A stretch of 64,000 bases of DNA from an uncultured bacterium (GCA_964246695.1 CAXTSI010000002.1:2690-66689); one strand, 5' to 3'. Shown: positions 1 to 64,000, numbered from the stretch's first letter. The notes: generated by a model from the sequence alone, not told the origin. Made by a program: numbers and translations.

Positions 1-390
1 AAACACAGCTTTCAGAATCGAGAAATATCTTAACACGCCTGAGTCCGTTCTGAATCCTCAGTCCTTCCTTCTTACCTTTAGTTTAAAAAAAGTTTGGAAT
101 CTTAATAATCGCCCGTAAGTAGATGCCTTCTAGAATTTCCCGGATCGCTATAGTTGCAGTTTTGCATGGTCATTGGAGTCCAAGTACCAGATATGTTTCT
201 CTCCTGAATACATCTGTATATAATGCTACACTAATTTTTGCCTAGGTGGAGAACGCGCTTTTGAAGAAAACTGCGATCGCATCCGGACGGCGCTAGATCC
301 TACCCTAAGGAATTCACTCCCCATCGTTAATTTCGCTCTTCAGTAGGGAACAATAAATCTGAAAGGGAGAATAAATATCTAAGTAGGGTA

Positions 391-450
391 ATGGCGATGG
401 TTCAACTGAACGGCTATCAAATCCTCGATCAAATCTACGCAGGTAACAGA
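391..450 (+). pseudogene. Possible N-terminal remnant (about 20 codons) of a multidomain kinase/AAA sensor protein
   Basis: 'VQLNGYQILDQIYAGNRT' resembles the conserved N-terminus of large cyanobacterial kinase-AAA-GAF sensors. The similarity ends abruptly and the rest of the 64-aa ORF is low complexity. Confidence 0.25.
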
Positions 451-647
451 ACATTTACGTTTTGGTCTACCGCTGACTGCTATGACTCTCATCCTCGCCT
501 ATTGGTGGATTTGCTTAGTGTAAAATTTATATTAGCTTTTTCAGTATTATTACTAAGTATTATGCTTAGTTTCTTGTTAAGTTAGGGGTTTTCTAACAAT
601 CGCCTACTGCTGATGCTCGCCCACCAAAAATTGAGTTAGGGGTTTTT

Positions 648-2114
648 CTAACGACCAGCCCCACCACGATCGCGAGGTTCCTGTTGCGGGATTTTGATAT
701 TTAGCTTAGTATCAACTACCAGCAATAAGGCAAAACCCAAGGAAATAATCAAACCTAGTAGTCCAATTAATATGAGGCTATTTTGTTTTCGCGGTATGCT
801 TTTATGAATAACATTTTTATCCGAATCATGTCCTTCGATAAGGTTAGATGGCTTTAAAGTGGTTTGGCTAAAAATGCTTGTATTGAGAATTTCATTGTCT
901 TTCAACTCCTGTTTATCCTCAACCTCAGTACTAAGAGATAATACTTGTAACTTATCATCAATTTCAGATAAATAAGTACGTTCTACTTCTTTTAAATCTT
1001 GATTTGAAAAAATCTTGACATTTACGTACTTTTTAAACTCTTGTCTAAACGTTCTGCCTAAAAACTCTTCAGTTGCCTCTTTCCCCTTCACATAGATATG
1101 TGCTTTGGCAAGTTTTTCAAAAACTGATATATATGTTAGCCCTATAATTGTGATAAATGTTGCTGCTAATCCCCCCGACAAGGTACGACTTGGAGGAAAC
1201 ACAGAAGAAAGTAAGTCTAATGTAGCAGTCAAAAAGATGTTACTCAGTGATGAGATGCTGAAAGTTCCGACAGTCGATAGAAAATATGCAAAATCAGCAT
1301 AACCGTATATAGAAGCAATTTTGATAGAAAGAGTAACCTGTGATGCTATGGCGGCGGCGGGGGTTACGCCTGGAATTGGAATGAATCCCGCAGTAAAGCA
1401 AGCACTTGCAGCAGTTGTAATATATTGCCATGCTAGTTTCTTTTTAGAGCTTAGATCAACTATCTGTGCCCTAACGATCGCCTCTGAGTACATTTCTGGC
1501 ACCAACTTGATTGTCTTGTCCACTAGATCTGTCAAACCAAAGGGTTGACGGATAGGTCTACCATTAATCTCTAGAGGTTTAGCTGATGTTTTGATAACAG
1601 AATAAATTTTCTTCAAATCAAAACTATCAAGCGCTTCTTCAATACCTTTAATTTCATGTGGTCTTGCTCGATCGCATTGAGAGAGAACTATAATGGCAGG
1701 CACATGTTGCTGAGTGATTTTGTTGAGTATGTCTCGCTCAAAGTACTCAACTCTTGCTGACGAGGCGTTAATCACATACCAGATAAGATGAATCTGTTCT
1801 TTTAGGTTCTTCGCACGTTTTTCTTCTAAAAAATCAAGTACCCTCTTCACCCATTCCAGTCCCTTAGCTGCTTCATATCCAGGTGAATCATAAATGACTA
1901 TAGGAAAGAATCCCTCATTTTTAGCTGGATATTTAACGAAACTTTGAGTTATCGGTAAGCCCGCACCAGTTTTAGCTAAGTCTATGCCAAATATTGAGTT
2001 AATTAAAGTACTTTTACCAACTCCGGTGCTGCCAATAATAGCAATATTAGGCACATTAATATTGCTAATTATTTCTTTTACTTCTTCCGCTACAATTGGT
2101 TCTCTAGTTGACAT
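648..2114 (-). CDS. GTP-binding protein: P-loop GTPase domain, hydrophobic DUF697-like region, and a C-terminal extension with a TM helix
   Basis: 488-aa ORF. Walker A 'GSTGVGKSTLINSIFG', 'DSPGYEAA' (G3-like) and 'LSQCD' (NKxD-like). Hydrophobic block 'ACFTAGFIPIPGVTPAAAIASQV', late TM 'LILIGLLGLIISLGFALLLVV'. Confidence 0.8.
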   Translation of the reverse strand: MSTREPIVAEEVKEIISNINVPNIAIIGSTGVGKSTLINSIFGIDLAKTGAGLPITQSFVKYPAKNEGFFPIVIYDSPGYEAAKGLEWVKRVLDFLEEKRAKNLKEQIHLIWYVINASSARVEYFERDILNKITQQHVPAIIVLSQCDRARPHEIKGIEEALDSFDLKKIYSVIKTSAKPLEINGRPIRQPFGLTDLVDKTIKLVPEMYSEAIVRAQIVDLSSKKKLAWQYITTAASACFTAGFIPIPGVTPAAAIASQVTLSIKIASIYGYADFAYFLSTVGTFSISSLSNIFLTATLDLLSSVFPPSRTLSGGLAATFITIIGLTYISVFEKLAKAHIYVKGKEATEEFLGRTFRQEFKKYVNVKIFSNQDLKEVERTYLSEIDDKLQVLSLSTEVEDKQELKDNEILNTSIFSQTTLKPSNLIEGHDSDKNVIHKSIPRKQNSLILIGLLGLIISLGFALLLVVDTKLNIKIPQQEPRDRGGAGR

Positions 2115-2171
2115 AAATTACCTTGAAATATAAGTATTTTTTTTAAATATTATTTTTAGATCAATGCAAAA

Positions 2172-3365
2172 CTAATCTCCTTCAATATATGTTTTACTTA
2201 TTACTTCCAAAGCCTTATTTGAGTTAATGCTAATAGATACATATCTCTGAAACTGCTTTCTAAATTCTTCTTTGAGAAACTCTTCTATTACTTCTTTTCC
2301 AGAAATATTCGATTTAGCAAGATTTTCAAAAACAGATATATATGTTAAGCCTATTACTATAATAAAACTTGCTGACACTGCTGCTGAATATGCAGAGACC
2401 GGTGGAAAAAAGGTAGATATCAAGTCGGTTATTGTAGTCACAAGAATATTAGTCAGTCCTGCACTAGTAAAACTACTGATCGCTACAACAAATTCTCCTT
2501 GCTCTCTGTATCCATAAATAGATGCAATCTGAATACAAAGTGCAGTTTGAGATGCTATGGCTGTTGTTGGCGTTGAACCAGGGACTGGAATAAAACCCAC
2601 AGTAAAGCAAGTACCTGCCGCAGCTGTAACATACTTCCAAGCTAGTTTCCTTTTAATCTTCAGATCAGTTATCTGAGTCATAATCAGCGCTTCTGAGTAC
2701 ATTTCTGGTAGCAACTCTACTGTCTTATGCACTAGCTCTGTCAAGCCAAAAGGTTGACATATAGGCTTACCATCAATTTGTAGAGGGTCTGCTGATGTTT
2801 TGATGACTGAGTAAATTTTTTTCAGTTCAAAACTATCAAGCGCTTTTTCAATATCTTCAATTTCATGTTTTCTTGCTCGATCGCATTGAGAGAGAACTAT
2901 AATGGCAGGCACATGTTCATCAGTAATTTTATTAAGTATGTCTTTCTCAAAGTACTCAACCCGTGCTGACGAGGCATTCATCACATACCAGACAAGATGA
3001 ATTTGTTCTTTTAAGCTCTGCGCACGTTTTTCTTCTAAAAACTTAAGTACTTTGTTCACCCATTCCAGTTCCTTAGCTGCTTCATACCCGGGAGAATCAT
3101 AGATGACTATAGGAAAAATTTTATCCGAGCCTTCAGGTGGAAATCGGCAAAATTCTTGAGTGATTGGTAAGCCTGAGCCAGTTTTAGCATATTCTATTCC
3201 AAAAATTCTGTTAATAAGAGTACTTTTTCCAGTTCCTGTTCTACCTATTACGGCAATGTTAGGAGATTCTAGCTGCTTAATTTTCTCCTTTAGTTCTTCA
3301 GAAATTGGTTTCTCTTGATTAGATATGTTGACTATTTTTTGAAATAGATGAGTAAAAAATAACAA
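2172..3365 (-). CDS. GTP-binding protein, paralog of 648..2114 (GTPase plus DUF697-like region)
   Basis: 397-aa ORF, collinear and highly similar to its neighbour ('GRTGTGKSTLINRIFG', 'DSPGYEAA', 'LSQCDRAR', 'IYSVIKTSA'). The start codon shown is TTG, so the real start is uncertain. Confidence 0.8.
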   Translation of the reverse strand: MLFFTHLFQKIVNISNQEKPISEELKEKIKQLESPNIAVIGRTGTGKSTLINRIFGIEYAKTGSGLPITQEFCRFPPEGSDKIFPIVIYDSPGYEAAKELEWVNKVLKFLEEKRAQSLKEQIHLVWYVMNASSARVEYFEKDILNKITDEHVPAIIVLSQCDRARKHEIEDIEKALDSFELKKIYSVIKTSADPLQIDGKPICQPFGLTELVHKTVELLPEMYSEALIMTQITDLKIKRKLAWKYVTAAAGTCFTVGFIPVPGSTPTTAIASQTALCIQIASIYGYREQGEFVVAISSFTSAGLTNILVTTITDLISTFFPPVSAYSAAVSASFIIVIGLTYISVFENLAKSNISGKEVIEEFLKEEFRKQFQRYVSISINSNKALEVISKTYIEGD

Positions 3366-3551
3366 TTATTATAACAAATTATAATCTGGCACGGAAGTAT
3401 TTCTACTCTGTCGAGCAAAGAATCTTTACCAAAAATAACGGCTTAATAGGGATTCCGGGGATATGGAACTGTCAAAAAAATCTGAAACCTTCAGTTTGTA
3501 AGGATTAGAAGCTCTGATTGCCGACTGTATAAAACTAGTACTGCGAAGCGG

Positions 3552-3604
3552 AATTAAAAATTAAAAATTAAAAATTAAAAAAGCGAAAAGCATAAGCTTT
3601 TCGC
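3552..3604. repeat. AATTAAA heptamer array followed by the hairpin GCGAAAAGC-N4-GCTTTTCGC
   Basis: Direct reading. The same heptamer array recurs at 14429, 14669 (inverted) and 60211. Confidence 0.8.
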
Positions 3605-3764
3605 GCTATGGGTGAATGGTTGCTTTATTTCCGCCGTCTTGTACTAGTATCGGATGTACGCCGTTAATTAACGTGATTACAAGGTTATGGGTGGTATAAC
3701 AGAGATTGTATCGTTGTCGATGTGAGCAGGTCTTTGTCTGCAAGCGTAACCAAGGAGTGAAGTC

Positions 3765-5519
3765 ATGGAATATCAGTCGATCCACAAGCACGGTATCATT
3801 GAAAACATGTATACAACTGCCTTGGTGGGGCTGAACGGGGCGATCGACTGGTTTTGTTTTCCGAGTCATGACTCGCCTAGCGTCTTTGCCGCTCTACTGG
3901 ATGCTGACAAGGGCGGACATTTCAAGATTTCACCCATGATAAACGAGGTGACTCACAAGCAGTTGTACTGGCCTGAAACAAATGTCCTGGTAACCCGCTT
4001 CCTGACACCAAAAGGCGTCGGTGAAATTACTGATTTTATGCCTGTAGGCATGAAAGCGCAAGACCTTGGCTATCAGTGGTTAGTCAGGCGTGTGAGGGTG
4101 ATCCGTGGCTGCATGGATTTCAGTATGGAATGCCGTCCCGCTTTTAACTACGCCCGAGATGAACACCAAACAACGATCAGTTCTTTCGGTGCAGTCTTTC
4201 ACTCAAAAACCCTCAGCCTTGAACTCTCTACAGATATCCCACTACAGCAATCAGACAGTGGGGTGGAAGCCAATTTTACCCTTCACTCCGGAGAGACAGC
4301 GGCGTTTGTGATCCGGGAAACCGCTCCTGAAGGTGGCTGCGGACTTCCCCTGACTCAGTCACAAGCGGATGATTTGTTCAAGCGTACTATTGAGTACTGG
4401 CGTCGTTGGCTTGGGCAATGCACTTACAAAGGTCGGTGGCGCGAGATAGTCAACAGATCGGCGTTAGTTTTGAAGCTGCTTACCTACGAGCCAACTGGGG
4501 CGATCATTGCATCGCCAACCTGTAGCCTGCCTGAGAAGGTTGGCGGTCAACGCAACTGGGACTACCGCTACACCTGGATACGAGATGCAGCTTTCACGGT
4601 TTATGCTCTGCTGAAGCTTGGTTTCACTGATGAGGCGGCCAAGTTTATGAATTGGATAGATTGCCGTTGTCACGAGCGAAACCGGGACGGTTCTCTGCAA
4701 ACTATGTATGGGATTGACGGACGTCACGACCTGAAGGAGGAAATTTTAGACCATCTTGAGGGTTACAAAGGTTCGAGTCCTGTGCGCATTGGCAATGCTG
4801 CTTACGAGCAGTTACAACTGGACATTTGTGGTGAGTTGATGGACTCAGTGTATCTCTACAACAAGTATGGAGCACCAATCTCGTATGATATGTGGACCCA
4901 ACTGCGTGAGTTGATCAATTGGGTTTGTGACAACTGGCAGCAGCAAGATCAAGGTATATGGGAAGTGCGTGGCAAAGATCAACCCTTCGTATACTCGAAA
5001 CTCATGTGCTGGGTAGCAGTGGATCGCGGCTTACGTCTGGCTGACAAGCGGTCATTTCCAGCAGATCGGGAGCGGTGGGTTCTGGTGAGAGACAAAATTT
5101 ATGAGGAGATCGTGGATCGGGGATGGAATGCTTCACGTCAGGCTTTTGTGCAATACTACGGCAGTGCCTCCCTGGATGCTTCCAATCTAATGATGCCTCT
5201 GGTATTCTTCCTCTCCCCTACAGATCCCCGAATGCTGAAGACTATCGATGCCATCAATCAATCTCCGGACCAAGGAGGGCTGGTCTTCAATAGCCTGGTG
5301 TACCGATACAATGTGGAAGAAGCGCCCGATGGTTTGACAGGAGAAGAGGGAACCTTCAATATTTGCACGTTTTGGTTGGTTGAAGCACTAGCCCGTGCCG
5401 GAAAAGTAGATAGCGCCCGACTTGATGAAGCCCGAATGATGTTTGAAGAGATGCTAGGTCATGCTAACCATCTGGGGCTTTATGGCGAAGAAACTGATCT
5501 TATTAGACATCTGCTTTAG
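3765..5519 (+). CDS. Glycoside hydrolase family 15 protein (glucoamylase/trehalase-like); the C-terminus appears replaced
   Basis: 584-aa ORF. N-terminal '[38 protein letters not shown]' and '[15 protein letters not shown]' are GH15 signatures. The end '...[19 protein letters not shown]' stops where homologs, as I recall them, continue for about 35 more residues. Confidence 0.85.
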
Positions 5520-5838
5520 ACAAGATGATATCCTTAACAGTCATCTTAACGAAGAATTTGACTTTGTATTTGATCGCGGCTGTTTCCATGTGTTACCCCC
5601 TGAACAAAGACAAGACTACATTCGCGTTGTACATAGTTTGGTGAAGCCCAAAGGTTACTTGTTTCTGAAATGTTTTAGCTACTTAGAAAAACGTGAGTCA
5701 GGTCCATATCGATTTACACCAGAAGAAATCAAGGAGATTTTCAGCGATCGCTTCCACCTCATATCTGTTGAAGAAACAGTATACCAAGGCACGTTAGACC
5801 CACTTCCACAAGCACTATTCTGCATTTGGCAAAAATAA
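5500..5838 (+). pseudogene. Class I SAM-dependent methyltransferase lacking its N-terminal SAM-binding part
   Basis: 'DDILNSHLNEEFDFVFDRGCFHVLPPEQRQDYIRVVHSLVKPKGYLFLKCFS' is the post-motif-I part of small methyltransferases. No GxGxG motif is present, and the ORF start overlaps the GH15 3' end in another frame. Confidence 0.6.
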
Positions 5839-6785
5839 TGCGAGAACTTTATCCACCAATTGAACCTTACAAAGAAGGCAGCTTACAGGTTTCAGATATC
5901 CATACCATTCATTTTGAAGAGTCAGGCAACCCGCAGGGCAAGCCCATCGTTTTGCTACATGGAGGACCTGGTGGTGGATGTCCACCCTTTTATCGGCAAT
6001 ATTTCAACCCAGAAAAATGGCGGATTGTGATGTTTGACCAACGCGGTTGTGGTCAAAGTACACCATCAGCTGAACTGCGGGAAAACACCACTTGGGATTT
6101 AGTAAATGACATTGAAAAACTGCGCGAGCATTTAGGTATAGAAAAGTGGGTTGTATTCGGTGGCAGTTGGGGGAGTACTTTATCACTAGCCTACAGTCAA
6201 ACCCATACGAATCGATGCACGGGACTAATTTTACGTGGCATCTTTATGTTGAGACAAAAAGAATTGCGATGGTTCTACCAAGAGGGCGCTAGCTATATTT
6301 TTCCTGATGCTTGGTCAGAATATCTCAAACCAATCGCGATCGCTGAACGTGAGGATCTGCTCACAGCTTATTACAAACGCTTGACAAGTCCAGATTTACA
6401 AATTAGGCTAGAAGCAGCACGTGCTTGGTCAATTTGGGAAGCTCGTACAAGTAGATTGTTACCAGATCCAGAACTCATGCAAAAGTTTGGCGAAAATGAA
6501 TTTGCCGATGCGTTTGCACGAATTGAGTGCCATTACTTTATCAATAAGGGATTTTTTGAACCTGACGATCAATTACTCTTGAATGTTCACCTGATCCGCC
6601 ATATTCCAGCTGTGATTGTTCAGGGACGCTACGATCTAGTGTGTCCTATGATATCAGCTTGGGAATTACATCGCGCTTGGCAGTCAGCAGAATTTATTGT
6701 TGTCCCTGACGCCGGACATTCGATAAGTGAACCAGGAATTCGCAGTGCGTTGATTGAAACAACAGATAAGTTTGTAAATTTATAA
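5838..6785 (+). CDS. pip: Prolyl aminopeptidase (proline iminopeptidase)
   Basis: 'MRELYPPIEPY...GKPIVLLHGGPGGG', nucleophile elbow 'GGSWGSTL', C-terminal 'DAGHS'. I use the ATG at 5838 rather than 5826. Confidence 0.9.
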   Translation: MRELYPPIEPYKEGSLQVSDIHTIHFEESGNPQGKPIVLLHGGPGGGCPPFYRQYFNPEKWRIVMFDQRGCGQSTPSAELRENTTWDLVNDIEKLREHLGIEKWVVFGGSWGSTLSLAYSQTHTNRCTGLILRGIFMLRQKELRWFYQEGASYIFPDAWSEYLKPIAIAEREDLLTAYYKRLTSPDLQIRLEAARAWSIWEARTSRLLPDPELMQKFGENEFADAFARIECHYFINKGFFEPDDQLLLNVHLIRHIPAVIVQGRYDLVCPMISAWELHRAWQSAEFIVVPDAGHSISEPGIRSALIETTDKFVNL

Positions 6786-6795
6786 TAACTTCTGC

Positions 6796-6872
6796 ATTGG
6801 TAATTGGTAATTGGTAATGGCTAATCGTAGTCAAGCAATTAGCCATTAGCTATTAGCTATTAGCTATTAGCA
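6796..6872. repeat. Palindromic STRR heptamer array (GGTAATT... / ...ATTAGCT) between the convergent pip and glsB-like genes
   Basis: The two arms are reverse complements (GGCTAAT / ATTAGCC). The array can fold as a long hairpin and is a likely bidirectional terminator. Confidence 0.75.
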
Positions 6873-6879
6873 GTTATCA

Positions 6880-7149
6880 TTAGTATACTCTGCTAGAAAA
6901 CTTGTAGTACAAGAAGATAGCAATCATTGCACCCAATACCGCAACGAACAAACCGGGAAGCGAGAGAGTTGCAGACGTAAGTGTCAAATTTCCAGTTTGT
7001 AATAAATTAGCTAATGTTCCACCAATGAAAGCACCAACAATTCCCAGAACCAGGGTAGCAAGAATGCTGCCTCCTTGGTAACCAGGATAGATAGCCTTAG
7101 CAATAGCACCTGCAAGCAGACCTAACACAACCCAAGCAATAAGATTCAT
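6880..7149 (-). CDS. GlsB/YeaQ/YmgE family stress-response membrane protein
   Basis: 'MNLIAWVVLGLLAGAIAKAIYPGYQGGSILATLVLGIVGAFIGG' is the typical family sequence. The start is taken at the internal ATG (7149). Confidence 0.85.
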   Translation of the reverse strand: MNLIAWVVLGLLAGAIAKAIYPGYQGGSILATLVLGIVGAFIGGTLANLLQTGNLTLTSATLSLPGLFVAVLGAMIAIFLYYKFSSRVY

Positions 7150-8031
7150 ATTTTTACTCCATTTATTTATTCGATACGAAGAACTAAAGCAGCTACAGTC
7201 CAATCTCAGTCATATCTCCCCTTTACAGTCTAACAATCTCGTTAGGGTAAGATAACTATTTCCAGCTATGTTGTAGCCCTCCTTAGGTTTTATACCTTAA
7301 GAATGATGTTAGATAAAGCAATGCTTTATACGATTTCAAACTATATGGGTTGTGGACAAGTGATGGCGACGGCAGGACTTCTTACTTTACCCATTGATTG
7401 GCAAGATTTATCAAGAATAGCGAGAAGTGCAAAACCCAAGCTGGCTCATCTGTGTTTCAGATAGGGGATGCAGCACAACGCTCTTGTTTTTCATCTAAGT
7501 CACATATCTGGTAAGATACTTTTAGTACGGCGGGACTCGTCGGAATTTAAGCCCAACACTCGAACTAACGAGGTGTAAGGAAATAACACTCCGCCTCAAG
7601 AGGCAACCGGGGTGTGCCTGGGAACCTCAGTCAATGAGGATATAAAGAGTGGAAGCTCTTTAATATTCCTATATCAAAACAGCGATGGAGTGTCAACTGA
7701 TAAACTTGCAGAATCATGTGTGTAAGATCAAGAATCAGCCTTTGGGTAAGTGGAAAATGAAGTTAGATTTCCACTACACTGCTTTAGGGATGCAAATCTG
7801 TAAGAAAGTTATTTAATATAACCGATAGTTTCTTGTTGTGGTACTAAATGCCTCAAATTCAAAGTAGTTTTGGGCTGTATTCCTCTTGTTTAGTTGGAAA
7901 AGCCAGACGGTTTAAAGTGTTTATCAGTTTTCGGTTTCAAGCAATGCGCTGGTTCGCGTTTGGGCAGAAACCTGAATTGGCACCAGATGTATTGCTGAAT
8001 TCCTAAAAACTGTTAAGTAAAGGCACGAAAA

Positions 8032-9306
8032 ATGAGTATTATCCAAGCAAAGTTTGCAGCAACAGAAACTGAATTTCATGTGGAAGGCTACGAGAAAATC
8101 GACTTTAGTCTTGCCTTCGTGAATGGACTATTCGATTTAAAGAACACAGAACTGGCAGATAGTTATCAAGGTTTTGGGCGCTGTCTTGCTGTTGTTGACC
8201 ATAATGTGAATCGAATCTACGGTTCCCAGATCAAACAATACTTCAAGTACTACAACATTGACATCACTATCTACCCAGTGATTATAGAGGAGAACGGCAA
8301 AACTATCAACACTTTTTTGTCGGTTGTTGATGCGTTCTCTGCATTTAATTTGTTGCGGAAAGAGCCAGTTCTGGTGGTTGGTGGAGGATTAGTCTTAGAT
8401 GTCGTTGGCTTCGCCTGTGCGGCTTATCGACGCAGCACGAACTACATCCGCGTTCCTACGACTCTGATCGCTTTAGTTGATGCGGGTGTAGCCATCAAGG
8501 TAGCTGTCAATCACGGTAAGCTGAAAAACCGTTTGGGCGCTTACCACCCACCCAAGAAAGTTTTCCTCGACTTCTCGTTTTTGCGGACACTCCCCACAGA
8601 TCAAGTTCGGAACGGAATGGCAGAACTTGTAAAGATTGCGGTGGTTTCAAACGCTGAAGTATTTGAGCTGTTGTATGAGTATGGGGAAGATTTACTGCGT
8701 ACACACTTTGGCTACATTGATGGCACTCCTGAACTAAAGGATGTGGCGCATCGCTTAAATTACGAGGCGATTAAGACGATGCTGGAGTTGGAGACGCCGA
8801 ATCTCCACGAATTGATGCTCGATCGCGTCATCGCCTACGGACACACTTGGAGTCCGACATTGGAACTAACTCCGAATGTGCCACTGTTGCACGGTCATGC
8901 GGTAAATATCGACATGGCATTCTCAGCCACGATCGCCGGAATGCGAGGTTATATCACCACCACCGATCGCGATCGCATCCTAGGATTGATGAGTCGGATC
9001 GGTCTTTCTCTCGACCACGATCTGCTTGATAGCGATTTGTTGTGGTACGCCACCCAGTCCATAACGCTGACACGGGACGGTTTGCAGCGTGCGGCGATGC
9101 CTAAACCAATTGGCGAATGCTTCTTCGTCAACGATTTGACTCGTGAAGAATTAGACGCGGCTTTGGTTGAACACAAGCGGATTTGCGCTACATACCCCCG
9201 TGCTGGTGCCGGAATAGATGCTTACGTCAGCAGTGTTGAGCAAGATCTAAACAGCGAAGCGATCGGTAATGAGGCAAACTTGGTTGGGAGTGTCAACAAT
9301 GTCTAA
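8032..9306 (+). CDS. mysA: Demethyl-4-deoxygadusol synthase (sugar phosphate cyclase of the DHQS superfamily)
   Basis: 424 aa. 'MSIIQAKF...FHVEGYEKI', '[12 protein letters not shown]', '[11 protein letters not shown]', '[17 protein letters not shown]' and '[16 protein letters not shown]' match my recollection of cyanobacterial DDGS (the Ava_3858 type). Confidence 0.85.
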
Positions 9307-10120
9307 TGTTGTCAACGTCGAAAAAGCTCGTCCCGTGACGCCACTGAGTATCTTGGTACACCATCTCGAAACCGCTGTGCGCATGGCGGAGTCAAACCCC
9401 AGTCTAGCAGCGCAGCTACAGCAATGCTTGCGTCTAGCAGCAGGTTTAGATCCTTATTTAGATGAGTGTACTACCTCGGAGTCAGAGGCGCTGGCGGCGA
9501 TCGCACACAAGACCCAGCAAGAAGCGTGGAAAGAGCGATTTACCTCCGGCTCTACAGTGCGAGAATTAGAGCAGGAAATGCTTTCAGGACACGTCGAGGG
9601 ACAGACGCTAAAAATGTTTGTCTACATGACACAGGCAAAAACTGTGTTAGACATCGGCATGTTCACAGGCTACTCAGCACTAGCGATGGCAGAAGCACTG
9701 CCTAATGATGGGCGTTTAGTGGCTTGCGAAGTAGATGCTTATGTAGCTGAGTTTGCAACTTCATTATTTTGTCAATCCCCCCACGGACAGAAAATTCAGG
9801 TGGAAGTGGGACCGGCGCTGGAAACCCTTGGCAAGCTGGCTGCTATGGGAGAGTCATTCGAGTTGGTGTTCATTGATGCCGATAAAAAAGAGTACGTGCA
9901 GTATTTCCAGATGCTGCTGGACTCTAACTTGCTCTCCCCCCACGGCTTCATCTGCGTAGACAATACATTGTTACAAGGACAGCCTTATCTTCCAGCTCAA
10001 GAGCGTTCGGCAAATGGGGAGGCGATCGCCAACTTCAACCGCATTGTGAAAAACGATCGGCGCGTTGAGCAGGTCATGCTGCCTTTGCGAGACGGCTTGA
10101 CCATCATTAGACGAGTGTAG
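9299..10120 (+). CDS. mysB: Class I cation-dependent O-methyltransferase (4-deoxygadusol-forming)
   Basis: Its ATG overlaps the mysA stop (ATGTCTAA). '[19 protein letters not shown]', 'FIDADKKEY' and 'DNTLLQG' are caffeoyl-CoA-OMT-like motifs. The position directly after DDGS matches known MAA clusters. Confidence 0.85.
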
Positions 10121-10123
10121 ACT

Positions 10124-10293
10124 GGCAACGGATGTTGTAGCGGATGTGGCAACGGATGTTGTCGCGGATGTAGCGGATGTGGCAACGGATGTTGTCGCGG
10201 ATGTAGCGGATGCTTTATCTGTTAGTCCTACAGTTTAATTATCCGTTACATCCGTTGCCACATCCGTTGCCACATCCGTTGCTAACCGTTGCG
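10124..10293. repeat. Composite hairpin built from tandem 9-13 nt units (GGCAACGGATGT / GTAGCGGATGT) and their complement (ACATCCGTTGCC)
   Basis: Direct reading: about 8 forward units, a loop of about 40 nt, then 3-4 reverse-complement units. It starts 4 nt after the mysB stop. Confidence 0.85.
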
Positions 10294-10555
10294 TGAGATT
10301 AAAGGACAATAATTACATCACCGACTGGATATGGTCAAGCGGCCTTGTGCAGACATGGCAACATATATGCATTTGATAATCAGCAAGTAGCACCCTTAAA
10401 TCATGCAGGAATTCATCACTGGACTAGAGTATTGCACCCATCGCACAGTTCGGGACGGCGTGTTAAAGACCACAATATAACCGTAGGGGCGCGGAAACCG
10501 CGCCCTTACAATGCAATCAATTCAATTGAAACCGGGTTTGCTCCGCGTGTACGAA

Positions 10556-10688
10556 TAATATCATGTCCGTGTAGCGGTTATTATATGAACCCTCACCCCG
10601 CCCTCGCTTGCTCCCCTCTCCCATGCTTGGGAGAGGGGAAGGGGGCAGCGGTCGGTATATCGTAACTGTTTATACGGACATGATATAA
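10556..10688. mobile_element. MITE-like palindromic element with ATATCATGTCCG...CGGACATGATAT termini
   Basis: Terminal inverted repeats read directly. The same termini occur at 13746..13878, with single ends at about 41470 and about 46445. Confidence 0.7.
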
Positions 10689-11008
10689 TTTAGGATCGCT
10701 ATATATATGAATATAATTACTATTGTGCTACTGCTCGTAAGCTGTAATTCCCTTAAGATAATTTTTGATTGTTTTCCCTTAGTCTTCTCACTGAGCAAGA
10801 AGTTCTCAGATTGTTTAGCGTTAAGAGCGATCGCACTTAATTGGCAACCAAAAAGCGCCTCAACACCAGCCACACCAATCACACTTGCTAAAATTACAGA
10901 TGTTCCTATTTGTAACAGTTTACTGTTCATATCAAGACATTCCTGAATAAAAAATTTCTATGGCGCAAATCTATCAGTATCTTAAATGCTGATTTCTAGA
11001 CGCAGCCA

Positions 11009-11105
11009 AAATTTGATAAAAACTTCTTCAGTGTCAGCAATAAAGCTATGTTGGTGAAGTTTTTCTCACCATTTTACAAACCTGTGTGCAAGTTGTTAAA
11101 GTAAA
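11009..11105 (+). repeat. Conserved noncoding motif of about 100 nt, copy A (copy B at 19303..19398)
   Basis: About 80% identity by eye with copy B. It contains the complementary arms AAAAACTTC...GAAGTTTTT. Confidence 0.6.
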
Positions 11106-11118
11106 ACTTGAGGGATGC

Positions 11119-11225
11119 GATATAGCAATCCTAAATGATTCGTGAAGGTCGAGAAACCCGGTTTCTTTAAGAAACCGGGTTTCTGAAGCTTGAGATGTTC
11201 GCAACTCAAATAGGATTGCTATATA
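11119..11225. mobile_element. MITE-like element, termini ATATAGCAATCCT...AGGATTGCTATAT, core GAAACCCGGTTTC x2
   Basis: TIRs and the palindromic core were read directly. The same core occurs in the elements at 36935 and 29332. Confidence 0.65.
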
Positions 11226-11429
11226 AAGAAAAAATAAGATGACAGCTAGATGTGTTCTCGCACTGGTAAATTAATGTTTATTTAACCAATTGAGTAAGTC
11301 TGCACAATAAATTATTACTGGTTTGTAGTTGCGCTTAAGCACAGAAAGAAGCGAAGACACCCCAACTACAAGCTTTTGCAACATTTCTTGAAGATGATGA
11401 TATCTTTCTATCAAAAATCAGTTAATCCT

Positions 11430-13688
11430 ATGAATCGCCTTTATCTTACTCTCATTCCCATCCTCAGTAGTTTCTTGTTCTTACCTACTGCTTGCGCCTT
11501 CTGTACTCATCCAACCTCTAGCCAGCGCAATTCTGTGGTTCTTGCCAATCAACTATCAGAAAAACAACTTTTAGCAGTAAGTCCGCCGGAATCGACTAAA
11601 CCTAGACAAGTTTCTAATTCTCCAACGCCAACAGGATTAGTAAACAAAATAGATAGAATCGCCCAACAAATTACAGTGAAAATTGATGCTCGTAACCCTA
11701 ACAATGGGAATGGGTCAGGAGTCATTATTGCTCACCAAGAAAACACTTACTATGTACTCACTGCTTTTCATGTGGTGGAAAATCAAGATGAATATAAGAT
11801 TGTCACACCTGATAAACAGCAATATTTAGTCCAAGAGAAAAATATAATCAAAGAGAAAGGATTAGATGTAGCTATTTTGCAGTTTAGTAGTAATAAAACT
11901 TACCAAGTAGCAACTCTAGCCAAACAAAATCTCTCTGACGTAAAAATAAGCTGGGTTTTCCTATCAGGATTTCCCAGTTCAGAAAAAGGAAAACGGAAAT
12001 TTACTCCAGGCTACCGTTATGGTACAGAAGCAGGAGCTTTCTTTATCAAGGATGCTTTTTCTTCTAGTTTGAGTAATGGCTATGAACTAGTTTACACCAA
12101 TCTTTCTCTACCAGGAATGAGTGGAGGACCATTACTAGATGTAAAAGGGCGCGTGATTGGGATTGGTGGTCGTCAGGAAGGAGAACAAGTTAGTAATAAT
12201 CTTGACATTTACTTAGGATACGCTTTAGGAGTACCGATTAGCACGGGGTTGCGTTTAGCAAGTAAAGCGGGGATAAAGGCTGAGTGGATGAGAGCAGAAA
12301 CGACTTCAGCACCAAACTTCATAGATTTACCAAAAGCAGATATTGCGTCAATTTTGGATTATCTCACATCTAGTGTAGAAAAACCGCCTGCAGATGATAA
12401 TTCTTACAAATGGGTCAATTATGGCATTCAAAATTGGCAAGCATTTAGAATCGATGAAGCAGTTAATGCTTTGAATAAAGCAATTAAGCTCAAACCTGAC
12501 TTTTATCAAGCTTATTATGTACTGGGTCTAGTACTACAGGGACAAGAAAAATATCAAGAAGCAATTGCTGCTTATGAGCAAGCAACTAAGATCCGTCCCG
12601 ATTACTATAAAGCTTGGCGTGAGCAAAGTGAAGCTCTGGCAAAATTAAAAAAATACCCAGAAGCAATAGCAGCAATCGACCAAGCAATTAATAATAATCC
12701 CAAAGATTTTACCCTTTATGTCAACAAAGGTCAAATACTGTTCAAATCTGACCGCTTCCCAGATGCTGAAGCTGCCTACACTGAAGCGATTAAAATCAAA
12801 GAGAACAGTATAGCTTACTATAACCGGGGTGCGGCTCGCCTGGAGTTGAAAAATTATCAGGGTGCAGAGGCCGATTTCAATAAAACCATTGAGCTTAACC
12901 CTGATGATTATCAAGCTTACAGACAGCGGGGTGACCTCCGCAGAGAATTAAAAAAATATCAGGAAGCGGAAGCTGATTATAATCAAGCTATTGCACTTAA
13001 TCCCGGCTATGCTAAAGCCTACAACAACCGGGGTTCCCTCCGCTATAAATTAGAAAACTATCAGGGGGCAGAGGCTGATTTAACTAAAATCATTGAGTTG
13101 AATCCTAAAGATGATCGAGCCTACTATCATCGAGGTGGTGTCCGCAAAAAATTGAAAAATTATCAGGGGGCGATCGCGGATTACAATCAAGCAATTAAGC
13201 TTAATCCTAAGGATGCTGAATTCTACACTCAGCGGGGTAGTCTGCGGTCTGAATTGAAAGATGCTCAGGGAGCAGAAGCTGATTATAATCAAGCTATAGC
13301 TCTCCAGCCTAACAATGCAACGACTTACCTTGTCCGGGGTCTTGTACGCGAACAATTGAACAATTATCAGGGAGCAGAGACTGATTTCAATAAATTCGTT
13401 GAAATCCAACCTAATCATGCTACTGCTTACTTCCTCCTGGGTACTATCCACACCCATCAAGTGGATCGGAAAAACTATCAGCAGAGAGCAGAGGCTTATT
13501 TTACTAGAGCCATTGCGCTGAAGCCTGAATTTGCTGAAGCCTATAATAGTCGAGGTCTTGTGCGCCAAGAATTAAAAAACTATTCGGGAGCAAAAGCAGA
13601 TTTCAATAAAGCAGCACAACTCTTTGTTGAACAGAGGAATATGGATATGTACCAAAAAGTACAACAGACCTTAAGAATGTTGCCGTAG
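11430..13688 (+). CDS. Exported trypsin-like serine protease fused to a long TPR array
   Basis: Signal-like N-terminus 'MNRLYLTLIPILSSFLFLPTACA'. Triad context 'LTAFHVV', 'DVAILQF', 'GMSGGPLLD'. At least 10 TPR units follow ('NYQGAEADFNKTIELNPDD...'). The start is uncertain within 11376..11430. Confidence 0.85.
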   Translation: MNRLYLTLIPILSSFLFLPTACAFCTHPTSSQRNSVVLANQLSEKQLLAVSPPESTKPRQVSNSPTPTGLVNKIDRIAQQITVKIDARNPNNGNGSGVIIAHQENTYYVLTAFHVVENQDEYKIVTPDKQQYLVQEKNIIKEKGLDVAILQFSSNKTYQVATLAKQNLSDVKISWVFLSGFPSSEKGKRKFTPGYRYGTEAGAFFIKDAFSSSLSNGYELVYTNLSLPGMSGGPLLDVKGRVIGIGGRQEGEQVSNNLDIYLGYALGVPISTGLRLASKAGIKAEWMRAETTSAPNFIDLPKADIASILDYLTSSVEKPPADDNSYKWVNYGIQNWQAFRIDEAVNALNKAIKLKPDFYQAYYVLGLVLQGQEKYQEAIAAYEQATKIRPDYYKAWREQSEALAKLKKYPEAIAAIDQAINNNPKDFTLYVNKGQILFKSDRFPDAEAAYTEAIKIKENSIAYYNRGAARLELKNYQGAEADFNKTIELNPDDYQAYRQRGDLRRELKKYQEAEADYNQAIALNPGYAKAYNNRGSLRYKLENYQGAEADLTKIIELNPKDDRAYYHRGGVRKKLKNYQGAIADYNQAIKLNPKDAEFYTQRGSLRSELKDAQGAEADYNQAIALQPNNATTYLVRGLVREQLNNYQGAETDFNKFVEIQPNHATAYFLLGTIHTHQVDRKNYQQRAEAYFTRAIALKPEFAEAYNSRGLVRQELKNYSGAKADFNKAAQLFVEQRNMDMYQKVQQTLRMLP

Positions 13689-13745
13689 CGATCGTAGTAC
13701 GTAGACCTCTCTGAAAATAGCAGTAGGGTGCGCTATGAGCGCACA

Positions 13746-13878
13746 TTATATCATGTCCGGTTAAATAACCTTAATAAGTTTGTAGTGAGGACTTCAGTCC
13801 TAGGCGCGTTCTTAAGCAAGGACTGAAGTCCTTACTACAAACAAGTTTTATTATGGGTAATTAACCGGACATGATATT
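13746..13878. mobile_element. MITE-like palindromic element (ATATCATGTCCGGTTAA...TTAACCGGACATGATAT)
   Basis: TIRs plus the internal hairpin GGACTTCAGTCC...GGACTGAAGTCC. Its right end overlaps the COP23 stop codon. Confidence 0.7.
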
Positions 13879-14410
13879 ATTCCTTCTCAACCGGGGCTGT
13901 CTGAAGAAACTTATCGATATCAATCTGGTAGTAGACTTGATGTTTTCCCGAACTATGCTGTATCGGTCCAGTACCACGCCCTCTGAGGATATCTTTGAGA
14001 TCTGTGAGAATTTCTAGAGGATCGTCTTGTGGTCGTAGGGTGAGGAGTGTGATATCGCAAGCGCCATCTTTATCACGAGTTGTGCAAATTACCGCTTGAC
14101 CTTTTACTGTCCCATTGGTGATATAACCCAAGCTTTGATTGTCGTAAGCATTTTGGAATCGAGACGATACGTCTTGACACCGCTGTTGAGGACTAATTGT
14201 CTGATTGTTAAACCACGAATATTTCCAACGGATCACGGCGATTCTGCCCTGTGGAGTCCAGGCATAGGTAGTAGGGATGTTTCCTTGACGACTCCTAGCA
14301 CAGATGAACTGAACTTTTTGATTAGGGTTAGATTGACTCAGGGTAGTGGTTGCACTCATGGCGATCGCCGCTGTTGTCATCAGAATTGTTATGAGTGATT
14401 GAAGTTTCAT
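13877..14410 (-). CDS. COP23 (circadian oscillating protein 23) domain protein, exported
   Basis: Signal peptide 'MKLQSLITILMTTAAIAMSA'. 'FICARSRQGNIPTTYAWTPQGRIAVIRWKYSWF...SPQQRCQDVSSRFQNAY' matches my recollection of the COP23 family. Confidence 0.75.
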   Translation of the reverse strand: MKLQSLITILMTTAAIAMSATTTLSQSNPNQKVQFICARSRQGNIPTTYAWTPQGRIAVIRWKYSWFNNQTISPQQRCQDVSSRFQNAYDNQSLGYITNGTVKGQAVICTTRDKDGACDITLLTLRPQDDPLEILTDLKDILRGRGTGPIQHSSGKHQVYYQIDIDKFLQTAPVEKE

Positions 14411-14428
14411 AAAAGTGCCAATTTTTTG

Positions 14429-14708
14429 AATTAAAAATTAAAAATTAAAAATTAAAAATTTAGAAATAATTTTTAATTTCTTAATTACAGCATGACCGTA
14501 GGGGCGCGGAGACCGCGCCCTTACAATGTGGCGCAGGTTCAATTAAAAACTGCTGTAAAGTACAGCTTCCCCTGTTTTTAAACATGGAAAACAAAAAAGT
14601 GAAACATCTATTTCTACTTGCTCCAGACCGCCACCCTCCGCTCGCGGCGCTACGCGATTTATCCGCTCAATTTTAATTTTACATTTTTAATTTTTAATTT
14701 TTAATTAT
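14429..14708. repeat. Inverted AATTAAA / TTTAATT heptamer arrays flanking a GC hairpin repeat (CCGTAGGGGCGCGGAGACCGCGCCCTTACAATG)
   Basis: Read directly. The 33-nt hairpin unit recurs at about 10483. Confidence 0.75.
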
Positions 14709-16132
14709 TTTGACACTTTTGCTTGTAACCTGTAAGCCCCTGATTGTTTGGTATCTCCAAAGGAACTGGTGGCAAGCACAATATAGATACCATCCTTAGG
14801 TAGTGTCGCTACAATTCTGGAATTGAAATCACTAGGCGAAATGCCATCATTACGGGCAAGTTCACTGCCATCAGCATTTAATAAAATTAAAGCGGGATCA
14901 ATACTTTGACTCTTCATTTCAATTGTCAAGATTTGACCAGCTTGACCCTGAAACTTGTATAACTTGTAGTACCTATTATTTGGTGGTAAAACAGGGTCAC
15001 CTTTGCCTAGCCGATCGTTGATCTGTTGACCATTGATCTGCAATTCTTGAAGTGACTGCTGGGGTAAAACGCTGGGGGCGCTTTTTTGGTACTCTCCTTT
15101 GTTAGCTTTTTCTACTACTGTTTTCAGTGCTTGTGCATCAGTAGGCTTGTTTATAGGTTTTTGCAGATAGAAAGCATAGAACGCATAACTCACACCAACT
15201 ACAATCAAGGTAGCAGCCCCCGCTAGCAAAAGCCTGAGTGGTTTGGGTTGAGGATGTCGGCGAAGGGGATCTCCGGTAATTACGTTTGGCAGATCCTTCA
15301 AGACTTCACTTGCTGACTGGTAGCGCTGACGGCAGTCAAAGCGTACCATTTTATTGAGCACATTTACTAACTGTGGGTTAGTGTGCGGTGCTCGGTGACT
15401 CCAGACAATTTCCCCCATGTTAGGATTATTTGGATCTCGTAGTTTTGATATGTCGTTAGCAGGTAATCCTGTCAGCGCTTGGATACCGACCATGCCTAGA
15501 GCATAAATATCGCTGTTAAATTGGGGGTTGCCTTGAAGTTGTTCTAAGGGCATATAGCCAGGAGTGCCAATAGGAACTGTTGCACTTGCTTGCCCCGGAG
15601 TGTTAAGAGTTTGAGAAACGACTTCCTTAACCGCACCAAAGTCGATTAAAACTATCTTGCCATCCGTCTGGCGGCGGATTAAATTTGAGGGTTTAATGTC
15701 CCGGTGGATCACTTGCTGCTCATGCACAAAGACCAAAATCTCTAACACTTGTGTTAAGAGGTTGAGTACTTGGTCAGACGGCAAGGGTTGTCCCATCAAC
15801 AAAATCTTATTTAAGGTCTGACCGGGAATAAACTCTTGGACTAAGTAAAATTCTTGATTGTCCTCAAAATAAGCAAACAGTCGCGGAATCCGATCGTGGT
15901 GACCTAACTTTTCTAAGGTTTCTGCTTCGGTTTTAAATAGGCGACGGGAAATTTGTAAAGTTGACGGGTCGTTACGGAGAGGCCACAGTTGTTTTACCAC
16001 ACATGGGGGGTTACCAGGACGCTTGATATCTTCTGCTATATATGTCAGCCCAAATCCACCAGGGGGTAAGGCTTGAGTGATTCGGTAACGTCCATCCAAA
16101 AGTTGACCGATGTTCAAAAGCTGACCGAGCAT
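14705..16132 (-). CDS. Ser/Thr protein kinase with one TM helix and an extracytoplasmic pre-peptidase C-terminal (PPC) domain
   Basis: 'GGFGLTYIAED...VVKQL', 'HRDIKPSNL', 'DFG', 'GTPGYMPLEQ'. TM helix 'LLLAGAATLIVVGVSYAFYAFYL'. C-terminal 'YYKLYKFQGQAGQILTIEM...DPALILLNADGSELARND...GIYIVLATS...GAYRLQA' is PPC-like. Confidence 0.9.
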   Translation of the reverse strand: MLGQLLNIGQLLDGRYRITQALPPGGFGLTYIAEDIKRPGNPPCVVKQLWPLRNDPSTLQISRRLFKTEAETLEKLGHHDRIPRLFAYFEDNQEFYLVQEFIPGQTLNKILLMGQPLPSDQVLNLLTQVLEILVFVHEQQVIHRDIKPSNLIRRQTDGKIVLIDFGAVKEVVSQTLNTPGQASATVPIGTPGYMPLEQLQGNPQFNSDIYALGMVGIQALTGLPANDISKLRDPNNPNMGEIVWSHRAPHTNPQLVNVLNKMVRFDCRQRYQSASEVLKDLPNVITGDPLRRHPQPKPLRLLLAGAATLIVVGVSYAFYAFYLQKPINKPTDAQALKTVVEKANKGEYQKSAPSVLPQQSLQELQINGQQINDRLGKGDPVLPPNNRYYKLYKFQGQAGQILTIEMKSQSIDPALILLNADGSELARNDGISPSDFNSRIVATLPKDGIYIVLATSSFGDTKQSGAYRLQAKVSK

Positions 16133-16153
16133 AACATTGCACCAGATCTTATG

Positions 16154-16232
16154 GTAATTGCTAATTGCTAATTGCTAATTGCTAATGGCTAATAGCTAAT
16201 GGTAACAATTAGCGATTAGCCATTAGCCATTA
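16154..16232. repeat. Palindromic STRR heptamer array (TAATTGC.../...ATTAGCC)
   Basis: Direct reading. It lies between the kinase start and the protease-TPR stop. Confidence 0.8.
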
Positions 16233-16246
16233 CTTTCGTTAGTACC

Positions 16247-19009
16247 TTATTGGCATCCGCCAGTGCGGACAGCATCCCGTAAGGTTCGGGCTTGTGCATT
16301 TTCTGGCTGAATTTCAATCACTCGATTGAAATCGGTTAGCGCCCCCTGACAATCTTTCAACTGTTTGCGGAGATTAGCCCGCCAAAAGTAGGCATTTGCA
16401 TGATTAGGCTCGAGTTTAATCGCTTGGTCTACATCCGCCAGTGCTCCTTTTAGGTCTTTCACACCAAAGTAGTGGGCAAGACTCCTACTATAGAAGGTGA
16501 AAAAGTCAGGTGCGAGTGGAATGGCTTGATTAAAATCGGCGATCGCACCTTGAAAGTCTTTCGCTTGAAGGTGCATAGTACCTCTACATTTATAGCCTGA
16601 AGCATCTTTAGGCTGGAGTTTAATTATTTGATTGCAATCCTCTATTGCCGCCTTCAAGTTTTTCATAGTAAGATGAACACGATTCCGACTTTGGTAGTAA
16701 ACAGTATGGTTAGGATCGAGTCTAATCGCTTGATTAAAATCGGCGATCGCTCCCTGAAAGTCTTTCAAATCCTCGCGGAGTTTGCCTCGGATGCTGTAGT
16801 TACTAGCATAGTCAGGCTGGAGTTTAATTGCTTGATTCAAATCGACCATCGCGCCCTGAACGTCTTTCAATAGATAGCGGGCAAAACCCCTACCGCCGTA
16901 AGCTAAAGCGTAGTCTGGCACAAGTTGAATTACTTGAGTGTAATCGGCGATCGCGCCGGGAAAGTCATTCAACTGCATACGAAGACCACCTCGCCAGAAG
17001 TAGGCTGTATAAATCGGCTGAATCTCAATCGCCTTATTCGATGCCTCCAAAGCCTCTGAGTAGCGTTTTAATTCGTACAATATTGAACCTTTTACTACAT
17101 AAAGGTTATAATCATTGTCCCTGTTGTACTCAATCGCCTTATCAATCGCTGCTAGTGCCTCTGGGTATTTTTCTAATGTCCCCAACACTGCACTTTTGAA
17201 AGACCAAGCTTGATAGGAGTCTGGTTTAATTTTTGTGGCTTGCTCAAAAGCAGCTAGTGCTTCTGGATTTTTTTTCTGGAATGAATATAGCGCCACGCCT
17301 AGCGTATAGTAAGCTTGATAAAAGTTAGGTTTGATTTTAATTGCCGTCTGCATTGCGGCAACGGCTTCTTGATATTTTTCTAATCGCCACAGTTGATTGC
17401 CATAATTGAGCCAATCATACTCATTGGCATTTTGTGGCGGCTTTTCCACAGCAAATAATGGATGAGTCAAGAGCAAATTAGTTTCTGCTGCTGTTAGGGC
17501 TGGTGGTGCAACCGTGACTACTTTCAACCATTCTGGTTTTAGCCCTGCTAAGGTGACTGCACCCAAAAGGGTACTGCTGGGCACTCCTAAACCCAAACCT
17601 AGTTCAACTTTTTCTGATTGACTCTTCTCAATACCCGTGTTAATTCCAATTACTTGCCCCATTGAATCTAGCACTGGTCCGCCACTCATTCCAGGAAGCG
17701 TTAGATTCGAGTAAATTAGCTGATAGCCATAATCAATCAAAGACTTCAAATCACCAGAGTCTTCTGCACGGGCTAATACTCTCTCCCTATTCCAATGCAA
17801 ACCAGCGGTCAACTTCCGCTTTCCTGCTGCGTCACCAGGAAAGCCAGACAGGAGTACCCACTGTTTTTTGTCCGGCAATAGGTTATATTTAGCGATCGTA
17901 GCGACCGAGTAAGTTTTATCGCTGGTAAACTTTAACAGCGCTGCGTCTAATCCCTTCGGTTTGACGATGTTTTCCTGTTGCAATGCATATCGCTGTCCAT
18001 CTGGCGTCATAATTTCATAAGAGTCTGGATTCTCTACCACATGAAGCGCAGTGACAACATAATAAGTTTGTCCTTGTTTAGCAACGATCGCACCAGAACC
18101 ATTACCATTTGTTTTGGAGTCAATCCGCACGGTAATTTGTTGGGCAATGGTATCTACTTTATCAACTAAATTATTACCAACGGGTGGCACAGAAGCTTGT
18201 TGCTGATTTTGCCCAACAGATGGAATACTTGCTAAATTGGGGGCGAATTGAGCTACGGTTTGAATCGGGATAGCAAAGCTGAATTTTCTGAGGCGCTGAA
18301 GTTGTTGTTCACTGGGGCGACTTCCATCCTGATAGACATAAGTATCATTTAAAATGGCATTGTTCAGTAACCCATTCACCCCGATTAACTTACCTTGCTG
18401 ATTTAATAGTGGTCCCCCACTCATTCCTTGTTTAATCTCATTGGTATAACCAATCTGATAACCCCCAGCTAAAGGTTGCGGAGACAACAGGGAGATTTTG
18501 CCACTACTAATGACTAATTCTTGACTATTATAAGGAAACCCAGCCGCGAAAACTTCTTGTTCTGATACATTTGCGGTGGTAGCTAAAGAAACGATGCGAT
18601 AGTTTTCTTTAGCTTGAAACCGTAATAAGGCTAAATCATTACCTTCTAAAGAATCACCTTGACTAATAACCACCGCTGTATGGATTTTGCCATCAGGAGT
18701 TTGGATGCGCTGGGGTTGTTTGGAGTTAATTACATGGGCATTGGTTAAGATGGTGTAGGTTTGCCCAATTTTGCTGATTAAAATCCCACTTCCGCTATGC
18801 TTAGTTGTCAAGACTTTGACGGTGACGGCTTGGGCTATTTGACGAATTTGTTCTCTTGTAGTGGTGCTACTTACAAGTACCGGAGTAGGATAATGAGATT
18901 GATTGAATGTCCCAGCATCAGCGGTAGACAGTAAGAGCAAACCACTGAAGCTGGCGATTGCGCTTCGCGCAGCGGCTTTGCCTTTCGCAATAAGATTGAA
19001 GCGATTCAT
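16247..19009 (-). CDS. Exported protein with two trypsin-like serine protease domains and a C-terminal TPR array
   Basis: 920 aa. Domain 1 has 'LTNAHVI', 'DLALLRF', 'GMSGGPLLN'. Domain 2 has 'VTALHVV', 'DAALLKF', 'GMSGGPVLD'. A TPR array follows ('FQGAIADFNQAI...'). Confidence 0.9.
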   Translation of the reverse strand: MNRFNLIAKGKAAARSAIASFSGLLLLSTADAGTFNQSHYPTPVLVSSTTTREQIRQIAQAVTVKVLTTKHSGSGILISKIGQTYTILTNAHVINSKQPQRIQTPDGKIHTAVVISQGDSLEGNDLALLRFQAKENYRIVSLATTANVSEQEVFAAGFPYNSQELVISSGKISLLSPQPLAGGYQIGYTNEIKQGMSGGPLLNQQGKLIGVNGLLNNAILNDTYVYQDGSRPSEQQLQRLRKFSFAIPIQTVAQFAPNLASIPSVGQNQQQASVPPVGNNLVDKVDTIAQQITVRIDSKTNGNGSGAIVAKQGQTYYVVTALHVVENPDSYEIMTPDGQRYALQQENIVKPKGLDAALLKFTSDKTYSVATIAKYNLLPDKKQWVLLSGFPGDAAGKRKLTAGLHWNRERVLARAEDSGDLKSLIDYGYQLIYSNLTLPGMSGGPVLDSMGQVIGINTGIEKSQSEKVELGLGLGVPSSTLLGAVTLAGLKPEWLKVVTVAPPALTAAETNLLLTHPLFAVEKPPQNANEYDWLNYGNQLWRLEKYQEAVAAMQTAIKIKPNFYQAYYTLGVALYSFQKKNPEALAAFEQATKIKPDSYQAWSFKSAVLGTLEKYPEALAAIDKAIEYNRDNDYNLYVVKGSILYELKRYSEALEASNKAIEIQPIYTAYFWRGGLRMQLNDFPGAIADYTQVIQLVPDYALAYGGRGFARYLLKDVQGAMVDLNQAIKLQPDYASNYSIRGKLREDLKDFQGAIADFNQAIRLDPNHTVYYQSRNRVHLTMKNLKAAIEDCNQIIKLQPKDASGYKCRGTMHLQAKDFQGAIADFNQAIPLAPDFFTFYSRSLAHYFGVKDLKGALADVDQAIKLEPNHANAYFWRANLRKQLKDCQGALTDFNRVIEIQPENAQARTLRDAVRTGGCQ

Positions 19010-19040
19010 TTTTTTTATGTGATTCTGTTAATTTGAAATT

Positions 19041-19110
19041 AATAGCTAATAGCTAATGGCTTTTAACAATTAGCAATTAGCAATTAGCAATTAACAATTA
19101 GCAATTAGCA
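19041..19110. repeat. STRR heptamer array (AATAGCT / AATTAGC)
   Basis: Direct reading. Confidence 0.8.
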
Positions 19111-19302
19111 GCCAACTAACAGAGAAATGCTTAATTTGAGTTTCATACTTTTTTGTTCTTTAATCCTGACTAACGAGATTGAGATAATAGCCATCCAGCT
19201 TTCTCTGCAAAACCAGCAACATTAATAGATGCCATTGCGGTTGTTGCCGGACGTGTGTATTGTTAAGATTCATCTTAAAACCTGATTCATAAACGCACTC
19301 AT

Positions 19303-19398
19303 AATTTGATAAAAACTTCTTCAACCTAAGCAAAAAAGCTAAGTAGGTGAAGTTTTTCTCAACATTGTCAAAACCTGTTAGCCTGTTGTTAAAGTCAA
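19303..19398 (+). repeat. Conserved noncoding motif, copy B (see 11009..11105)
   Basis: 'AATTTGATAAAAACTTCTTCA...GGTGAAGTTTTTCTCA.CATT.T.CAAAACCTGT...GTTGTTAAAGT' is shared with copy A in the same + orientation. Confidence 0.6.
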
Positions 19399-19649
19399 GA
19401 TTAGCTCCCACTACATAGATTCAGCGTTCAAAAACCTAACCCCCCAGCCCCCTTCCCTAGAAGGGAAGAGGGAGCCTTATTTAGGTGTTTTTTTCTATTC
19501 CCATTCTTCTAGCAAAGGACACCCTGTTGTCAATGCAGAAAACTGCACCATTATTTTTTTTAGTTGTGGTAATTAAAGCTTGAATGTAAAATCTAGTTGC
19601 TCAAAAAGTTATTAGAGTATTGATGTGTCCAATGTTGGCGATCGCCGAC

Positions 19650-20100
19650 CAAAATTTGTCATTTTTAGCTAGCGCCAGATTGTGTTGAGACAGCGCGACG
19701 GTATAGTTTCCTAGCTGATGGTGGACAACACAAGCGTGAGAAGTAGGTATTCTCACATCTTGCACTACACAGACAAAACCCGCCTAGCCTTCTCCCAATT
19801 CCTCGCCGCTGACGCTCCTTCGTCGCTAACGCAACGCTTACGCGAACGGCTTCTGCGAAGCAGTACGCGGGTTTCAAACCCTTGATTTTCCGTAAGTCCG
19901 CGTAGGCGGACTTAGTTTGTATAGCCGCGAATTCTATTCGTTAGGGGCTGGTGCAAGATCTGAGTATTAGCATTGTTAGGTTCAAGTTTAATCGCTTGAT
20001 CTAAATCCGCCTTTGCTCCAGTATAGTCTTTCAACTCTTGGCGGACATGACCTCTAATGGTGTAGGCTAAAGCAAAGTCGGGCTGGAGTTTAATTGCTAA
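19650..20100 (-). pseudogene. TPR-array fragment of a protease-TPR paralog, interrupted by a MITE
   Basis: The minus strand reads TPR-like '...AIKLEPNNAN|TYFSR...' across the MITE at 19752..19964. No protease domain or start codon is present. Confidence 0.6.
19752..19964. mobile_element. MITE (213 bp), termini CTCACATCTTGCAC...GTGCAAGATCTGAG, TSD TATT
   Basis: The 4-bp direct repeat TATT is at 19748..19751 and 19965..19968. The TIR family is the same as at 27521 and 29332. Confidence 0.8.
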
Positions 20101-20293
20101 GAATTGCAGGTAAAAGTATTAATGCTTGGATGGTGATGGTTTTGGTTAAAATAGCTTTGTTCGTAAATGCTAGCAATGAAACTCGCTCGCCTGCGGAAAA
20201 GCAAGACTTTGGAGCTGCATGACCGATAGTAAGCAGCTACTCGGCAATGATTAAAGTTACTAATTTCAAAAGTAAGTATTATTGCAAAATCCT

Positions 20294-20905
20294 ATGACCA
20301 CTACCCTACCCAAAACAGTAACTTTCGAGGAATTTATCGAGTGGTATCCCAACGACGGGGTGCGGTACGAGCTACATAATGGAGTAATTATTGAGATGGC
20401 ACCCCCAACCGGAGACCATGAAAAAGTTGTTGGATTTTTAGCACGTAAACTGACTGTGGAGTTTGATCGACTAAACCTACCCTACACCATTCCTAAAACC
20501 GCATTCGTTAAAACACCGTCTGCTAAATCCACTTACTCACCCGATGTATTGTTACTAAATCTTGATAATCTCGGCAACGAACCTCTTTTTCAAAAACAGT
20601 CAACAGTTACTCAAGCAGCATCTGTACCCTTGGTAGTCGAAGTCGTCAGTACAAACTGGCGGGATGACTATCACCTAAAGTTTGCCGATTATGAAGAAAT
20701 GGGTATCCCTGAATTTTGGATTGCGGATTATGCAGCGTTAGGAGGTAAGCGGTTCATTGGAGATCCCAAGCAGCCTACTTTCTCGGTATGTCAGCTTGTG
20801 GGAGATGAGTACCAAGTAACCAAGTTCACGGGGAATAATCTCATCGTATCCCCCACCTTCTCACACGAAACTACTGCTGTGCAGGTTTTTGATGCGGCTT
20901 TGTAA
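20294..20905 (+). CDS. Uma2 family (DUF820) PD-(D/E)XK endonuclease-like protein
   Basis: 'TFEEFIEWYPNDGVRYELHNGVIIEMAPPTGDHEKV', 'PDVLLL', 'VVEVVS' and 'EEMGIPEFWIADY' are typical Uma2 blocks. Confidence 0.8.
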   Translation: MTTTLPKTVTFEEFIEWYPNDGVRYELHNGVIIEMAPPTGDHEKVVGFLARKLTVEFDRLNLPYTIPKTAFVKTPSAKSTYSPDVLLLNLDNLGNEPLFQKQSTVTQAASVPLVVEVVSTNWRDDYHLKFADYEEMGIPEFWIADYAALGGKRFIGDPKQPTFSVCQLVGDEYQVTKFTGNNLIVSPTFSHETTAVQVFDAAL

Positions 20906-20980
20906 ATTGGTGGGCAACAAACAGCACGGGTAAATACTTTCTCTGTCCCCTGAAGAGAACCAGCGGTAAACTTGATATGA

Positions 20981-21304
20981 TTGGCAGGAAGTTACCTAAA
21001 TAAGCAAGTGCCTCGCAGTGATATTGATCGTATCAGAGAGAAGATCAAACTCCGACAATACGATATGTCAGCCCATGCAATGGAAGAGATGGCTGAGGAT
21101 ATGCTGATGATTGTGGATGTGGAAGAGGCAATTTTAAGCGGTGAAGTCATCCGGGTAGAAAAAGATGACCCAAGAGGAACAAAATATGTGGTAGTGGGGA
21201 CGGCATTAGATCAACAAACACCTGTTGGGGTTGTTGGACGTTTCGCTAGCACCGGACGTTATTTAATCATCACAGTTTACGAAGTCACTGATTTCGAGGG
21301 TTAG
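20981..21304 (+). CDS. DUF4258 domain protein (putative toxin of a DUF4258/YgiT pair)
   Basis: 'YDMSAHAMEEMAEDMLMIVDVEEAILSGEVIRVEKDDPRGTKYVVVG' fits DUF4258. The start is uncertain (TTG 20981 or GTG 21008). Confidence 0.65.
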   Translation: MAGSYLNKQVPRSDIDRIREKIKLRQYDMSAHAMEEMAEDMLMIVDVEEAILSGEVIRVEKDDPRGTKYVVVGTALDQQTPVGVVGRFASTGRYLIITVYEVTDFEG

Positions 21305-21308
21305 AGAT

Positions 21309-21551
21309 ATGTATGGATACAGATGCGAATATTGCGAAGGAACCGTTCAACCCCGCACTGTCAAGCGCGAGGCATTCAAACATAAAGATCGATTCGTTAT
21401 TCTTGAAGATGTGACGATTGGTGTTTGTGATAACTGTGGCAATCGATACTACTGTGCCGATATTCTCCATACTGTTCATGCTATTGCGACGGGAGCAAAA
21501 TCCCCAGAGAGAACCGAACAGATCCCAGTAGCTCATCTGGAATCTGTATAG
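21309..21551 (+). CDS. YgiT-type zinc-finger protein (MqsA-like N-terminal domain; putative antitoxin)
   Basis: Two CxxC pairs: 'YRCEYCEG...' and '...GVCDNCGNRYY'. It starts 5 nt after the DUF4258 gene. Confidence 0.7.
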   Translation: MYGYRCEYCEGTVQPRTVKREAFKHKDRFVILEDVTIGVCDNCGNRYYCADILHTVHAIATGAKSPERTEQIPVAHLESV

Positions 21552-21552
21552 C

Positions 21553-21793
21553 ATGGGCTTAATAGAGGAACAACAAGTTATGGAAATTGTCACCAGTTGG
21601 ATGGAAACACCGAATGCAAAAGCTGGTGCTGCGGCAGTTAAATCGTCGGTTGGGAACACTTGAACCATCGCTCTTGCAGCGTGTGAGTGAATTACCATTG
21701 GAACAATTGGAGGCTTTAGGCGAGGATTTACTAGACTTCACAGAAATATCTGATGCGCGTGAATTGGTTCAATCAACCTGGAGGCACATCGCT
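21553..21793 (+). pseudogene. Detached, frameshifted copy of the DUF4351-like C-terminal segment of an Rpn-type transposase
   Basis: Near-identical to 26490..26730. It shares that copy's roughly 11-nt deletion relative to the intact reading at 26076..26110. Confidence 0.7.
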
Positions 21794-21979
21794 ACAATTA
21801 AGGTAATACAACTGTTACTAGCTAGGGCAGAAAATATCGAGAAACTACACTGTGAACGCGATCGCACCCAACGCCTGCAAGAGACAGAAGAGCGCTTCTG
21901 GATATTTTTTCTGGGAATATAATGCCCAGCCTTGGGCAATTGTTACAAGTTAATCTGTGTCCAGTCTGACAACACTAAG

Positions 21980-22150
21980 TCAGGAACTTGGGAGAAGTCG
22001 CGAGGAAAAGCGAGTCACTAAAACGCCATTGACAGACAGGGCGATCGCTGCAATCCGTACATCTTTCTGAATTCTATTTTTGCGAAGCGGGGGATGCTCC
22101 TTGAGTAGCTGCCGATATTGTGTGTCAGCAGCAGCATCAAAATTTAAGAT
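21980..22150 (-). pseudogene. C-terminal fragment of a PIN-domain (VapC-like) toxin
   Basis: The minus strand reads '...ILNFDAAADTQYRQLL...DVRIAAIALSVNGVLVTR', typical of VapC C-termini. The upstream part is replaced by the higB gene on the other strand. Confidence 0.4.
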
Positions 22151-22475
22151 CATCACCTTCGCTGATAGCAAACTGCAAAACCTATGCGAGCAACAAGACC
22201 TAGCGCAAAGAAAATTGGGTGCAAAGTGTGCCAAGAAATTGAGAACTCGGTTGGCTATGCTTGCTGCTGCAGGTTGTGTCACAGAATTAGTTGCAGGTCG
22301 TCCCCACCCCTTAAAAGGAGATAGGGCTAGTGAATTTGCACTCTCTTTAGAAAGTGGTAAACGACTTGTATTTAAGCCAGATAACGACCCCGTCCCCTTG
22401 ATGAAGGATGGAGGCATTGATTGGTCAAAAGTTACTGCTGTTTGTATTGTTTTCATTGGGGATTATCATGATTGA
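22122..22475 (+). CDS. higB: HigB-like toxin (plasmid maintenance system killer family, RelE/ParE fold)
   Basis: '...RPHPLKGDRASEFALSLESGKRLVFKP...IVFIGDYHD' carries the 'HPLKGDR' and terminal 'DYH' hallmarks. A GTG start at 22122 is assumed. Confidence 0.7.
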   Translation: MSAAASKFKIITFADSKLQNLCEQQDLAQRKLGAKCAKKLRTRLAMLAAAGCVTELVAGRPHPLKGDRASEFALSLESGKRLVFKPDNDPVPLMKDGGIDWSKVTAVCIVFIGDYHD

Positions 22476-22749
22476 GACAACTCGAACATTTACTCCAGAT
22501 TGGGTATCTCCTCCCGGTGATACCATTGCTGACTTATTAGAAGAGCGTGATTGGACGCAAGCACAATTAGCAGATCGTTTAGGCTACACCACGAAACATA
22601 TCAGTTTGCTCATCAATGGTAAAGCACCGATAAATGTTGAAACAGCCCTGAAGCTAGAACGAGTTTTGGGTAGTACAGCAGCATTCTGGCTCAGATATGA
22701 AGCCCAATATCGTGCCGCTCTAGCTAGGATTGAAGAAGAAAACCGCTGA
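22468..22749 (+). CDS. higA: HigA-family antitoxin (XRE-type HTH), possibly truncated
   Basis: 'DWTQAQLADRLGYTTKHISLLINGKAPINVETALKLERVLG' is an HTH_3 motif. It overlaps the higB stop. Downstream (about 22870..22990) a '...IGIHPAIVVGRLQHDGIIP' remnant in another frame suggests a longer ancestral gene. Confidence 0.7.
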   Translation: MIETTRTFTPDWVSPPGDTIADLLEERDWTQAQLADRLGYTTKHISLLINGKAPINVETALKLERVLGSTAAFWLRYEAQYRAALARIEEENR

Positions 22750-23007
22750 AAGGGGTGAACATCTTAGTTAGATCAGTTACCAGTCAAAGAATTAATGAAC
22801 AGAGGCAGAAAAACTGGACTGTCCTAAGTACAGTGAATTAGCGCAACTTAAATCCAAAACTGATGCGATCGATTTTGCGGAACGTATTGGCATTCATCCC
22901 GCTATTGTTGTGGGGCGACTGCAACACGATGGTATAATTCCTCTCTCGTGGATGAATAGTTTAAAGGAGAGTTTTTGTTTGAGGCAAATCGCTTTGATTG
23001 TCAGAGC

Positions 23008-23117
23008 GCGATCGCCAGCTTTACAGTTGTTGAATTTACCATTAGCTGCACCCAATGCGTGCAAGAGCGCGATCTGCCGGAGGCGGCGGATTTTCGTAGA
23101 GAAGCACTCGCGATCGC
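23008..23117. repeat. 110-bp element bounded by two HIP1 octamers, copy W (copy Y at 26769..26878)
   Basis: GCGATCGC at 23008 and 23110. By eye it differs from copy Y at 4 of 110 positions, all within 23088..23098. It abuts the truncated protease-TPR pseudogene. Confidence 0.8.
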
Positions 23118-25232
23118 TTAAGCCAGACCATTGTCAGGCTGAAGTTTCAGCACTTGATTGAAATCGAACAGCGCCCCCTGATAATCTTTTGACTGTTGGC
23201 TGATCAAACCTCGGACGAAGTAGCTTGTAAATAGAGGCTTTATCTCAATTGCCTTATTTAACGCCGCGATCGCTTCTGGGTAGCGTTTTAATCTGGACAG
23301 GATCAAACCTCGCCATTCATAGAAGTTAACAACATCGTTTTTGTACTTGATCGCCTCATCAATTGCAGCTAACGCTGAGGGGTATTTTTCTAAGTCTCTA
23401 AGCACTTCACTTTTTATCTTCCAAGCTTCATAGTAGTAGGGTTGAATCTTTGTGGCTTGATCCAAAGCAGCTAACGCTTCTGGATATTTTTTCTGGGAAT
23501 ATAATGCCAAGCCTTGGAGATAATAAGCTTGAGGGAAGTCTGGCTTTAGCTTGATGGCTTGAAGCAAAGCTGCAATGGCTTCTGAATTTTTGCCTAATCG
23601 CCATAGTTGATTGCCATAATTGAGCCAATCTTTCTCCTTGGCATTTTGTTGCAGCTTTTCGATAGCAAATAATGGATGATTTTGGAGCGAATTAATTTCT
23701 ACTTCTGTGAGTTTTTTTGGTGCAGTATTAACAACTTTCAACAATTCTGGTTTCAATCCCGATTTTGTGGCTAGACCTAAAAGTGTACTGCTTGGTACTC
23801 CGCGTCCAAAACCTAGATTTACCTGACTATTTACTCTTTCATCCTCTAAACCTGCGTTAATCCCAATGAATTGCCCCTTTGAATCTAACACTGGTCCTCC
23901 ACTCATTTCGGGAAGTGTCAGATTGGAGTAAATCAGTTCGTAGCCATAATTAATCAAACAATCAAAATTACAATCGTCTTTTGCACGGTTAAATACTTTC
24001 TCTTTATCCTGAAGATAACCAGCGGTAAACTTCCGCTTTCCTCCAGAGTACCCAGGAAAACCAGATAGAAATACCAAATTATTTGTGTTCAAGTTGAATA
24101 GGTTATATTTAGCAATCGTGGCGACAGAATAGGTTTGATTACTGGTAAACTGTAACAGCGCTGCGTCTAATCCTTCCGGTTTGACAATGTTTTCCTGTTG
24201 CAAAGCATATCGCTGTCCATCTGGGGTAACAATTTCATAAGAGTCTGGATTCTTTACTACATGAGATGCAGTGACAACATAGTATGTTTGTCCAGTATGT
24301 GCAATGATGACTCCGGAACCATTACCATTGTTTTTGGAGTCAATCCGCACGGTAATTTGTTCAGCAATGCTATTAACTTGATCGACTATATTATTAGTAG
24401 CTGGCGGCTGTGTAGGCTGTTGCTGATTTTGTCCTTTTGGTGAGACATCTGCAATATTGGGAGCGATTTGTGCTATTGTTTGAATTGGGACAGCAAAGCT
24501 GAGTTGTCTAAAATGTTGCAGTTGTTCAGTGCTGGGACGACTCCCATTTTGGTAAACATAAGCATCGTTTAAAATAGCGAAGTTCAGTAAACCATTCACC
24601 CCAATTAACTGACCTTCAAGATTTAATAGTGGTCCCCCACTCATTCCTTGTTGAACAGAGTTGGTGTAACCAATTTGATAACCTCCAACTAAAGGTTGAG
24701 GAGATAAGAGGGAGATTTTGCCACTACTAATGACTAATTTTTGACTATCATCAGGAAACCCAGCGGCGAAAACTTCTTGATTTTATGATAAGTTTGCGGT
24801 CGGGGCTAAAGGTACAACGCGATAGTTTTCTTTGGCTTGAAACTGTAATAAGGCTAAATCATTACTTTTGACAGAATCACCACGACTGATAACGACCGCT
24901 GAATGAGTTTTGCCATCAAGAGTTTGGATGCGATAAGCTTCTTTAGAGTTAACCACATGGGCATTGGTTAAAATGGTGTAAGTTTGCCCAACTTTGTTGA
25001 TTAAAATCCCACTTCCGCCCTGATGAACACTCAAGACTTTAACGGTGATGGCTTGGGCTAATTGACGAATTTGTTCTCTTGTAGTGGTGCTACTTACGAG
25101 TACGGGAGTCGGATGATGAGGTTGGTTGAATATTCCAGCATCGGCGGTTGGGAGGAACAGGAGACTGCTGATGCTGGCGATTGCGCTTCGCGCAGCGGCT
25201 TTGCCTTTCGCCAGAAGGTTGAAGTGGTTCAT
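23118..25232 (-). pseudogene. Paralog of the 920-aa double-protease-TPR gene: in-frame TAA, C-terminal truncation, active-site-context substitution
   Basis: The N-terminus 'MNHFNLLAKGKAAARSAIAS' is collinear with 16247..19009. There is a TAA at 24783..24785 inside '...TANLS*NQEVFAAGFP'. 'PEMSGGPVLD' replaces 'PGMSGGPVLD'. The TPR array ends at a HIP1 junction. Confidence 0.85.
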
Positions 25233-25308
25233 TTTTTTAGGTAAATATAGTTTACAATTTGATAAAATTATGCCATTTTAACTTTTTTGAACGCTGTAGT
25301 ACTCAGAA

Positions 25309-26265
25309 ATGCAAATTGACCACGACCAACTCTTCAAAGAACTTTTGTCCACGTTTTTCGTCGAATTCATCGAGTTATTCCTACCAGAAGTAGCTAGCTA
25401 CCTTGAGCGTGAATCAATCACCTTTTTGCAGCAAGAGTATTTTACTGACCTGATAACTGGAGAGCGCAAAATTATCGATTTGCTGGCACTGGTAAAGTTT
25501 CGCGGACAACAGACTTGCTTTATTATTCATGTAGAAAATCAGTCTTATACTGAATCGGATTTTGCACGAAGAATGTTCTTCTATTTTGCCAAGCTACATC
25601 AAGAATATTTGCTACCTATCTATCCGGTGGTGGTATTTTCTTTTGATGAACCAAAACGAGCCGAACCCAGGCAGTATCAGGTAGAGTTCTCAAATTTAAA
25701 GGTACTGGAATTTAACTTTACCGCAATTCAATTGAATCAGCTGAACTGGCGAGATTTTCTACAACAGCAAAACCCGGTAGCAGCGGCATTGATGGTGAGT
25801 CCAGTGCTGAAGGCGGGTTTCCCGCCGTAGGCAACTGGCGAACCCGAAGGGCAAAAATGCAAATTGCGCCACAGGATCGTCCCAAAGTAAAGGCAGAGTG
25901 TTTGCGATTACTAGCAACGCTACGACTAGATCCGGCACGGACACAGTTAATATCAGGGTTTGTGGATACATACTTGCGATTAAATGCAACAGAGGAACAG
26001 GTTTTTGGGCGTGAGCTTGATAGCATGGGTTTAATAGAGGAGGAACAAGTTATGGAAATTGTCACCAGTTGGATGGAAACTGGAATGCAACGGGGAACAC
26101 AAAAGCTGGTGCTGCGGCTTTTAAATCGTCGGTTGGGAACACTTGAACCATCGCTCTTGCAGCGTGTGAGTGAATTACCATTGGAACAATTGGAGGCTTT
26201 GGGCGAGGATTTACTAGACTTCACACAAATATCAGATTTAGTGAATTGGTTGAATCAACCTGGAG
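25309..26265 (+). pseudogene. Rpn-family recombination-promoting nuclease / putative transposase (PD-(D/E)XK plus DUF4351-like C-terminus), split by a 56-nt insertion
   Basis: 'MQIDHDQLFKELLSTFFVEFIELFLPEV' is the typical N-terminus. The reading frame breaks at 25795..25850 (GC hairpin insert with a TAG) and resumes '...KMQIAPQDRPKVKAECLRLL...LLDFTQISDLVNWL'. Confidence 0.75.
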
Positions 26266-26465
26266 GCACATCGCTTGATCGTAAGAGCGCGATCGGCTTT
26301 GCTGCTGCTTTTGCGCGATCGCTAGTTTTACAGTTGTTGCATTTACTATTAGCTGCACCTAACGCTAGCAACAGCAAGATATGCTGGAGACGACTGTGTG
26401 TCTCTTCGAGATGCGATCGCTACCGCACTGCTTGTACTGAGGGATGCGAGAGTAGTTTTTGCGAG

Positions 26466-26768
26466 GTTTTTGGGCGTGAGCTTGATAGCATGGGTTTAAT
26501 AGAGGAGGAACAAGTTATGGAAATTGTCACCAGTTGGATGGAAACACCGAATGCAAAAGCTGGTGCTGCGGCAGTTAAATCGTCGGTTGGGAACACTTGA
26601 ACCATCGCTCTTGCAGCGTGTGAGTGAATTACCATTGGAACAATTGGAGGCTTTGGGCGAGGATTTACTAGACTTCACACAAATATCAGATTTAGTGAAT
26701 TGGTTGAATCAACCTGGAGGCACATCGCTTGATCGTAAGAGCGCGATCGGCTTTGCTGCTGCTTTTGC
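26466..26768 (+). pseudogene. Tandemly duplicated, frameshifted copy of the Rpn C-terminal segment
   Basis: 26466 onward repeats 25998 onward ('GGTTTTTGGGCGTGAGCTTGATAGCATGGG...') with the same 11-nt deletion seen at 21590. Confidence 0.7.
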
Positions 26769-26878
26769 GCGATCGCCAGCTTTACAGTTGTTGAATTTAC
26801 CATTAGCTGCACCCAATGCGTGCAAGAGCGCGATCTGCCGGAGGCGGCTGCTTTTCGTAGGGAAGCACTCGCGATCGC
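26769..26878. repeat. 110-bp HIP1-bounded element, copy Y
   Basis: GCGATCGC at 26769 and 26871. It abuts a TPR fragment cut exactly at a 'GAI' (GGAGCGATCGC) codon string. Confidence 0.8.
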
Positions 26879-26884
26879 TCCTGT

Positions 26885-27178
26885 AACGTCTTTTAACAGA
26901 GAACGGGCGTAACACCGGCTACTGTATGTTCTTGCATCGTCAGGTTGAAGTCGAATTGCTTCATTTAAATCTGCAATTCCCCCCTGATAATCTTTCAAGT
27001 TAGTGCGTACAACACCTCGGCTTAAGTAGGTTAGATAATTAGGCTTAAAGTCAATCGCCTTTTTAAATGCTTGCATAGCCGCAGAGTAGCGTTTTAATTT
27101 GTAGAGTATCCAACCTCGCTGTAAATAAAGGTTAACACCGTTGTTGTTGTACTCAATTGCCTTATCAATTGCTGCTAG
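26885..27178 (-). pseudogene. Internal TPR fragment of a protease-TPR paralog
   Basis: The minus strand reads '...LAAIDKAIEYNNNGVNLYLQRGWILYKLKRYSAAMQAFKKAIDFKPNYLTYLSRGVVRTNLKDYQGGIADLNEAIRLQPDDARTYSSRCYARSLLKDVTGAI'. No start codon or protease domain is present. Confidence 0.7.
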
Positions 27179-27520
27179 TTTGTATCAGGAATATTTTGGC
27201 GATCGCTTGTAGCAACACCCAATTTACTAATAAGTAGGAGGACATAAATAATTTTTTGTCTCACGCAAAGACGCAAAGAAGAACACCAAGTAAAGGACTT
27301 TTGCTAGAAATTTAATGATTCATAAACTCAAGTATCTCTATTCTCTGCGTCCTCTGCGCCTCTGCGGTTATAAAAGAAATATTAGGCATAAAAACAATGG
27401 AATTTGACAACTATTATAAAGTTGGTGGCAGCTTAAATGCCAATCATCGCACCTATGTAGTCCGAAAAGCTGACGAACAAATCTTTGAGTTTTTAAAAGC
27501 TGGAGAATATTGTTTCGTTT

Positions 27521-27642
27521 CTGATATCTTGCACCATTCTCAACAAGGTGAGAGAAACCGGGTTTATAAACGATAAATTAAGGGTTTCAACTTTACATAT
27601 TCGCAATAAACCCGGTATAAGAGCGGTGGTGCAAGATGTGAG
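27521..27642. mobile_element. MITE (122 bp), CTGATATCTTGCACC...GGTGCAAGATGTGAG, TSD GTTT
   Basis: GTTT at 27517..27520 and 27643..27646. Removing the element and one TSD restores '...EYCFVFNSRQMGKSS'. Confidence 0.85.
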
Positions 27643-29331
27643 GTTTTTAACTCGCGACAGATGGGCAAATCTAGTTTGCGAGTCCAAACGATGAAAAAAC
27701 TGAGAGCAGAAGGAATAAAATGTGCTTCTATTGATCTGACACTCATCGGTAGTCATGTCAGTCAAGAAAAATGGTACAAAGGATTTGCGAATCAGTTGTT
27801 ATCCAGTTTTGAAATAGATGAAATTGATTTCAATAGCTGGTGGAATAGTCATCATGGATGGACAGATTTACAACGATTAAACCTGCTCATTGAGTCCGTA
27901 TTACTGAAGAAATTCGCGTCAAATATTGTCATTTTTATTGATGAAATTGATACCCTGAACAAAAGTGAGTTTAAGGATGACTTTTTTGCTTTTATTCGCG
28001 CTTGTTATAATCAACGAGCCGATCGGGCAAAATACGATCGCTTGACTTTTTGTTTACTAGGAGTTGCGACACCAGGAGATTTGATTCAAGAAAGAGAGCG
28101 TACACCGTTTAATATTGGTAGTTCAATAGAGTTAACTGGGTTTAGCTTTGCGGAAGCAAAGGATGCATTAATTCCTGGATTAGAGGGAGTAGAATATCCT
28201 GAAACTGTCTTACAAGAGGTGTTAAATTGGACTGGTGGACAACCATTTCTTACCCAGAGGTTATGCAGTCTCATTGTACAAAGACCAGAAAGCAGCAAGC
28301 TTAATATTGATGAGTTAGTTCAAAATTGTATTATCCAGAATTGGGAATCTCAAGATGAACCAGAGCATTTACGCACGATACGCGATCGCCTGTTACGGAA
28401 TGAACAAAAAGCTGCTAGGCTACTAGGATTGTATCAGCAAGTTTTGAATTCTAACACCTCTTCCCCAGGCGAATGGGTTATGATAGATGGGAGTCATGAG
28501 CAAACAGAATTAAGACTATCAGGTTTAGTAGTCAAAAAAGATAATTATTTAAAAGTATATAATCCGATTTATCAAGCAGTTTTTGATCGTGATTGGCTGA
28601 AGCACGAATTAGACAAATTGCGCCCATATAGTGAAGCAATCAACAACTGGTTAAATTACGATCGCAATTCATCGGGGTTATTGCGAGGTAAAGCCTTAGA
28701 TGATGCTCAATCATGGGCTGTAGGTAAAAGTTTAAGTACTTGGGATTATGAGTTTCTACAAGAAAGTCAAAAACTAGAAAACGAAGCACAAATCGCGGTA
28801 AATCACAAATTAACAGCAGCTAATCAAAAATTGGCTGAAGCGAATGAGAAAGCTCAACTAAAATTGGCTAAAGCAAATCAAAAGGCGAAGTTTATAATTT
28901 GGATAGGGGGAAGTATTGCAACTATCCTGATACTTGTGAGTGCTATCTTGGGACAGAACTTACGGAGAACAGCCGAAGCCACAAGACTCACACAGGCTGG
29001 GGATAATGCCGCGCAACAGTTTAAATCTAAACAACTTGAAGCTTTACTTTCAGCCATGAAGACTGGTGAAGATTTGAAAGACCTTGTTAAGGATAAGCGA
29101 TCGCTGGCAGAATACCAAACAATTACTCCCTTGTCTGCTTTAGCGAATATTCTCGTCAATATTCGTGAACATAATCAAATCGACAGCGGTCAAACAATAC
29201 TCAACAGTCTCAGTTTCAGTCCCGATGGTAAAATCATAGCTTCTGCTGGTGATGACGGCACTGTTAAACTTTGGCATCAGAATGGGACTCTGATTAAAAC
29301 CCTCACTGGGCATAACAATAAGGTGACTAGC

Positions 29332-29452
29332 CTGATATCTTGCACCAGCATCAAAAACCGGGTTTCTTGCAAATATTCAAGGCTGAGACCCTTTATTTGT
29401 GGTTGAGAAACCCGGTTTTTTAGGTCTTATTGAGAATGGTGCAAGATCTGAG
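29332..29452. mobile_element. MITE (121 bp), CTGATATCTTGCACC...GGTGCAAGATCTGAG, TSD TAGC
   Basis: TAGC at 29328..29331 and 29453..29456. Removal restores the WD40 unit '...HNNKVTSATFSPDSKIIASGS'. Confidence 0.85.
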
Positions 29453-30774
29453 TAGCGCTACATTCAGCCCCGATAGTAAAATTATTGCCTCTGGTAGCGA
29501 AGACGGAACTGTTAAACTCTGGAAATTGGATGGGATGATGACAACCCTCCCTGGGGATCAAGGTAGGGCGATCGGCGCTACATTCAATTTTGATGGGACT
29601 ATTGCCTCTGGTAGCAAAGACGGAACTGTTAAACTCTGGAAATTGGATGGGACTCTCATTAAAACCTTATCCATGCAAAGTCATTCAGTAACAAGCATAA
29701 GTTTCAGCCCGGATGGCAAAATTATTGCTTCTGGAAGCTATGACGGTACTGTCAAACTTTGGCAGCGGGATGGAACTCCGATTACAACTCTGAAAGTCAA
29801 TTCACTTTTGGTAGTAACAAGTGTCAGTTTCAGCCCTGATGGCAAAATTATTGCTGCTGGTGGTGATGACGGAACTATCAAACTTTGGAAACGAGATGGG
29901 ACTCTGATTGCCACTCTGCGGGAGCATAGAAATTGGGTGACAAGTGTCAGTTTCAGCCCGGATGGTAAAATCATTGCTTCTGGTGGTGATGATGCAACTA
30001 TCAAACTTTGGCATCTGGATGGGACTCTACTCGCCACCCTGACTGGTCATAAAAAGAATATTAATGGCGTTAGTTTCAGCCCTGATGGTAAAATCATTGC
30101 TACTAGTAGTGATGACCGAACTATCAAACTCTGGAAGTGGGATGGAAGCAAGTGGGATCAAACCCCTACCACCCTCATTGGACATAGCGGTGCAGTCACA
30201 AGCGTTAGTTTTAGCCCCGATGGAGAAATCATAGCTTCTGCAAGCGTTGACAAAACTATCAAACTTTGGAAACCCAATGGGACTCTCATTACTACTCTCA
30301 CTGGACATAGCAATGCAGTAACAAACGCTACATTCAGCCCCGATGGTATCCTTGCCTCTATCAGTAAGGATGGGAGAGTGATTTTGTGGAGTTTGAATCT
30401 AGATAATTTACTAACGCAGGGATGTCAATGGCTCCAAAATTATTTTATCACTCATCCTGATGCTCTCAAGACCTTAAAAGTATGCGATCGCAAGTCTAGC
30501 ACTCCTAAATAATTCGTGAAATCCTCTCTTTCTTTCCTTCCTTCGCGCTCTTTGTGCCTTTGCGGTTCGTTAAAAAAGATTAATTCTGACTCCACAGATA
30601 GGACTGCTGTCAATACGGTTCGGTTAAGAGTTGTTGGTGAGGATTACATAGGTGTAGAGACGCGACCGATCGCGTCTCTACAGAAGTTATCGGTATGTAG
30701 ATTATCTTATCCGAACCGTATTGGGACTGCTGTAGCAATCAAAATTCATGAGTCACGATAACAACATCCTCAAA

Positions 30775-30846
30775 AGCGGGCGATGGGACTCGAACCCACG
30801 ACGTTCAGCATGGGAAGCTGACATTCTACCACTGAATTACACCCGC
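30775..30846 (-). tRNA. tRNA-Gly (anticodon CCC)
   Basis: The reverse complement GCGGGTG-TA-ATTC-AGTGGTA-GAAT-G-TCAGC-TTCCCAT-GCTGA-ACGTC-GTGGG-TTCGAGT-CCCAT-CGCCCGC-T folds as a 72-nt cloverleaf. No encoded CCA. Confidence 0.9.
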
Positions 30847-31078
30847 AAATTGCCATCAGCCAGAATAAGACTAATACATATAATACCACCATTTATCTAT
30901 TTTAGCTAGCAGGTGGCAGATTCACCATAATTGCAACCGCAGACGGACGCAGATAATTCTCTGTTCTATCTGCGTCGAGGGTGCGGTTCAAAATCAGTAG
31001 CATTTATTTTATCCCAAAAATGAATAAACCCAGACAGAGTCAGGAACTTGACAAAGCCAAAAGCGCGTGGCAAATTAG

Positions 31079-31106
31079 AGGTAAATTGGTTTAAACTTAT
31101 TTACCT
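31079..31106. promoter_or_regulatory. Candidate operator: inverted repeat AGGTAAAT-N12-ATTTACCT upstream of the ArsR-type gene
   Basis: An 8-bp perfect inverted repeat ending 23 nt before the ATG at 31129. Confidence 0.3.
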
Positions 31107-31128
31107 AATCTACAAGTAACTTTACAAA

Positions 31129-31452
31129 ATGCAGAAAGAGGAAGCCGTGCGGTTTCTCACTGCTATAGGTGCCCCCGCGCGCCTCGAGCTGATCTCATTG
31201 TTATTTCATCAAGGACGCAGTAATGTAGGCGACATTGCCCGAAAGTTTCGTCTCAGTCGTCCTGCCATTTCTCATCATTTGAAAGTTCTCAAGGAGGCTG
31301 GGGTAATTGAGTATGAGAAGGTAGGTCAGGAAGGTTTTTACTGGTTGAATAGGGTGCGCTTAATATCTGGACTGCGGGCGATCGCTGATGGAATTGAGCG
31401 TTTTCAACCAGACTCGCCTTGCGACAAACCTGACGATCGTCAGTGCCATTGA
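31129..31452 (+). CDS. ArsR/SmtB family transcriptional regulator
   Basis: 'ARLELISLLFHQGRSNVGDIARKFRLSRPAISHHLKVLKEAGVIEYEKVGQEGFY' is a winged-HTH ArsR signature. Confidence 0.85.
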   Translation: MQKEEAVRFLTAIGAPARLELISLLFHQGRSNVGDIARKFRLSRPAISHHLKVLKEAGVIEYEKVGQEGFYWLNRVRLISGLRAIADGIERFQPDSPCDKPDDRQCH

Positions 31453-31569
31453 AGGCAATGCTGGCTAGGGGATCGTATTCTTAAACATAAGTTAATATAC
31501 GGTTATAGATTGTAAATTTTTTAATAAAAGTCAAAGTAAAATTGCGTAGGCTGAAACGGAGGTGTTACT

Positions 31570-32985
31570 GTGACTAATAAACCTTTCACAGAAGTTGAAT
31601 CTGAAGAACCAGAGGTAGTTGAGAACACCACTTGGATAGAGAAAAAACGATTTTCCAAGCAGCGTACACGCGTACGTTGGCTGATGCCACTATTCTTAGG
31701 CACTGGCTTGGGGATAGGAATCACCTTTGTTGGTATGCAACTGCTACATAACCCAATTAAGGGTTCTACTGCCAAATCGCCACCACAAGCGTCTCTCACC
31801 CTGCCAACTGTTACCGTCGCCATGGCAGTAACAACCCGCATCGCCCGCAGCCTCAGCAGTACAGGTACTGTCGCTGCCCGCGAACATATCTTGGTTTTGC
31901 CGCAAACCAGTGGCTTGCAAATCAAGAAAATTTTAGTCAATGAGGGCAAACAGATAAAAGCCGGAGAGGTGCTAGCAATCTTGGACGATTCGGTACTGCA
32001 AACACAAATCGACCAAGCAAAGGCAAAGGTACAATCTGACAAAGGACTGTTTGAGCAAAAACAAGCTGCCCTAGCGACTGCCCGCGCCAACGTTGCCCAA
32101 GCCCGCGCTAACGTTGCCCAAGCCCGCGCCAGCGAAAAAGACGCCCTCGTGAAACTCAAAAATTACCAACAGCTAGGTGACGCCGGAGCAATTAGTCGCG
32201 AGCAATTAGACGATCGCGCCACCAATGCTACGACAAAAAAAGAAGCAGTCAACGCCGCAGTCGAAGCAGTCAACGCCGCAGTAGCAACTATCGGTAGCGC
32301 CAAGGCAAATGTTAACAGCGCCCAAGCCGACGTCCAAAATAGTGCTGCTAAAGTGGCACAACTGCAAACACAGTTAGGACAAACGTTAGTTCGGGCGCCA
32401 GTTGCGGGAATAATAGCTAAAAAGAATGTCGAGGTTGGCGATGTGACTAGCACAAAACAACTATTTGAAATTATTCGCGATGGGGCGCTGGAACTACAGG
32501 CACAAATTCCAGAAGTGCAGTTGCCGCAAGTAGCAATTGGCGCATCAGCACAAATTACCTCCGATAGCGATCGCCGCGTCCGTTTAGATGGAATTGTACG
32601 GGAAATATCGCCCCAAGTTGACGAGAAAAATCGCAAGGCGATCGTCAAAATTAATTTGCCACCAACACCCCTGCTGCGTCCGGGGATGTTTGCCCGTGCG
32701 GCAATTACTACCAATACAGTTATGTCCGTCAGCGTACCTGCTAAAGCAGTGCTACCGCAACCAGATGGCAAAGCCATTGTTTTCACCCTATCAGGTGAAG
32801 ACACACAAAAGTCCGAAGCTTTAAAAACAGTAAAGGTATACATAGTTAAAGCTACAAAAGTGCAAGTAGGAGAAATTATCAGAGGTGGCGACATCGAAAT
32901 TAGCCAAGGTCTAAATCCAGGCGTTCGCGTGGTTACTGTCGGTGCGCCATATCTCAAAGATGGCGATCGCGTACAAGTTCCTTAG
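31570..32985 (+). CDS. Efflux RND transporter periplasmic adaptor subunit (MFP/HlyD family)
   Basis: GTG start, TM anchor, lipoyl-like 'GLQIKKILVNEGKQIKAGEVLAILDD', long Ala/Gln coiled coil, 'LVRAPVAGIIAKKNVEVGD'. Confidence 0.9.
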   Translation: MTNKPFTEVESEEPEVVENTTWIEKKRFSKQRTRVRWLMPLFLGTGLGIGITFVGMQLLHNPIKGSTAKSPPQASLTLPTVTVAMAVTTRIARSLSSTGTVAAREHILVLPQTSGLQIKKILVNEGKQIKAGEVLAILDDSVLQTQIDQAKAKVQSDKGLFEQKQAALATARANVAQARANVAQARASEKDALVKLKNYQQLGDAGAISREQLDDRATNATTKKEAVNAAVEAVNAAVATIGSAKANVNSAQADVQNSAAKVAQLQTQLGQTLVRAPVAGIIAKKNVEVGDVTSTKQLFEIIRDGALELQAQIPEVQLPQVAIGASAQITSDSDRRVRLDGIVREISPQVDEKNRKAIVKINLPPTPLLRPGMFARAAITTNTVMSVSVPAKAVLPQPDGKAIVFTLSGEDTQKSEALKTVKVYIVKATKVQVGEIIRGGDIEISQGLNPGVRVVTVGAPYLKDGDRVQVP

Positions 32986-33002
32986 TCATTTGTTGATTGT
33001 TC

Positions 33003-33075
33003 ATTGCTAATGGCTAATTGCTAATTGTCAATTATTACCATTAGCCATTAGCCATTAGCCATTAGCAATTAGCCA
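33003..33075. repeat. Palindromic STRR heptamer array between the MFP and RND genes
   Basis: TGCTAAT/GGCTAAT arm versus CATTAGC arm, read directly. Confidence 0.8.
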
Positions 33076-33082
33076 ATATAAT

Positions 33083-36000
33083 ATGTCCTTCAACATCTCA
33101 TCTTGGTCGATTAAAAAACCCGTTCCGACAATAGTTTTATTTTTAGTTTTAACTATAGTTGGTTGGTTTTCCTTCATGACGTTGGGGATTGATACCAACC
33201 CGAATATTGATGTTCCCACAGTTTCAGTGACGGTAACGCAGCCTGGGGCGGGTCCGGCGGAATTGGAATCGCAAGTGACAAAAAAGGTAGAAGATTCCGT
33301 TGCAGCATTAGGCAATATCGACTACATGCTTTCGACGGTCAACGATGGAATTTCTTCCACCGTCATCAACTTTCTTTTGGGAACAAATACCGATCGCGCT
33401 ACCAACGATGTTCGCAACGCCGTTGCTCAAATTCGGCAAAATCTCCCCCAAGACATTAATGAACCAATTGTCAAACGGCTGGATTTTGCTGGAGGTCCGA
33501 TTATGACCTATGCGGTCACCTCCGACAAGCAATCGGTAGAAGAACTTAGTAATCTGGTTGACCAAACTATTAGCCGTGCCTTATTAGCTGTGCCAGGAGT
33601 GGCACAAATTAAGCGCGTCGGAGGTGTTGATCGAGAAATTCGCATCAACCTCGATCCCGGACGTTTGCAAAGTCTGGGGATCACCGCGACTCAGGTTAAC
33701 GATCAAATCCGCAGTCTCAATATTAACTTACCAGGTGGTCGTACTGAATTAGGCGGGAGCGAACAAAGTATCCGCACCCTAGGTAGTGCCCCAAATGTTA
33801 ATGTCTTGAAAACCTATGAAATTATCCTGACAAACGGTGGTTCCGTACCGTTGACGAGTTTGGGAACGGTAGAAGACAGTTATGCCGAAATCCGTCAAAC
33901 TGCTCGCTTGAATAAAAAACCCGTCGTCGCCTTACAAGTGTTGCGGAGTACTGGCAGCGTTACGGTAACAGTGGAACAAGGAGTGAAAGATGCAATCGCA
34001 AAACTGCAAAAAACCCTGCCGACGGATGTCAAGCTGGAAATAATTTTCACAAGAGCTGCTTATGTCCGTGAAACTTATCAAAGCACCATTGAAGACTTGT
34101 TAATTGCGTCTGTGTTGGCAGTCATCACGATTCTCGTATTTTTACGTAACTGGAGAGCTACATTAATTACGGGCGTAGCACTACCACTGTCAATAATTCC
34201 TACCTTTGCCGTCATTCAGGCACTGGGTTATACCCTAAACAGTATGACCTTGCTAGCATTGGCGCTGGCGGTAGGTAACTTAGTGGATGATGCCGTCGTA
34301 GAAATTGAAAACATGGAACGGCATATGGAAATGGGCAAAGACCCAGTTCAGGCAGCAATCGATTCTGCCGAAGAAGTGGGTTTGGCAGTGATCGCTTGCT
34401 CAGCAACCATTGTCGCTGTGTTTTTGCCTGTTGCTTTTATGGGTGGCATTCCCGGTCAATTTTTCCAACCCTTTGGCGTTACTGTTTCTGTTGCCACGAT
34501 TTTCTCAACTTTCGTCGCCCGGATGGTTACCCCGATGATGGGGGCGTATTTACTGGAGAATACCTACAAGAAGCACGATCAAAAAAAGACAAATTCTTCC
34601 GTAAGCGTCGCCCCCAAAAGGCGGCGCTTTCAACCTTATAAATCTCTGTTAACTTGGGCATTACGCCACAGATTGACCACGATTATCTTTGCCTTAGCAT
34701 TCTTTGTTGGCAGTCTCATGCTCGTTCCTTTGATTCCCAAAGGTTTTGTTGATAATGGAGACATAGGTATTTCTACTGTCGGTATAGAACTACCTCCTGG
34801 TTCTACATTGGTAGATACCAACAAAGTTGTAGAACAGGCAACAAACATGCTCCGGGAAAACCCCAAGGTGGGCAGTGCGGTGGAAAGTGTGCTCGCTACA
34901 GAAGAGTTAGATTCTGCTACCCTCACTGTTAAATTTAAGCCGAAAGAAGAACGCCACGGGATTTCGCAAGTGAAGTTTGAACAGTTCGTGCGTAGCGATT
35001 TTCAAAAAATCCCTGGTGCGAGAGTGAGTTTTCAGGCACAAGGTGGGGCTGGTAGTCGGAAAGATTTAACGATTCTGCTCAAAAGTGAAAATGCTGAAGC
35101 ATTGAATGAAGGTGCTGATGCTTTGGAAAGGCAGATGCGGACAGTACCAGGTTTGGTGGATGTGACTTCTACTGCGAGTTTGGTACAACCAGAAATTTTG
35201 GTAGTTCCCAATCCGCAACAAGCAGCAGATTTGGGGGTGACAGTGCAATCAATCGCCCGGACTGCGTCATTGGCGACCATTGGCGATCGCGATTCGAGTT
35301 TGGCAAAATTTAATTTAAGCGATCGCCAAATTCCGATTCGCGTCCAAATCGACCCGAAAGCCAAAGAAGACATCAATACCCTCAGAAATCTCCAAGTTCC
35401 CAGTCAAAATGGCAGCTTAGTTCCTTTAGTAGCGGTAGCAGATATCCGTCTTGGCAGTGGACCTGCGCAAATTAATCGTTACGATCGCTACCGTCAAGTT
35501 TCTATAGAAGCTAACTTGCAGCAAGGTACTTCTTTGGGCGATGCAGTGCAAGCAGTTAACAAGCTGCCTGCCCTGCAACACTTACCGCCTGGAGTCGTGC
35601 AGCAACCAGCTGGCGATGCCAAGATTATGGGGGAAATTTTTGGTCGCTTTGGAACTGCCTTGGCGCTGGCGTTAATGTCTATCTATGCCATTCTTGTCTT
35701 GCTGTATAACAGCTTCCTCCATCCCCTGACAATTATGATGGCATTGCCGTTTTGTTTAGGTGGCGCCCTGCTGGGGTTGATGGTTGCTCAAAAAGCCTTG
35801 GGATTGTACGCCCTGATTGGGATGGTGCTATTGATGGGGATTGTGACCAAAAACTCGATTCTGCTGGTAGACTATACTATGATCAATTTGGCAGAAGGAA
35901 AGACTCAACGTCAGGCGCTGCTAGATGCTGGGGTGTCGCGCCTGCGACCGATTTTGATGACTTCGATCGCAACTATTGCAGGTATCTTACCCTTGGCATT

Positions 36001-36250
36001 GGGATTTGGTGCAGGTGCTGAAGTCCGCCAACCAATGGGAATTGCGATTATGGGTGGTTTCACAACTTCCACGCTGCTAACAGTGGTAGTGATCCCCGTC
36101 TTCTTTTCTTATGTCGATGACTTCCAGCACTGGATTGTCAACTTTGTAAAATATCGTGGTCAGAAACGCAAGCTTCATGTTGTCAGCGAGGATGTGCTAA
36201 TCCCACCAGAACGTGAGGATTCCCCTGCTAAACACCCAATTAGTAAATAG
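33083..36250 (+). CDS. Efflux RND transporter permease subunit (AcrB/CzcA superfamily)
   Basis: 1055 aa. 'SSWSIKKPVPTIVLFLVLTIVG', 'AVGNLVDDAVVEIENMERH' and 12-TM organisation. Confidence 0.9.
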   Translation: MSFNISSWSIKKPVPTIVLFLVLTIVGWFSFMTLGIDTNPNIDVPTVSVTVTQPGAGPAELESQVTKKVEDSVAALGNIDYMLSTVNDGISSTVINFLLGTNTDRATNDVRNAVAQIRQNLPQDINEPIVKRLDFAGGPIMTYAVTSDKQSVEELSNLVDQTISRALLAVPGVAQIKRVGGVDREIRINLDPGRLQSLGITATQVNDQIRSLNINLPGGRTELGGSEQSIRTLGSAPNVNVLKTYEIILTNGGSVPLTSLGTVEDSYAEIRQTARLNKKPVVALQVLRSTGSVTVTVEQGVKDAIAKLQKTLPTDVKLEIIFTRAAYVRETYQSTIEDLLIASVLAVITILVFLRNWRATLITGVALPLSIIPTFAVIQALGYTLNSMTLLALALAVGNLVDDAVVEIENMERHMEMGKDPVQAAIDSAEEVGLAVIACSATIVAVFLPVAFMGGIPGQFFQPFGVTVSVATIFSTFVARMVTPMMGAYLLENTYKKHDQKKTNSSVSVAPKRRRFQPYKSLLTWALRHRLTTIIFALAFFVGSLMLVPLIPKGFVDNGDIGISTVGIELPPGSTLVDTNKVVEQATNMLRENPKVGSAVESVLATEELDSATLTVKFKPKEERHGISQVKFEQFVRSDFQKIPGARVSFQAQGGAGSRKDLTILLKSENAEALNEGADALERQMRTVPGLVDVTSTASLVQPEILVVPNPQQAADLGVTVQSIARTASLATIGDRDSSLAKFNLSDRQIPIRVQIDPKAKEDINTLRNLQVPSQNGSLVPLVAVADIRLGSGPAQINRYDRYRQVSIEANLQQGTSLGDAVQAVNKLPALQHLPPGVVQQPAGDAKIMGEIFGRFGTALALALMSIYAILVLLYNSFLHPLTIMMALPFCLGGALLGLMVAQKALGLYALIGMVLLMGIVTKNSILLVDYTMINLAEGKTQRQALLDAGVSRLRPILMTSIATIAGILPLALGFGAGAEVRQPMGIAIMGGFTTSTLLTVVVIPVFFSYVDDFQHWIVNFVKYRGQKRKLHVVSEDVLIPPEREDSPAKHPISK

Positions 36251-36311
36251 GTACACGCTGTGCAACGCTTTTTCCATTTTTTAATTCCGATGGGACGTTA
36301 GGTCGTTGTGC

Positions 36312-36911
36312 TTAAGAAGCAATTAATTCTCTCAGTCGCTGCCACGACCGTATCCAAGTCCATACATCTTCTGCCGAATCTTCGATTCCTGCAAGAATGC
36401 GCTGGCGGAACACAACTGGGGAGTCAAACCCAAAACTGGAGAGTTGCTCTCGCATCCCGTAAAGCAAGTCCTTACCCGCAAAAAAAGATATATAATTTTG
36501 CTGTTGAAATCGACTGCCACCAGGGCAACAAGTTGGCAGCAATCTATCAAATTCGTCTAGGGGATTGAGTCTGGGTGAACTGAGTCTTTGTTCGTATTGT
36601 TTGATGATATTATTTAGTTCGCTTTTGCCGTTGGCTTCTGTCAATCCCCTATCTTTGGGAAAGCGATAGCTTTCTTTTTTGTCTCGTTCTTCCCCCCAAG
36701 AGTTGTTGGGAGGTGAAGGTCGGTTTTGTAAATAAAGTGACAGTGTAATTCTTGCTGCAGTATAGGCGGCAATTTTAGAAGCTGAGGCTTGCAATGCTGC
36801 GCGGTATTCCTCTGGTGGCGGGGAATTCTCACCCAACGCCCTCTTTACCACTTTTGGGTCTATTAAATAATTTTCAATTTCTTTTCTTTCCCAGTACCAA
36901 CCCAAAGACAC
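36312..36911 (-). pseudogene. C-terminal part of an uncharacterised protein, possibly DUF4435/OLD-TOPRIM-like, cut off by a MITE
   Basis: 'GWYWERKEIENYLIDPKVV' resembles the C-terminal motif of DUF4435/OLD-type nucleases. There is no ATG start. The reading frame runs into the MITE at 36935, and degenerate 'LDIHILEDRDDAG' is readable beyond it (about 37090..37130). Confidence 0.35.
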
Positions 36912-36934
36912 CTGTATATTGTTCTCTATAATGC

Positions 36935-37025
36935 AATACGGTTCAGTTAAGCATCAACCCAGAAACCCGGTTTCTTTGAGAAACCGGGTTTCTCTGCCTC
37001 ACGCTACCCTTAACTGAACCGTATT
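36935..37025. mobile_element. MITE-like element AATACGGTTCAGTTAAG...CTTAACTGAACCGTATT with a GAAACCCGGTTTC core
   Basis: A 17-bp perfect TIR read directly. Confidence 0.75.
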
Positions 37026-37393
37026 AGGTTATATTGTGGTCTACCCGACTGATATTCGCGCTTAATAGAAGCCGAATTTAGCAGGGGTGACAAAGGATAT
37101 TTTTTAATCCGGCATCATCGCGATCTTCTAGTATGTGGATGTCTAGCGACAAGTCCCGAAGTGTCTACAAACAATCGCTTAGGCGATCGCACTCCCAGAA
37201 AAACGCTTTTTACAAAACTTCACCCTTGTGCCATGTGGATCGCACGCCTTGTAGAGGAATTCCGATTCGCTTCCGTGCGGTTACGTTTATTTTTACTAAT
37301 TTACGCGGTTATAACAACTAAATTGGCAATTGCGGGAATTTAATCGGGTCAACGAAGGCTGTGTTTCTATATCCAACTAAATTGGTAATGGGA

Positions 37394-38524
37394 TTAGTTA
37401 TGAGTTGTTGACGTACTTCTTACTTGATTGCTCAAGAATAGTTTAACAGTAAATGTAGTTCCCACACCCTCTTCGCTCTGTACAGCAATTTCTCCGCCGT
37501 GTAAGTCCAAACACTTTTTCACCAGCGTGAGTCCTAAACCGGTTCCAGGAATTTTGCCAACATTTTCAGCCCGATGAAATGGCTTAAACAGATGTTGTTG
37601 ATCTGCTGTGGGAATGCCAATACCTGTATCTTTAATCTGAAAAACTATCTCTCCCTCTGCTGGACAAAATAGTTCTAAATAGACATGACCACCTTGAGGA
37701 GAATACTTGATCGCATTTGAAAGCAAATTGCTAAGAATATGCCACAGCAGTTTTTTATCCAAGCAAGCAGTGGTACATTGATCCTGGTTTGTGAAAATGA
37801 TCGGATGGGTTTGACCAGCGCTAAATTGTATCTCTGCCACTAACTCCTGGCAAAATTTTTCCAAATCTAGAGGTGCTGGAGCAAAATCTAGTTCGCCTCC
37901 TTCTGCTTTTCCGACTGCCAAAACATCATTCAATAGATGTTCCATAGCTCTGACTGATTCTTGAATCATATATAAATATTGCCGTCTTTTCACCTCAGAT
38001 AATTGCTGGCTGTGATGTTCGAGTAATTGAGCAGAAGATAAAATTGTCGTCATTGGTCTACGAAATTCGTGGGCAAACATGGACCAAAAGCGAGATTTGA
38101 GTTCACTCAGTTCTTTTTCTTTGGTCAAAGCCACGCATACCGCCTCTTCCGCCATCCGGCGACGTAGCGCAATTTCAATTGCCGCGTATAATTCTCTTTC
38201 ATCGAAGGGTTTGACTATATAACCAAAAGGATCTGTAATTTTTGCCCGTCGTAAAGTTTTTTCATCAGCATAAGCAGTTAAATAAATAACAGGAATATCA
38301 AAGTCATATCTGATTTTTTCAGCAGCTTCTATTCCATCAATTTTGCCTTTCAATTTGATATCCATTAACACTAAATCTGGGCTGGTTTCTGCAGCTTTTT
38401 CAATTGCTTCTTCTCCAGAAGAAACGGCAGCCAGTACAACATATCCTAAAGTGGTTAATCGCTTAGCTATATCTTTAGCGACTATCCTTTCATCTTCAAC
38501 AATTAAGAGCTTTGCCTGAGCCAT
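37394..38524 (-). CDS. Hybrid response regulator-histidine kinase (REC-HisKA-HATPase_c)
   Basis: '[14 protein letters not shown]...DLVLMDIKL' (REC), 'FAHEFRRPM' (H-box), 'NLLSNAIKY', 'DTGIGI', 'GTGLGL'. Confidence 0.9.
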
Positions 38525-38543
38525 TTTCCTGCTTCCCTGTTGT

Positions 38544-40775
38544 CTACCCTAATTCAGAAAATTCAATTATAAACGTTGTGCCTTTACTATTATCAAGGTT
38601 TATGGTTCCCTCTAGTTGTTCTGTGAACGTACATACCAGTTGCAGCCCCAAAGACTCTGTGTTTCGGAAGTCCAACTCTTGGGGTAAACCCACACCGTTA
38701 TCACCAATAATCAGTGTAAATTCATTAACATGACTTGAGTGAATTTCAATAAAAATTTCCGGCTGCTCCCTGGTTGGTGTAAAGGCATGTTTGAGGGAAT
38801 TTAAAAAAAGTTCATTGATAATTAACCCACAGGGAATTGCCGTATCAATTTTTAGCCAAATATCTTGAGCATTTATTCTCAAGGTAATTGGCTGTGAACT
38901 AGCAGAATATGAACGAAGTAAATTAGCTGCTAGTTCACGGATATATTCGGCAAAATCTATCCTGAATAGGTCTTTGGATTGATACAGTTTTTCGTGGATG
39001 AGGGCCATTGAACGGATACGACTCTGGCTCTCGTTGAATAATGCTAGTGTTTTTTCATCCTTTATATAGTCACACTGCAGTCTCAGCAAGCTGGAAATAG
39101 TTTGGAGATTATTTTTGACTCGGTGATGAACTTCCTTGAGGAGGATGTCTTTTTCTTTAAGTGATGCTAATAGCTGCTCCTCTGCCCGTTTACGCTCAGC
39201 CAGTTCAGATTGAACTTGCTGATACAGTTCAGACTGCTGGATGGCAATGGCAACGTGCGTTGCCAGTTGTTGGAGCAAATCTACTTCAAACTGGCGCCAG
39301 TACCTAGGCTCGGAACAGTGGTAAGCACACAACAAACCCCACAAATGTTCTCTTTGGAGGATGGGAACTACCAGGCTAGCTCGGATGCTAAACAAAGCCA
39401 GGATATCGATGTGACACTGAGTAAAACCATCTGTGTAAATATCCTCTGTGACGAGAGTCCGCCCTTTTTTGTAAGATTGAGCATAGTTTTTCCCAAAGCA
39501 AGTGTCTTGGATGGTGCTGTTCAAAGCTGGCTGCCAACCAGAAGCAACGGATTCGACCACAACCGTTCCACTTAAGTCTAGGTTAAAACGGTAAATAATC
39601 ACTCGCTCTGTCTGCAGAAACTGCCGCACTTCGGCGACTGTGGTGTTAAGTATTTCATCTAAGTTGAGTGACTCCCGAATGCGTAGTGCCATTGCAGTTA
39701 AGAGGCGATTAGACTGAAGCTGTTCTAGGAGTACTGCTGGGGTATCTTGCGCTTGAAGTTCTATATCAGTGTTACTTGATTGTAACAGTTCGGCTTTTTT
39801 GGTTTCAAATTGTTCAATGGAGATCTGTAGTTGCTCTACGGTGCGCCGCATTACCGTTACATCTAGTGTTTGCAGAAAGCTAGTTGGCGTCACAATGCCC
39901 AAAATTTCTCTACAGCTTTCAGACACTACAAATTGCTGCACGCGTTGTTGTTGCATTTTCCAGTAGCCAATCAGTGCTGATTCTGTTGGACTACAATGCA
40001 GTAACGGCGTATGCATTACGGTCTGAGCCAGCGTCTGCGATAAATCTAGTCCTAGAGCCTGAAGCTGGACGAGATCCCGCTTCATCACGATCCCCACTGG
40101 CTGCATGCCAGCCCGATCATCTGCTGCCATCAGCACCACACCATTGACCTGATGTTCTACCATCAACTGAGCTAAACTCAGTGCCGAGGTCGTCACTGAT
40201 GCCTGAATTACTCGAGTGGAAATCACCTCTGCCAACTGCCGTGATTTCAGTAATTCATCAAGTTGCAGCGCTTGACGAATACTTTCGAGGGTGACCATGC
40301 CCACCAGTTGTCCCTGAGCATCCACAATTGGTAGATGGCGCATCTTGTGTTCGCGTAGCAGTGACAGGGCAGTAAAAATATCCTGTGCGTCATCTTGCTG
40401 CAGTGTGAACACTGGCTGCCTCATGACTTCAGCAACTTTCACTTCTACTAAATTCTTGCCGGTGGCAATTACCTGTACTGCATCTGTTTCAGTAAATAAA
40501 CCAAGTAACTGCGTTCCTTCCACTACAAGTATGCCACTAGCTCTGGCTTCCAGCAAAAATGTAGTGTCCAGTAATAAGTTCAAACTCGGTAGAACACAAC
40601 TGCTCCGTGCTTTGCCCATAATTGTAATTGTCTCTGTAAGTGACGTATCAGGAGTCACCTTCAGAAAGCGACGGTCAATTGCAGGTTCTAAGCTAAACAA
40701 AGATGTTGATGGTTGCTGTTGCATATTTATAGCGGTTTTTATCCCTTGTTGAATCCCGATCGCCCGCTCGCTCAT
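38544..40775 (-). CDS. Sensor histidine kinase with CBS pairs, a GAF domain and a HisKA_2/HWE-type kinase core
   Basis: CBS-like '[18 protein letters not shown]'. GAF region '[19 protein letters not shown]'. '[20 protein letters not shown]' H-box. 'GDNGVGLP'. Confidence 0.85.
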
Positions 40776-40915
40776 GTGGTATTCTATCTATGGTGGCTCA
40801 AGTTTCACTGTCTGAATCTTGATCGTGGATTGAAATCAGCTTGGGATTGCTGCTACAATTCAACTGGATGCGGCAAATATTTTACTTCACTCACCAAGCC
40901 TCCACTAAGTTTTGA

Positions 40916-41251
40916 TTAATCTTTACAGGTTGATGAGCAAATTGGCAACGGTTGAGCCGATCGCAATACAGCATCTAGCAACCCTGGAAACAGCGCCTCT
41001 AAATCTTCTCGCCGCAATGTATTAATGTGCAGTGTCCCTTCTTTACGAGTCAGCAGTACGCCTGACTCCCGCAAAATCTTGAAATGATTTGACATTGTGG
41101 ACTTGGCGATCGCAAAATCGAAGTTAGCACAGCATTGCTCCCCTTTGCTTGCCAGCAGACGCACAATCTCTAGCCGCACGGGGTCGCCTAACGCATACAG
41201 CACTCCTGCCAAAGATATGTGTTTTCGATCTGGGTGATAGAGGAATCTCAT
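40916..41251 (-). CDS. ArsR-family helix-turn-helix transcriptional regulator
   Basis: 'LGDPVRLEIVRLLASKGEQCCANFDFAIAKSTMSNHFKILRESGVLLTRKEG'. Confidence 0.8.
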   Translation of the reverse strand: MRFLYHPDRKHISLAGVLYALGDPVRLEIVRLLASKGEQCCANFDFAIAKSTMSNHFKILRESGVLLTRKEGTLHINTLRREDLEALFPGLLDAVLRSAQPLPICSSTCKD

Positions 41252-41288
41252 ACTTGCATTATCTCATTAAATCGACTATATTTTTATT

Positions 41289-41305
41289 ATTCGATTTTAT
41301 CGAAT
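41289..41305. promoter_or_regulatory. Candidate autoregulatory operator ATTCGAT-N3-ATCGAAT
   Basis: A perfect 7-3-7 palindrome 38 nt upstream of the regulator start (41251, minus strand). Confidence 0.35.
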
Positions 41306-41321
41306 AAACGAACATATATGG

Positions 41322-41459
41322 GAGAACAACGTTGCCCGCTTGATGGAGGAGCAGAAAATCTCAGCCCGAAAAGCGGCTTCTGAAGCGATGCATGAGGTCA
41401 CTGGTGCAGTTATTGCCACTTCCCTGGTGCTGATGGCGGTATTTGTCCCCAACCTACAG
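41322..41459 (+). pseudogene. 46-codon fragment of an RND (AcrB-like) permease gene
   Basis: 'ENNVARLMEEQKISARKAASEAMHEVTGAVIATSLVLMAVFVPNLQ' matches the TM4-proximal AcrB region. It is bounded by a single MITE end (CGGACATGATAT) at about 41470. Confidence 0.7.
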
Positions 41460-41634
41460 GTATTATAAGTGTTCATGCGGACATGATATTACAGGCTGTT
41501 TACGATCGGGGTCGCCTCCAAGGCACAGTAGTAAAGAAAAGGGTCGTTTTCTTTACCACTAGTTGCAATTAATCCTGGCTGAAAATTACTTGGGGAAACA
41601 GGTTGAGGGAATTAGTATAACTCTCTCGCTACAT

Positions 41635-42669
41635 CTACACTCCTGATTGAAGTTTTACGGCTCCTAAATTGACAGAAGGTAGATCGATACCACCATCCGT
41701 CTTTGTGTCTGATGGAAAACAGGGATTATTGACATTAACCAACTCAGCAGATGAACAAGTCACATCAGGAGCGAAAATAGAGTACCCATAAATTGTCTGA
41801 CCGGGGCTAACGAGTTCGCTTGTTTTGATAACAATACCACCCAAAGTTTGTCCGGCAGGTACTGTCAGAGCGGGGTTTTGAGCAGTTCCCGTTCCACCAT
41901 CAGCAATATTGTTTAGGAAATAGGTTTGGGGAATGGGTGTGACGAGAGGAACTTTTCCCCAAGAAGAAGCTGGTATGTTGACAACGGAACCGTAATCGAT
42001 TGGTTTACCAGAAGAATTAACTCCTGTAATCGCAGCAATTCCAAAACCATCGTGTCCAGCTGGTACACCTCTTTCAAAGACAACAAAACCAGTGTCATCA
42101 CTAGCCTCGACAAGAGTTTTCAAAACAAAGTCTACGCGCTCAATACTGACGTTGCCGTTATAAAGTGTACCCCCAACGTTAGCTCCTGTGTTAGTGAAGA
42201 CGTTATCAAAGCCAGCAAGTATGTTATTTCCCGAAAAAAGTTGCTGTTGGGAAAGTGAACCAGGACCTAACAAGGTAAAGGTATTGTTGGACGAGTCGAA
42301 TGTGCCAAAATACCAAGCTGACTGCCTCCTGTCGGTACGTGGTTTGCGGCGAACATATACAGAAGCAGGTATAGCTTGGTCTATAGTGGCTGTTCCGCCA
42401 TTGAAGGAGAAACCTGTGATTGATTGAGTTAATCCCAAAAAGTTAAGGTTATAAGTCCCACCTTCAAACTCACTGTCTCCTCTAACACTAGAAACCGAGT
42501 TAATCGGAGCAGCCGTTGTTTTGATTGTCATGGAGGTGATATCAGTCCCAAGAGGTACACTTTGCGCCACTACCCGACCAGAAAACAAATTAATAAATAA
42601 GACCAAGGACAAGCCAAAAAATAAACAAATACCTACACTGGTATTCAGGCGCTTGCGGAAATAGTTCAT
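41635..42669 (-). CDS. Hypothetical exported protein (N-terminal signal anchor, Gly/Thr/Asn-rich)
   Basis: A long ORF with 'MNYFRKRLNTSVGICLFFGLSLVLFINLF'. I recognise no family. Confidence 0.55.
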   Translation of the reverse strand: MNYFRKRLNTSVGICLFFGLSLVLFINLFSGRVVAQSVPLGTDITSMTIKTTAAPINSVSSVRGDSEFEGGTYNLNFLGLTQSITGFSFNGGTATIDQAIPASVYVRRKPRTDRRQSAWYFGTFDSSNNTFTLLGPGSLSQQQLFSGNNILAGFDNVFTNTGANVGGTLYNGNVSIERVDFVLKTLVEASDDTGFVVFERGVPAGHDGFGIAAITGVNSSGKPIDYGSVVNIPASSWGKVPLVTPIPQTYFLNNIADGGTGTAQNPALTVPAGQTLGGIVIKTSELVSPGQTIYGYSIFAPDVTCSSAELVNVNNPCFPSDTKTDGGIDLPSVNLGAVKLQSGV

Positions 42670-42804
42670 AAAAAACTCAGTACTCCTAAACAAGTAAGGA
42701 TAGAAATAGTACATTTTTTAGTTTCCCGCAAAATCAGCATCAATGCTTACCTCAGATTGAGGCAGCTTTAAATCAAAGTCGGCTGTCCTTGTAAAAAGCA
42801 CCAG

Positions 42805-43010
42805 ATGAGTAAGGTTATATTCCTAGATACTGGTCCGCTATCACAAGTAACACATCCTAGAGTGGAGCCGAAAATCAAAAAGTAGTTGCAATCTTTACAG
42901 AAAACTAAAACTATCCTCCGTGTACCAGAAATAGCTGACTATGAAGTTCGACGAGAATTGCACCAGACTCGTTAAACAGAAGAGTCAAGAGCGCCTTAAC
43001 CTTTACAAGG
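42805..43010 (+). pseudogene. PIN-domain (VapC-like) gene remnant with an in-frame TAG and truncation
   Basis: 'MSKVIFLDTGPLSQVTHPRVEPKIKK*LQSLQKTKTILRVPEIADYEVRRELHQTR*'. The TAG at 42883 sits where I would expect a Trp codon. The rest is lost to a hairpin repeat. Confidence 0.6.
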
Positions 43011-43170
43011 GTGAGGGCGGGCAGGATGCCCACCCTACAAGAAATTTATTCCTCTTGTGGGGTGGGCGTCTCGCCCGCCCGATATTCAAGTTAATTATGT
43101 CTACTTACTTACTATTTAATTTTATCAATGGCTTGTGGGGGTGGGAGGTATTGCCCACCCAGTCTCTGAA

Positions 43171-43374
43171 TTAAGTGCTCTGACGGGAGGAACGTCTCCG
43201 ATACCGCTTAGACTTGGCAACGTCTTTAGCTTTACGCTTGTGTTTTTCCAAAGGAGTCTCAAAGTGACGATGCTTCTTCATATCTGGAAAAATCCCCGCC
43301 TTAGAAACTTCTCGTTTAAATCGACGTAGGGCTGACTCAATTCCTTCATTTTCGCCCGTGATTATTTGGGTCAT
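43171..43374 (-). CDS. rpsU: 30S ribosomal protein S21
   Basis: '[48 protein letters not shown]'. Confidence 0.95.
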
Positions 43375-43444
43375 TCTCTCTCCTACTTAGTTAACTTAAT
43401 TGATGGTTGGGTGGCGGGATCTAAACAATCCAGTCAAATACGAG

Positions 43445-43473
43445 TAAAAAAGGGCAAGACTCCCTGTCTGCCC
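43445..43473 (-). terminator. Intrinsic terminator/attenuator between rbp and rpsU
   Basis: The minus strand reads GGGCAGAC-AGGGA-GTCTTGCCC followed by TTTTTT. Confidence 0.7.
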
Positions 43474-43546
43474 AAAATACCCGAAAGTTAAATTCTTTGC
43501 TTGGGATGAAACGATTAGAGAAAAAGCAAAGACTTAACGAAGAAGC

Positions 43547-43873
43547 TTAGTAGCGGCGAGAGTATCCTCCTCCCCCTCCTCCACTATTGTTTCCTCGTCT
43601 ATCACCACCACCACCAAAGGAACCTCTGTCTTCGCGCGGCTTAGCCTTATTAACCTTGAGGTTACGACCCATCCACTCAGCAGTGTCAAGGGCTTCAATC
43701 GCTGCAGTTTCTTCTGCATCTGTTCCCATTTCTACAAAAGCGAAACCACGCAAACGACCAGTTTCCCGGTCTTTTGGCACTTGAATGCTCTTAACAGTCC
43801 CATATTCTGAGAAGACTTGCTTTAGGTCATCTTCTACAACTTCATAGGAAAGATTACCGACATAAATTGACAT
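43547..43873 (-). CDS. rbp: Glycine-rich RRM-type RNA-binding protein
   Basis: 'MSIYVGNLSYEVVEDDLKQVFSEYGTVKSIQVPKDRETGRLRGFAFVEM' (RNP2/RNP1) plus a 'GGGGDRRGNNSGGGGGGY' tail. An rbp-rpsU linkage is known in Anabaena-type cyanobacteria. Confidence 0.95.
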   Translation of the reverse strand: MSIYVGNLSYEVVEDDLKQVFSEYGTVKSIQVPKDRETGRLRGFAFVEMGTDAEETAAIEALDTAEWMGRNLKVNKAKPREDRGSFGGGGDRRGNNSGGGGGGYSRRY

Positions 43874-44053
43874 AAAAAACATCTCCAGAATCAGATGGTG
43901 TAGAGATTTGGATTCGGAGAGAGGCTTGTAATACAAATAAGCACAAACTGCATAACCGAATATAATCTTCAATGAGTATAACATAAAATTTATCAGCTGT
44001 GCTGACTGCACTACCACTGCCACAATTTTAGAGATGCAATTTTAGATAAACCG

Positions 44054-45778
44054 TTAATTTAAATCTAGGCATAACTGGGTAAACGTAGATATTCCACGCG
44101 CACATCGTTTCCTAGACCTAGACGCGGCAACGGATACCGCGTCATTACCCGTTGGAATCACACCAACCTCAAAAAGCTCCAATTGGACTGGATTGCCTGA
44201 CAGTCCATGCTTGCCCACAGAGTGGACAAGCTGACCGCCAAGCTTAACCTTTTGCGTCCTGTTAGGACGGGCAGTGTAATATTGGTGTCTCGGAGTGCCT
44301 TTGACACTCTTACTCACTTTACTCCAGTGCGACCAAACGTGCTTCACCTTAGTTTTTTCGGCGTAGGCGGACATGTCACTACGTAAATGATGTTGATTTG
44401 GGATTCTTTCTGAGAATCTTCGACCACGACGCGCTATGACGAACGCTGCCGAGGATGACGAATTCATGCCATACATAGACATGAATTTCATCAAACCTAC
44501 TAAACTGCTAAAAGCCGCCTCAACTTTCTTGTGATAAATACCGTGTTTTTGGCAAGCATATAAGAGCGCGTCATTCCACTGACTGTAGGCGAAAGAAGAT
44601 AGCATACGAGCATACTTCTTGCCTTTTTCTTTAAGTTGCTCCTTTTTACCGGAAAAGTCTAATTTTTCTGAGACTATGGGGAAATTGTACTGTTTAGCTT
44701 TAAAGGCAATGAAAGTGGCAGCATCACTAAGAATTGCTGATCGTTGATTAGAATTTTTGGAATGAAGGTCGATTTTGTAATCACCAAATTCCAGTAAATT
44801 ACCTTGGGCATCGCATACAGCCCACCCAACAGAGTCCGCATTCAAATCAATGCCAACGTAACCGGAAAGGTACTCTGAGGTAATTTCAGGTAAGTTAACG
44901 TCTGTCGTTGCCGCAATATACCAACCATCATTTTTCCAATAAAAGCGGAGTGTTACAGCACTGCACCCAATTGCCCATTTTTCGTTCTTATCTTTGGTTC
45001 GTACTTTATAACAACGCTCCGAAATAGCTTCAATAATTTCGTGTTTCCCGTGCTTGAAGTTTAAACTATCAATACGAATGTATTGACCTCCTAGCCTTTC
45101 TTCTAAAGCGTAGGGAGTGCGAATAGAAAGGACAAACTTATCAGTGCTTTCAATGTAATCAAACTGCGCTAACTGGTTGCCGGAGGATTCATCCTTACTG
45201 CCAACAAGCATGAAGCCGTTAGCATCAGGTAAAACATAATTAGGTACGGTGCAAGTGAGGTGTTTAAGCTTGTTTTCTAATAAGCTTAACCTCCGTTTCT
45301 TTTGGTGTAAACCAAATTTAGCGTCCTGGAGTTCTGTTGTCTGGCGTTGTTTTGCATAAAGATTACAAGCTTTTTTGATTTTTAGTTTTATAGCTGAAAA
45401 GCCTTTCAAATCGCGCTTTGATTTTTCCTTATTATCCTGAAGTACAAAATCTTTAATCTGCTTTTCACGCTTTCTGATGTCAGATCTGATTGATTTAATC
45501 TGACCTTCTAGCACTTTGATATGGTTAGCTCTATTTTCATTAATATTGGATACAATTGCTTGCACCTCTGTGTAAATAGAGTTAGCCCACCGCTTGTTGA
45601 TATTAAACTTAGCTTGTAATTGCTTGTTACATTCAAGCTTACTCTTACCACTAATAATCAACTCAAGGCAGTAGTGACGAGCCGAGTCAACCAAGTTAAA
45701 AAGAGCAAACAACTCTCCCCAATGCCAAAATTCTATTTGGTCTGTATAAGTTTTAGTTGACTCCGCCACGTTTATCAC
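44054..45778 (-). CDS. TnpB-related (IS200/IS605 OrfB-like, RuvC-fold) protein lacking a zinc ribbon and the third catalytic acidic residue
   Basis: 574 aa. 'YVGIDLNADSVGWAV' (RuvC-I-like). 'FPIVSEKLDFSGKK' (RuvC-II-like). 'VEAAFSSLVG' stands where TnpB has TSQxCxxCG. 'NSSSSAAFVIARRG' stands where TnpB has D.NAA.NI. There is no CxxC pair in the last 170 aa, and there is a basic tail of about 120 aa. Confidence 0.6.
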   Translation of the reverse strand: MINVAESTKTYTDQIEFWHWGELFALFNLVDSARHYCLELIISGKSKLECNKQLQAKFNINKRWANSIYTEVQAIVSNINENRANHIKVLEGQIKSIRSDIRKREKQIKDFVLQDNKEKSKRDLKGFSAIKLKIKKACNLYAKQRQTTELQDAKFGLHQKKRRLSLLENKLKHLTCTVPNYVLPDANGFMLVGSKDESSGNQLAQFDYIESTDKFVLSIRTPYALEERLGGQYIRIDSLNFKHGKHEIIEAISERCYKVRTKDKNEKWAIGCSAVTLRFYWKNDGWYIAATTDVNLPEITSEYLSGYVGIDLNADSVGWAVCDAQGNLLEFGDYKIDLHSKNSNQRSAILSDAATFIAFKAKQYNFPIVSEKLDFSGKKEQLKEKGKKYARMLSSFAYSQWNDALLYACQKHGIYHKKVEAAFSSLVGLMKFMSMYGMNSSSSAAFVIARRGRRFSERIPNQHHLRSDMSAYAEKTKVKHVWSHWSKVSKSVKGTPRHQYYTARPNRTQKVKLGGQLVHSVGKHGLSGNPVQLELFEVGVIPTGNDAVSVAASRSRKRCARGISTFTQLCLDLN

Positions 45779-45865
45779 CTCCCGTGCAATGTTTTATCTG
45801 TATAATCTATATTATAAGTCTCAGTTGTGAGACTGTCAACAATTAATTAAGAACAAACTAAAAAA

Positions 45866-46078
45866 ATGCCTACACCTGAATGGAGACAAAGAAACGCTCA
45901 CAAGAACAGACAGTATTCCGCAAAGTATAATCAAAACAACACGGTTGTTACTGTCGTCCTTAAGCCGTGGGTTGTTGAAGAGGTAAACAAAATCAAAGAC
46001 ACGTCTGAATCGTATGGAGGATGGGTTAGAAAGCAGATAGAAGCCATTGCAGAAAAGCAAAGACTTGATGCGGAGTAA
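45866..46078 (+). CDS. Small protein, possibly a ribbon-helix-helix DNA-binding protein, divergent from the TnpB-related gene
   Basis: 70 aa. 'NTVVTVVLKPWVVEEVNKIKDTSESYGGWVRKQIEAIAEKQ' has a strand-helix-helix pattern. A good hairpin (ATATCTATGTAG-N5-CTGCATAGATAT) follows at about 46104. Confidence 0.45.
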   Translation: MPTPEWRQRNAHKNRQYSAKYNQNNTVVTVVLKPWVVEEVNKIKDTSESYGGWVRKQIEAIAEKQRLDAE

Positions 46079-46499
46079 TCTTTAAGCAGTCAAACAGCTA
46101 ATATCTATGTAGTAAAAAAAGTTCTGCATAGATATACCAAGATATTAGCAAGCAGCAGTTAACCCCACGCGGCAAGCCATAATAAGCGACCTCTCCACGC
46201 CCAACGGGAAAGCCAGTTCCCTGGGCGCGGGAAACAAGCTGCAAGGACTGGACTCACCAGTCGCCTAGGTCGGTGCCAGTGCGCCTATACGGGTAACGCG
46301 ATCGCAGGATAAGAGCGTTGGAGACACTCGTGTCGGCGCTTACGCTCCCCAACCCCTCCCCTAATAGGGGAGGGGAGACTTTGACGCAAGTCAAAGGCGG
46401 GTTGAAGGTAAGACCTAAATGATAAGTCATTTACCGAGCATGATATAATAAACCAAAGTTTTGTGTTTGATGGTATGCAATTAGACATAAAATTGTGAC

Positions 46500-47621
46500 T
46501 CACTTACTCAGAATCTTTAATAATGCCTGCCGATAAATATTTATACCTTCATCATTTAAATGAGCGCCATCTTCAGAACTTAAACTATCTTTCAACGCAG
46601 TATTCTCATTTAATGATTGAACTTGTTGTAGTTCAAATGGTATATTGTTTTTGACTGCAACTTGATTCATGACAACATTAATCTGCTCTACTCTAGAATT
46701 TGTTGCTGAAATACTTGGATCTTTACTAGCTGCAACTGTTGAGTAAAAAGCTGGAATCAAAAAGATTCGGTTACTGCCAAGGCTTCGCACTAAGGAAATT
46801 GATTCTTGGAGTTTGTTCGCAAACAATTGATCGCTTAATCCGTACCAAGCATCATTTCCACCAATGGCGATCGCCGCTGAGTCGCATCTAACTTTGGTCG
46901 GAATCAGAAGTTTCAGTTGTTCAACAAGTGAAATACCACTTAAACCATTTAACGCAAAATTAAAAGTCCCATTACCAAGGGTATTACCAAGTTCAGCTGT
47001 AACAGAATCCCCAAACAAGCAAGCAGAGAATTGCTTTCCTTCAGTAGCAAATTTCTGATATTGGACTTCAAGTTGCCATAAAGGTGTAGAACTTAAGTTA
47101 TCTGACGGTGGGATCTCAGTGGGATATAAATTTAACTGACTGACAATATTTAACGCTGCTGGAGTGTTAATAACTAGTCTTTCACTGGGATAAGCTTCAA
47201 GAAGGCTGATGATTCCCAAACCATCTTGAGAATTAGCCCCTAGGATAATAGCAGCGTTTAGTGCTTGTACCCCGGCTTTGTCACGACGGGCGATCGCTTG
47301 GGAAACATTAGATAAAATGCTGTTCGCCAGTTCTGTATTTAATAGTTTATTCAAAGCCACAAGCGAAAGAGACATTTTTACTTGTAGCGCCTGATGAAAC
47401 TCACGAACTTCTTCGCGATTGAAAAATTTCAGAAAAAATCCCAAATCAGAAGAAACTTGTTGCCTATCTGCATACTTACGTAAATCGGCAATAGGTAGTG
47501 ATTGTTCAAACAAGCCATACTGAAAGACAATCTTTTCAGCGGCAAAAGAAGGAGTTGCAGCCGTCGTCAGTAATAGTACGCAAATAAATACACTTAGCAC
47601 CACATAGCGCAAATATCTCAT
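46500..47621 (-). CDS. Exported DUF1400-like domain plus SGNH/GDSL hydrolase
   Basis: Signal 'MRYLRYVVLSVFICVLLLTTAATPSFA'. 'IVFQYGLFEQSLPIADLRKYA' is DUF1400-like. 'CLFGDSVTAELGN' (GDS block), 'GGNDAWYG', 'DGAHLNDEG'. Confidence 0.75.
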   Translation of the reverse strand: MRYLRYVVLSVFICVLLLTTAATPSFAAEKIVFQYGLFEQSLPIADLRKYADRQQVSSDLGFFLKFFNREEVREFHQALQVKMSLSLVALNKLLNTELANSILSNVSQAIARRDKAGVQALNAAIILGANSQDGLGIISLLEAYPSERLVINTPAALNIVSQLNLYPTEIPPSDNLSSTPLWQLEVQYQKFATEGKQFSACLFGDSVTAELGNTLGNGTFNFALNGLSGISLVEQLKLLIPTKVRCDSAAIAIGGNDAWYGLSDQLFANKLQESISLVRSLGSNRIFLIPAFYSTVAASKDPSISATNSRVEQINVVMNQVAVKNNIPFELQQVQSLNENTALKDSLSSEDGAHLNDEGINIYRQALLKILSK

Positions 47622-48024
47622 AAATCTTAACAGGATGTTTATGCAATTAATTATTTTGACATTTAATGTCGGTTTTAAATTGTGAAACATACACATGACG
47701 TCCCCGGACCTACAAGGTCCGGGGAGAAATTCAAAGCCTCTCCCCTTGTAGTTATCGAGGAATGGAAGCGAGGTTTTCCAGATCCCGTGAGTTGCATTAT
47801 TTACTTAACTATATTATAGTTTGATTATTCGATTTTTTTGAAAGACCGAAATACCAGCCAAGAGGTTCTGTGCCCGATTGCAGCAGTGCTTGTACTCCGG
47901 ATTGGTCAACGTCCTAGTACAACAGATTCACAGATATCTCCTGCTTAATTGAAGGTTCGTAGTTGCGCTAAGCTAAAGCGCAACTACGAAACCTAGCTTA
48001 CTTTTAAAGGAGGAACATGAGAAA

Positions 48025-48712
48025 ATGCCAACAGCTTTGATTGTCGGAGCAGGTAGTGGACTGAGCGCATCTTTAGCTCGCCTGTTTGCACTAGAGGGAT
48101 TTACTGTAGCTTTAGCAGCTCGCCAGATTGAGAAACTCAGTCAACTTAGTAGTGAGATTGGGGCTAGTGGTTTCGCCTGCGATTCCTCAAAACCAGAGGA
48201 AGTGCAGCAGTTATTTATCGATGTTGAAAGTCGTGTAGGTTCCCCGAATGTCGTCGTTTACAACCCGAGTTTCCGGGTGAATGGACCCTTTGTTGAACTA
48301 AACCCGGCTGACGTGGCGAAAACTCTAGATGTAACTGCTTATGGAGGCTTTCTCGTTGCACAAGCCGCAGCCAAACGCATGTTAAATCAGGGAGGCGGTG
48401 CTATCTTCTTTACTGGAGCCTCAGCAAGTGTCAAGGGTTATCCTCGGTCTGCTCCCTTTGCAATGGGTAAATTTGCATTGCGCGGTTTGGCTCAAAGTAT
48501 TGCTCGGGAACTTGCTCCGCAGAATATCCATGTGGCACCCGATCGTAATCGACGGTGCGATCCGCTCAGCACAACGCCAAGAGTCAGCAGATAATCCAGA
48601 TAGTATGCTCGACCCTGATGCGATCGCCCAAACCTATCTCAACATTCTCCGCCAGCCTCGCAGTGCCTGGACATGGGAAGTTGAACTTCGACCTTGGGTC
48701 GAGCGCTTTTAA
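48025..48712 (+). pseudogene. Short-chain dehydrogenase/reductase with a frameshift near 48531..48540 (or a sequencing error)
   Basis: 'ALIVGAGSGLSASLARL' (TGxxxGxG-like) and 'GASASVKGY...FAMGKFALRG' run to '...QNIHVA'. The conserved continuation 'IVIDGAIRS...' is in the ORF at 48398..48712 in another frame. Confidence 0.7.
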
Positions 48713-48730
48713 ATTACAAGGAGAAATACC

Positions 48731-49438
48731 ATGATTGAACTTTACTATTGGACAACACCAAACGGTCACAAAATCACGATGTTCCTTGAGGAAGTCGGAT
48801 TGCCCTACACCATCGTTCCCGTCAACATTGGCGCTGGCGAACAGTTCAAACCGGAATTTCTCAAAATTTCCCCCAACAATCGCATCCCTGCAATTGTTGA
48901 CCATGAACCTGCAACTGGTGGCGAACCAATTTCAGTGTTTGAATCTGGTGCAATTCTACTGTACTTAGCAGAAAAAACCGGGAAGTTGATCGGCGTTGAT
49001 TTGCGCGATCGCGTTGAAGTCCTTCAGTGGCTATTTTGGCAAATGGCGGGTTTGGGACCAATGGCTGGTCAAAACCACCACTTTAGCCAATATGCTCCCG
49101 AAAAAATTCCCTATGCCGTTAACCGCTATGTGAATGAAACAGCGAGACTATATGCCGTGCTGGATAAGCGACTTGCAGATAGACAGTTTGTAGCTGGCGA
49201 TTATTCAATTGCCGATATTGCTGCTTATCCTTGGATTGTAGCACATGAGATCCAAAGCCAAAAGCTAGAGGATTTTCCCAACCTCAAGCGCTGGTTCGAG
49301 ACGATTCACGGGCGTCCGGCAACGGTTCGTGCCTACGAAAAGGCAGAGGCGTTCAAAAATCAGAAGCTTGATCTTGAGAAGTCGCGGGAGTTGTTATTTA
49401 ACCAGTCAGCCAATACAATTCAGCGTCCTAATTCATAA
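48731..49438 (+). CDS. Glutathione S-transferase (Nu-class, YfcG/YghU-like)
   Basis: 'MIELYYWTTPNGHKITMFLEEVGLPYTIVPVNIGAGEQFKPEFLKISPNNRIPAIVD' and 'ESGAILLYLAEKTG'. Confidence 0.85.
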   Translation: MIELYYWTTPNGHKITMFLEEVGLPYTIVPVNIGAGEQFKPEFLKISPNNRIPAIVDHEPATGGEPISVFESGAILLYLAEKTGKLIGVDLRDRVEVLQWLFWQMAGLGPMAGQNHHFSQYAPEKIPYAVNRYVNETARLYAVLDKRLADRQFVAGDYSIADIAAYPWIVAHEIQSQKLEDFPNLKRWFETIHGRPATVRAYEKAEAFKNQKLDLEKSRELLFNQSANTIQRPNS

Positions 49439-49921
49439 TTCGTAATTTGTAATGCGTAATTAGGGATTTCCAACTATTTCTTGTCGGATAAGCTCTAAGC
49501 GCCCGTCCTACGAACATCGATCAACTCCCTTTCAGAGGAAACTCTTAACAGGGAACTCTTAACAGTGTATCCCACGGATGGGCGCCGTGGGATTGTAACA
49601 AGGACGTAGTTTTTCTTGCGCTTACGCCAGAGCGAAAAACATCTTTCTTAAAAGTGGGCTTTAAACGGGATCTTAGGACGACAGATTTCGCTCTAACGTC
49701 CAGAATTGGGCAATTAGACGGAAACTGTCAGTCTAAATAATAGTTAGCCTGCCTTGCATATCTTATGTTTAATTAGATGAATTTATGTGTTGTAAGATAA
49801 CATATTGACCAGATTTTTGGATAGATTATCGAAACAAGAACAATCTGGAAGAGCATCATGCATATCATCCTAAAAACGGCAAGATTTTTTGCTCTATATC
49901 AAAATAAAAGGAAGCTGCGCA

Positions 49922-50923
49922 ATGAGCGATCTGAAGCTTGACATCGCCTTCTGGGATTACGACCGGACGCGCGCGTTGTCCGATGGTACTGTTAAGATCG
50001 ACGGCGTCGATGCCACCTTCCACAGCGGCCGCATTGTCACGGAAATCTTCGAGCGCATGATTCGGCAGCGTGATTTTGATGTGTCGGAACTTGGGATGAC
50101 GTACTATCTACGTACCCTCGACTTCGATGATCCGCCGTTCATCGCCCTGCCGGTCTTCCCGAACCGTTGCTTTCGGCACTCGGCGATCTACATCAACACG
50201 GCGAGTGGCATCAAAAGGCCGGAGGATATCGCCGGCAAAACCGTCGGTGAATTTGCGGTGTATGGCCACGACGCAGGCGTATGGCCGAAGGGCATTCTGT
50301 CCGACGATTATGGCGTAGCACCGGATCAGTGCCGCTGGATCGTCGGGGGCCTTGATTGGCCCCTGCAGCCGATCGACTTCATTCCGCATCCGCATCCTGC
50401 CAACATTGAGGTGATGTCGGCCCCCGAAGGCAAGGAACTGGGAGAAATGCTTGAAGGGGGAGAGATCGACGCGCTGATCTCGGCTGATGTGCCTAAGTGC
50501 GTGCTAAATAAGTCACCAAAGGTCGCGCGGCTATTCGACGAGTATGAGTCCGCAGAGCGTGATTACTATCAACGCACGGGCATCTTTCCGATCATGCACA
50601 CGGTCGTGGTTCGCAGGGAACTCCTGTCAGAGTACCCAGAGATAGTTAAGACTGTCTACCAGGGCTTCTGCGACGCGAAAGACATCGCAATGGAGCAGTA
50701 CAAGAAGGGTTTGATCTTCAATAACATGGGCATCATGATCCCCTGGTTCAGCAAGCTCGTTGACGAGGATCGCAGTCTGCTAGGCGAGGACTGGTGGCCC
50801 TACGGCGTCGAAGCCAATCGCAAAGCAGTTGACACCTTCTTGCGCTACCATTTCGAACAGGGACTGTCGAAGCGACGGCTGACCTGCGAGGACATCTTCG
50901 CGCCTGAGCTCCTCGGCACGTGA
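49922..50923 (+). CDS. 4,5-dihydroxyphthalate decarboxylase-like protein (PhtD family), in a high-GC island
   Basis: 'MSDLKLDIAFWDYDRTRALSDGTVKIDGVD', 'FDVSELGMTYY', 'FIALPVFPNRCFRHSAIYIN' and 'YYQRTGIFPIMHTVVVRR' match my recollection of PhtD-like proteins. An AAGGAAG RBS precedes the ATG at 49922. Confidence 0.7.
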   Translation: MSDLKLDIAFWDYDRTRALSDGTVKIDGVDATFHSGRIVTEIFERMIRQRDFDVSELGMTYYLRTLDFDDPPFIALPVFPNRCFRHSAIYINTASGIKRPEDIAGKTVGEFAVYGHDAGVWPKGILSDDYGVAPDQCRWIVGGLDWPLQPIDFIPHPHPANIEVMSAPEGKELGEMLEGGEIDALISADVPKCVLNKSPKVARLFDEYESAERDYYQRTGIFPIMHTVVVRRELLSEYPEIVKTVYQGFCDAKDIAMEQYKKGLIFNNMGIMIPWFSKLVDEDRSLLGEDWWPYGVEANRKAVDTFLRYHFEQGLSKRRLTCEDIFAPELLGT

Positions 50924-51048
50924 CCACCATGAGACTCATCGGCGAAGAAAAGGGGACATTCCTAATATCGACAGTTGTAGCAGGCAGTCGCATGCTAACA
51001 ACGCAGTGGAGCGGACAGTCGAGGGTCTGGGTAAATTTTTAGAAGCGG

Positions 51049-51948
51049 TTAAAGCAACTTTTGCACCTTAGTTTCGGGTAATCCAGTCACTTGGCTTACT
51101 TGTGCGATTGACATCCCTGAGGAGAGTAAATTGCGTGCTATCTGTAGCACTTGCTCTAAAGCCAGTTCAGCCCTTGTACGTTCTTCTTCAACATCAGTTG
51201 GTATCCAATTGCCTTGAGCATCATACCACCGCAGCCAAAGGCGAGGAATCCTAAAGAACTCTCCGAACCATAATCCCAGCCCAATTTCCAACTCCGGAAT
51301 CCAGATACGGGGATTTTCCCTATCTAGCGGTTGTTCTTGGTAATGCGCTCCCTCTAGTTGAAAGAACCGCACACGATTTGTGTAGCGACTAAATACAATA
51401 TAGTATGGCACTCTTAACAGTTGCTCATATACTTCCCATTTCGTTGGCGGAGTGTTTTTTGTTACCTGCGTATGATTTTCTTCTGGGGAAGGCAATTCTG
51501 CACTTGCCTGCGGTTGAGATGATTCTACCGCCTCTAGTTCTTCTTCAGCATATGGACCTAGGTCTTCTTTTTGCGTACCCGGAGAGAGAAATTCGACAAC
51601 AACGAAGGGGTTTCTTCCCTCAATCCACGTTACGTAACTACGTCTCAAATCTCCTCCTGGGTATAACCTTGGCACACTCACAGCTAAAAACCAATCGGGA
51701 CGTTTGTGCCAAAGGGGATGGGCTACATCGTAGTACAAATTTAAATCCGTACCTGTAAAGAACTCATAAGGATTATAGTTTAACAGGCGCAGAGTCAAAC
51801 TCAATAGTTGGGGTTGGAGGTCATGAAATTCATCTGGCAACCCTGGTTCCTCCGGGTCTTCACTAGGTAGATCGTACATCGTCGGCAGAACTTGCGCTGG
51901 TGGCAGGGGTGGATCTGATTGAGCGATGGGAAAGGAAAAGCGATTCAT
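51049..51948 (-). CDS. Uma2 family (DUF820) endonuclease-like protein with a C-terminal helical/HTH-like extension
   Basis: 'LPTMYDLPSEDPEEPGLPDEFHDLQPQLL', 'KRPDWFLAV', 'FVVVEFLSPGT', and tail '...MSIAQVSQVTGLPETKVQKLL'. Confidence 0.8.
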   Translation of the reverse strand: MNRFSFPIAQSDPPLPPAQVLPTMYDLPSEDPEEPGLPDEFHDLQPQLLSLTLRLLNYNPYEFFTGTDLNLYYDVAHPLWHKRPDWFLAVSVPRLYPGGDLRRSYVTWIEGRNPFVVVEFLSPGTQKEDLGPYAEEELEAVESSQPQASAELPSPEENHTQVTKNTPPTKWEVYEQLLRVPYYIVFSRYTNRVRFFQLEGAHYQEQPLDRENPRIWIPELEIGLGLWFGEFFRIPRLWLRWYDAQGNWIPTDVEEERTRAELALEQVLQIARNLLSSGMSIAQVSQVTGLPETKVQKLL

Positions 51949-52234
51949 AGGGTGTATACAGCATTATTGGAACTTGCTCTGTTTCCATATTACCGTCATC
52001 GAATCTGTTGAAATTAAGCAAAAAGCAGCCAGACAACCCGTTTCTCTGCATCTAATGAAAGCGCCATAGCCTCTAGAAATTAAGTGTCAAGCTAGCTTCA
52101 ATGAAGTTATGTTCTAATTAGAACAGTCGAGTTATTTATCAGCAATGCTTAGTCCTGCCAAGGCTGCGGCAAAATAATCCTTTATTCCTATCATGCATTA
52201 ACTTGCACGGGTCTACCAAGCATTTTCTGCTTGC

Positions 52235-52339
52235 TCAGAGAGTCACGTGCGCCAACTTGGATTGACCCCAGCTCAATTTGATGCGATCGCCACACTAGGT
52301 AATACAAATGGTCTGCACTCTAATGCTGCTGTTTTGTGA
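52235..52339 (+). pseudogene. 34-codon fragment of a MarR-type regulator
   Basis: 'SESHVRQLGLTPAQFDAIATLGNTNGL' resembles the MarR alpha2-alpha3 region. No start codon is present and the stop is premature. Confidence 0.35.
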
Positions 52340-52596
52340 GGTGTAGAAAGCTTACCCAGTATCTTTAACGCCGAGGAAGATTGCTTTCCAGTTCAGGAGG
52401 TATAGACTGTAAATTGACCAGATTGTCGGGGCGGGGTAACCTCGCCCCGACGCTTTATCTTTAGTACTTATGTAATATGTATAATTTAATATAAATTTTT
52501 GCGTATTTTAACAGTAAATTTACAGTTACTTTACTCTAATTTTATATTTTTTTAGCCTAACTTGGGAGAAGCTACTATTGTGTTGGAGTAGCTTTT

Positions 52597-53841
52597 ATGA
52601 CATCTATGAAGAATTTATCATTACCTGTAAGCGAAATCAAAAGATTTTCAGTAAGAACCGCAGTTGCTGTTGGCTTAAGCTTACTCAGTATGGGTGAGGC
52701 GAGTGCTTATACCTTCACTAAAGTCGCTGACACTACTAGCGGCTATAGTTCCTTCGTGAATACCCCTCCTGCTATTAATAATCAAGGAACTGTAGTCTTT
52801 TTTGCTAACTTAGATGCGGGAAGACAAGGTGTTTTCACTGGCAACGGCACCACAACAACTACGATTGCTGATACCAGTAGTCTTTTTCGCTCATTTTCTT
52901 CTTATCCTTCCATAAACGATCGCGGAACTGTAGCATTTGCTGCATCATTAAATGATGGAAATGATGGAGAAATTCCGTCGAGTGTGGGGATTTTCACTGG
53001 TGACGGAACAACAGTTAACACGATTACCACCGTTCGTCCCAAAAGCTTTAATTCTAAGTACGATTATATTACCCTTGATTTTCCGTCTATCAATAACGCA
53101 GGCGCCTTAGCTTTCAGACAAAAAACCAACTATACCAACAGTATTCTCACAAAGAATGGAACAACTCTCGACGACGTAGTGCTCGGTCAAGAACTCATAC
53201 AGCCTCTCATGAACAATGTCGGAACAGTCACTTACATACATGATAACACTGTAGGAAACGCGGAGAGTACAATTGTCGCGAACGATGGAACAAACAAGAG
53301 TGTCATTGCTGACACTACTGGTATCCCCCGGCTGTCCAATTTTATGAGGATCGGATCTACCGAGGGAGGTTTCTCGGAGAATAATAAAGGCAATGTAGCT
53401 TTTTACACTGTGACTTACGATGCAACGGGAGCTGGAGTAGGTAACGCGATTTTGAAGAGCAATGGAACCACAAGAACTACTATTGCTGACATCAGCGGTC
53501 CCTTTAGCAGTCTGTCTACCCCCTCAATAAACGATCTAGGAATCGTGGTCTTTTTGGCAAGCCTGAATCAGGGGGGTCAAGGTATCTTTACTGGACCCGA
53601 TTCAGTACGTGATAAGGTCATCGCCACTGGTGATTCCCTGTCTGGTTCGACAGTCACAAGCCTTACTTTTGGTCGTGGTTCAAAGGGACTGAATAATTCC
53701 GGTCAAGTTGCATTTCTTGCTCAACTTGCTAATGGCACCAGCGGCATCTTCCGTGCCGACCCGGATAGTCTTACTTCTAAAAAGCTGTATCACCACAACT
53801 TCCATCACCACTTTCCAAAGCTTGCAACAAGTAGCAGATAG
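52597..53841 (+). CDS. Exported tandem-repeat protein of the NxxGxxAF ('choice-of-anchor') repeat type
   Basis: Signal peptide, then at least 7 repeats such as 'INNQGTVVFFANLDAGRQGVFTG', 'INDRGTVAFAASL', 'INNAGALAFRQ', 'NNKGNVAFYT', 'INDLGIVVFLASLNQGGQGIFTG', 'NNSGQVAFLAQLANGTSGIFR'. Confidence 0.7.
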   Translation: MTSMKNLSLPVSEIKRFSVRTAVAVGLSLLSMGEASAYTFTKVADTTSGYSSFVNTPPAINNQGTVVFFANLDAGRQGVFTGNGTTTTTIADTSSLFRSFSSYPSINDRGTVAFAASLNDGNDGEIPSSVGIFTGDGTTVNTITTVRPKSFNSKYDYITLDFPSINNAGALAFRQKTNYTNSILTKNGTTLDDVVLGQELIQPLMNNVGTVTYIHDNTVGNAESTIVANDGTNKSVIADTTGIPRLSNFMRIGSTEGGFSENNKGNVAFYTVTYDATGAGVGNAILKSNGTTRTTIADISGPFSSLSTPSINDLGIVVFLASLNQGGQGIFTGPDSVRDKVIATGDSLSGSTVTSLTFGRGSKGLNNSGQVAFLAQLANGTSGIFRADPDSLTSKKLYHHNFHHHFPKLATSSR

Positions 53842-53863
53842 CTGTTATAATTCGTAATTCGTA

Positions 53864-53982
53864 AATGGGCGTTGCTTTCAATTTGTATGAATCCGGATGT
53901 AGAGACGTAGCACTTCTACGTCTCTACAATGATTTTGGTCCGCACGTAAAATCATTTTCATACATGGAATCAGCAACGCCCG
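53864..53982. repeat. Hairpin repeat (GGGCGTTGCT...AGCAACGCCC with inner GTAGAGACGTAG...CTACGTCTCTAC)
   Basis: Read directly. The inner 'GTAGAGACG...CGTCTCTAC' module recurs at about 30650 and about 58090..58170. Confidence 0.65.
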
Positions 53983-54041
53983 TAAATTATTACCATAATG
54001 ACGAATTCCGAATTATACTGTGTAGCAAGCAACAGGAGAAT

Positions 54042-55232
54042 GTGGATAAGTTGAAGCCGGATGGAGTTGGTAAGACACGAGTCTCATTAGGAGTGTTGGG
54101 TGCAGCTGCCTTTATGGTAATTGCTGATGCGCGGGTGATTGACCCGCTGCTTCACATCATTGCTGACGAGTTTAAAACCGGAGTTGGAAGTGCGGCGGTG
54201 ATTGTCTCGGCATACACAATTCCCTACGGGCTGTTCCAATTAGTTTATGGTCCACTGGGCGATCGCATTGGAAAACTCAAAGTGATGACGGTTGCAATGG
54301 GAGCATTTGCAGTTGGGACAGCAGTTTGTGCGATCGTGCCAAATATTGCCCTACTTACCTTACTGCGGTTTCTGACGGGTATGGTTGCAGCTGCTATCAT
54401 CCCGCTCTCACTAGCTTACATCGGCGACAACTTTCCTTACGAAGAACGTCAAGCGGCAATCGGACGTTATGTGGGTGCGCTCGTATTGGGTCAGATCCTT
54501 GGCGGCAGTTTAGGTGGTATTTTTGGAGAATATATTAGCTGGCGTGATATCTTTTTACTATTTGGGATCGTTTCTCTTGGCATTGCGGTGATGATGTGGC
54601 GTGCCATCCGCAACGTACCAGATAGACATCGTTCTCAAGGTCCGGTGGGTTTGGTAACGTTTCAGCCTTACTATGAACTCATGACCCAACCCGCTGCCCG
54701 TACTATCATTGTGGCGGTGTTTATTGAAGGCTTTTGCCTATTCGGGGGATTCTCTTACATCGGTGCATTTCTTCGCGACCGATATCACCTATCCTACATT
54801 GCGATTGGGTTTATGCTCAGTGGTTTTGGGTTTGGTGGGCTGATTTACAGTCGTTCTGTGAAGTGGCTAGTCAGCAGACTTGGTGAGAACGGTTTGATTG
54901 GGGTCGGAGGATGGTTAATGTGCGCTGGGTACTCGTCGATCGCAGTGTTCCAGAACTGGATACTGTTTATCCCCTTAAGTATTATGATGGGATTGGGCTT
55001 CTATATGATGCATAGTACGCTTCAAACGCGAGCGACGGAACTAGCACCTGAGGCACGCGGTACAGCAGTTGCGCTGTTCGTGTTCAACCTGTTTATTGGA
55101 CAGGGACTCGGTACAGCAGTATTTGGTAGAGTTGTGGATAGTTCCGGCTACATTCCTTGTTTTGTTGTGGCTGGTGTGGCGATCGCCCTGCTTTCTGTTT
55201 GGCTGGTGAACCAGAACTCCCGTGTTGGGTGA
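54042..55232 (+). CDS. MFS transporter
   Basis: GTG at 54042 preceded by AGGAGA. 12-TM-like profile. 'GPLGDRIGKLKVM' (motif A-like). Confidence 0.8.
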   Translation: MDKLKPDGVGKTRVSLGVLGAAAFMVIADARVIDPLLHIIADEFKTGVGSAAVIVSAYTIPYGLFQLVYGPLGDRIGKLKVMTVAMGAFAVGTAVCAIVPNIALLTLLRFLTGMVAAAIIPLSLAYIGDNFPYEERQAAIGRYVGALVLGQILGGSLGGIFGEYISWRDIFLLFGIVSLGIAVMMWRAIRNVPDRHRSQGPVGLVTFQPYYELMTQPAARTIIVAVFIEGFCLFGGFSYIGAFLRDRYHLSYIAIGFMLSGFGFGGLIYSRSVKWLVSRLGENGLIGVGGWLMCAGYSSIAVFQNWILFIPLSIMMGLGFYMMHSTLQTRATELAPEARGTAVALFVFNLFIGQGLGTAVFGRVVDSSGYIPCFVVAGVAIALLSVWLVNQNSRVG

Positions 55233-55368
55233 TCGTTTCAAATAACGTATGCAAATGAAGTTGATAGGTTTGCCCTAGACATCAAAGCGGAACTATAAAA
55301 ACTCGATAAGAAGTAGAATAGCCTGAGAAAATGTGTTCTGATAGTTGGTAGCAGCAAAATCAAAAAGG

Positions 55369-56052
55369 ATGAATGGCAAGTTAATTGTATTTGAAGGGGT
55401 GGAAGGTTGCGGCAAAACAAGCCTGATACAGCTTTGTTGTGAATGGCTGCGTAGAGACTTTGCATGTAAAGTCTCTACATCTGTAGTCGTGACTCGTGAA
55501 CCTGGGGGAACAGACTTAGGCTTGCATCTGCGGCGCTTGTTGCTAGAATTCGGGGAACACCCAATTGCTGACATGACGGAATTACTTTTATATGCTGCTG
55601 ACCGATCGCAACACGTAGAACAAGAACTTAAGCCTAATTTGGCAAAGGGGGCAATTATTTTATGCGATCGCTACACTGACTCTACCATCGCTTACCAAGG
55701 TTATGGTCGCGGATTAGACATCAATTTAATTAATCAGCTAAACGCTATTGCTACGTCCGGTTTACAAAGCGACCTGACTTTGTGGTTAGATGTTGATGTT
55801 GAGGTGGGACTTGCTCGTAAAAGGGGAGCTTCTCCTAACGGAGACGCTTCGCGAACGCGAACAGTCATAGCTGACCGCATCGAAAAAGAGCAGATCGCTT
55901 TTCATCGCCGGGTACAGCAAGGATATATAGAGTTAGCTGCATCCCATCCGCATCGAATTGTACGCATAGATGCTAGCTTGGAGAAAGAAGCGGTCCTTGA
56001 ACAGATTCGCTTAATTTTGAGCGATCGGCTTGAAGCTTGGGGGTCGGTATGA
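55369..56052 (+). CDS. tmk: dTMP (thymidylate) kinase
   Basis: 'MNGKLIVFEGVEGCGKTS', 'REPGGT', 'LCDRYTDSTIAYQG', 'LWLDVDVEVGLAR'. Confidence 0.9.
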   Translation: MNGKLIVFEGVEGCGKTSLIQLCCEWLRRDFACKVSTSVVVTREPGGTDLGLHLRRLLLEFGEHPIADMTELLLYAADRSQHVEQELKPNLAKGAIILCDRYTDSTIAYQGYGRGLDINLINQLNAIATSGLQSDLTLWLDVDVEVGLARKRGASPNGDASRTRTVIADRIEKEQIAFHRRVQQGYIELAASHPHRIVRIDASLEKEAVLEQIRLILSDRLEAWGSV

Positions 56053-56214
56053 ATTTTTCCCCCCTTCCCTACGAGGGAAGGGGGGCGGGAGTGGCTTCAA
56101 CAGCCCAACTAACTGTTAAGTGTATTCCAACTAAAAAAGTGCTCGGTTTTTCTTGTGGTGGCTCATTTTTTAGATAGATAACGCCCTAGAGACAGCGATC
56201 GCATTTTGGATAAA

Positions 56215-56415
56215 TTATGCCCTTTCATCAGTACTACTTCCCTTGCTCTTAACAGATTTCCACCACTCGCCGAGGGGACTAGAATCAGCTACTACGCGGT
56301 AGTACTCAATTTCTTCTCTTGGGGTAAGGTTTTGAATGTCCGCTGCTATTTTTTCCTGGACTTGCTCTTTAAACTTTAAGCAGTCAAAATCTTTCTTAAA
56401 TTTTGTTTGATTCAT
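56215..56415 (-). CDS. Small hypothetical protein overlapping the 3' end of the PIN gene (possible cognate partner)
   Basis: 66-aa ORF with a 20-nt overlap with the upstream PIN gene. No family recognised. Confidence 0.4.
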   Translation of the reverse strand: MNQTKFKKDFDCLKFKEQVQEKIAADIQNLTPREEIEYYRVVADSSPLGEWWKSVKSKGSSTDERA

Positions 56416-56869
56416 CGAAAGAAACCTCCTTGGGTGAAATAATTGTTAAAATTCCGTAACCATTGAGCAAGTTGATTTGATTGTATGCTTTCATCTTATC
56501 AAGTCTAACAATGTGTTTAAAATTCCATAACACTATAGCATCGGCTCTAGCTACGGTAGCAGCTGCTACATGAGTGGCATCATTGATAGACTTAGATGTG
56601 ACAACACCTGCGGTCAGGTAGGCATTTCGGAGAGTAATGATTTCCTCTGTTAATGGAACATTTTCAATAGCATCATTAGAAATCAATGTTAATATATTGC
56701 GAACGTCAAGTGGAGCATTTGCTAATTCATCAAGAATTAAGTTACTCAAAAGCATAATCACTTTATTATTGCGTATTGCCTCTATCAACTGTTGTGATTC
56801 TGCGGCAAACTCAACGTCTAAGCAACCTCCTATGACTGAAGTGTCAACGTATATTCTTAAAGGCTTCAT
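56396..56869 (-). CDS. PIN-domain protein (VapC-like toxin)
   Basis: 'LRIYVDTSVIGG' (first acidic residue), '...LILDELANA', 'NDATHVAAATVARADAIVLWNFKHI'. Confidence 0.7.
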   Translation of the reverse strand: MKPLRIYVDTSVIGGCLDVEFAAESQQLIEAIRNNKVIMLLSNLILDELANAPLDVRNILTLISNDAIENVPLTEEIITLRNAYLTAGVVTSKSINDATHVAAATVARADAIVLWNFKHIVRLDKMKAYNQINLLNGYGILTIISPKEVSFDESNKI

Positions 56870-57037
56870 CTGATAATTTCTCCGGCTTTTCTTTTGAAAA
56901 AAATTTCTGGACAGTAATCTGGAAGTAGCACGATCTGATACAAGTTTTAATGCGGTTGAATTTGCGACTCCGATGCTACCGAATTTGATATAACTTCCGT
57001 ATTGTTTGGATGCATAAACTTTCCCCCTTGTCTATTT

Positions 57038-58021
57038 ATGTTAACTAATAATCATTTCGCACCACTTATAGGACAACAACAAGCAGTAGATTTACTGACG
57101 CAAGCTGTCAGACAAAACCGGGTTGCTCCAGCATATCTGTTTGCCGGACCCGATGGTGTGGGACGGAGTTTAGCAGCACGGTGCTTTGTAGAAATGCTAT
57201 TTGCTACACATCAAAGGGACGTCGTAGGGGCGGGGTTCCCCCGCCCATCTGGGATTCTTGACAATCGTGTGCGTCAAGGCAACCACCCCGATTTATTATG
57301 GGTACAGCCAACCTACCTGCACCAAGGACAACGACTGACCGCAACGGAAGCAGCCGAGAAAGGACTCAAGCGCAAAGCACTGCCTGCAATTCGCCTAGAA
57401 CAGATTCGGGAAATTACCGAGTTTCTGGGTCGTCTGCCGTTGGCAGCCCCAAAAAATGTGGTAGTGCTAGAACAAGCAGAAACAATGGCGGAAGCCGCAG
57501 CCAACGCCTTACTTAAGACCTTGGAAGAACCAGGACAGGCAACGCTGATTTTAATTGCGCCTTCGCCTGAATTTTTGTTGCCAACGTTGGTGTCACGCTG
57601 TCAACGGATTCCTTTTTACCGTTTAGATGCAGCCGCGATGACTCAGATACTGACGCAAACTGGCAATGAGGAAATTTTGCAGCATCCGTTCGTGTTAAGC
57701 ATTGCAGCTGGCAGTCCGGGGGAGGCGATCGCATCTTACAAGCAAATGCATGCTATTCCTCCTGAACTATTACAAGCCCTGACCAAAGCACCTTCATCCT
57801 ACCGCAACGCCCTAGAATTAGCCAAACAAATCGATCAAGCTATAGATACAGAAGCCCAGTTGTGGTTAGTCGATTATCTTCAGCAATTCTACTGGCAGCA
57901 GTGGCATCAACCAAGTATAATCAATCAGCTAGAACAAGCCCGACGAGCTCTGCTTTGCTACGCCCAGCCACGCCTAGTTTGGGAATGCACATTTTTGTCA
58001 ATGTGTCAACCATCTAACTAG
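57038..58021 (+). CDS. holB: DNA polymerase III subunit delta'
   Basis: 'LIGQQQAVDLLTQAVRQNRVAPAYLFAGPDGVGRSLAARCF', 'NHPDLLWVQPTY', 'ANALLKTLEEPG', 'TLVSRCQRIPF'. Confidence 0.9.
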   Translation: MLTNNHFAPLIGQQQAVDLLTQAVRQNRVAPAYLFAGPDGVGRSLAARCFVEMLFATHQRDVVGAGFPRPSGILDNRVRQGNHPDLLWVQPTYLHQGQRLTATEAAEKGLKRKALPAIRLEQIREITEFLGRLPLAAPKNVVVLEQAETMAEAAANALLKTLEEPGQATLILIAPSPEFLLPTLVSRCQRIPFYRLDAAAMTQILTQTGNEEILQHPFVLSIAAGSPGEAIASYKQMHAIPPELLQALTKAPSSYRNALELAKQIDQAIDTEAQLWLVDYLQQFYWQQWHQPSIINQLEQARRALLCYAQPRLVWECTFLSMCQPSN

Positions 58022-58180
58022 CGTCTACACTAAGGTGCGCTCTTCTCCGAAGGGGAGAGGCTAACGCACCTCATGTAAACGGTGCGTTACGGCACACAGA
58101 GTAGAGACGCGAAATTTGAGCCAGCGCCGTGCGGGGGTGGAGGAGTTTGAGGCGACTGGCGTCGCGTCTCTTGAGGCATG
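58022..58180. repeat. Nested GC-rich small dispersed repeats / hairpins
   Basis: 'GTAGAGACGCG...CGCGTCTCT' and 'GGTGCGTTA...TAACGCACC' arms, sharing modules with about 25795, about 30650 and about 46190. Confidence 0.6.
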
Positions 58181-58509
58181 ACAAAGTTCCCATTGGTATG
58201 AAATAGCCTACTTTTCTGATATTGTTTTCTTAACGTTAAACAATTTTGTGGAGATTAGAAAATAATCGCATACAATTTATTTTTCCCAACTCTACCTTTT
58301 GAAGGATATAGGCTGATAAACCTTGAAGATACTACAAAAAAATGTATCCTTTGTTACTTTTTATCTTAAACAAATGAGTGTGGTGTTGGCATTTCCCCTG
58401 TCAGCGGTATGCGAATGCTCGTAGTGATGAAGCTAGTTTCCCTAAAATCATAAATGTATAAAACTTTACAATACATTCATAGACTTTATTTGATGGAGGA
58501 AGCCGTTAA

Positions 58510-59376
58510 ATGAACATGAACGGCAAAAGCAAAATTCCAGAACTGTTGAAAAATTCCAAATCGGAACTTTTAGCAAACTGGCTTGAGACGCAGCAGGCTG
58601 CTGGAATCCGCAGCGATTTAATCAAAGAAAAACAACTACAGGAGGAGTGCAACGAATTTTTGGATCTGCTGAGTCAGGCGGCACAGCAGGGTAACTTGAC
58701 CGACATTCAAACCTCTGAGTGGCGGTCCGTGCGAGAAATGCTAGCCACGATTTCCCGCATGCGAAGTCAAAAAGGCTTTACCCCCACTGAAACGGCAACC
58801 TTTGTATTCTCGTTTAAGCAACCGTTATTCGCCCTTTTGCGTCAGGAATTTGCTGAAGATAGTGCTACCCTAGTGGAAGAAACTTGGTTAGCAACAACCC
58901 TGTTGGATCGGCTGGGGCTGTTGACCATTGAGAGTTATCAGAAAGCGCGGGAAGAGGTGATATTTCGGCAGCAAGAGGAGTTGATGGAACTCTCAACCCC
59001 TGTTGTTAAGCTATGGGAAGGCATTTTAGCCCTGCCGATCATCGGCACTTTGGATAGTGCCCGCACGCAAGTTGTGATGGAGTCACTGTTGCAGCGGATT
59101 GTCGAAACGGGGGCAGAAGTTGCTATCATTGATATAACTGGAGTACCAACGGTAGATACCCTCACGGCTCAACATTTACTAAAAACCATTACAGCGGCGC
59201 GTTTAATGGGGGCAGATTGCATCATTAGCGGCATTCGCCCTCAGATTGCTCAAACCATAGTTTATCTAGGTGTCGATCTGGCAGATGTGCAGACGAAGTC
59301 TTCCCTGGCAGATGCCTTTTTGCTGGCATTAAAGCGCACTGGGTTTGCAATCAGCCGACCGCAGACGCGATCGTAG
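58510..59376 (+). CDS. RsbR-like stressosome sensor (N-terminal helical sensor domain plus C-terminal STAS)
   Basis: 288 aa. '...TPVVKLWEGILALPIIGTLDSARTQVVMESLLQRIVETGAEVAIIDITGVPTVDTLTAQHLL' is the RsbR-type STAS. Confidence 0.8.
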   Translation: MNMNGKSKIPELLKNSKSELLANWLETQQAAGIRSDLIKEKQLQEECNEFLDLLSQAAQQGNLTDIQTSEWRSVREMLATISRMRSQKGFTPTETATFVFSFKQPLFALLRQEFAEDSATLVEETWLATTLLDRLGLLTIESYQKAREEVIFRQQEELMELSTPVVKLWEGILALPIIGTLDSARTQVVMESLLQRIVETGAEVAIIDITGVPTVDTLTAQHLLKTITAARLMGADCIISGIRPQIAQTIVYLGVDLADVQTKSSLADAFLLALKRTGFAISRPQTRS

Positions 59377-59393
59377 GGAGGCGCGCAGGTGTT

Positions 59394-59780
59394 ATGGAAC
59401 GGATCCCAATCCTTCAGATCGGCGAGTTACTACTTGTGACGATTCAGGTAGATATGCACGATCGCTTGGCGATGACCTTACAAGAAGACCTGACCAACCG
59501 GATTGTTGCAACCAGTGCCCACGGAGTCCTGATTGACATTTCATCTCTAGAGATTGTTGATTCTTATATCGGACGTGTTTTGGGCAACATTGCTAAAATG
59601 TCGCAGGTCCTAGATGCCCAAACTGTGGTTGTCGGGATGCAGCCAGCAGTTGCCATAACTTTGGTAGAGCTAGGTTTATCCTTAAATGGCGTTCGCACGG
59701 CATTAAATGTTGAAAAAGGTATGGCTTTGCTGCACTCAGCGTTAGGTAAAGACGCACGGTCTGGCGTCTGGGAACCATAA
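59394..59780 (+). CDS. RsbS-like STAS-domain protein (stressosome scaffold/antagonist)
   Basis: 'IPILQIGELLLVTIQVDMHDRLAMTLQEDL...VLIDISSLEIVDSYIGRVL' is a single STAS domain with a conserved Ser context. Confidence 0.8.
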   Translation: MERIPILQIGELLLVTIQVDMHDRLAMTLQEDLTNRIVATSAHGVLIDISSLEIVDSYIGRVLGNIAKMSQVLDAQTVVVGMQPAVAITLVELGLSLNGVRTALNVEKGMALLHSALGKDARSGVWEP

Positions 59781-59784
59781 GGGA

Positions 59785-60195
59785 ATGCAGATAGGTATGC
59801 CGGGTCATAAAACCATGAGCATTACGAGATCGGCAGATATTGTTCTGGTGCGACAGGCGGTGCGGCAGTTAGCTGTAGATTTGAAATTTAGCCTGGTAGA
59901 CCAAACTAAGATTGTCACGGCAGCGAGTGAGCTTGCCCGTAACACGCTAGATTATGGAGGTGGGGGGACGGTAACACTATTCGCCTTGGAGTCAGGTATT
60001 CGTTTGGGGCTGCAGCTGATCTTTGAAGACCAAGGACCGGGAATTCCAGATGTTGAGTTGGCGCTGAAAGACGGCTTCACTACAGGGGGTGGATTAGGCA
60101 TGGGGCTAGGCGGCGCTAAACGGTTGATGAACCAATTTGAGATTGTTTCCCATGTAGGAGTTGGCACCCGCATTACGGTTGTTAAGTGGAAGTAA
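59785..60195 (+). CDS. RsbT-like anti-sigma regulatory factor (GHKL Ser/Thr kinase)
   Basis: 'SITRSADIVLVRQAVRQLA...KIVTAASELARNTLDYGGGG...FEDQGPGIPD...GGLGMGLGGAKRLM'. The start is uncertain (59785, 59797 or 59815). Confidence 0.8.
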   Translation: MQIGMPGHKTMSITRSADIVLVRQAVRQLAVDLKFSLVDQTKIVTAASELARNTLDYGGGGTVTLFALESGIRLGLQLIFEDQGPGIPDVELALKDGFTTGGGLGMGLGGAKRLMNQFEIVSHVGVGTRITVVKWK

Positions 60196-60210
60196 CTGTC
60201 GCTTTGCTGC

Positions 60211-60246
60211 AATTAAAAATTAAAAATTAAAAATTAAAAATTAATT
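60211..60246. repeat. AATTAAA heptamer array
   Basis: Direct reading. Confidence 0.8.
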
Positions 60247-60270
60247 ATGTTTTTGCGGATGGGATGAGTG

Positions 60271-61284
60271 ATGAATAATGCTGTTGTTGTGTCCATATCA
60301 GAGTCTAGTCAGGCGGGTGAAGCGCGACGCATGGCACTGGCGCTTGCTACTCAGCTTGGCTTCAACGAAACTGAACGGGGGAAAGTTGGGATTGTCGTGA
60401 CTGAAGTTGCCAAAAATCTGGTACAACACGCTCTTAACGGTCTGCTGGTACTTCAGACGCTAGAAAAAAACAACCGGGTGGGGATTGAAATTCTCGCTTT
60501 GGATAATGGACCGGGGATGGAAAACGTCAGCATTTGCTTGCGCGATGGGTACTCTACAGCCAAAACTCTCGGCAATGGATTAGGGGCAATCAGCCGCCTA
60601 TCGGGGCTGTTCGATGTTCATTCGATTGTCGGATTGGGCACTGCTATCTTGGCGCAATTGTGGGCAAACCCCTCATTTAAGCCGGATCTCAGGGATAAAC
60701 TGGAGCATGGTGGGATCTGTCTGCCGATCGCGGGCGAAGCAGTATCTGGTGATGCTTGGGCAATTTCCCAATCTGCCGATCGCAGTTTACTGTTAGTGGC
60801 GGATGGGTTGGGGCATGGTCCGATGGCGGCTGACGCAGCAACAGCAGCCGTGAGGGTATTCCAAGAGAATGTCCACCGCAGCCCAAAAGAAATTGTTGAG
60901 GCGGTTCATCAAGCATTGCGGAGTACGCGGGGTGCGGCGATGGCAATCGCAGACATCAACTTTGAACAACAATCAGTACAGTTTGTGGGGATTGGCAACA
61001 TTTCTGCCACAGTACTTTCACCCACAGGTATCTCCCGAATGGTTTCCCATAATGGCACGGTTGGGCATGAGGTTCGCAAGATTCAGGCGTTTACCTACCC
61101 GTGGCATCCAGAGGGAATTTTGATCATGCACTCCGATGGGTTAGGCAGCCACTGGCAGTTGGATCGCTACTTGGGTTTAGCCGCCAAGCATCCCAGTATA
61201 ATTGCAGGTGTGTTATACCGAGATTTTAACCGTGGTCGAGATGATGTGACAGTAGTAGTCGCTCGAGAGGATACTCAATCATGA
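60271..61284 (+). CDS. Fusion of an RsbT/RsbW-like HATPase domain with a PP2C/SpoIIE phosphatase domain
   Basis: N-terminal 'SQAGEARRMALALA...VVTEVAKNLVQHA...LDNGPGM'. C-terminal 'GDAWAI...LLLVADGLGHGPMAA...MHSDGL' (PP2C metal-binding Asp contexts). Confidence 0.8.
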   Translation: MNNAVVVSISESSQAGEARRMALALATQLGFNETERGKVGIVVTEVAKNLVQHALNGLLVLQTLEKNNRVGIEILALDNGPGMENVSICLRDGYSTAKTLGNGLGAISRLSGLFDVHSIVGLGTAILAQLWANPSFKPDLRDKLEHGGICLPIAGEAVSGDAWAISQSADRSLLLVADGLGHGPMAADAATAAVRVFQENVHRSPKEIVEAVHQALRSTRGAAMAIADINFEQQSVQFVGIGNISATVLSPTGISRMVSHNGTVGHEVRKIQAFTYPWHPEGILIMHSDGLGSHWQLDRYLGLAAKHPSIIAGVLYRDFNRGRDDVTVVVAREDTQS

Positions 61285-63431
61285 CGCTAACGATCCTTAG
61301 CCTGGAAATTCGCTTTGAGCAAGATGTGGTGATGACGCGGCAACGCACTCGCCAAATTGCGGAAATATTGGGATTTGATGCTCAGGATCAAACTCGCATT
61401 GCTACAGCAGTCTCAGAAATTTCCCGCAATGCTTTTCAGTATGCTGGCGGCGGCAAAGTAGAATTTAGTATAGAAGATGACCAGTCAGGGTGCTTTATGA
61501 TTAGCGTTCGCGATCGAGGATTGGGGATTGCCAACCTGAAAACGATTCTAGATGGGCAGTACATTTCAGCCACGGGAATGGGATTAGGCATCATCGGCAC
61601 CCAGCGGTTGATGGATCGATTTCACATTGAGTCCGTTGCTGGACAGGGTACGACAGTGGTGATGGGAAAAAATTTGCCGAAGCGATCGCCCCAAGTGACT
61701 CAACTCCGGCTAGGGCAGATTACAGATGAGTTAGTTAGGAAGTCGCCCCAAAACCCGTTTGCGGAAATTCAGCGGCAGAATCAGGAATTACTTCACGCCC
61801 TAGAAGCACTACGTCAGAGGGAAGAAGAACTGCTGCAATTGAATCGAGAGCTAGAAGACACCAATCGCGGTGTTGTCTCTCTTTATGCCGAATTAGATGA
61901 AAAAGCTGATTCGCTGCAAAAGGCAAACGAACTCAAAACCCGCTTTCTCTCTAACATGAGTCATGAGTTTCGCACGCCGCTGAACTCTATTGTCTCTCTG
62001 TCGCGCATGTTGCTAGACCGCATGGATGGCGAACTCACACTAGAGCAAGAAAAACAAGTCACCTTCATTCGCAAAGCCGCTGAAAGTCTTTCCGATCTCG
62101 TCAATGACCTTTTGGATTTGGCAAAGGTCGAAGCAGGCAAGACAGTTGTTTATCCTAATACATTTGAAGTCAGCGATCTCTTCGCCACGTTAAGAGGGAT
62201 GCTGCGACCCCTGCTAGCATGCAATTCCTCAATTGCTCTGATTTTCGACATCCCAACCGACATCCCTACATTGTATACTGATGAAGGTAAGGTGGGGCAA
62301 ATTCTGAGAAACTTCATCTCTAACTCCCTAAAATACACAGAGCAAGGAGAGGTGCGGGTTTCAGCCGCGATTACAGGGGAGTTGATTACCTTCTCAGTTA
62401 CCGACACTGGTATTGGGATTGCTCCGGAATATCATGAGCGAATTTTTGAAGAATATGTCCAGATCGACTCGCCCTTACAAAAACGGACGAAAGGAACTGG
62501 GTTAGGATTACCGCTTTCACGACAGTTAGCCGAATTGCTAGGAGGTAGCGTTTCGGTCACCAGTGCTTTAGGAGTAGGTTCCACCTTCTGTGCGACGATC
62601 CCAATCACTTATTCCAACCTTAGCCTAGAGTCCTCTGTTCTCGATATCAGCCAGTTAGACCCAACTCGGTTACCCGTGTTAATTGTAGAAGATCAAGCTG
62701 AAACTCTTTTCACTTACCAAAAGTATTTCGAGGGTTCCATTTATCAAATTATCTCAGCCCAGACATTAGATCATGCAAAACAAGCGCTGGCTGCCTTCAA
62801 GCCGGTGGCGATTGTCTTAGACATTTTACTACAACAGCAGCATACCTGGACATTTCTTTCAGAGATGAAAGAGAATAGAGCTACTCAGGATATTCCGATT
62901 CTGGTTACTACCGTGGTTAATAACCAAACCAAAGCGATCGCCTTAGGAGCTAATGCTTTTTTAATCAAGCCTGTAGAAAGGTTACTGTTATTAAACACCC
63001 TCAATCGCTTGGTCAGAGGGAACCAACCGCAAACGCTGCTGCTGGTGGACGATGACCCGATTGCACGATACATCTTTAAAGACCTCCTGAACGACACCCA
63101 CTTCAACTTTCTCGAAGCAACCGATCTACACGAAGGCATCCGCTTAGCAACAGACCAACAACCTACTTGCATTATACTAGATTATACCATGCTCAAAGTC
63201 ACTGGGGTTGAAGTGCTAGACCAGCTAAAAAGCAATCCCAAGACTGCCCCCATTCCCGCGATCGTCCACACATCTCAAGTATTAGAAAAGGCAGAACAAG
63301 AAAACTTGGCGAAACGCACCGTTGCTATTCTTTCCAAAGAACACCCCTTGCAGTCAGAAGCAGCTGCCTTACTACACTCAGCCTTAATTAAAGCAGGACT
63401 ATCCTTTGAGAGCGGAATAAACCATGCCTGA
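61281..63431 (+). CDS. Hybrid sensor kinase: RsbT/W-like HATPase module, coiled coil, HisKA-HATPase_c and two receiver domains
   Basis: 'RIATAVSEISRNAFQYAGGG...RDRGLGI', 'SNMSHEFRTPLN' (H-box), 'NSLKYT', 'DTGIGI', 'GTGLGL'. Two REC-like segments ('VLIVEDQ', 'LLLVDDD...IILDYTM'). Confidence 0.85.
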   Translation: MTLTILSLEIRFEQDVVMTRQRTRQIAEILGFDAQDQTRIATAVSEISRNAFQYAGGGKVEFSIEDDQSGCFMISVRDRGLGIANLKTILDGQYISATGMGLGIIGTQRLMDRFHIESVAGQGTTVVMGKNLPKRSPQVTQLRLGQITDELVRKSPQNPFAEIQRQNQELLHALEALRQREEELLQLNRELEDTNRGVVSLYAELDEKADSLQKANELKTRFLSNMSHEFRTPLNSIVSLSRMLLDRMDGELTLEQEKQVTFIRKAAESLSDLVNDLLDLAKVEAGKTVVYPNTFEVSDLFATLRGMLRPLLACNSSIALIFDIPTDIPTLYTDEGKVGQILRNFISNSLKYTEQGEVRVSAAITGELITFSVTDTGIGIAPEYHERIFEEYVQIDSPLQKRTKGTGLGLPLSRQLAELLGGSVSVTSALGVGSTFCATIPITYSNLSLESSVLDISQLDPTRLPVLIVEDQAETLFTYQKYFEGSIYQIISAQTLDHAKQALAAFKPVAIVLDILLQQQHTWTFLSEMKENRATQDIPILVTTVVNNQTKAIALGANAFLIKPVERLLLLNTLNRLVRGNQPQTLLLVDDDPIARYIFKDLLNDTHFNFLEATDLHEGIRLATDQQPTCIILDYTMLKVTGVEVLDQLKSNPKTAPIPAIVHTSQVLEKAEQENLAKRTVAILSKEHPLQSEAAALLHSALIKAGLSFESGINHA

Positions 63432-64000
63432 ATCGCAGCCAGTGAGAATTTTGCACGTAGACGACAACGACGCTAACCGCTACATCGTCACCCGAATGCT
63501 GCAAAATGCTGGATACAAGGTGACGGAAGCTGCAACGGGTAAAGATGGGCTGGAATTAACATTAGCCCAAACACCAGATTTGATTATTTTGGATGTACAA
63601 CTGCCTGACCTAAGTGGCTTTGAAGTTTGTCAACGGATCAAAGCCAACCCGGAAACCGCCTTGATTCCTGTGCTGCATCTGTCTGCCACATTGACCAAGA
63701 GTCAAGATAAGGCGCAGGGGTTGGATGGAGGTGCAGATGGTTATCTAGCTCAACCAGTTGAGGCAATTGAGTTAATCGCCACTGTGAAAGCATTGCTGCG
63801 GATGCGGCAAGCAGAAACAAACCGCCGACAGGCAGAAGCCAACCTGCGATTTCTCAGTGAGGCGAGTGCTGTCCTAGCGGCAACACTTGACTACAAAACC
63901 ACTCTCAACAATCTAGCACGGCTAGTGGTGCCAATGCTAGCTAAATTCTGTGTTTTCGATCTGGTCAGCGATAATGGTACAATTGAGCGGGTAGCGTGGC
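63424..64000 (+). CDS. Response regulator (REC) with a further sensory/output domain, partial at the window edge
   Basis: Its ATG overlaps the previous stop (ATGCCTGA). 'ILHVDDNDANRYI...DLIILDVQLPDLSG...GADGYL', then 'LRFLSEASAVLAATLDYKTTLNNLARLVVPMLAKFCVFDL' (GAF-like start). Confidence 0.8.
   Translation, partial: MPESQPVRILHVDDNDANRYIVTRMLQNAGYKVTEAATGKDGLELTLAQTPDLIILDVQLPDLSGFEVCQRIKANPETALIPVLHLSATLTKSQDKAQGLDGGADGYLAQPVEAIELIATVKALLRMRQAETNRRQAEANLRFLSEASAVLAATLDYKTTLNNLARLVVPMLAKFCVFDLVSDNGTIERVAW

Follow-up and report, generated by a model that had tools for sequence, protein, structure and literature searches.

The locus described here raises the question of whether a TnpB-like gene just upstream of a cold-shock-type rbp-rpsU operon serves that operon as an RNA-guided regulator, or belongs to a mobile element that landed there. 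The window, i.e., the whole 64,000-nucleotide stretch of DNA from an uncultured bacterium that was analyzed, encodes a TnpB-like protein of 574 aa on the minus strand (44054..45778), though the true start may be the second GTG at 45769. A divergent ORF of 70 aa follows on the plus strand (45866..46078) across an intergenic gap of 87 bp. The rbp ATG at 43873 lies 180 nt past the stop codon of the 574-aa ORF. A first-pass annotation proposed that the two genes were either a domesticated regulator of rbp-rpsU or a new kind of two-gene mobile element. The ORF coordinates, spacing and motifs it gave all check out, and its range of 43874-46140 needs adjustment, leaving out the last 26 bp of the left end of the element and taking in 176 bp of flank. 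We suggest, with a probability of roughly 0.8, that positions 44050..46166 represent a non-autonomous copy of an IS607-family insertion sequence with a TnpB of the RIIIr-4 type, an embedded omegaRNA scaffold and a small ORF replacing tnpA.

The two ORFs together form a discrete mobile unit of about 2117 bp on the minus strand (44050..46166, boundaries ±2 nt). Sequence similarity in blastn ends at 44049-44051 in all 15 loci on the right, and at 46165-46167 on the left in L002, L004, L009 and L015. DNA outside these boundaries is unrelated between copies and each copy has its own flanks. In all, 15-20 copies were compared; they come from filamentous cyanobacteria, including genomes of Scytonema, Stigonema, Calothrix and Aetokthonos. 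One Stigonema MAG carries four loci, Scytonema NUACC26 carries three, and Scytonema UIC 10036 has at least seven intact paralogues that are 78-89% identical. The L004 locus is a contig of 2112 bp containing nothing but the element, with a coverage of 145 according to the contig name. Decayed and interrupted copies were found as well, and many sister copies are truncated. Multiple copies with base-sharp ends and unrelated flanks show that the element is mobile, and present-day mobility of the single copy in the window is putative.

The element junctions read flank/GGGGTTAAC...TTAACGG/flank and are sharp in 15 or more copies, with no terminal inverted repeats. The right-end motif TTTAAATTAACGG(T) (44050..44062, minus strand) is kept in all 16 copies and doubles as the 3' terminus of the scaffold RNA. 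The terminal AACGG is common to the right end and the distant His-type element L016/L017 (ACAACGG), and a terminus of the form RRCGG is shared with the L007, L016, L017, L001 and L018 copies. The left end (46101..46166, minus strand) consists of GGGGTTAACTGCTGCTTGCTAATATC and then a subterminal hairpin, ATATCTATGCA...TACATAGATAT (46135..46101). This arrangement is kept in L002, L004, L009 and L015, with a compensatory change in the hairpin stem of L004. The left-end flanks of six copies revealed no target-site or TAM consensus beyond a G-run, and the sites where the copies inserted showed no common target. A search for an empty site, in which metagenome contigs were scanned for the exact rbp-side flank, gave no match. 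The predicted empty-site joint is ...GCCGCGTGG followed by (T)TTATCTAAAATTG....

The first-pass annotation was right that no TnpA is nearby, and the whole 64-kb window has no such gene. Sister elements do encode one. In L007, TnpA lies directly upstream of the TnpB homologue and matches MerR (E 4.7e-16) and Resolvase (E 2.2e-18). L016 and L017 are tnpA+tnpB units, 99.8% identical and located in the same 4.4-Mb genome, and L001 has a TnpA remnant with the HTH retained. An upstream ORF of 79 aa in the L018 copy shows only a faint resolvase match (E 0.09), which suggests a further TnpA remnant. Since tnpA is absent from the window copy and present in the siblings L007 and L016/L017, the window copy is, judged by gene content, a non-autonomous IS607-family derivative. 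The element would therefore be unable to move alone. Mobilization in trans by a sibling TnpA is conjectural, because the likeness between the left end and that of a TnpA-bearing sibling is a short motif only (GGGG..TAACTG). The suggestion of a two-gene mobile element was thus correct as to mobility but not as to novelty: the kind is known, an IS607-family element with a RIIIr-4 TnpB, whose siblings encode a serine transposase.

An AF2 model of the TnpB-like protein (pLDDT 79, core above 90) matches structures of Cas12f, Cas12e, Cas12k, Cas12m and TnpB with E-values of 1e-8 to 1e-6 over about 500 columns. The model shows that the protein has the bilobed WED-REC-RuvC fold of TnpB/Cas12, in agreement with its initial description as TnpB-related. 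Weak profile matches to Cas12f chains and to NCBIfam guided_TnpB (NF040570; below cut-off, E 2.7e-10) are consistent with the fold. Pfam, PHROGs and PADLOC returned no match, and a PDB sequence search with the single protein as query returned nothing significant. The RuvC-I and RuvC-II contexts are kept as first described: D311 in GIDLN is present in 244 of 245 relatives and E371 in SEKLDF in all 245. Zinc finger and third Asp are likewise missing, as described. The segment FSSLVGLMKFMSMYGMNSSSSAAFVIARRG stands where the zinc finger and RuvC-III block would be, and the window protein has Ser441 at the position of the RuvC-III Asp (D.NAA.NI). The zinc-finger-position segment has a fixed length of 25 aa and is without Cys in 233 of the 245 relatives. 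Position 441 is occupied among these relatives by His (138), Ala (41), Asp (38), Gly (18) or Ser (10). The protein family comprises about 1,400 clusters at 50% identity and lacks the zinc finger throughout. In the predicted secondary structure, position 441 is at the N-terminus of a helix and an invariant Glu457 (SER.P motif) comes after the C-terminal end of that helix, so that an active-site role for Glu457 as a relocated third catalytic residue seems unlikely. The protein core is under strong purifying selection (dN/dS 0.07-0.11). The earlier label of a nuclease-dead protein is putative, given the near-invariant D311 and E371 and the selection on the core.

The protein matches the already published TnpB clade RIIIr-4, which lacks the C4 zinc finger and has His in place of the RuvC-III Asp (Altae-Tran et al. 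2023, PNAS, PMC10691335). An hhalign comparison of the family profile with a labelled Nocardiopsis RIIIr-4 protein (ortholog 39) gave a probability of 98.9% (E 2.4e-17, 307 columns). The family of the window protein has no C4 zinc finger, and the RuvC-III His is its consensus (56%) but is Ser in the window protein. Altogether, 107 of the 245 relatives are also without His, and the window protein appears to be a member of a His-less subgroup within the same sequence family. The Nocardiopsis RIIIr-4 omegaRNA scaffold ends in ...GGAACGGT (PMC10278001, Supplementary File 2, row 39), and the AACGGT terminus is common to that omegaRNA and the element. The Nocardiopsis dassonvillei RIIIr-4 TnpB yielded a processed 466-nt omegaRNA in vitro, ending ...AACGGT (Nety et al. 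2023, PMC10278001). The sole clade member tested so far thus processed its omegaRNA, with dsDNA cleavage absent in a TAM screen (PMC10278001, Supplementary File 2, row 39). The clade was defined by authors who anticipate that activity is retained (PMC10691335). Ser441 cannot stand in for Asp or His as a metal ligand. Given this and the lack of dsDNA cutting by the tested member, the classical role of a homing nuclease may not apply.

An alternative reading, which we consider unlikely, takes the protein for an RNA-guided DNA binder and not a nuclease, assisting the serine transposase in target choice, homing or retention without cutting. The third RuvC position varies freely (His/Ala/Asp/Gly/Ser) in proteins with a core under strong purifying selection, and L007, with an intact TnpA, also has a core under selection and Ala at that position. 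The family-wide absence of the zinc-finger/TNB module for substrate loading, as well as RNA processing without dsDNA cleavage by the tested clade member, point in the same direction. The near-invariance of D311 and E371 suggests, however, that a catalytic role is kept, at least in RNA processing, and a common target is not evident at the insertion sites. A broader version would hold that the TnpBs of the zinc-finger-less clade without even His (Ser/Ala/Gly) are no DNA nucleases, and are RNA-guided DNA binders serving a serine-recombinase transposon otherwise, e.g., by marking the site (donor or target) or holding on to it. Asp and Glu would then be kept only for omegaRNA processing, and the 70-aa protein would have taken the place of tnpA as a repressor or antitoxin dedicated to the element. 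We regard this generalization as improbable too.

The RNA component is encoded within the TnpB-like gene. An omegaRNA-like structured scaffold (44050..44390, minus strand) lies wholly inside the last ~115 codons (~340 nt) and ends at the right end of the element. Across aa 460-574, synonymous divergence drops from about 0.5 to about 0.2, and amino-acid divergence climbs. The consensus RNA structure has 95 pairs with 94.9% of cells paired, and 39 pairs show compensatory changes compared to 16.1±2.5 in shuffles and 8-15 in slid controls. The sense strand folds with -127.8 kcal/mol (z -5.2), compared to a z of -1.2 for the antisense strand. When built from the 3' 132 nt, a covariance model picks out a relative of 37% identity, at the end of the relative's gene (E 1.6e-7), and no Rfam family matches the region. 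Covariation and strand-specific folding stability show a sense-strand RNA structure ending at the element boundary, like an omegaRNA. The proposed overlap of an RNA scaffold with the 3' end of the gene is thereby borne out computationally. The odd basic tail of the protein (residues 461-574), which is disordered in the model, is explained by a reading frame that runs across the RNA scaffold. Two hairpins had been singled out in this region. The hairpin GACGCGG-N9-CCGCGTC (44121..44143) covaries and corresponds to helix 14. GGACTG-N10-CAGTCC (44185..44206) is present in the window copy but unconserved, and the same bases are part of a longer covarying hairpin (helices 9/10) in the family.

By analogy with TnpB systems, the RNA would be made and bound by the TnpB-like protein. 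The first ~20 nt transcribed beyond the right end (44030..44049, minus strand) are the predicted guide-encoding flank outside the element, as expected from the TnpB/omegaRNA architecture, and may act as a guide. The predicted guide sequence is unique within the window, and the equivalent positions differ in every copy. Transcription continuing into the flank would give a copy-specific guide, given that the scaffold stops precisely at the right end. The element indicates that an omegaRNA can sit wholly within a reading frame.

The 70-aa ORF stands in the position of tnpA and has only five relatives among 5.8 billion proteins, all from the same lineage. The ORF is under purifying selection (dN/dS 0.07-0.19, five copies). 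No match was found in Pfam, PDB, PHROG or PADLOC, a profile search against PDB and Pfam was also empty, and the AF2 model is poor (pLDDT 54). The protein may be RHH-like ("strand-helix-helix"), judging by sequence pattern only. The TnpB-like gene has the promoter TTGACA-17-TATAAT (45811..45839, minus strand; 12/12 matches in a promoter scan), which is kept in L002, L009 and L004. The operator-like palindrome GTCTCA-N4-TGAGAC (45818..45833, minus strand), already recognized in the first reading, falls within the spacer of this perfect promoter. The dyad symmetry is preserved in sister copies through paired changes, e.g., GTCTAA-N4-TTAGAC in L002. The small protein is probably a DNA-binding repressor because its ORF faces a consensus promoter with a palindrome in the spacer. 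L006 carries a different small ORF, unrelated to the first, in this divergent position, and it matches RHH_1 weakly (E 0.019). In this family, tnpA can apparently give way to a small regulator-like gene. A census of homologs recovered multiple copies with conserved ends but no constant pairing with the small ORF, as most members have TnpA or nothing.

The two genes might constitute a toxin-antitoxin-like addiction module on the element, with TnpB and omegaRNA as the toxin and the small protein as antitoxin or repressor. Such a proposal was made for archaeal RHH/MazE-TnpB pairs within RIIIr-4 (PMC10691335), and this precedent is joined by the pairing of the small ORF with the TnpB gene in five copies under purifying selection, the small ORF of L006 in the same divergent position, and the operator-like palindrome inside the tnpB promoter. 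We nevertheless see only a slim chance that the module operates in this way. The genes diverge and form no operon, a partner of this kind is missing from most family members, toxicity needs nuclease activity that is doubtful for a Ser441 protein, and the RHH fold is itself a prediction. The addiction module is compatible with, and not exclusive of, an IS607 element.

The preferred account of a non-autonomous IS607-family element can be summarized as follows. The last ~340 nt of the TnpB gene would double as the omegaRNA scaffold, ending exactly at the right end (...TTAACGG), and read-through past this end would supply a guide specific to each copy. A tnpA of the sister type would have been replaced by the small divergently transcribed ORF. 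The small protein most likely binds the palindrome in the tnpB promoter spacer and would thereby repress expression of TnpB/omegaRNA as well as its own. Transposition would rely on a serine-recombinase TnpA that comes from an autonomous sibling, e.g., L007, and acts in trans, with crossover at the G-rich (GG) junctions found at both ends, GGG on the left and CGG on the right. We doubt that the window copy is an inert relic that has lost its function. The window holds no second copy and no TnpA, and many sisters are truncated, but the two ORFs, the two ends, the consensus promoter and the RNA helices have all stayed intact.

That a domesticated, nuclease-dead TnpB represses or otherwise regulates the adjacent rbp-rpsU in the manner of a TldR, directed by a guide RNA, is largely refuted and very improbable, even though the third RuvC residue is Ser, the zinc finger is missing, the gene points in the same direction as rbp and the predicted guide corresponds to the DNA 157-176 nt ahead of the rbp start codon, given a multi-copy unit with intact transposon ends and unrelated flanks, guide-equivalent positions that vary from copy to copy as a transposon flank would, a transposase in sister copies, no other copy near rbp or rpsU, and a loss of zinc finger and Asp that is a trait of the whole clade of ~1,400 clusters and no local domestication. 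The location of the element 180 nt upstream of rbp-rpsU thus appears incidental, an accident of insertion. The direct repeat noted 8 nt past the stop codon (44023..44032 and 44037..44046) does exist, though as part of the rbp flank and not of the element. A tempting false lead is thereby removed: the gene belongs to a transposon copy that landed by chance, and is no host-domesticated RNA-guided regulator of a cold-shock-type operon.

TldRs are reportedly TnpB-like nuclease-dead repressors associated with fliC and oppF, a description attributed to Wiegand et al. 2024. Like them, the window unit has a protein derived from TnpB, a changed RuvC-III region and, at the 3' end, an RNA resembling an omegaRNA. 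TldRs are immobilized in conserved synteny with the gene that they serve, and carry guides to one fixed promoter, whereas the window unit is mobile and multi-copy with another flank, and thus another predicted guide, in each copy. TnpB loci associated with fliC and oppF are mentioned also by the authors who defined RIIIr-4 (PMC10691335). Cas12k of the type V-K CAST of Scytonema hofmanni shares the cyanobacterial host lineage, a non-canonical RuvC and a TnpB-derived fold (Foldseek match 8ea3_O, E 4.9e-7). The window element differs in having no Tn7-like genes, CRISPR array or tracrRNA and no similarity at the sequence level, and in that its partner transposase would be a serine recombinase. No CRISPR-like direct-repeat arrays are found within ±6 kb, as the first reading had indicated, and adjacent ORFs are unrelated to Tn7-like genes. 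An identity with Cas12k/CAST is ruled out by the lack of Tn7 genes (tnsB/tnsC/tniQ), of an array and of sequence similarity.

A close likeness is to the IS607 family, defined by serine-recombinase TnpA and TnpB (Chen et al. 2018, PMC6188088). Shared features include the absence of terminal inverted repeats, G-rich junctions at both ends, an equal gene order and a size of 2 kb, as well as siblings in which a MerR-HTH and resolvase transposase directly precedes the TnpB gene. The window copy differs by the absence of tnpA and by the opposite-strand 70-aa ORF in its place. With RIIIr-4, the element shares a protein of TnpB fold that lacks the C4 zinc finger between RuvC-II and RuvC-III and has its RuvC-III Asp replaced, an association with serine-recombinase TnpA, and a long omegaRNA overlapping the 3' end with the terminus ...AACGG(T). 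A small RHH/MazE-type gene partners some members of the clade. The published RHH/MazE-TnpB pairs are archaeal, non-mobile and co-directional, with a co-oriented RHH or AbrB gene immediately upstream (PMC10691335), whereas the small partner in the window is divergent, confined to one lineage and part of a mobile bacterial element. The window protein and its close relatives also have Ser (or Ala) where the clade typically has His, and the window ORF has extended across all of the omegaRNA scaffold, stopping 4 nt short of the right end. RIIIr-4 is a large and barely studied clade in which the position replacing the third Asp is not conserved, and the other two catalytic residues are invariant. 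The function of the ribonucleoprotein of this clade is testable, and the well-delimited element of 2.1 kb would provide a convenient test object.

The element occupies about 2117 bp (44050..46166, minus strand) and holds two genes located from the ORF list and the sequence. The long ORF encodes a TnpB-like protein of 574 aa (44054..45778, minus strand) and the small ORF a protein of 70 aa (45866..46078, plus strand), with a gap of 87 bp between them. The RRM-type gene rbp starts at 43873, 180 nt past the stop codon of the long ORF, and is followed by rpsU. Every motif quoted in the first-pass annotation is present in the sequence, but its proposal of a domesticated regulator of rbp-rpsU is contradicted by a mobile, multi-copy unit with sharp ends, unrelated flanks and no synteny. 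A protein search recovered 1,778 relatives of the long protein. The nearest (72-87% identity) are from Scytonema, Stigonema and Tolypothrix, and Scytonema sp. UIC 10036 alone has seven or more intact paralogues. DNA similarity to the window was compared across 14 fetched genomic loci. On the right, similarity ends at most 1-2 bases from 44050 in all fetched loci, and on the left at 46165-46167 in the four loci sharing the small ORF. The right end reads ...CCTAGATTTAAATTAACGG(T), with unrelated DNA beyond it in every copy. The left end is GGGGTTAACTGCTGCTTGCTAATATC, followed by a subterminal hairpin with a compensatory stem change in one copy. One contig of 2112 bp (L004) consists of the element alone, with a coverage of 145 according to the contig name. 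Several copies are truncated, internally deleted or broken by a 56-nt repeat. Neither rbp nor rpsU was found in the DNA fetched around each of the other copies, and the 64-kb window holds just this copy and lacks any transposase gene. The element's place next to rbp-rpsU is thus an insertion accident.

The direct repeat CAATTTTAGA, on the minus strand TCTAAAATTG-CATC-TCTAAAATTG (44023..44046), lies in the upstream flank of rbp, outside the element. An extended -10-like site, TGTTATACT, is found at about 43975..43983 on the upstream side of rbp. The tandem TCTAAAATTG repeat and the TGTTATACT site may be part of the native control region of rbp. A GC-rich hairpin repeat of ~56 nt (GGTGAGTCCAGCCCTGCAGGCGGGTTTCCCGCC...) is dispersed in these cyanobacteria and looks like a small MITE-type repeat (window 25794..25849 and ~46211..46258; L012 882..937; L010 5878..5934; L011 7164..7204). 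A diverged copy adjoins the left end of the window element, and in the L012 locus the repeat splits the loop of a predicted omegaRNA helix.

The module 5' of the long gene varies among copies. Immediately 5' of the long gene in the L007 locus lies a same-strand gene for a 209-aa protein whose MerR-type HTH (E 4.7e-16) is joined to a resolvase catalytic domain (E 2.2e-18). This inverted domain order is typical of IS607 TnpA. One 4.4-Mb genome holds a distant relative (29% identity) in the form of two 99.8%-identical tnpA+tnpB units, which have sharp boundaries and the right end ...ACAACGG. TnpA is reduced to its HTH part in L001, and a 79-aa ORF upstream of the L018 copy, with a faint resolvase match (E 0.09), may be another remnant. 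The divergent 70-aa ORF takes the place of the upstream module in the window, L002, L004, L009 and L015. The 57-aa divergent ORF of L006 is unrelated to it and matches RHH_1 weakly (E 0.019). Element ends adjoin G-runs (GGG left, CGG right) and terminal inverted repeats are absent, which is consistent with IS607 (PMC6188088). Given the sibling IS607 TnpA and the IS607-like ends, the window element is an IS607-family derivative that lacks TnpA. Mobilisation of window-type elements in trans by TnpA is plausible, since L002, with the small ORF, and L007, with TnpA, occur together in one Stigonema MAG. In Scytonema sp. UIC 10036, an element copy directly adjoins a second IS607-like unit, made up of a 197-aa HTH+resolvase TnpA and then a 459-aa PF27142 'Aq_aa04' protein. 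With a 429-aa ORF, they make up a group of elements that are nested or adjacent (L001 6749..10085).

The long gene has a perfect sigma-70-type promoter, TTGACA-17-TATAAT (45839..45811, minus strand), which lies upstream of rbp-rpsU and could read through into that operon. The palindrome GTCTCA-N4-TGAGAC sits in the promoter spacer, and its dyad is kept by paired changes in sister copies. Purifying selection acts on the 70-aa ORF (dN/dS 0.07-0.19), and a search of 5.8 billion proteins turned up only five relatives, each of them from the same cyanobacterial lineage. It has no match in Pfam, PDB, PHROG or PADLOC, and its low-confidence model has no clean strand-helix-helix. An assignment as RHH protein would be a guess from sequence. 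The most economical reading is that the protein would repress the divergent promoters. The first ~28 codons of the long ORF (45695..45778) show low synonymous divergence (0.22 versus ~0.5), which suggests a second nucleotide-level constraint, e.g., a translation initiation region or binding site. Translation may in fact begin at the second GTG (45769), which lies 8 nt downstream of GGGAGG.

The long protein has no match in Pfam and no significant match in a PDB sequence search, and NCBIfam guided_TnpB matches residues 337-425 below threshold (E 2.7e-10, 40 bits, with the cut-off at 100). The fold bears out the annotation as TnpB-related. An AlphaFold2 model built with 91 relatives is confident over residues 1-460 (most 10-residue blocks >90) and disordered over residues 461-574. 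Foldseek matched it to Cas12f, Cas12e, Cas12k, Cas12m, Cas12g and TnpB structures (~500 columns, E 1e-8 to 1e-6, probability 1.0), and its RuvC core also to RuvC resolvases. A profile search of 1.84 billion representatives yielded 4,521 clusters at E<=1e-3, including 1,383 at E<=1e-30. In an alignment of 245 diverse members, D311 (RuvC-I) is kept in 244, and N313 and E371 (RuvC-II) each in all 245. The missing zinc finger and third RuvC Asp, noted earlier for the window protein, extend across the alignment. Position 441, the RuvC-III Asp site, is His in 138 members, Ala in 41, Asp in 38, Gly in 18 and Ser in 10. The zinc-finger segment is always 25 aa long and Cys-free in 233/245. Glu457, in a downstream SER.P motif (window ~44408..44410), is nearly invariant (240/245) in a clade whose canonical third catalytic position varies freely, and may be structural, an RNA contact or catalytic. 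The published TnpB clade RIIIr-4 has the RuvC-III Asp replaced by His and no C4 zinc finger, is linked to serine recombinases, and has some members paired with RHH/MazE genes (PMC10691335). Judged from the alignment, the conservation pattern matches the RIIIr-4 signature, with His the commonest residue at position 441. The family profile also aligned to Nocardiopsis dassonvillei ortholog 39 (Nety et al., PMC10278001), the one RIIIr-4 protein compared (hhalign probability 98.9%, E 2.4e-17). The losses are thus an old clade-wide trait rather than local domestication. A canonical zinc-finger TnpB (L021 913..2208; 431 aa, OrfB_IS605 and Cas12f1-like_TNB domains) sits 2 kb from an Ala441-type member of the family, so both TnpB types coexist in one cyanobacterial genome.

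The window protein is a candidate nuclease-dead protein, as first annotated. At least altered activity is indicated by the absence of the substrate-loading zinc-finger module, and Ser, Ala or Gly cannot stand in for Asp or His as metal ligand. The assayed RIIIr-4 orthologue processed its 466-nt omegaRNA, yet was inactive in a dsDNA TAM screen (PMC10278001). However, the two remaining catalytic residues, D311 and E371, are essentially invariant, and strong purifying selection acts on the protein core (dN/dS 0.07-0.11). A canonical TnpB uses its RuvC site for processing of its omegaRNA as well (PMC10278001). The remaining interest of the element lies in what RIIIr-4 proteins do.

The proposed RNA scaffold overlapping the 3' end of the gene is supported by covariation, a synonymous dip and sense-strand stability. 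Across eight full-length copies, synonymous differences drop from 0.42-0.56 over most of the gene to 0.18-0.28 in residues 460-574, whereas amino-acid differences increase there. Nei-Gojobori estimates are dS 0.36-0.55 and dN/dS 0.4-0.7 for the tail, and dS >=0.8 and dN/dS ~0.1 for the core. The consensus structure of the last 400 nt in 16 copies has 95 pairs, with 94.9% of cells paired and G-U pairs common. Two-sided changes affect 39 pairs, against 16.1+/-2.5 in column shuffles (0/500 reach 39) and 8-15 in controls with the partners displaced by 1-3 columns. Folding is stable in sense (-127.8 kcal/mol, z = -5.2) but not comparably in antisense (z = -1.2), which points to an RNA transcribed from the gene's own strand. 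Of the two annotated hairpins, 44121..44143 corresponds to helix 14 and shows covariation. That at 44185..44206 is present in the window but copy-specific, its bases belonging to a longer covarying family hairpin. A covariance model built on the final 132 nt picks up a 37%-identical relative at its 3' end (E 1.6e-7). A hairpin with a UGNGAUU loop recurs with wholly different stems in a His-type element, where it spans the stop codon. The scaffold terminus is the element boundary, ...AACGG(T), the same terminus as in the experimentally sequenced Nocardiopsis omegaRNA (PMC10278001). In the cyanobacterial subgroup, the reading frame thus grew across the predicted omegaRNA gene nearly to the right end, and this accounts for a tail that is basic, disordered and fast-evolving. 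The flank's first ~20 nt (44049..44030) would serve as guide, by analogy with other TnpB elements; this predicted guide is unique within the window and differs in every copy.

The element is descended from IS607-family insertion sequences with an RIIIr-4 TnpB as cargo, and works in the same way. A TldR-type regulator is ruled out by mobility, lack of synteny and copy-specific flanks, and a Cas12k/CAST relative in the operational sense by the absence of Tn7 genes and of a repeat array within +/-6 kb. Archaeal RHH/MazE-TnpB pairs differ from the element in orientation, mobility and host. The particulars of the window element are modest: Ser in place of His at RuvC-III of the long protein, a predicted omegaRNA wholly within the ORF and a lineage-specific small gene replacing tnpA.
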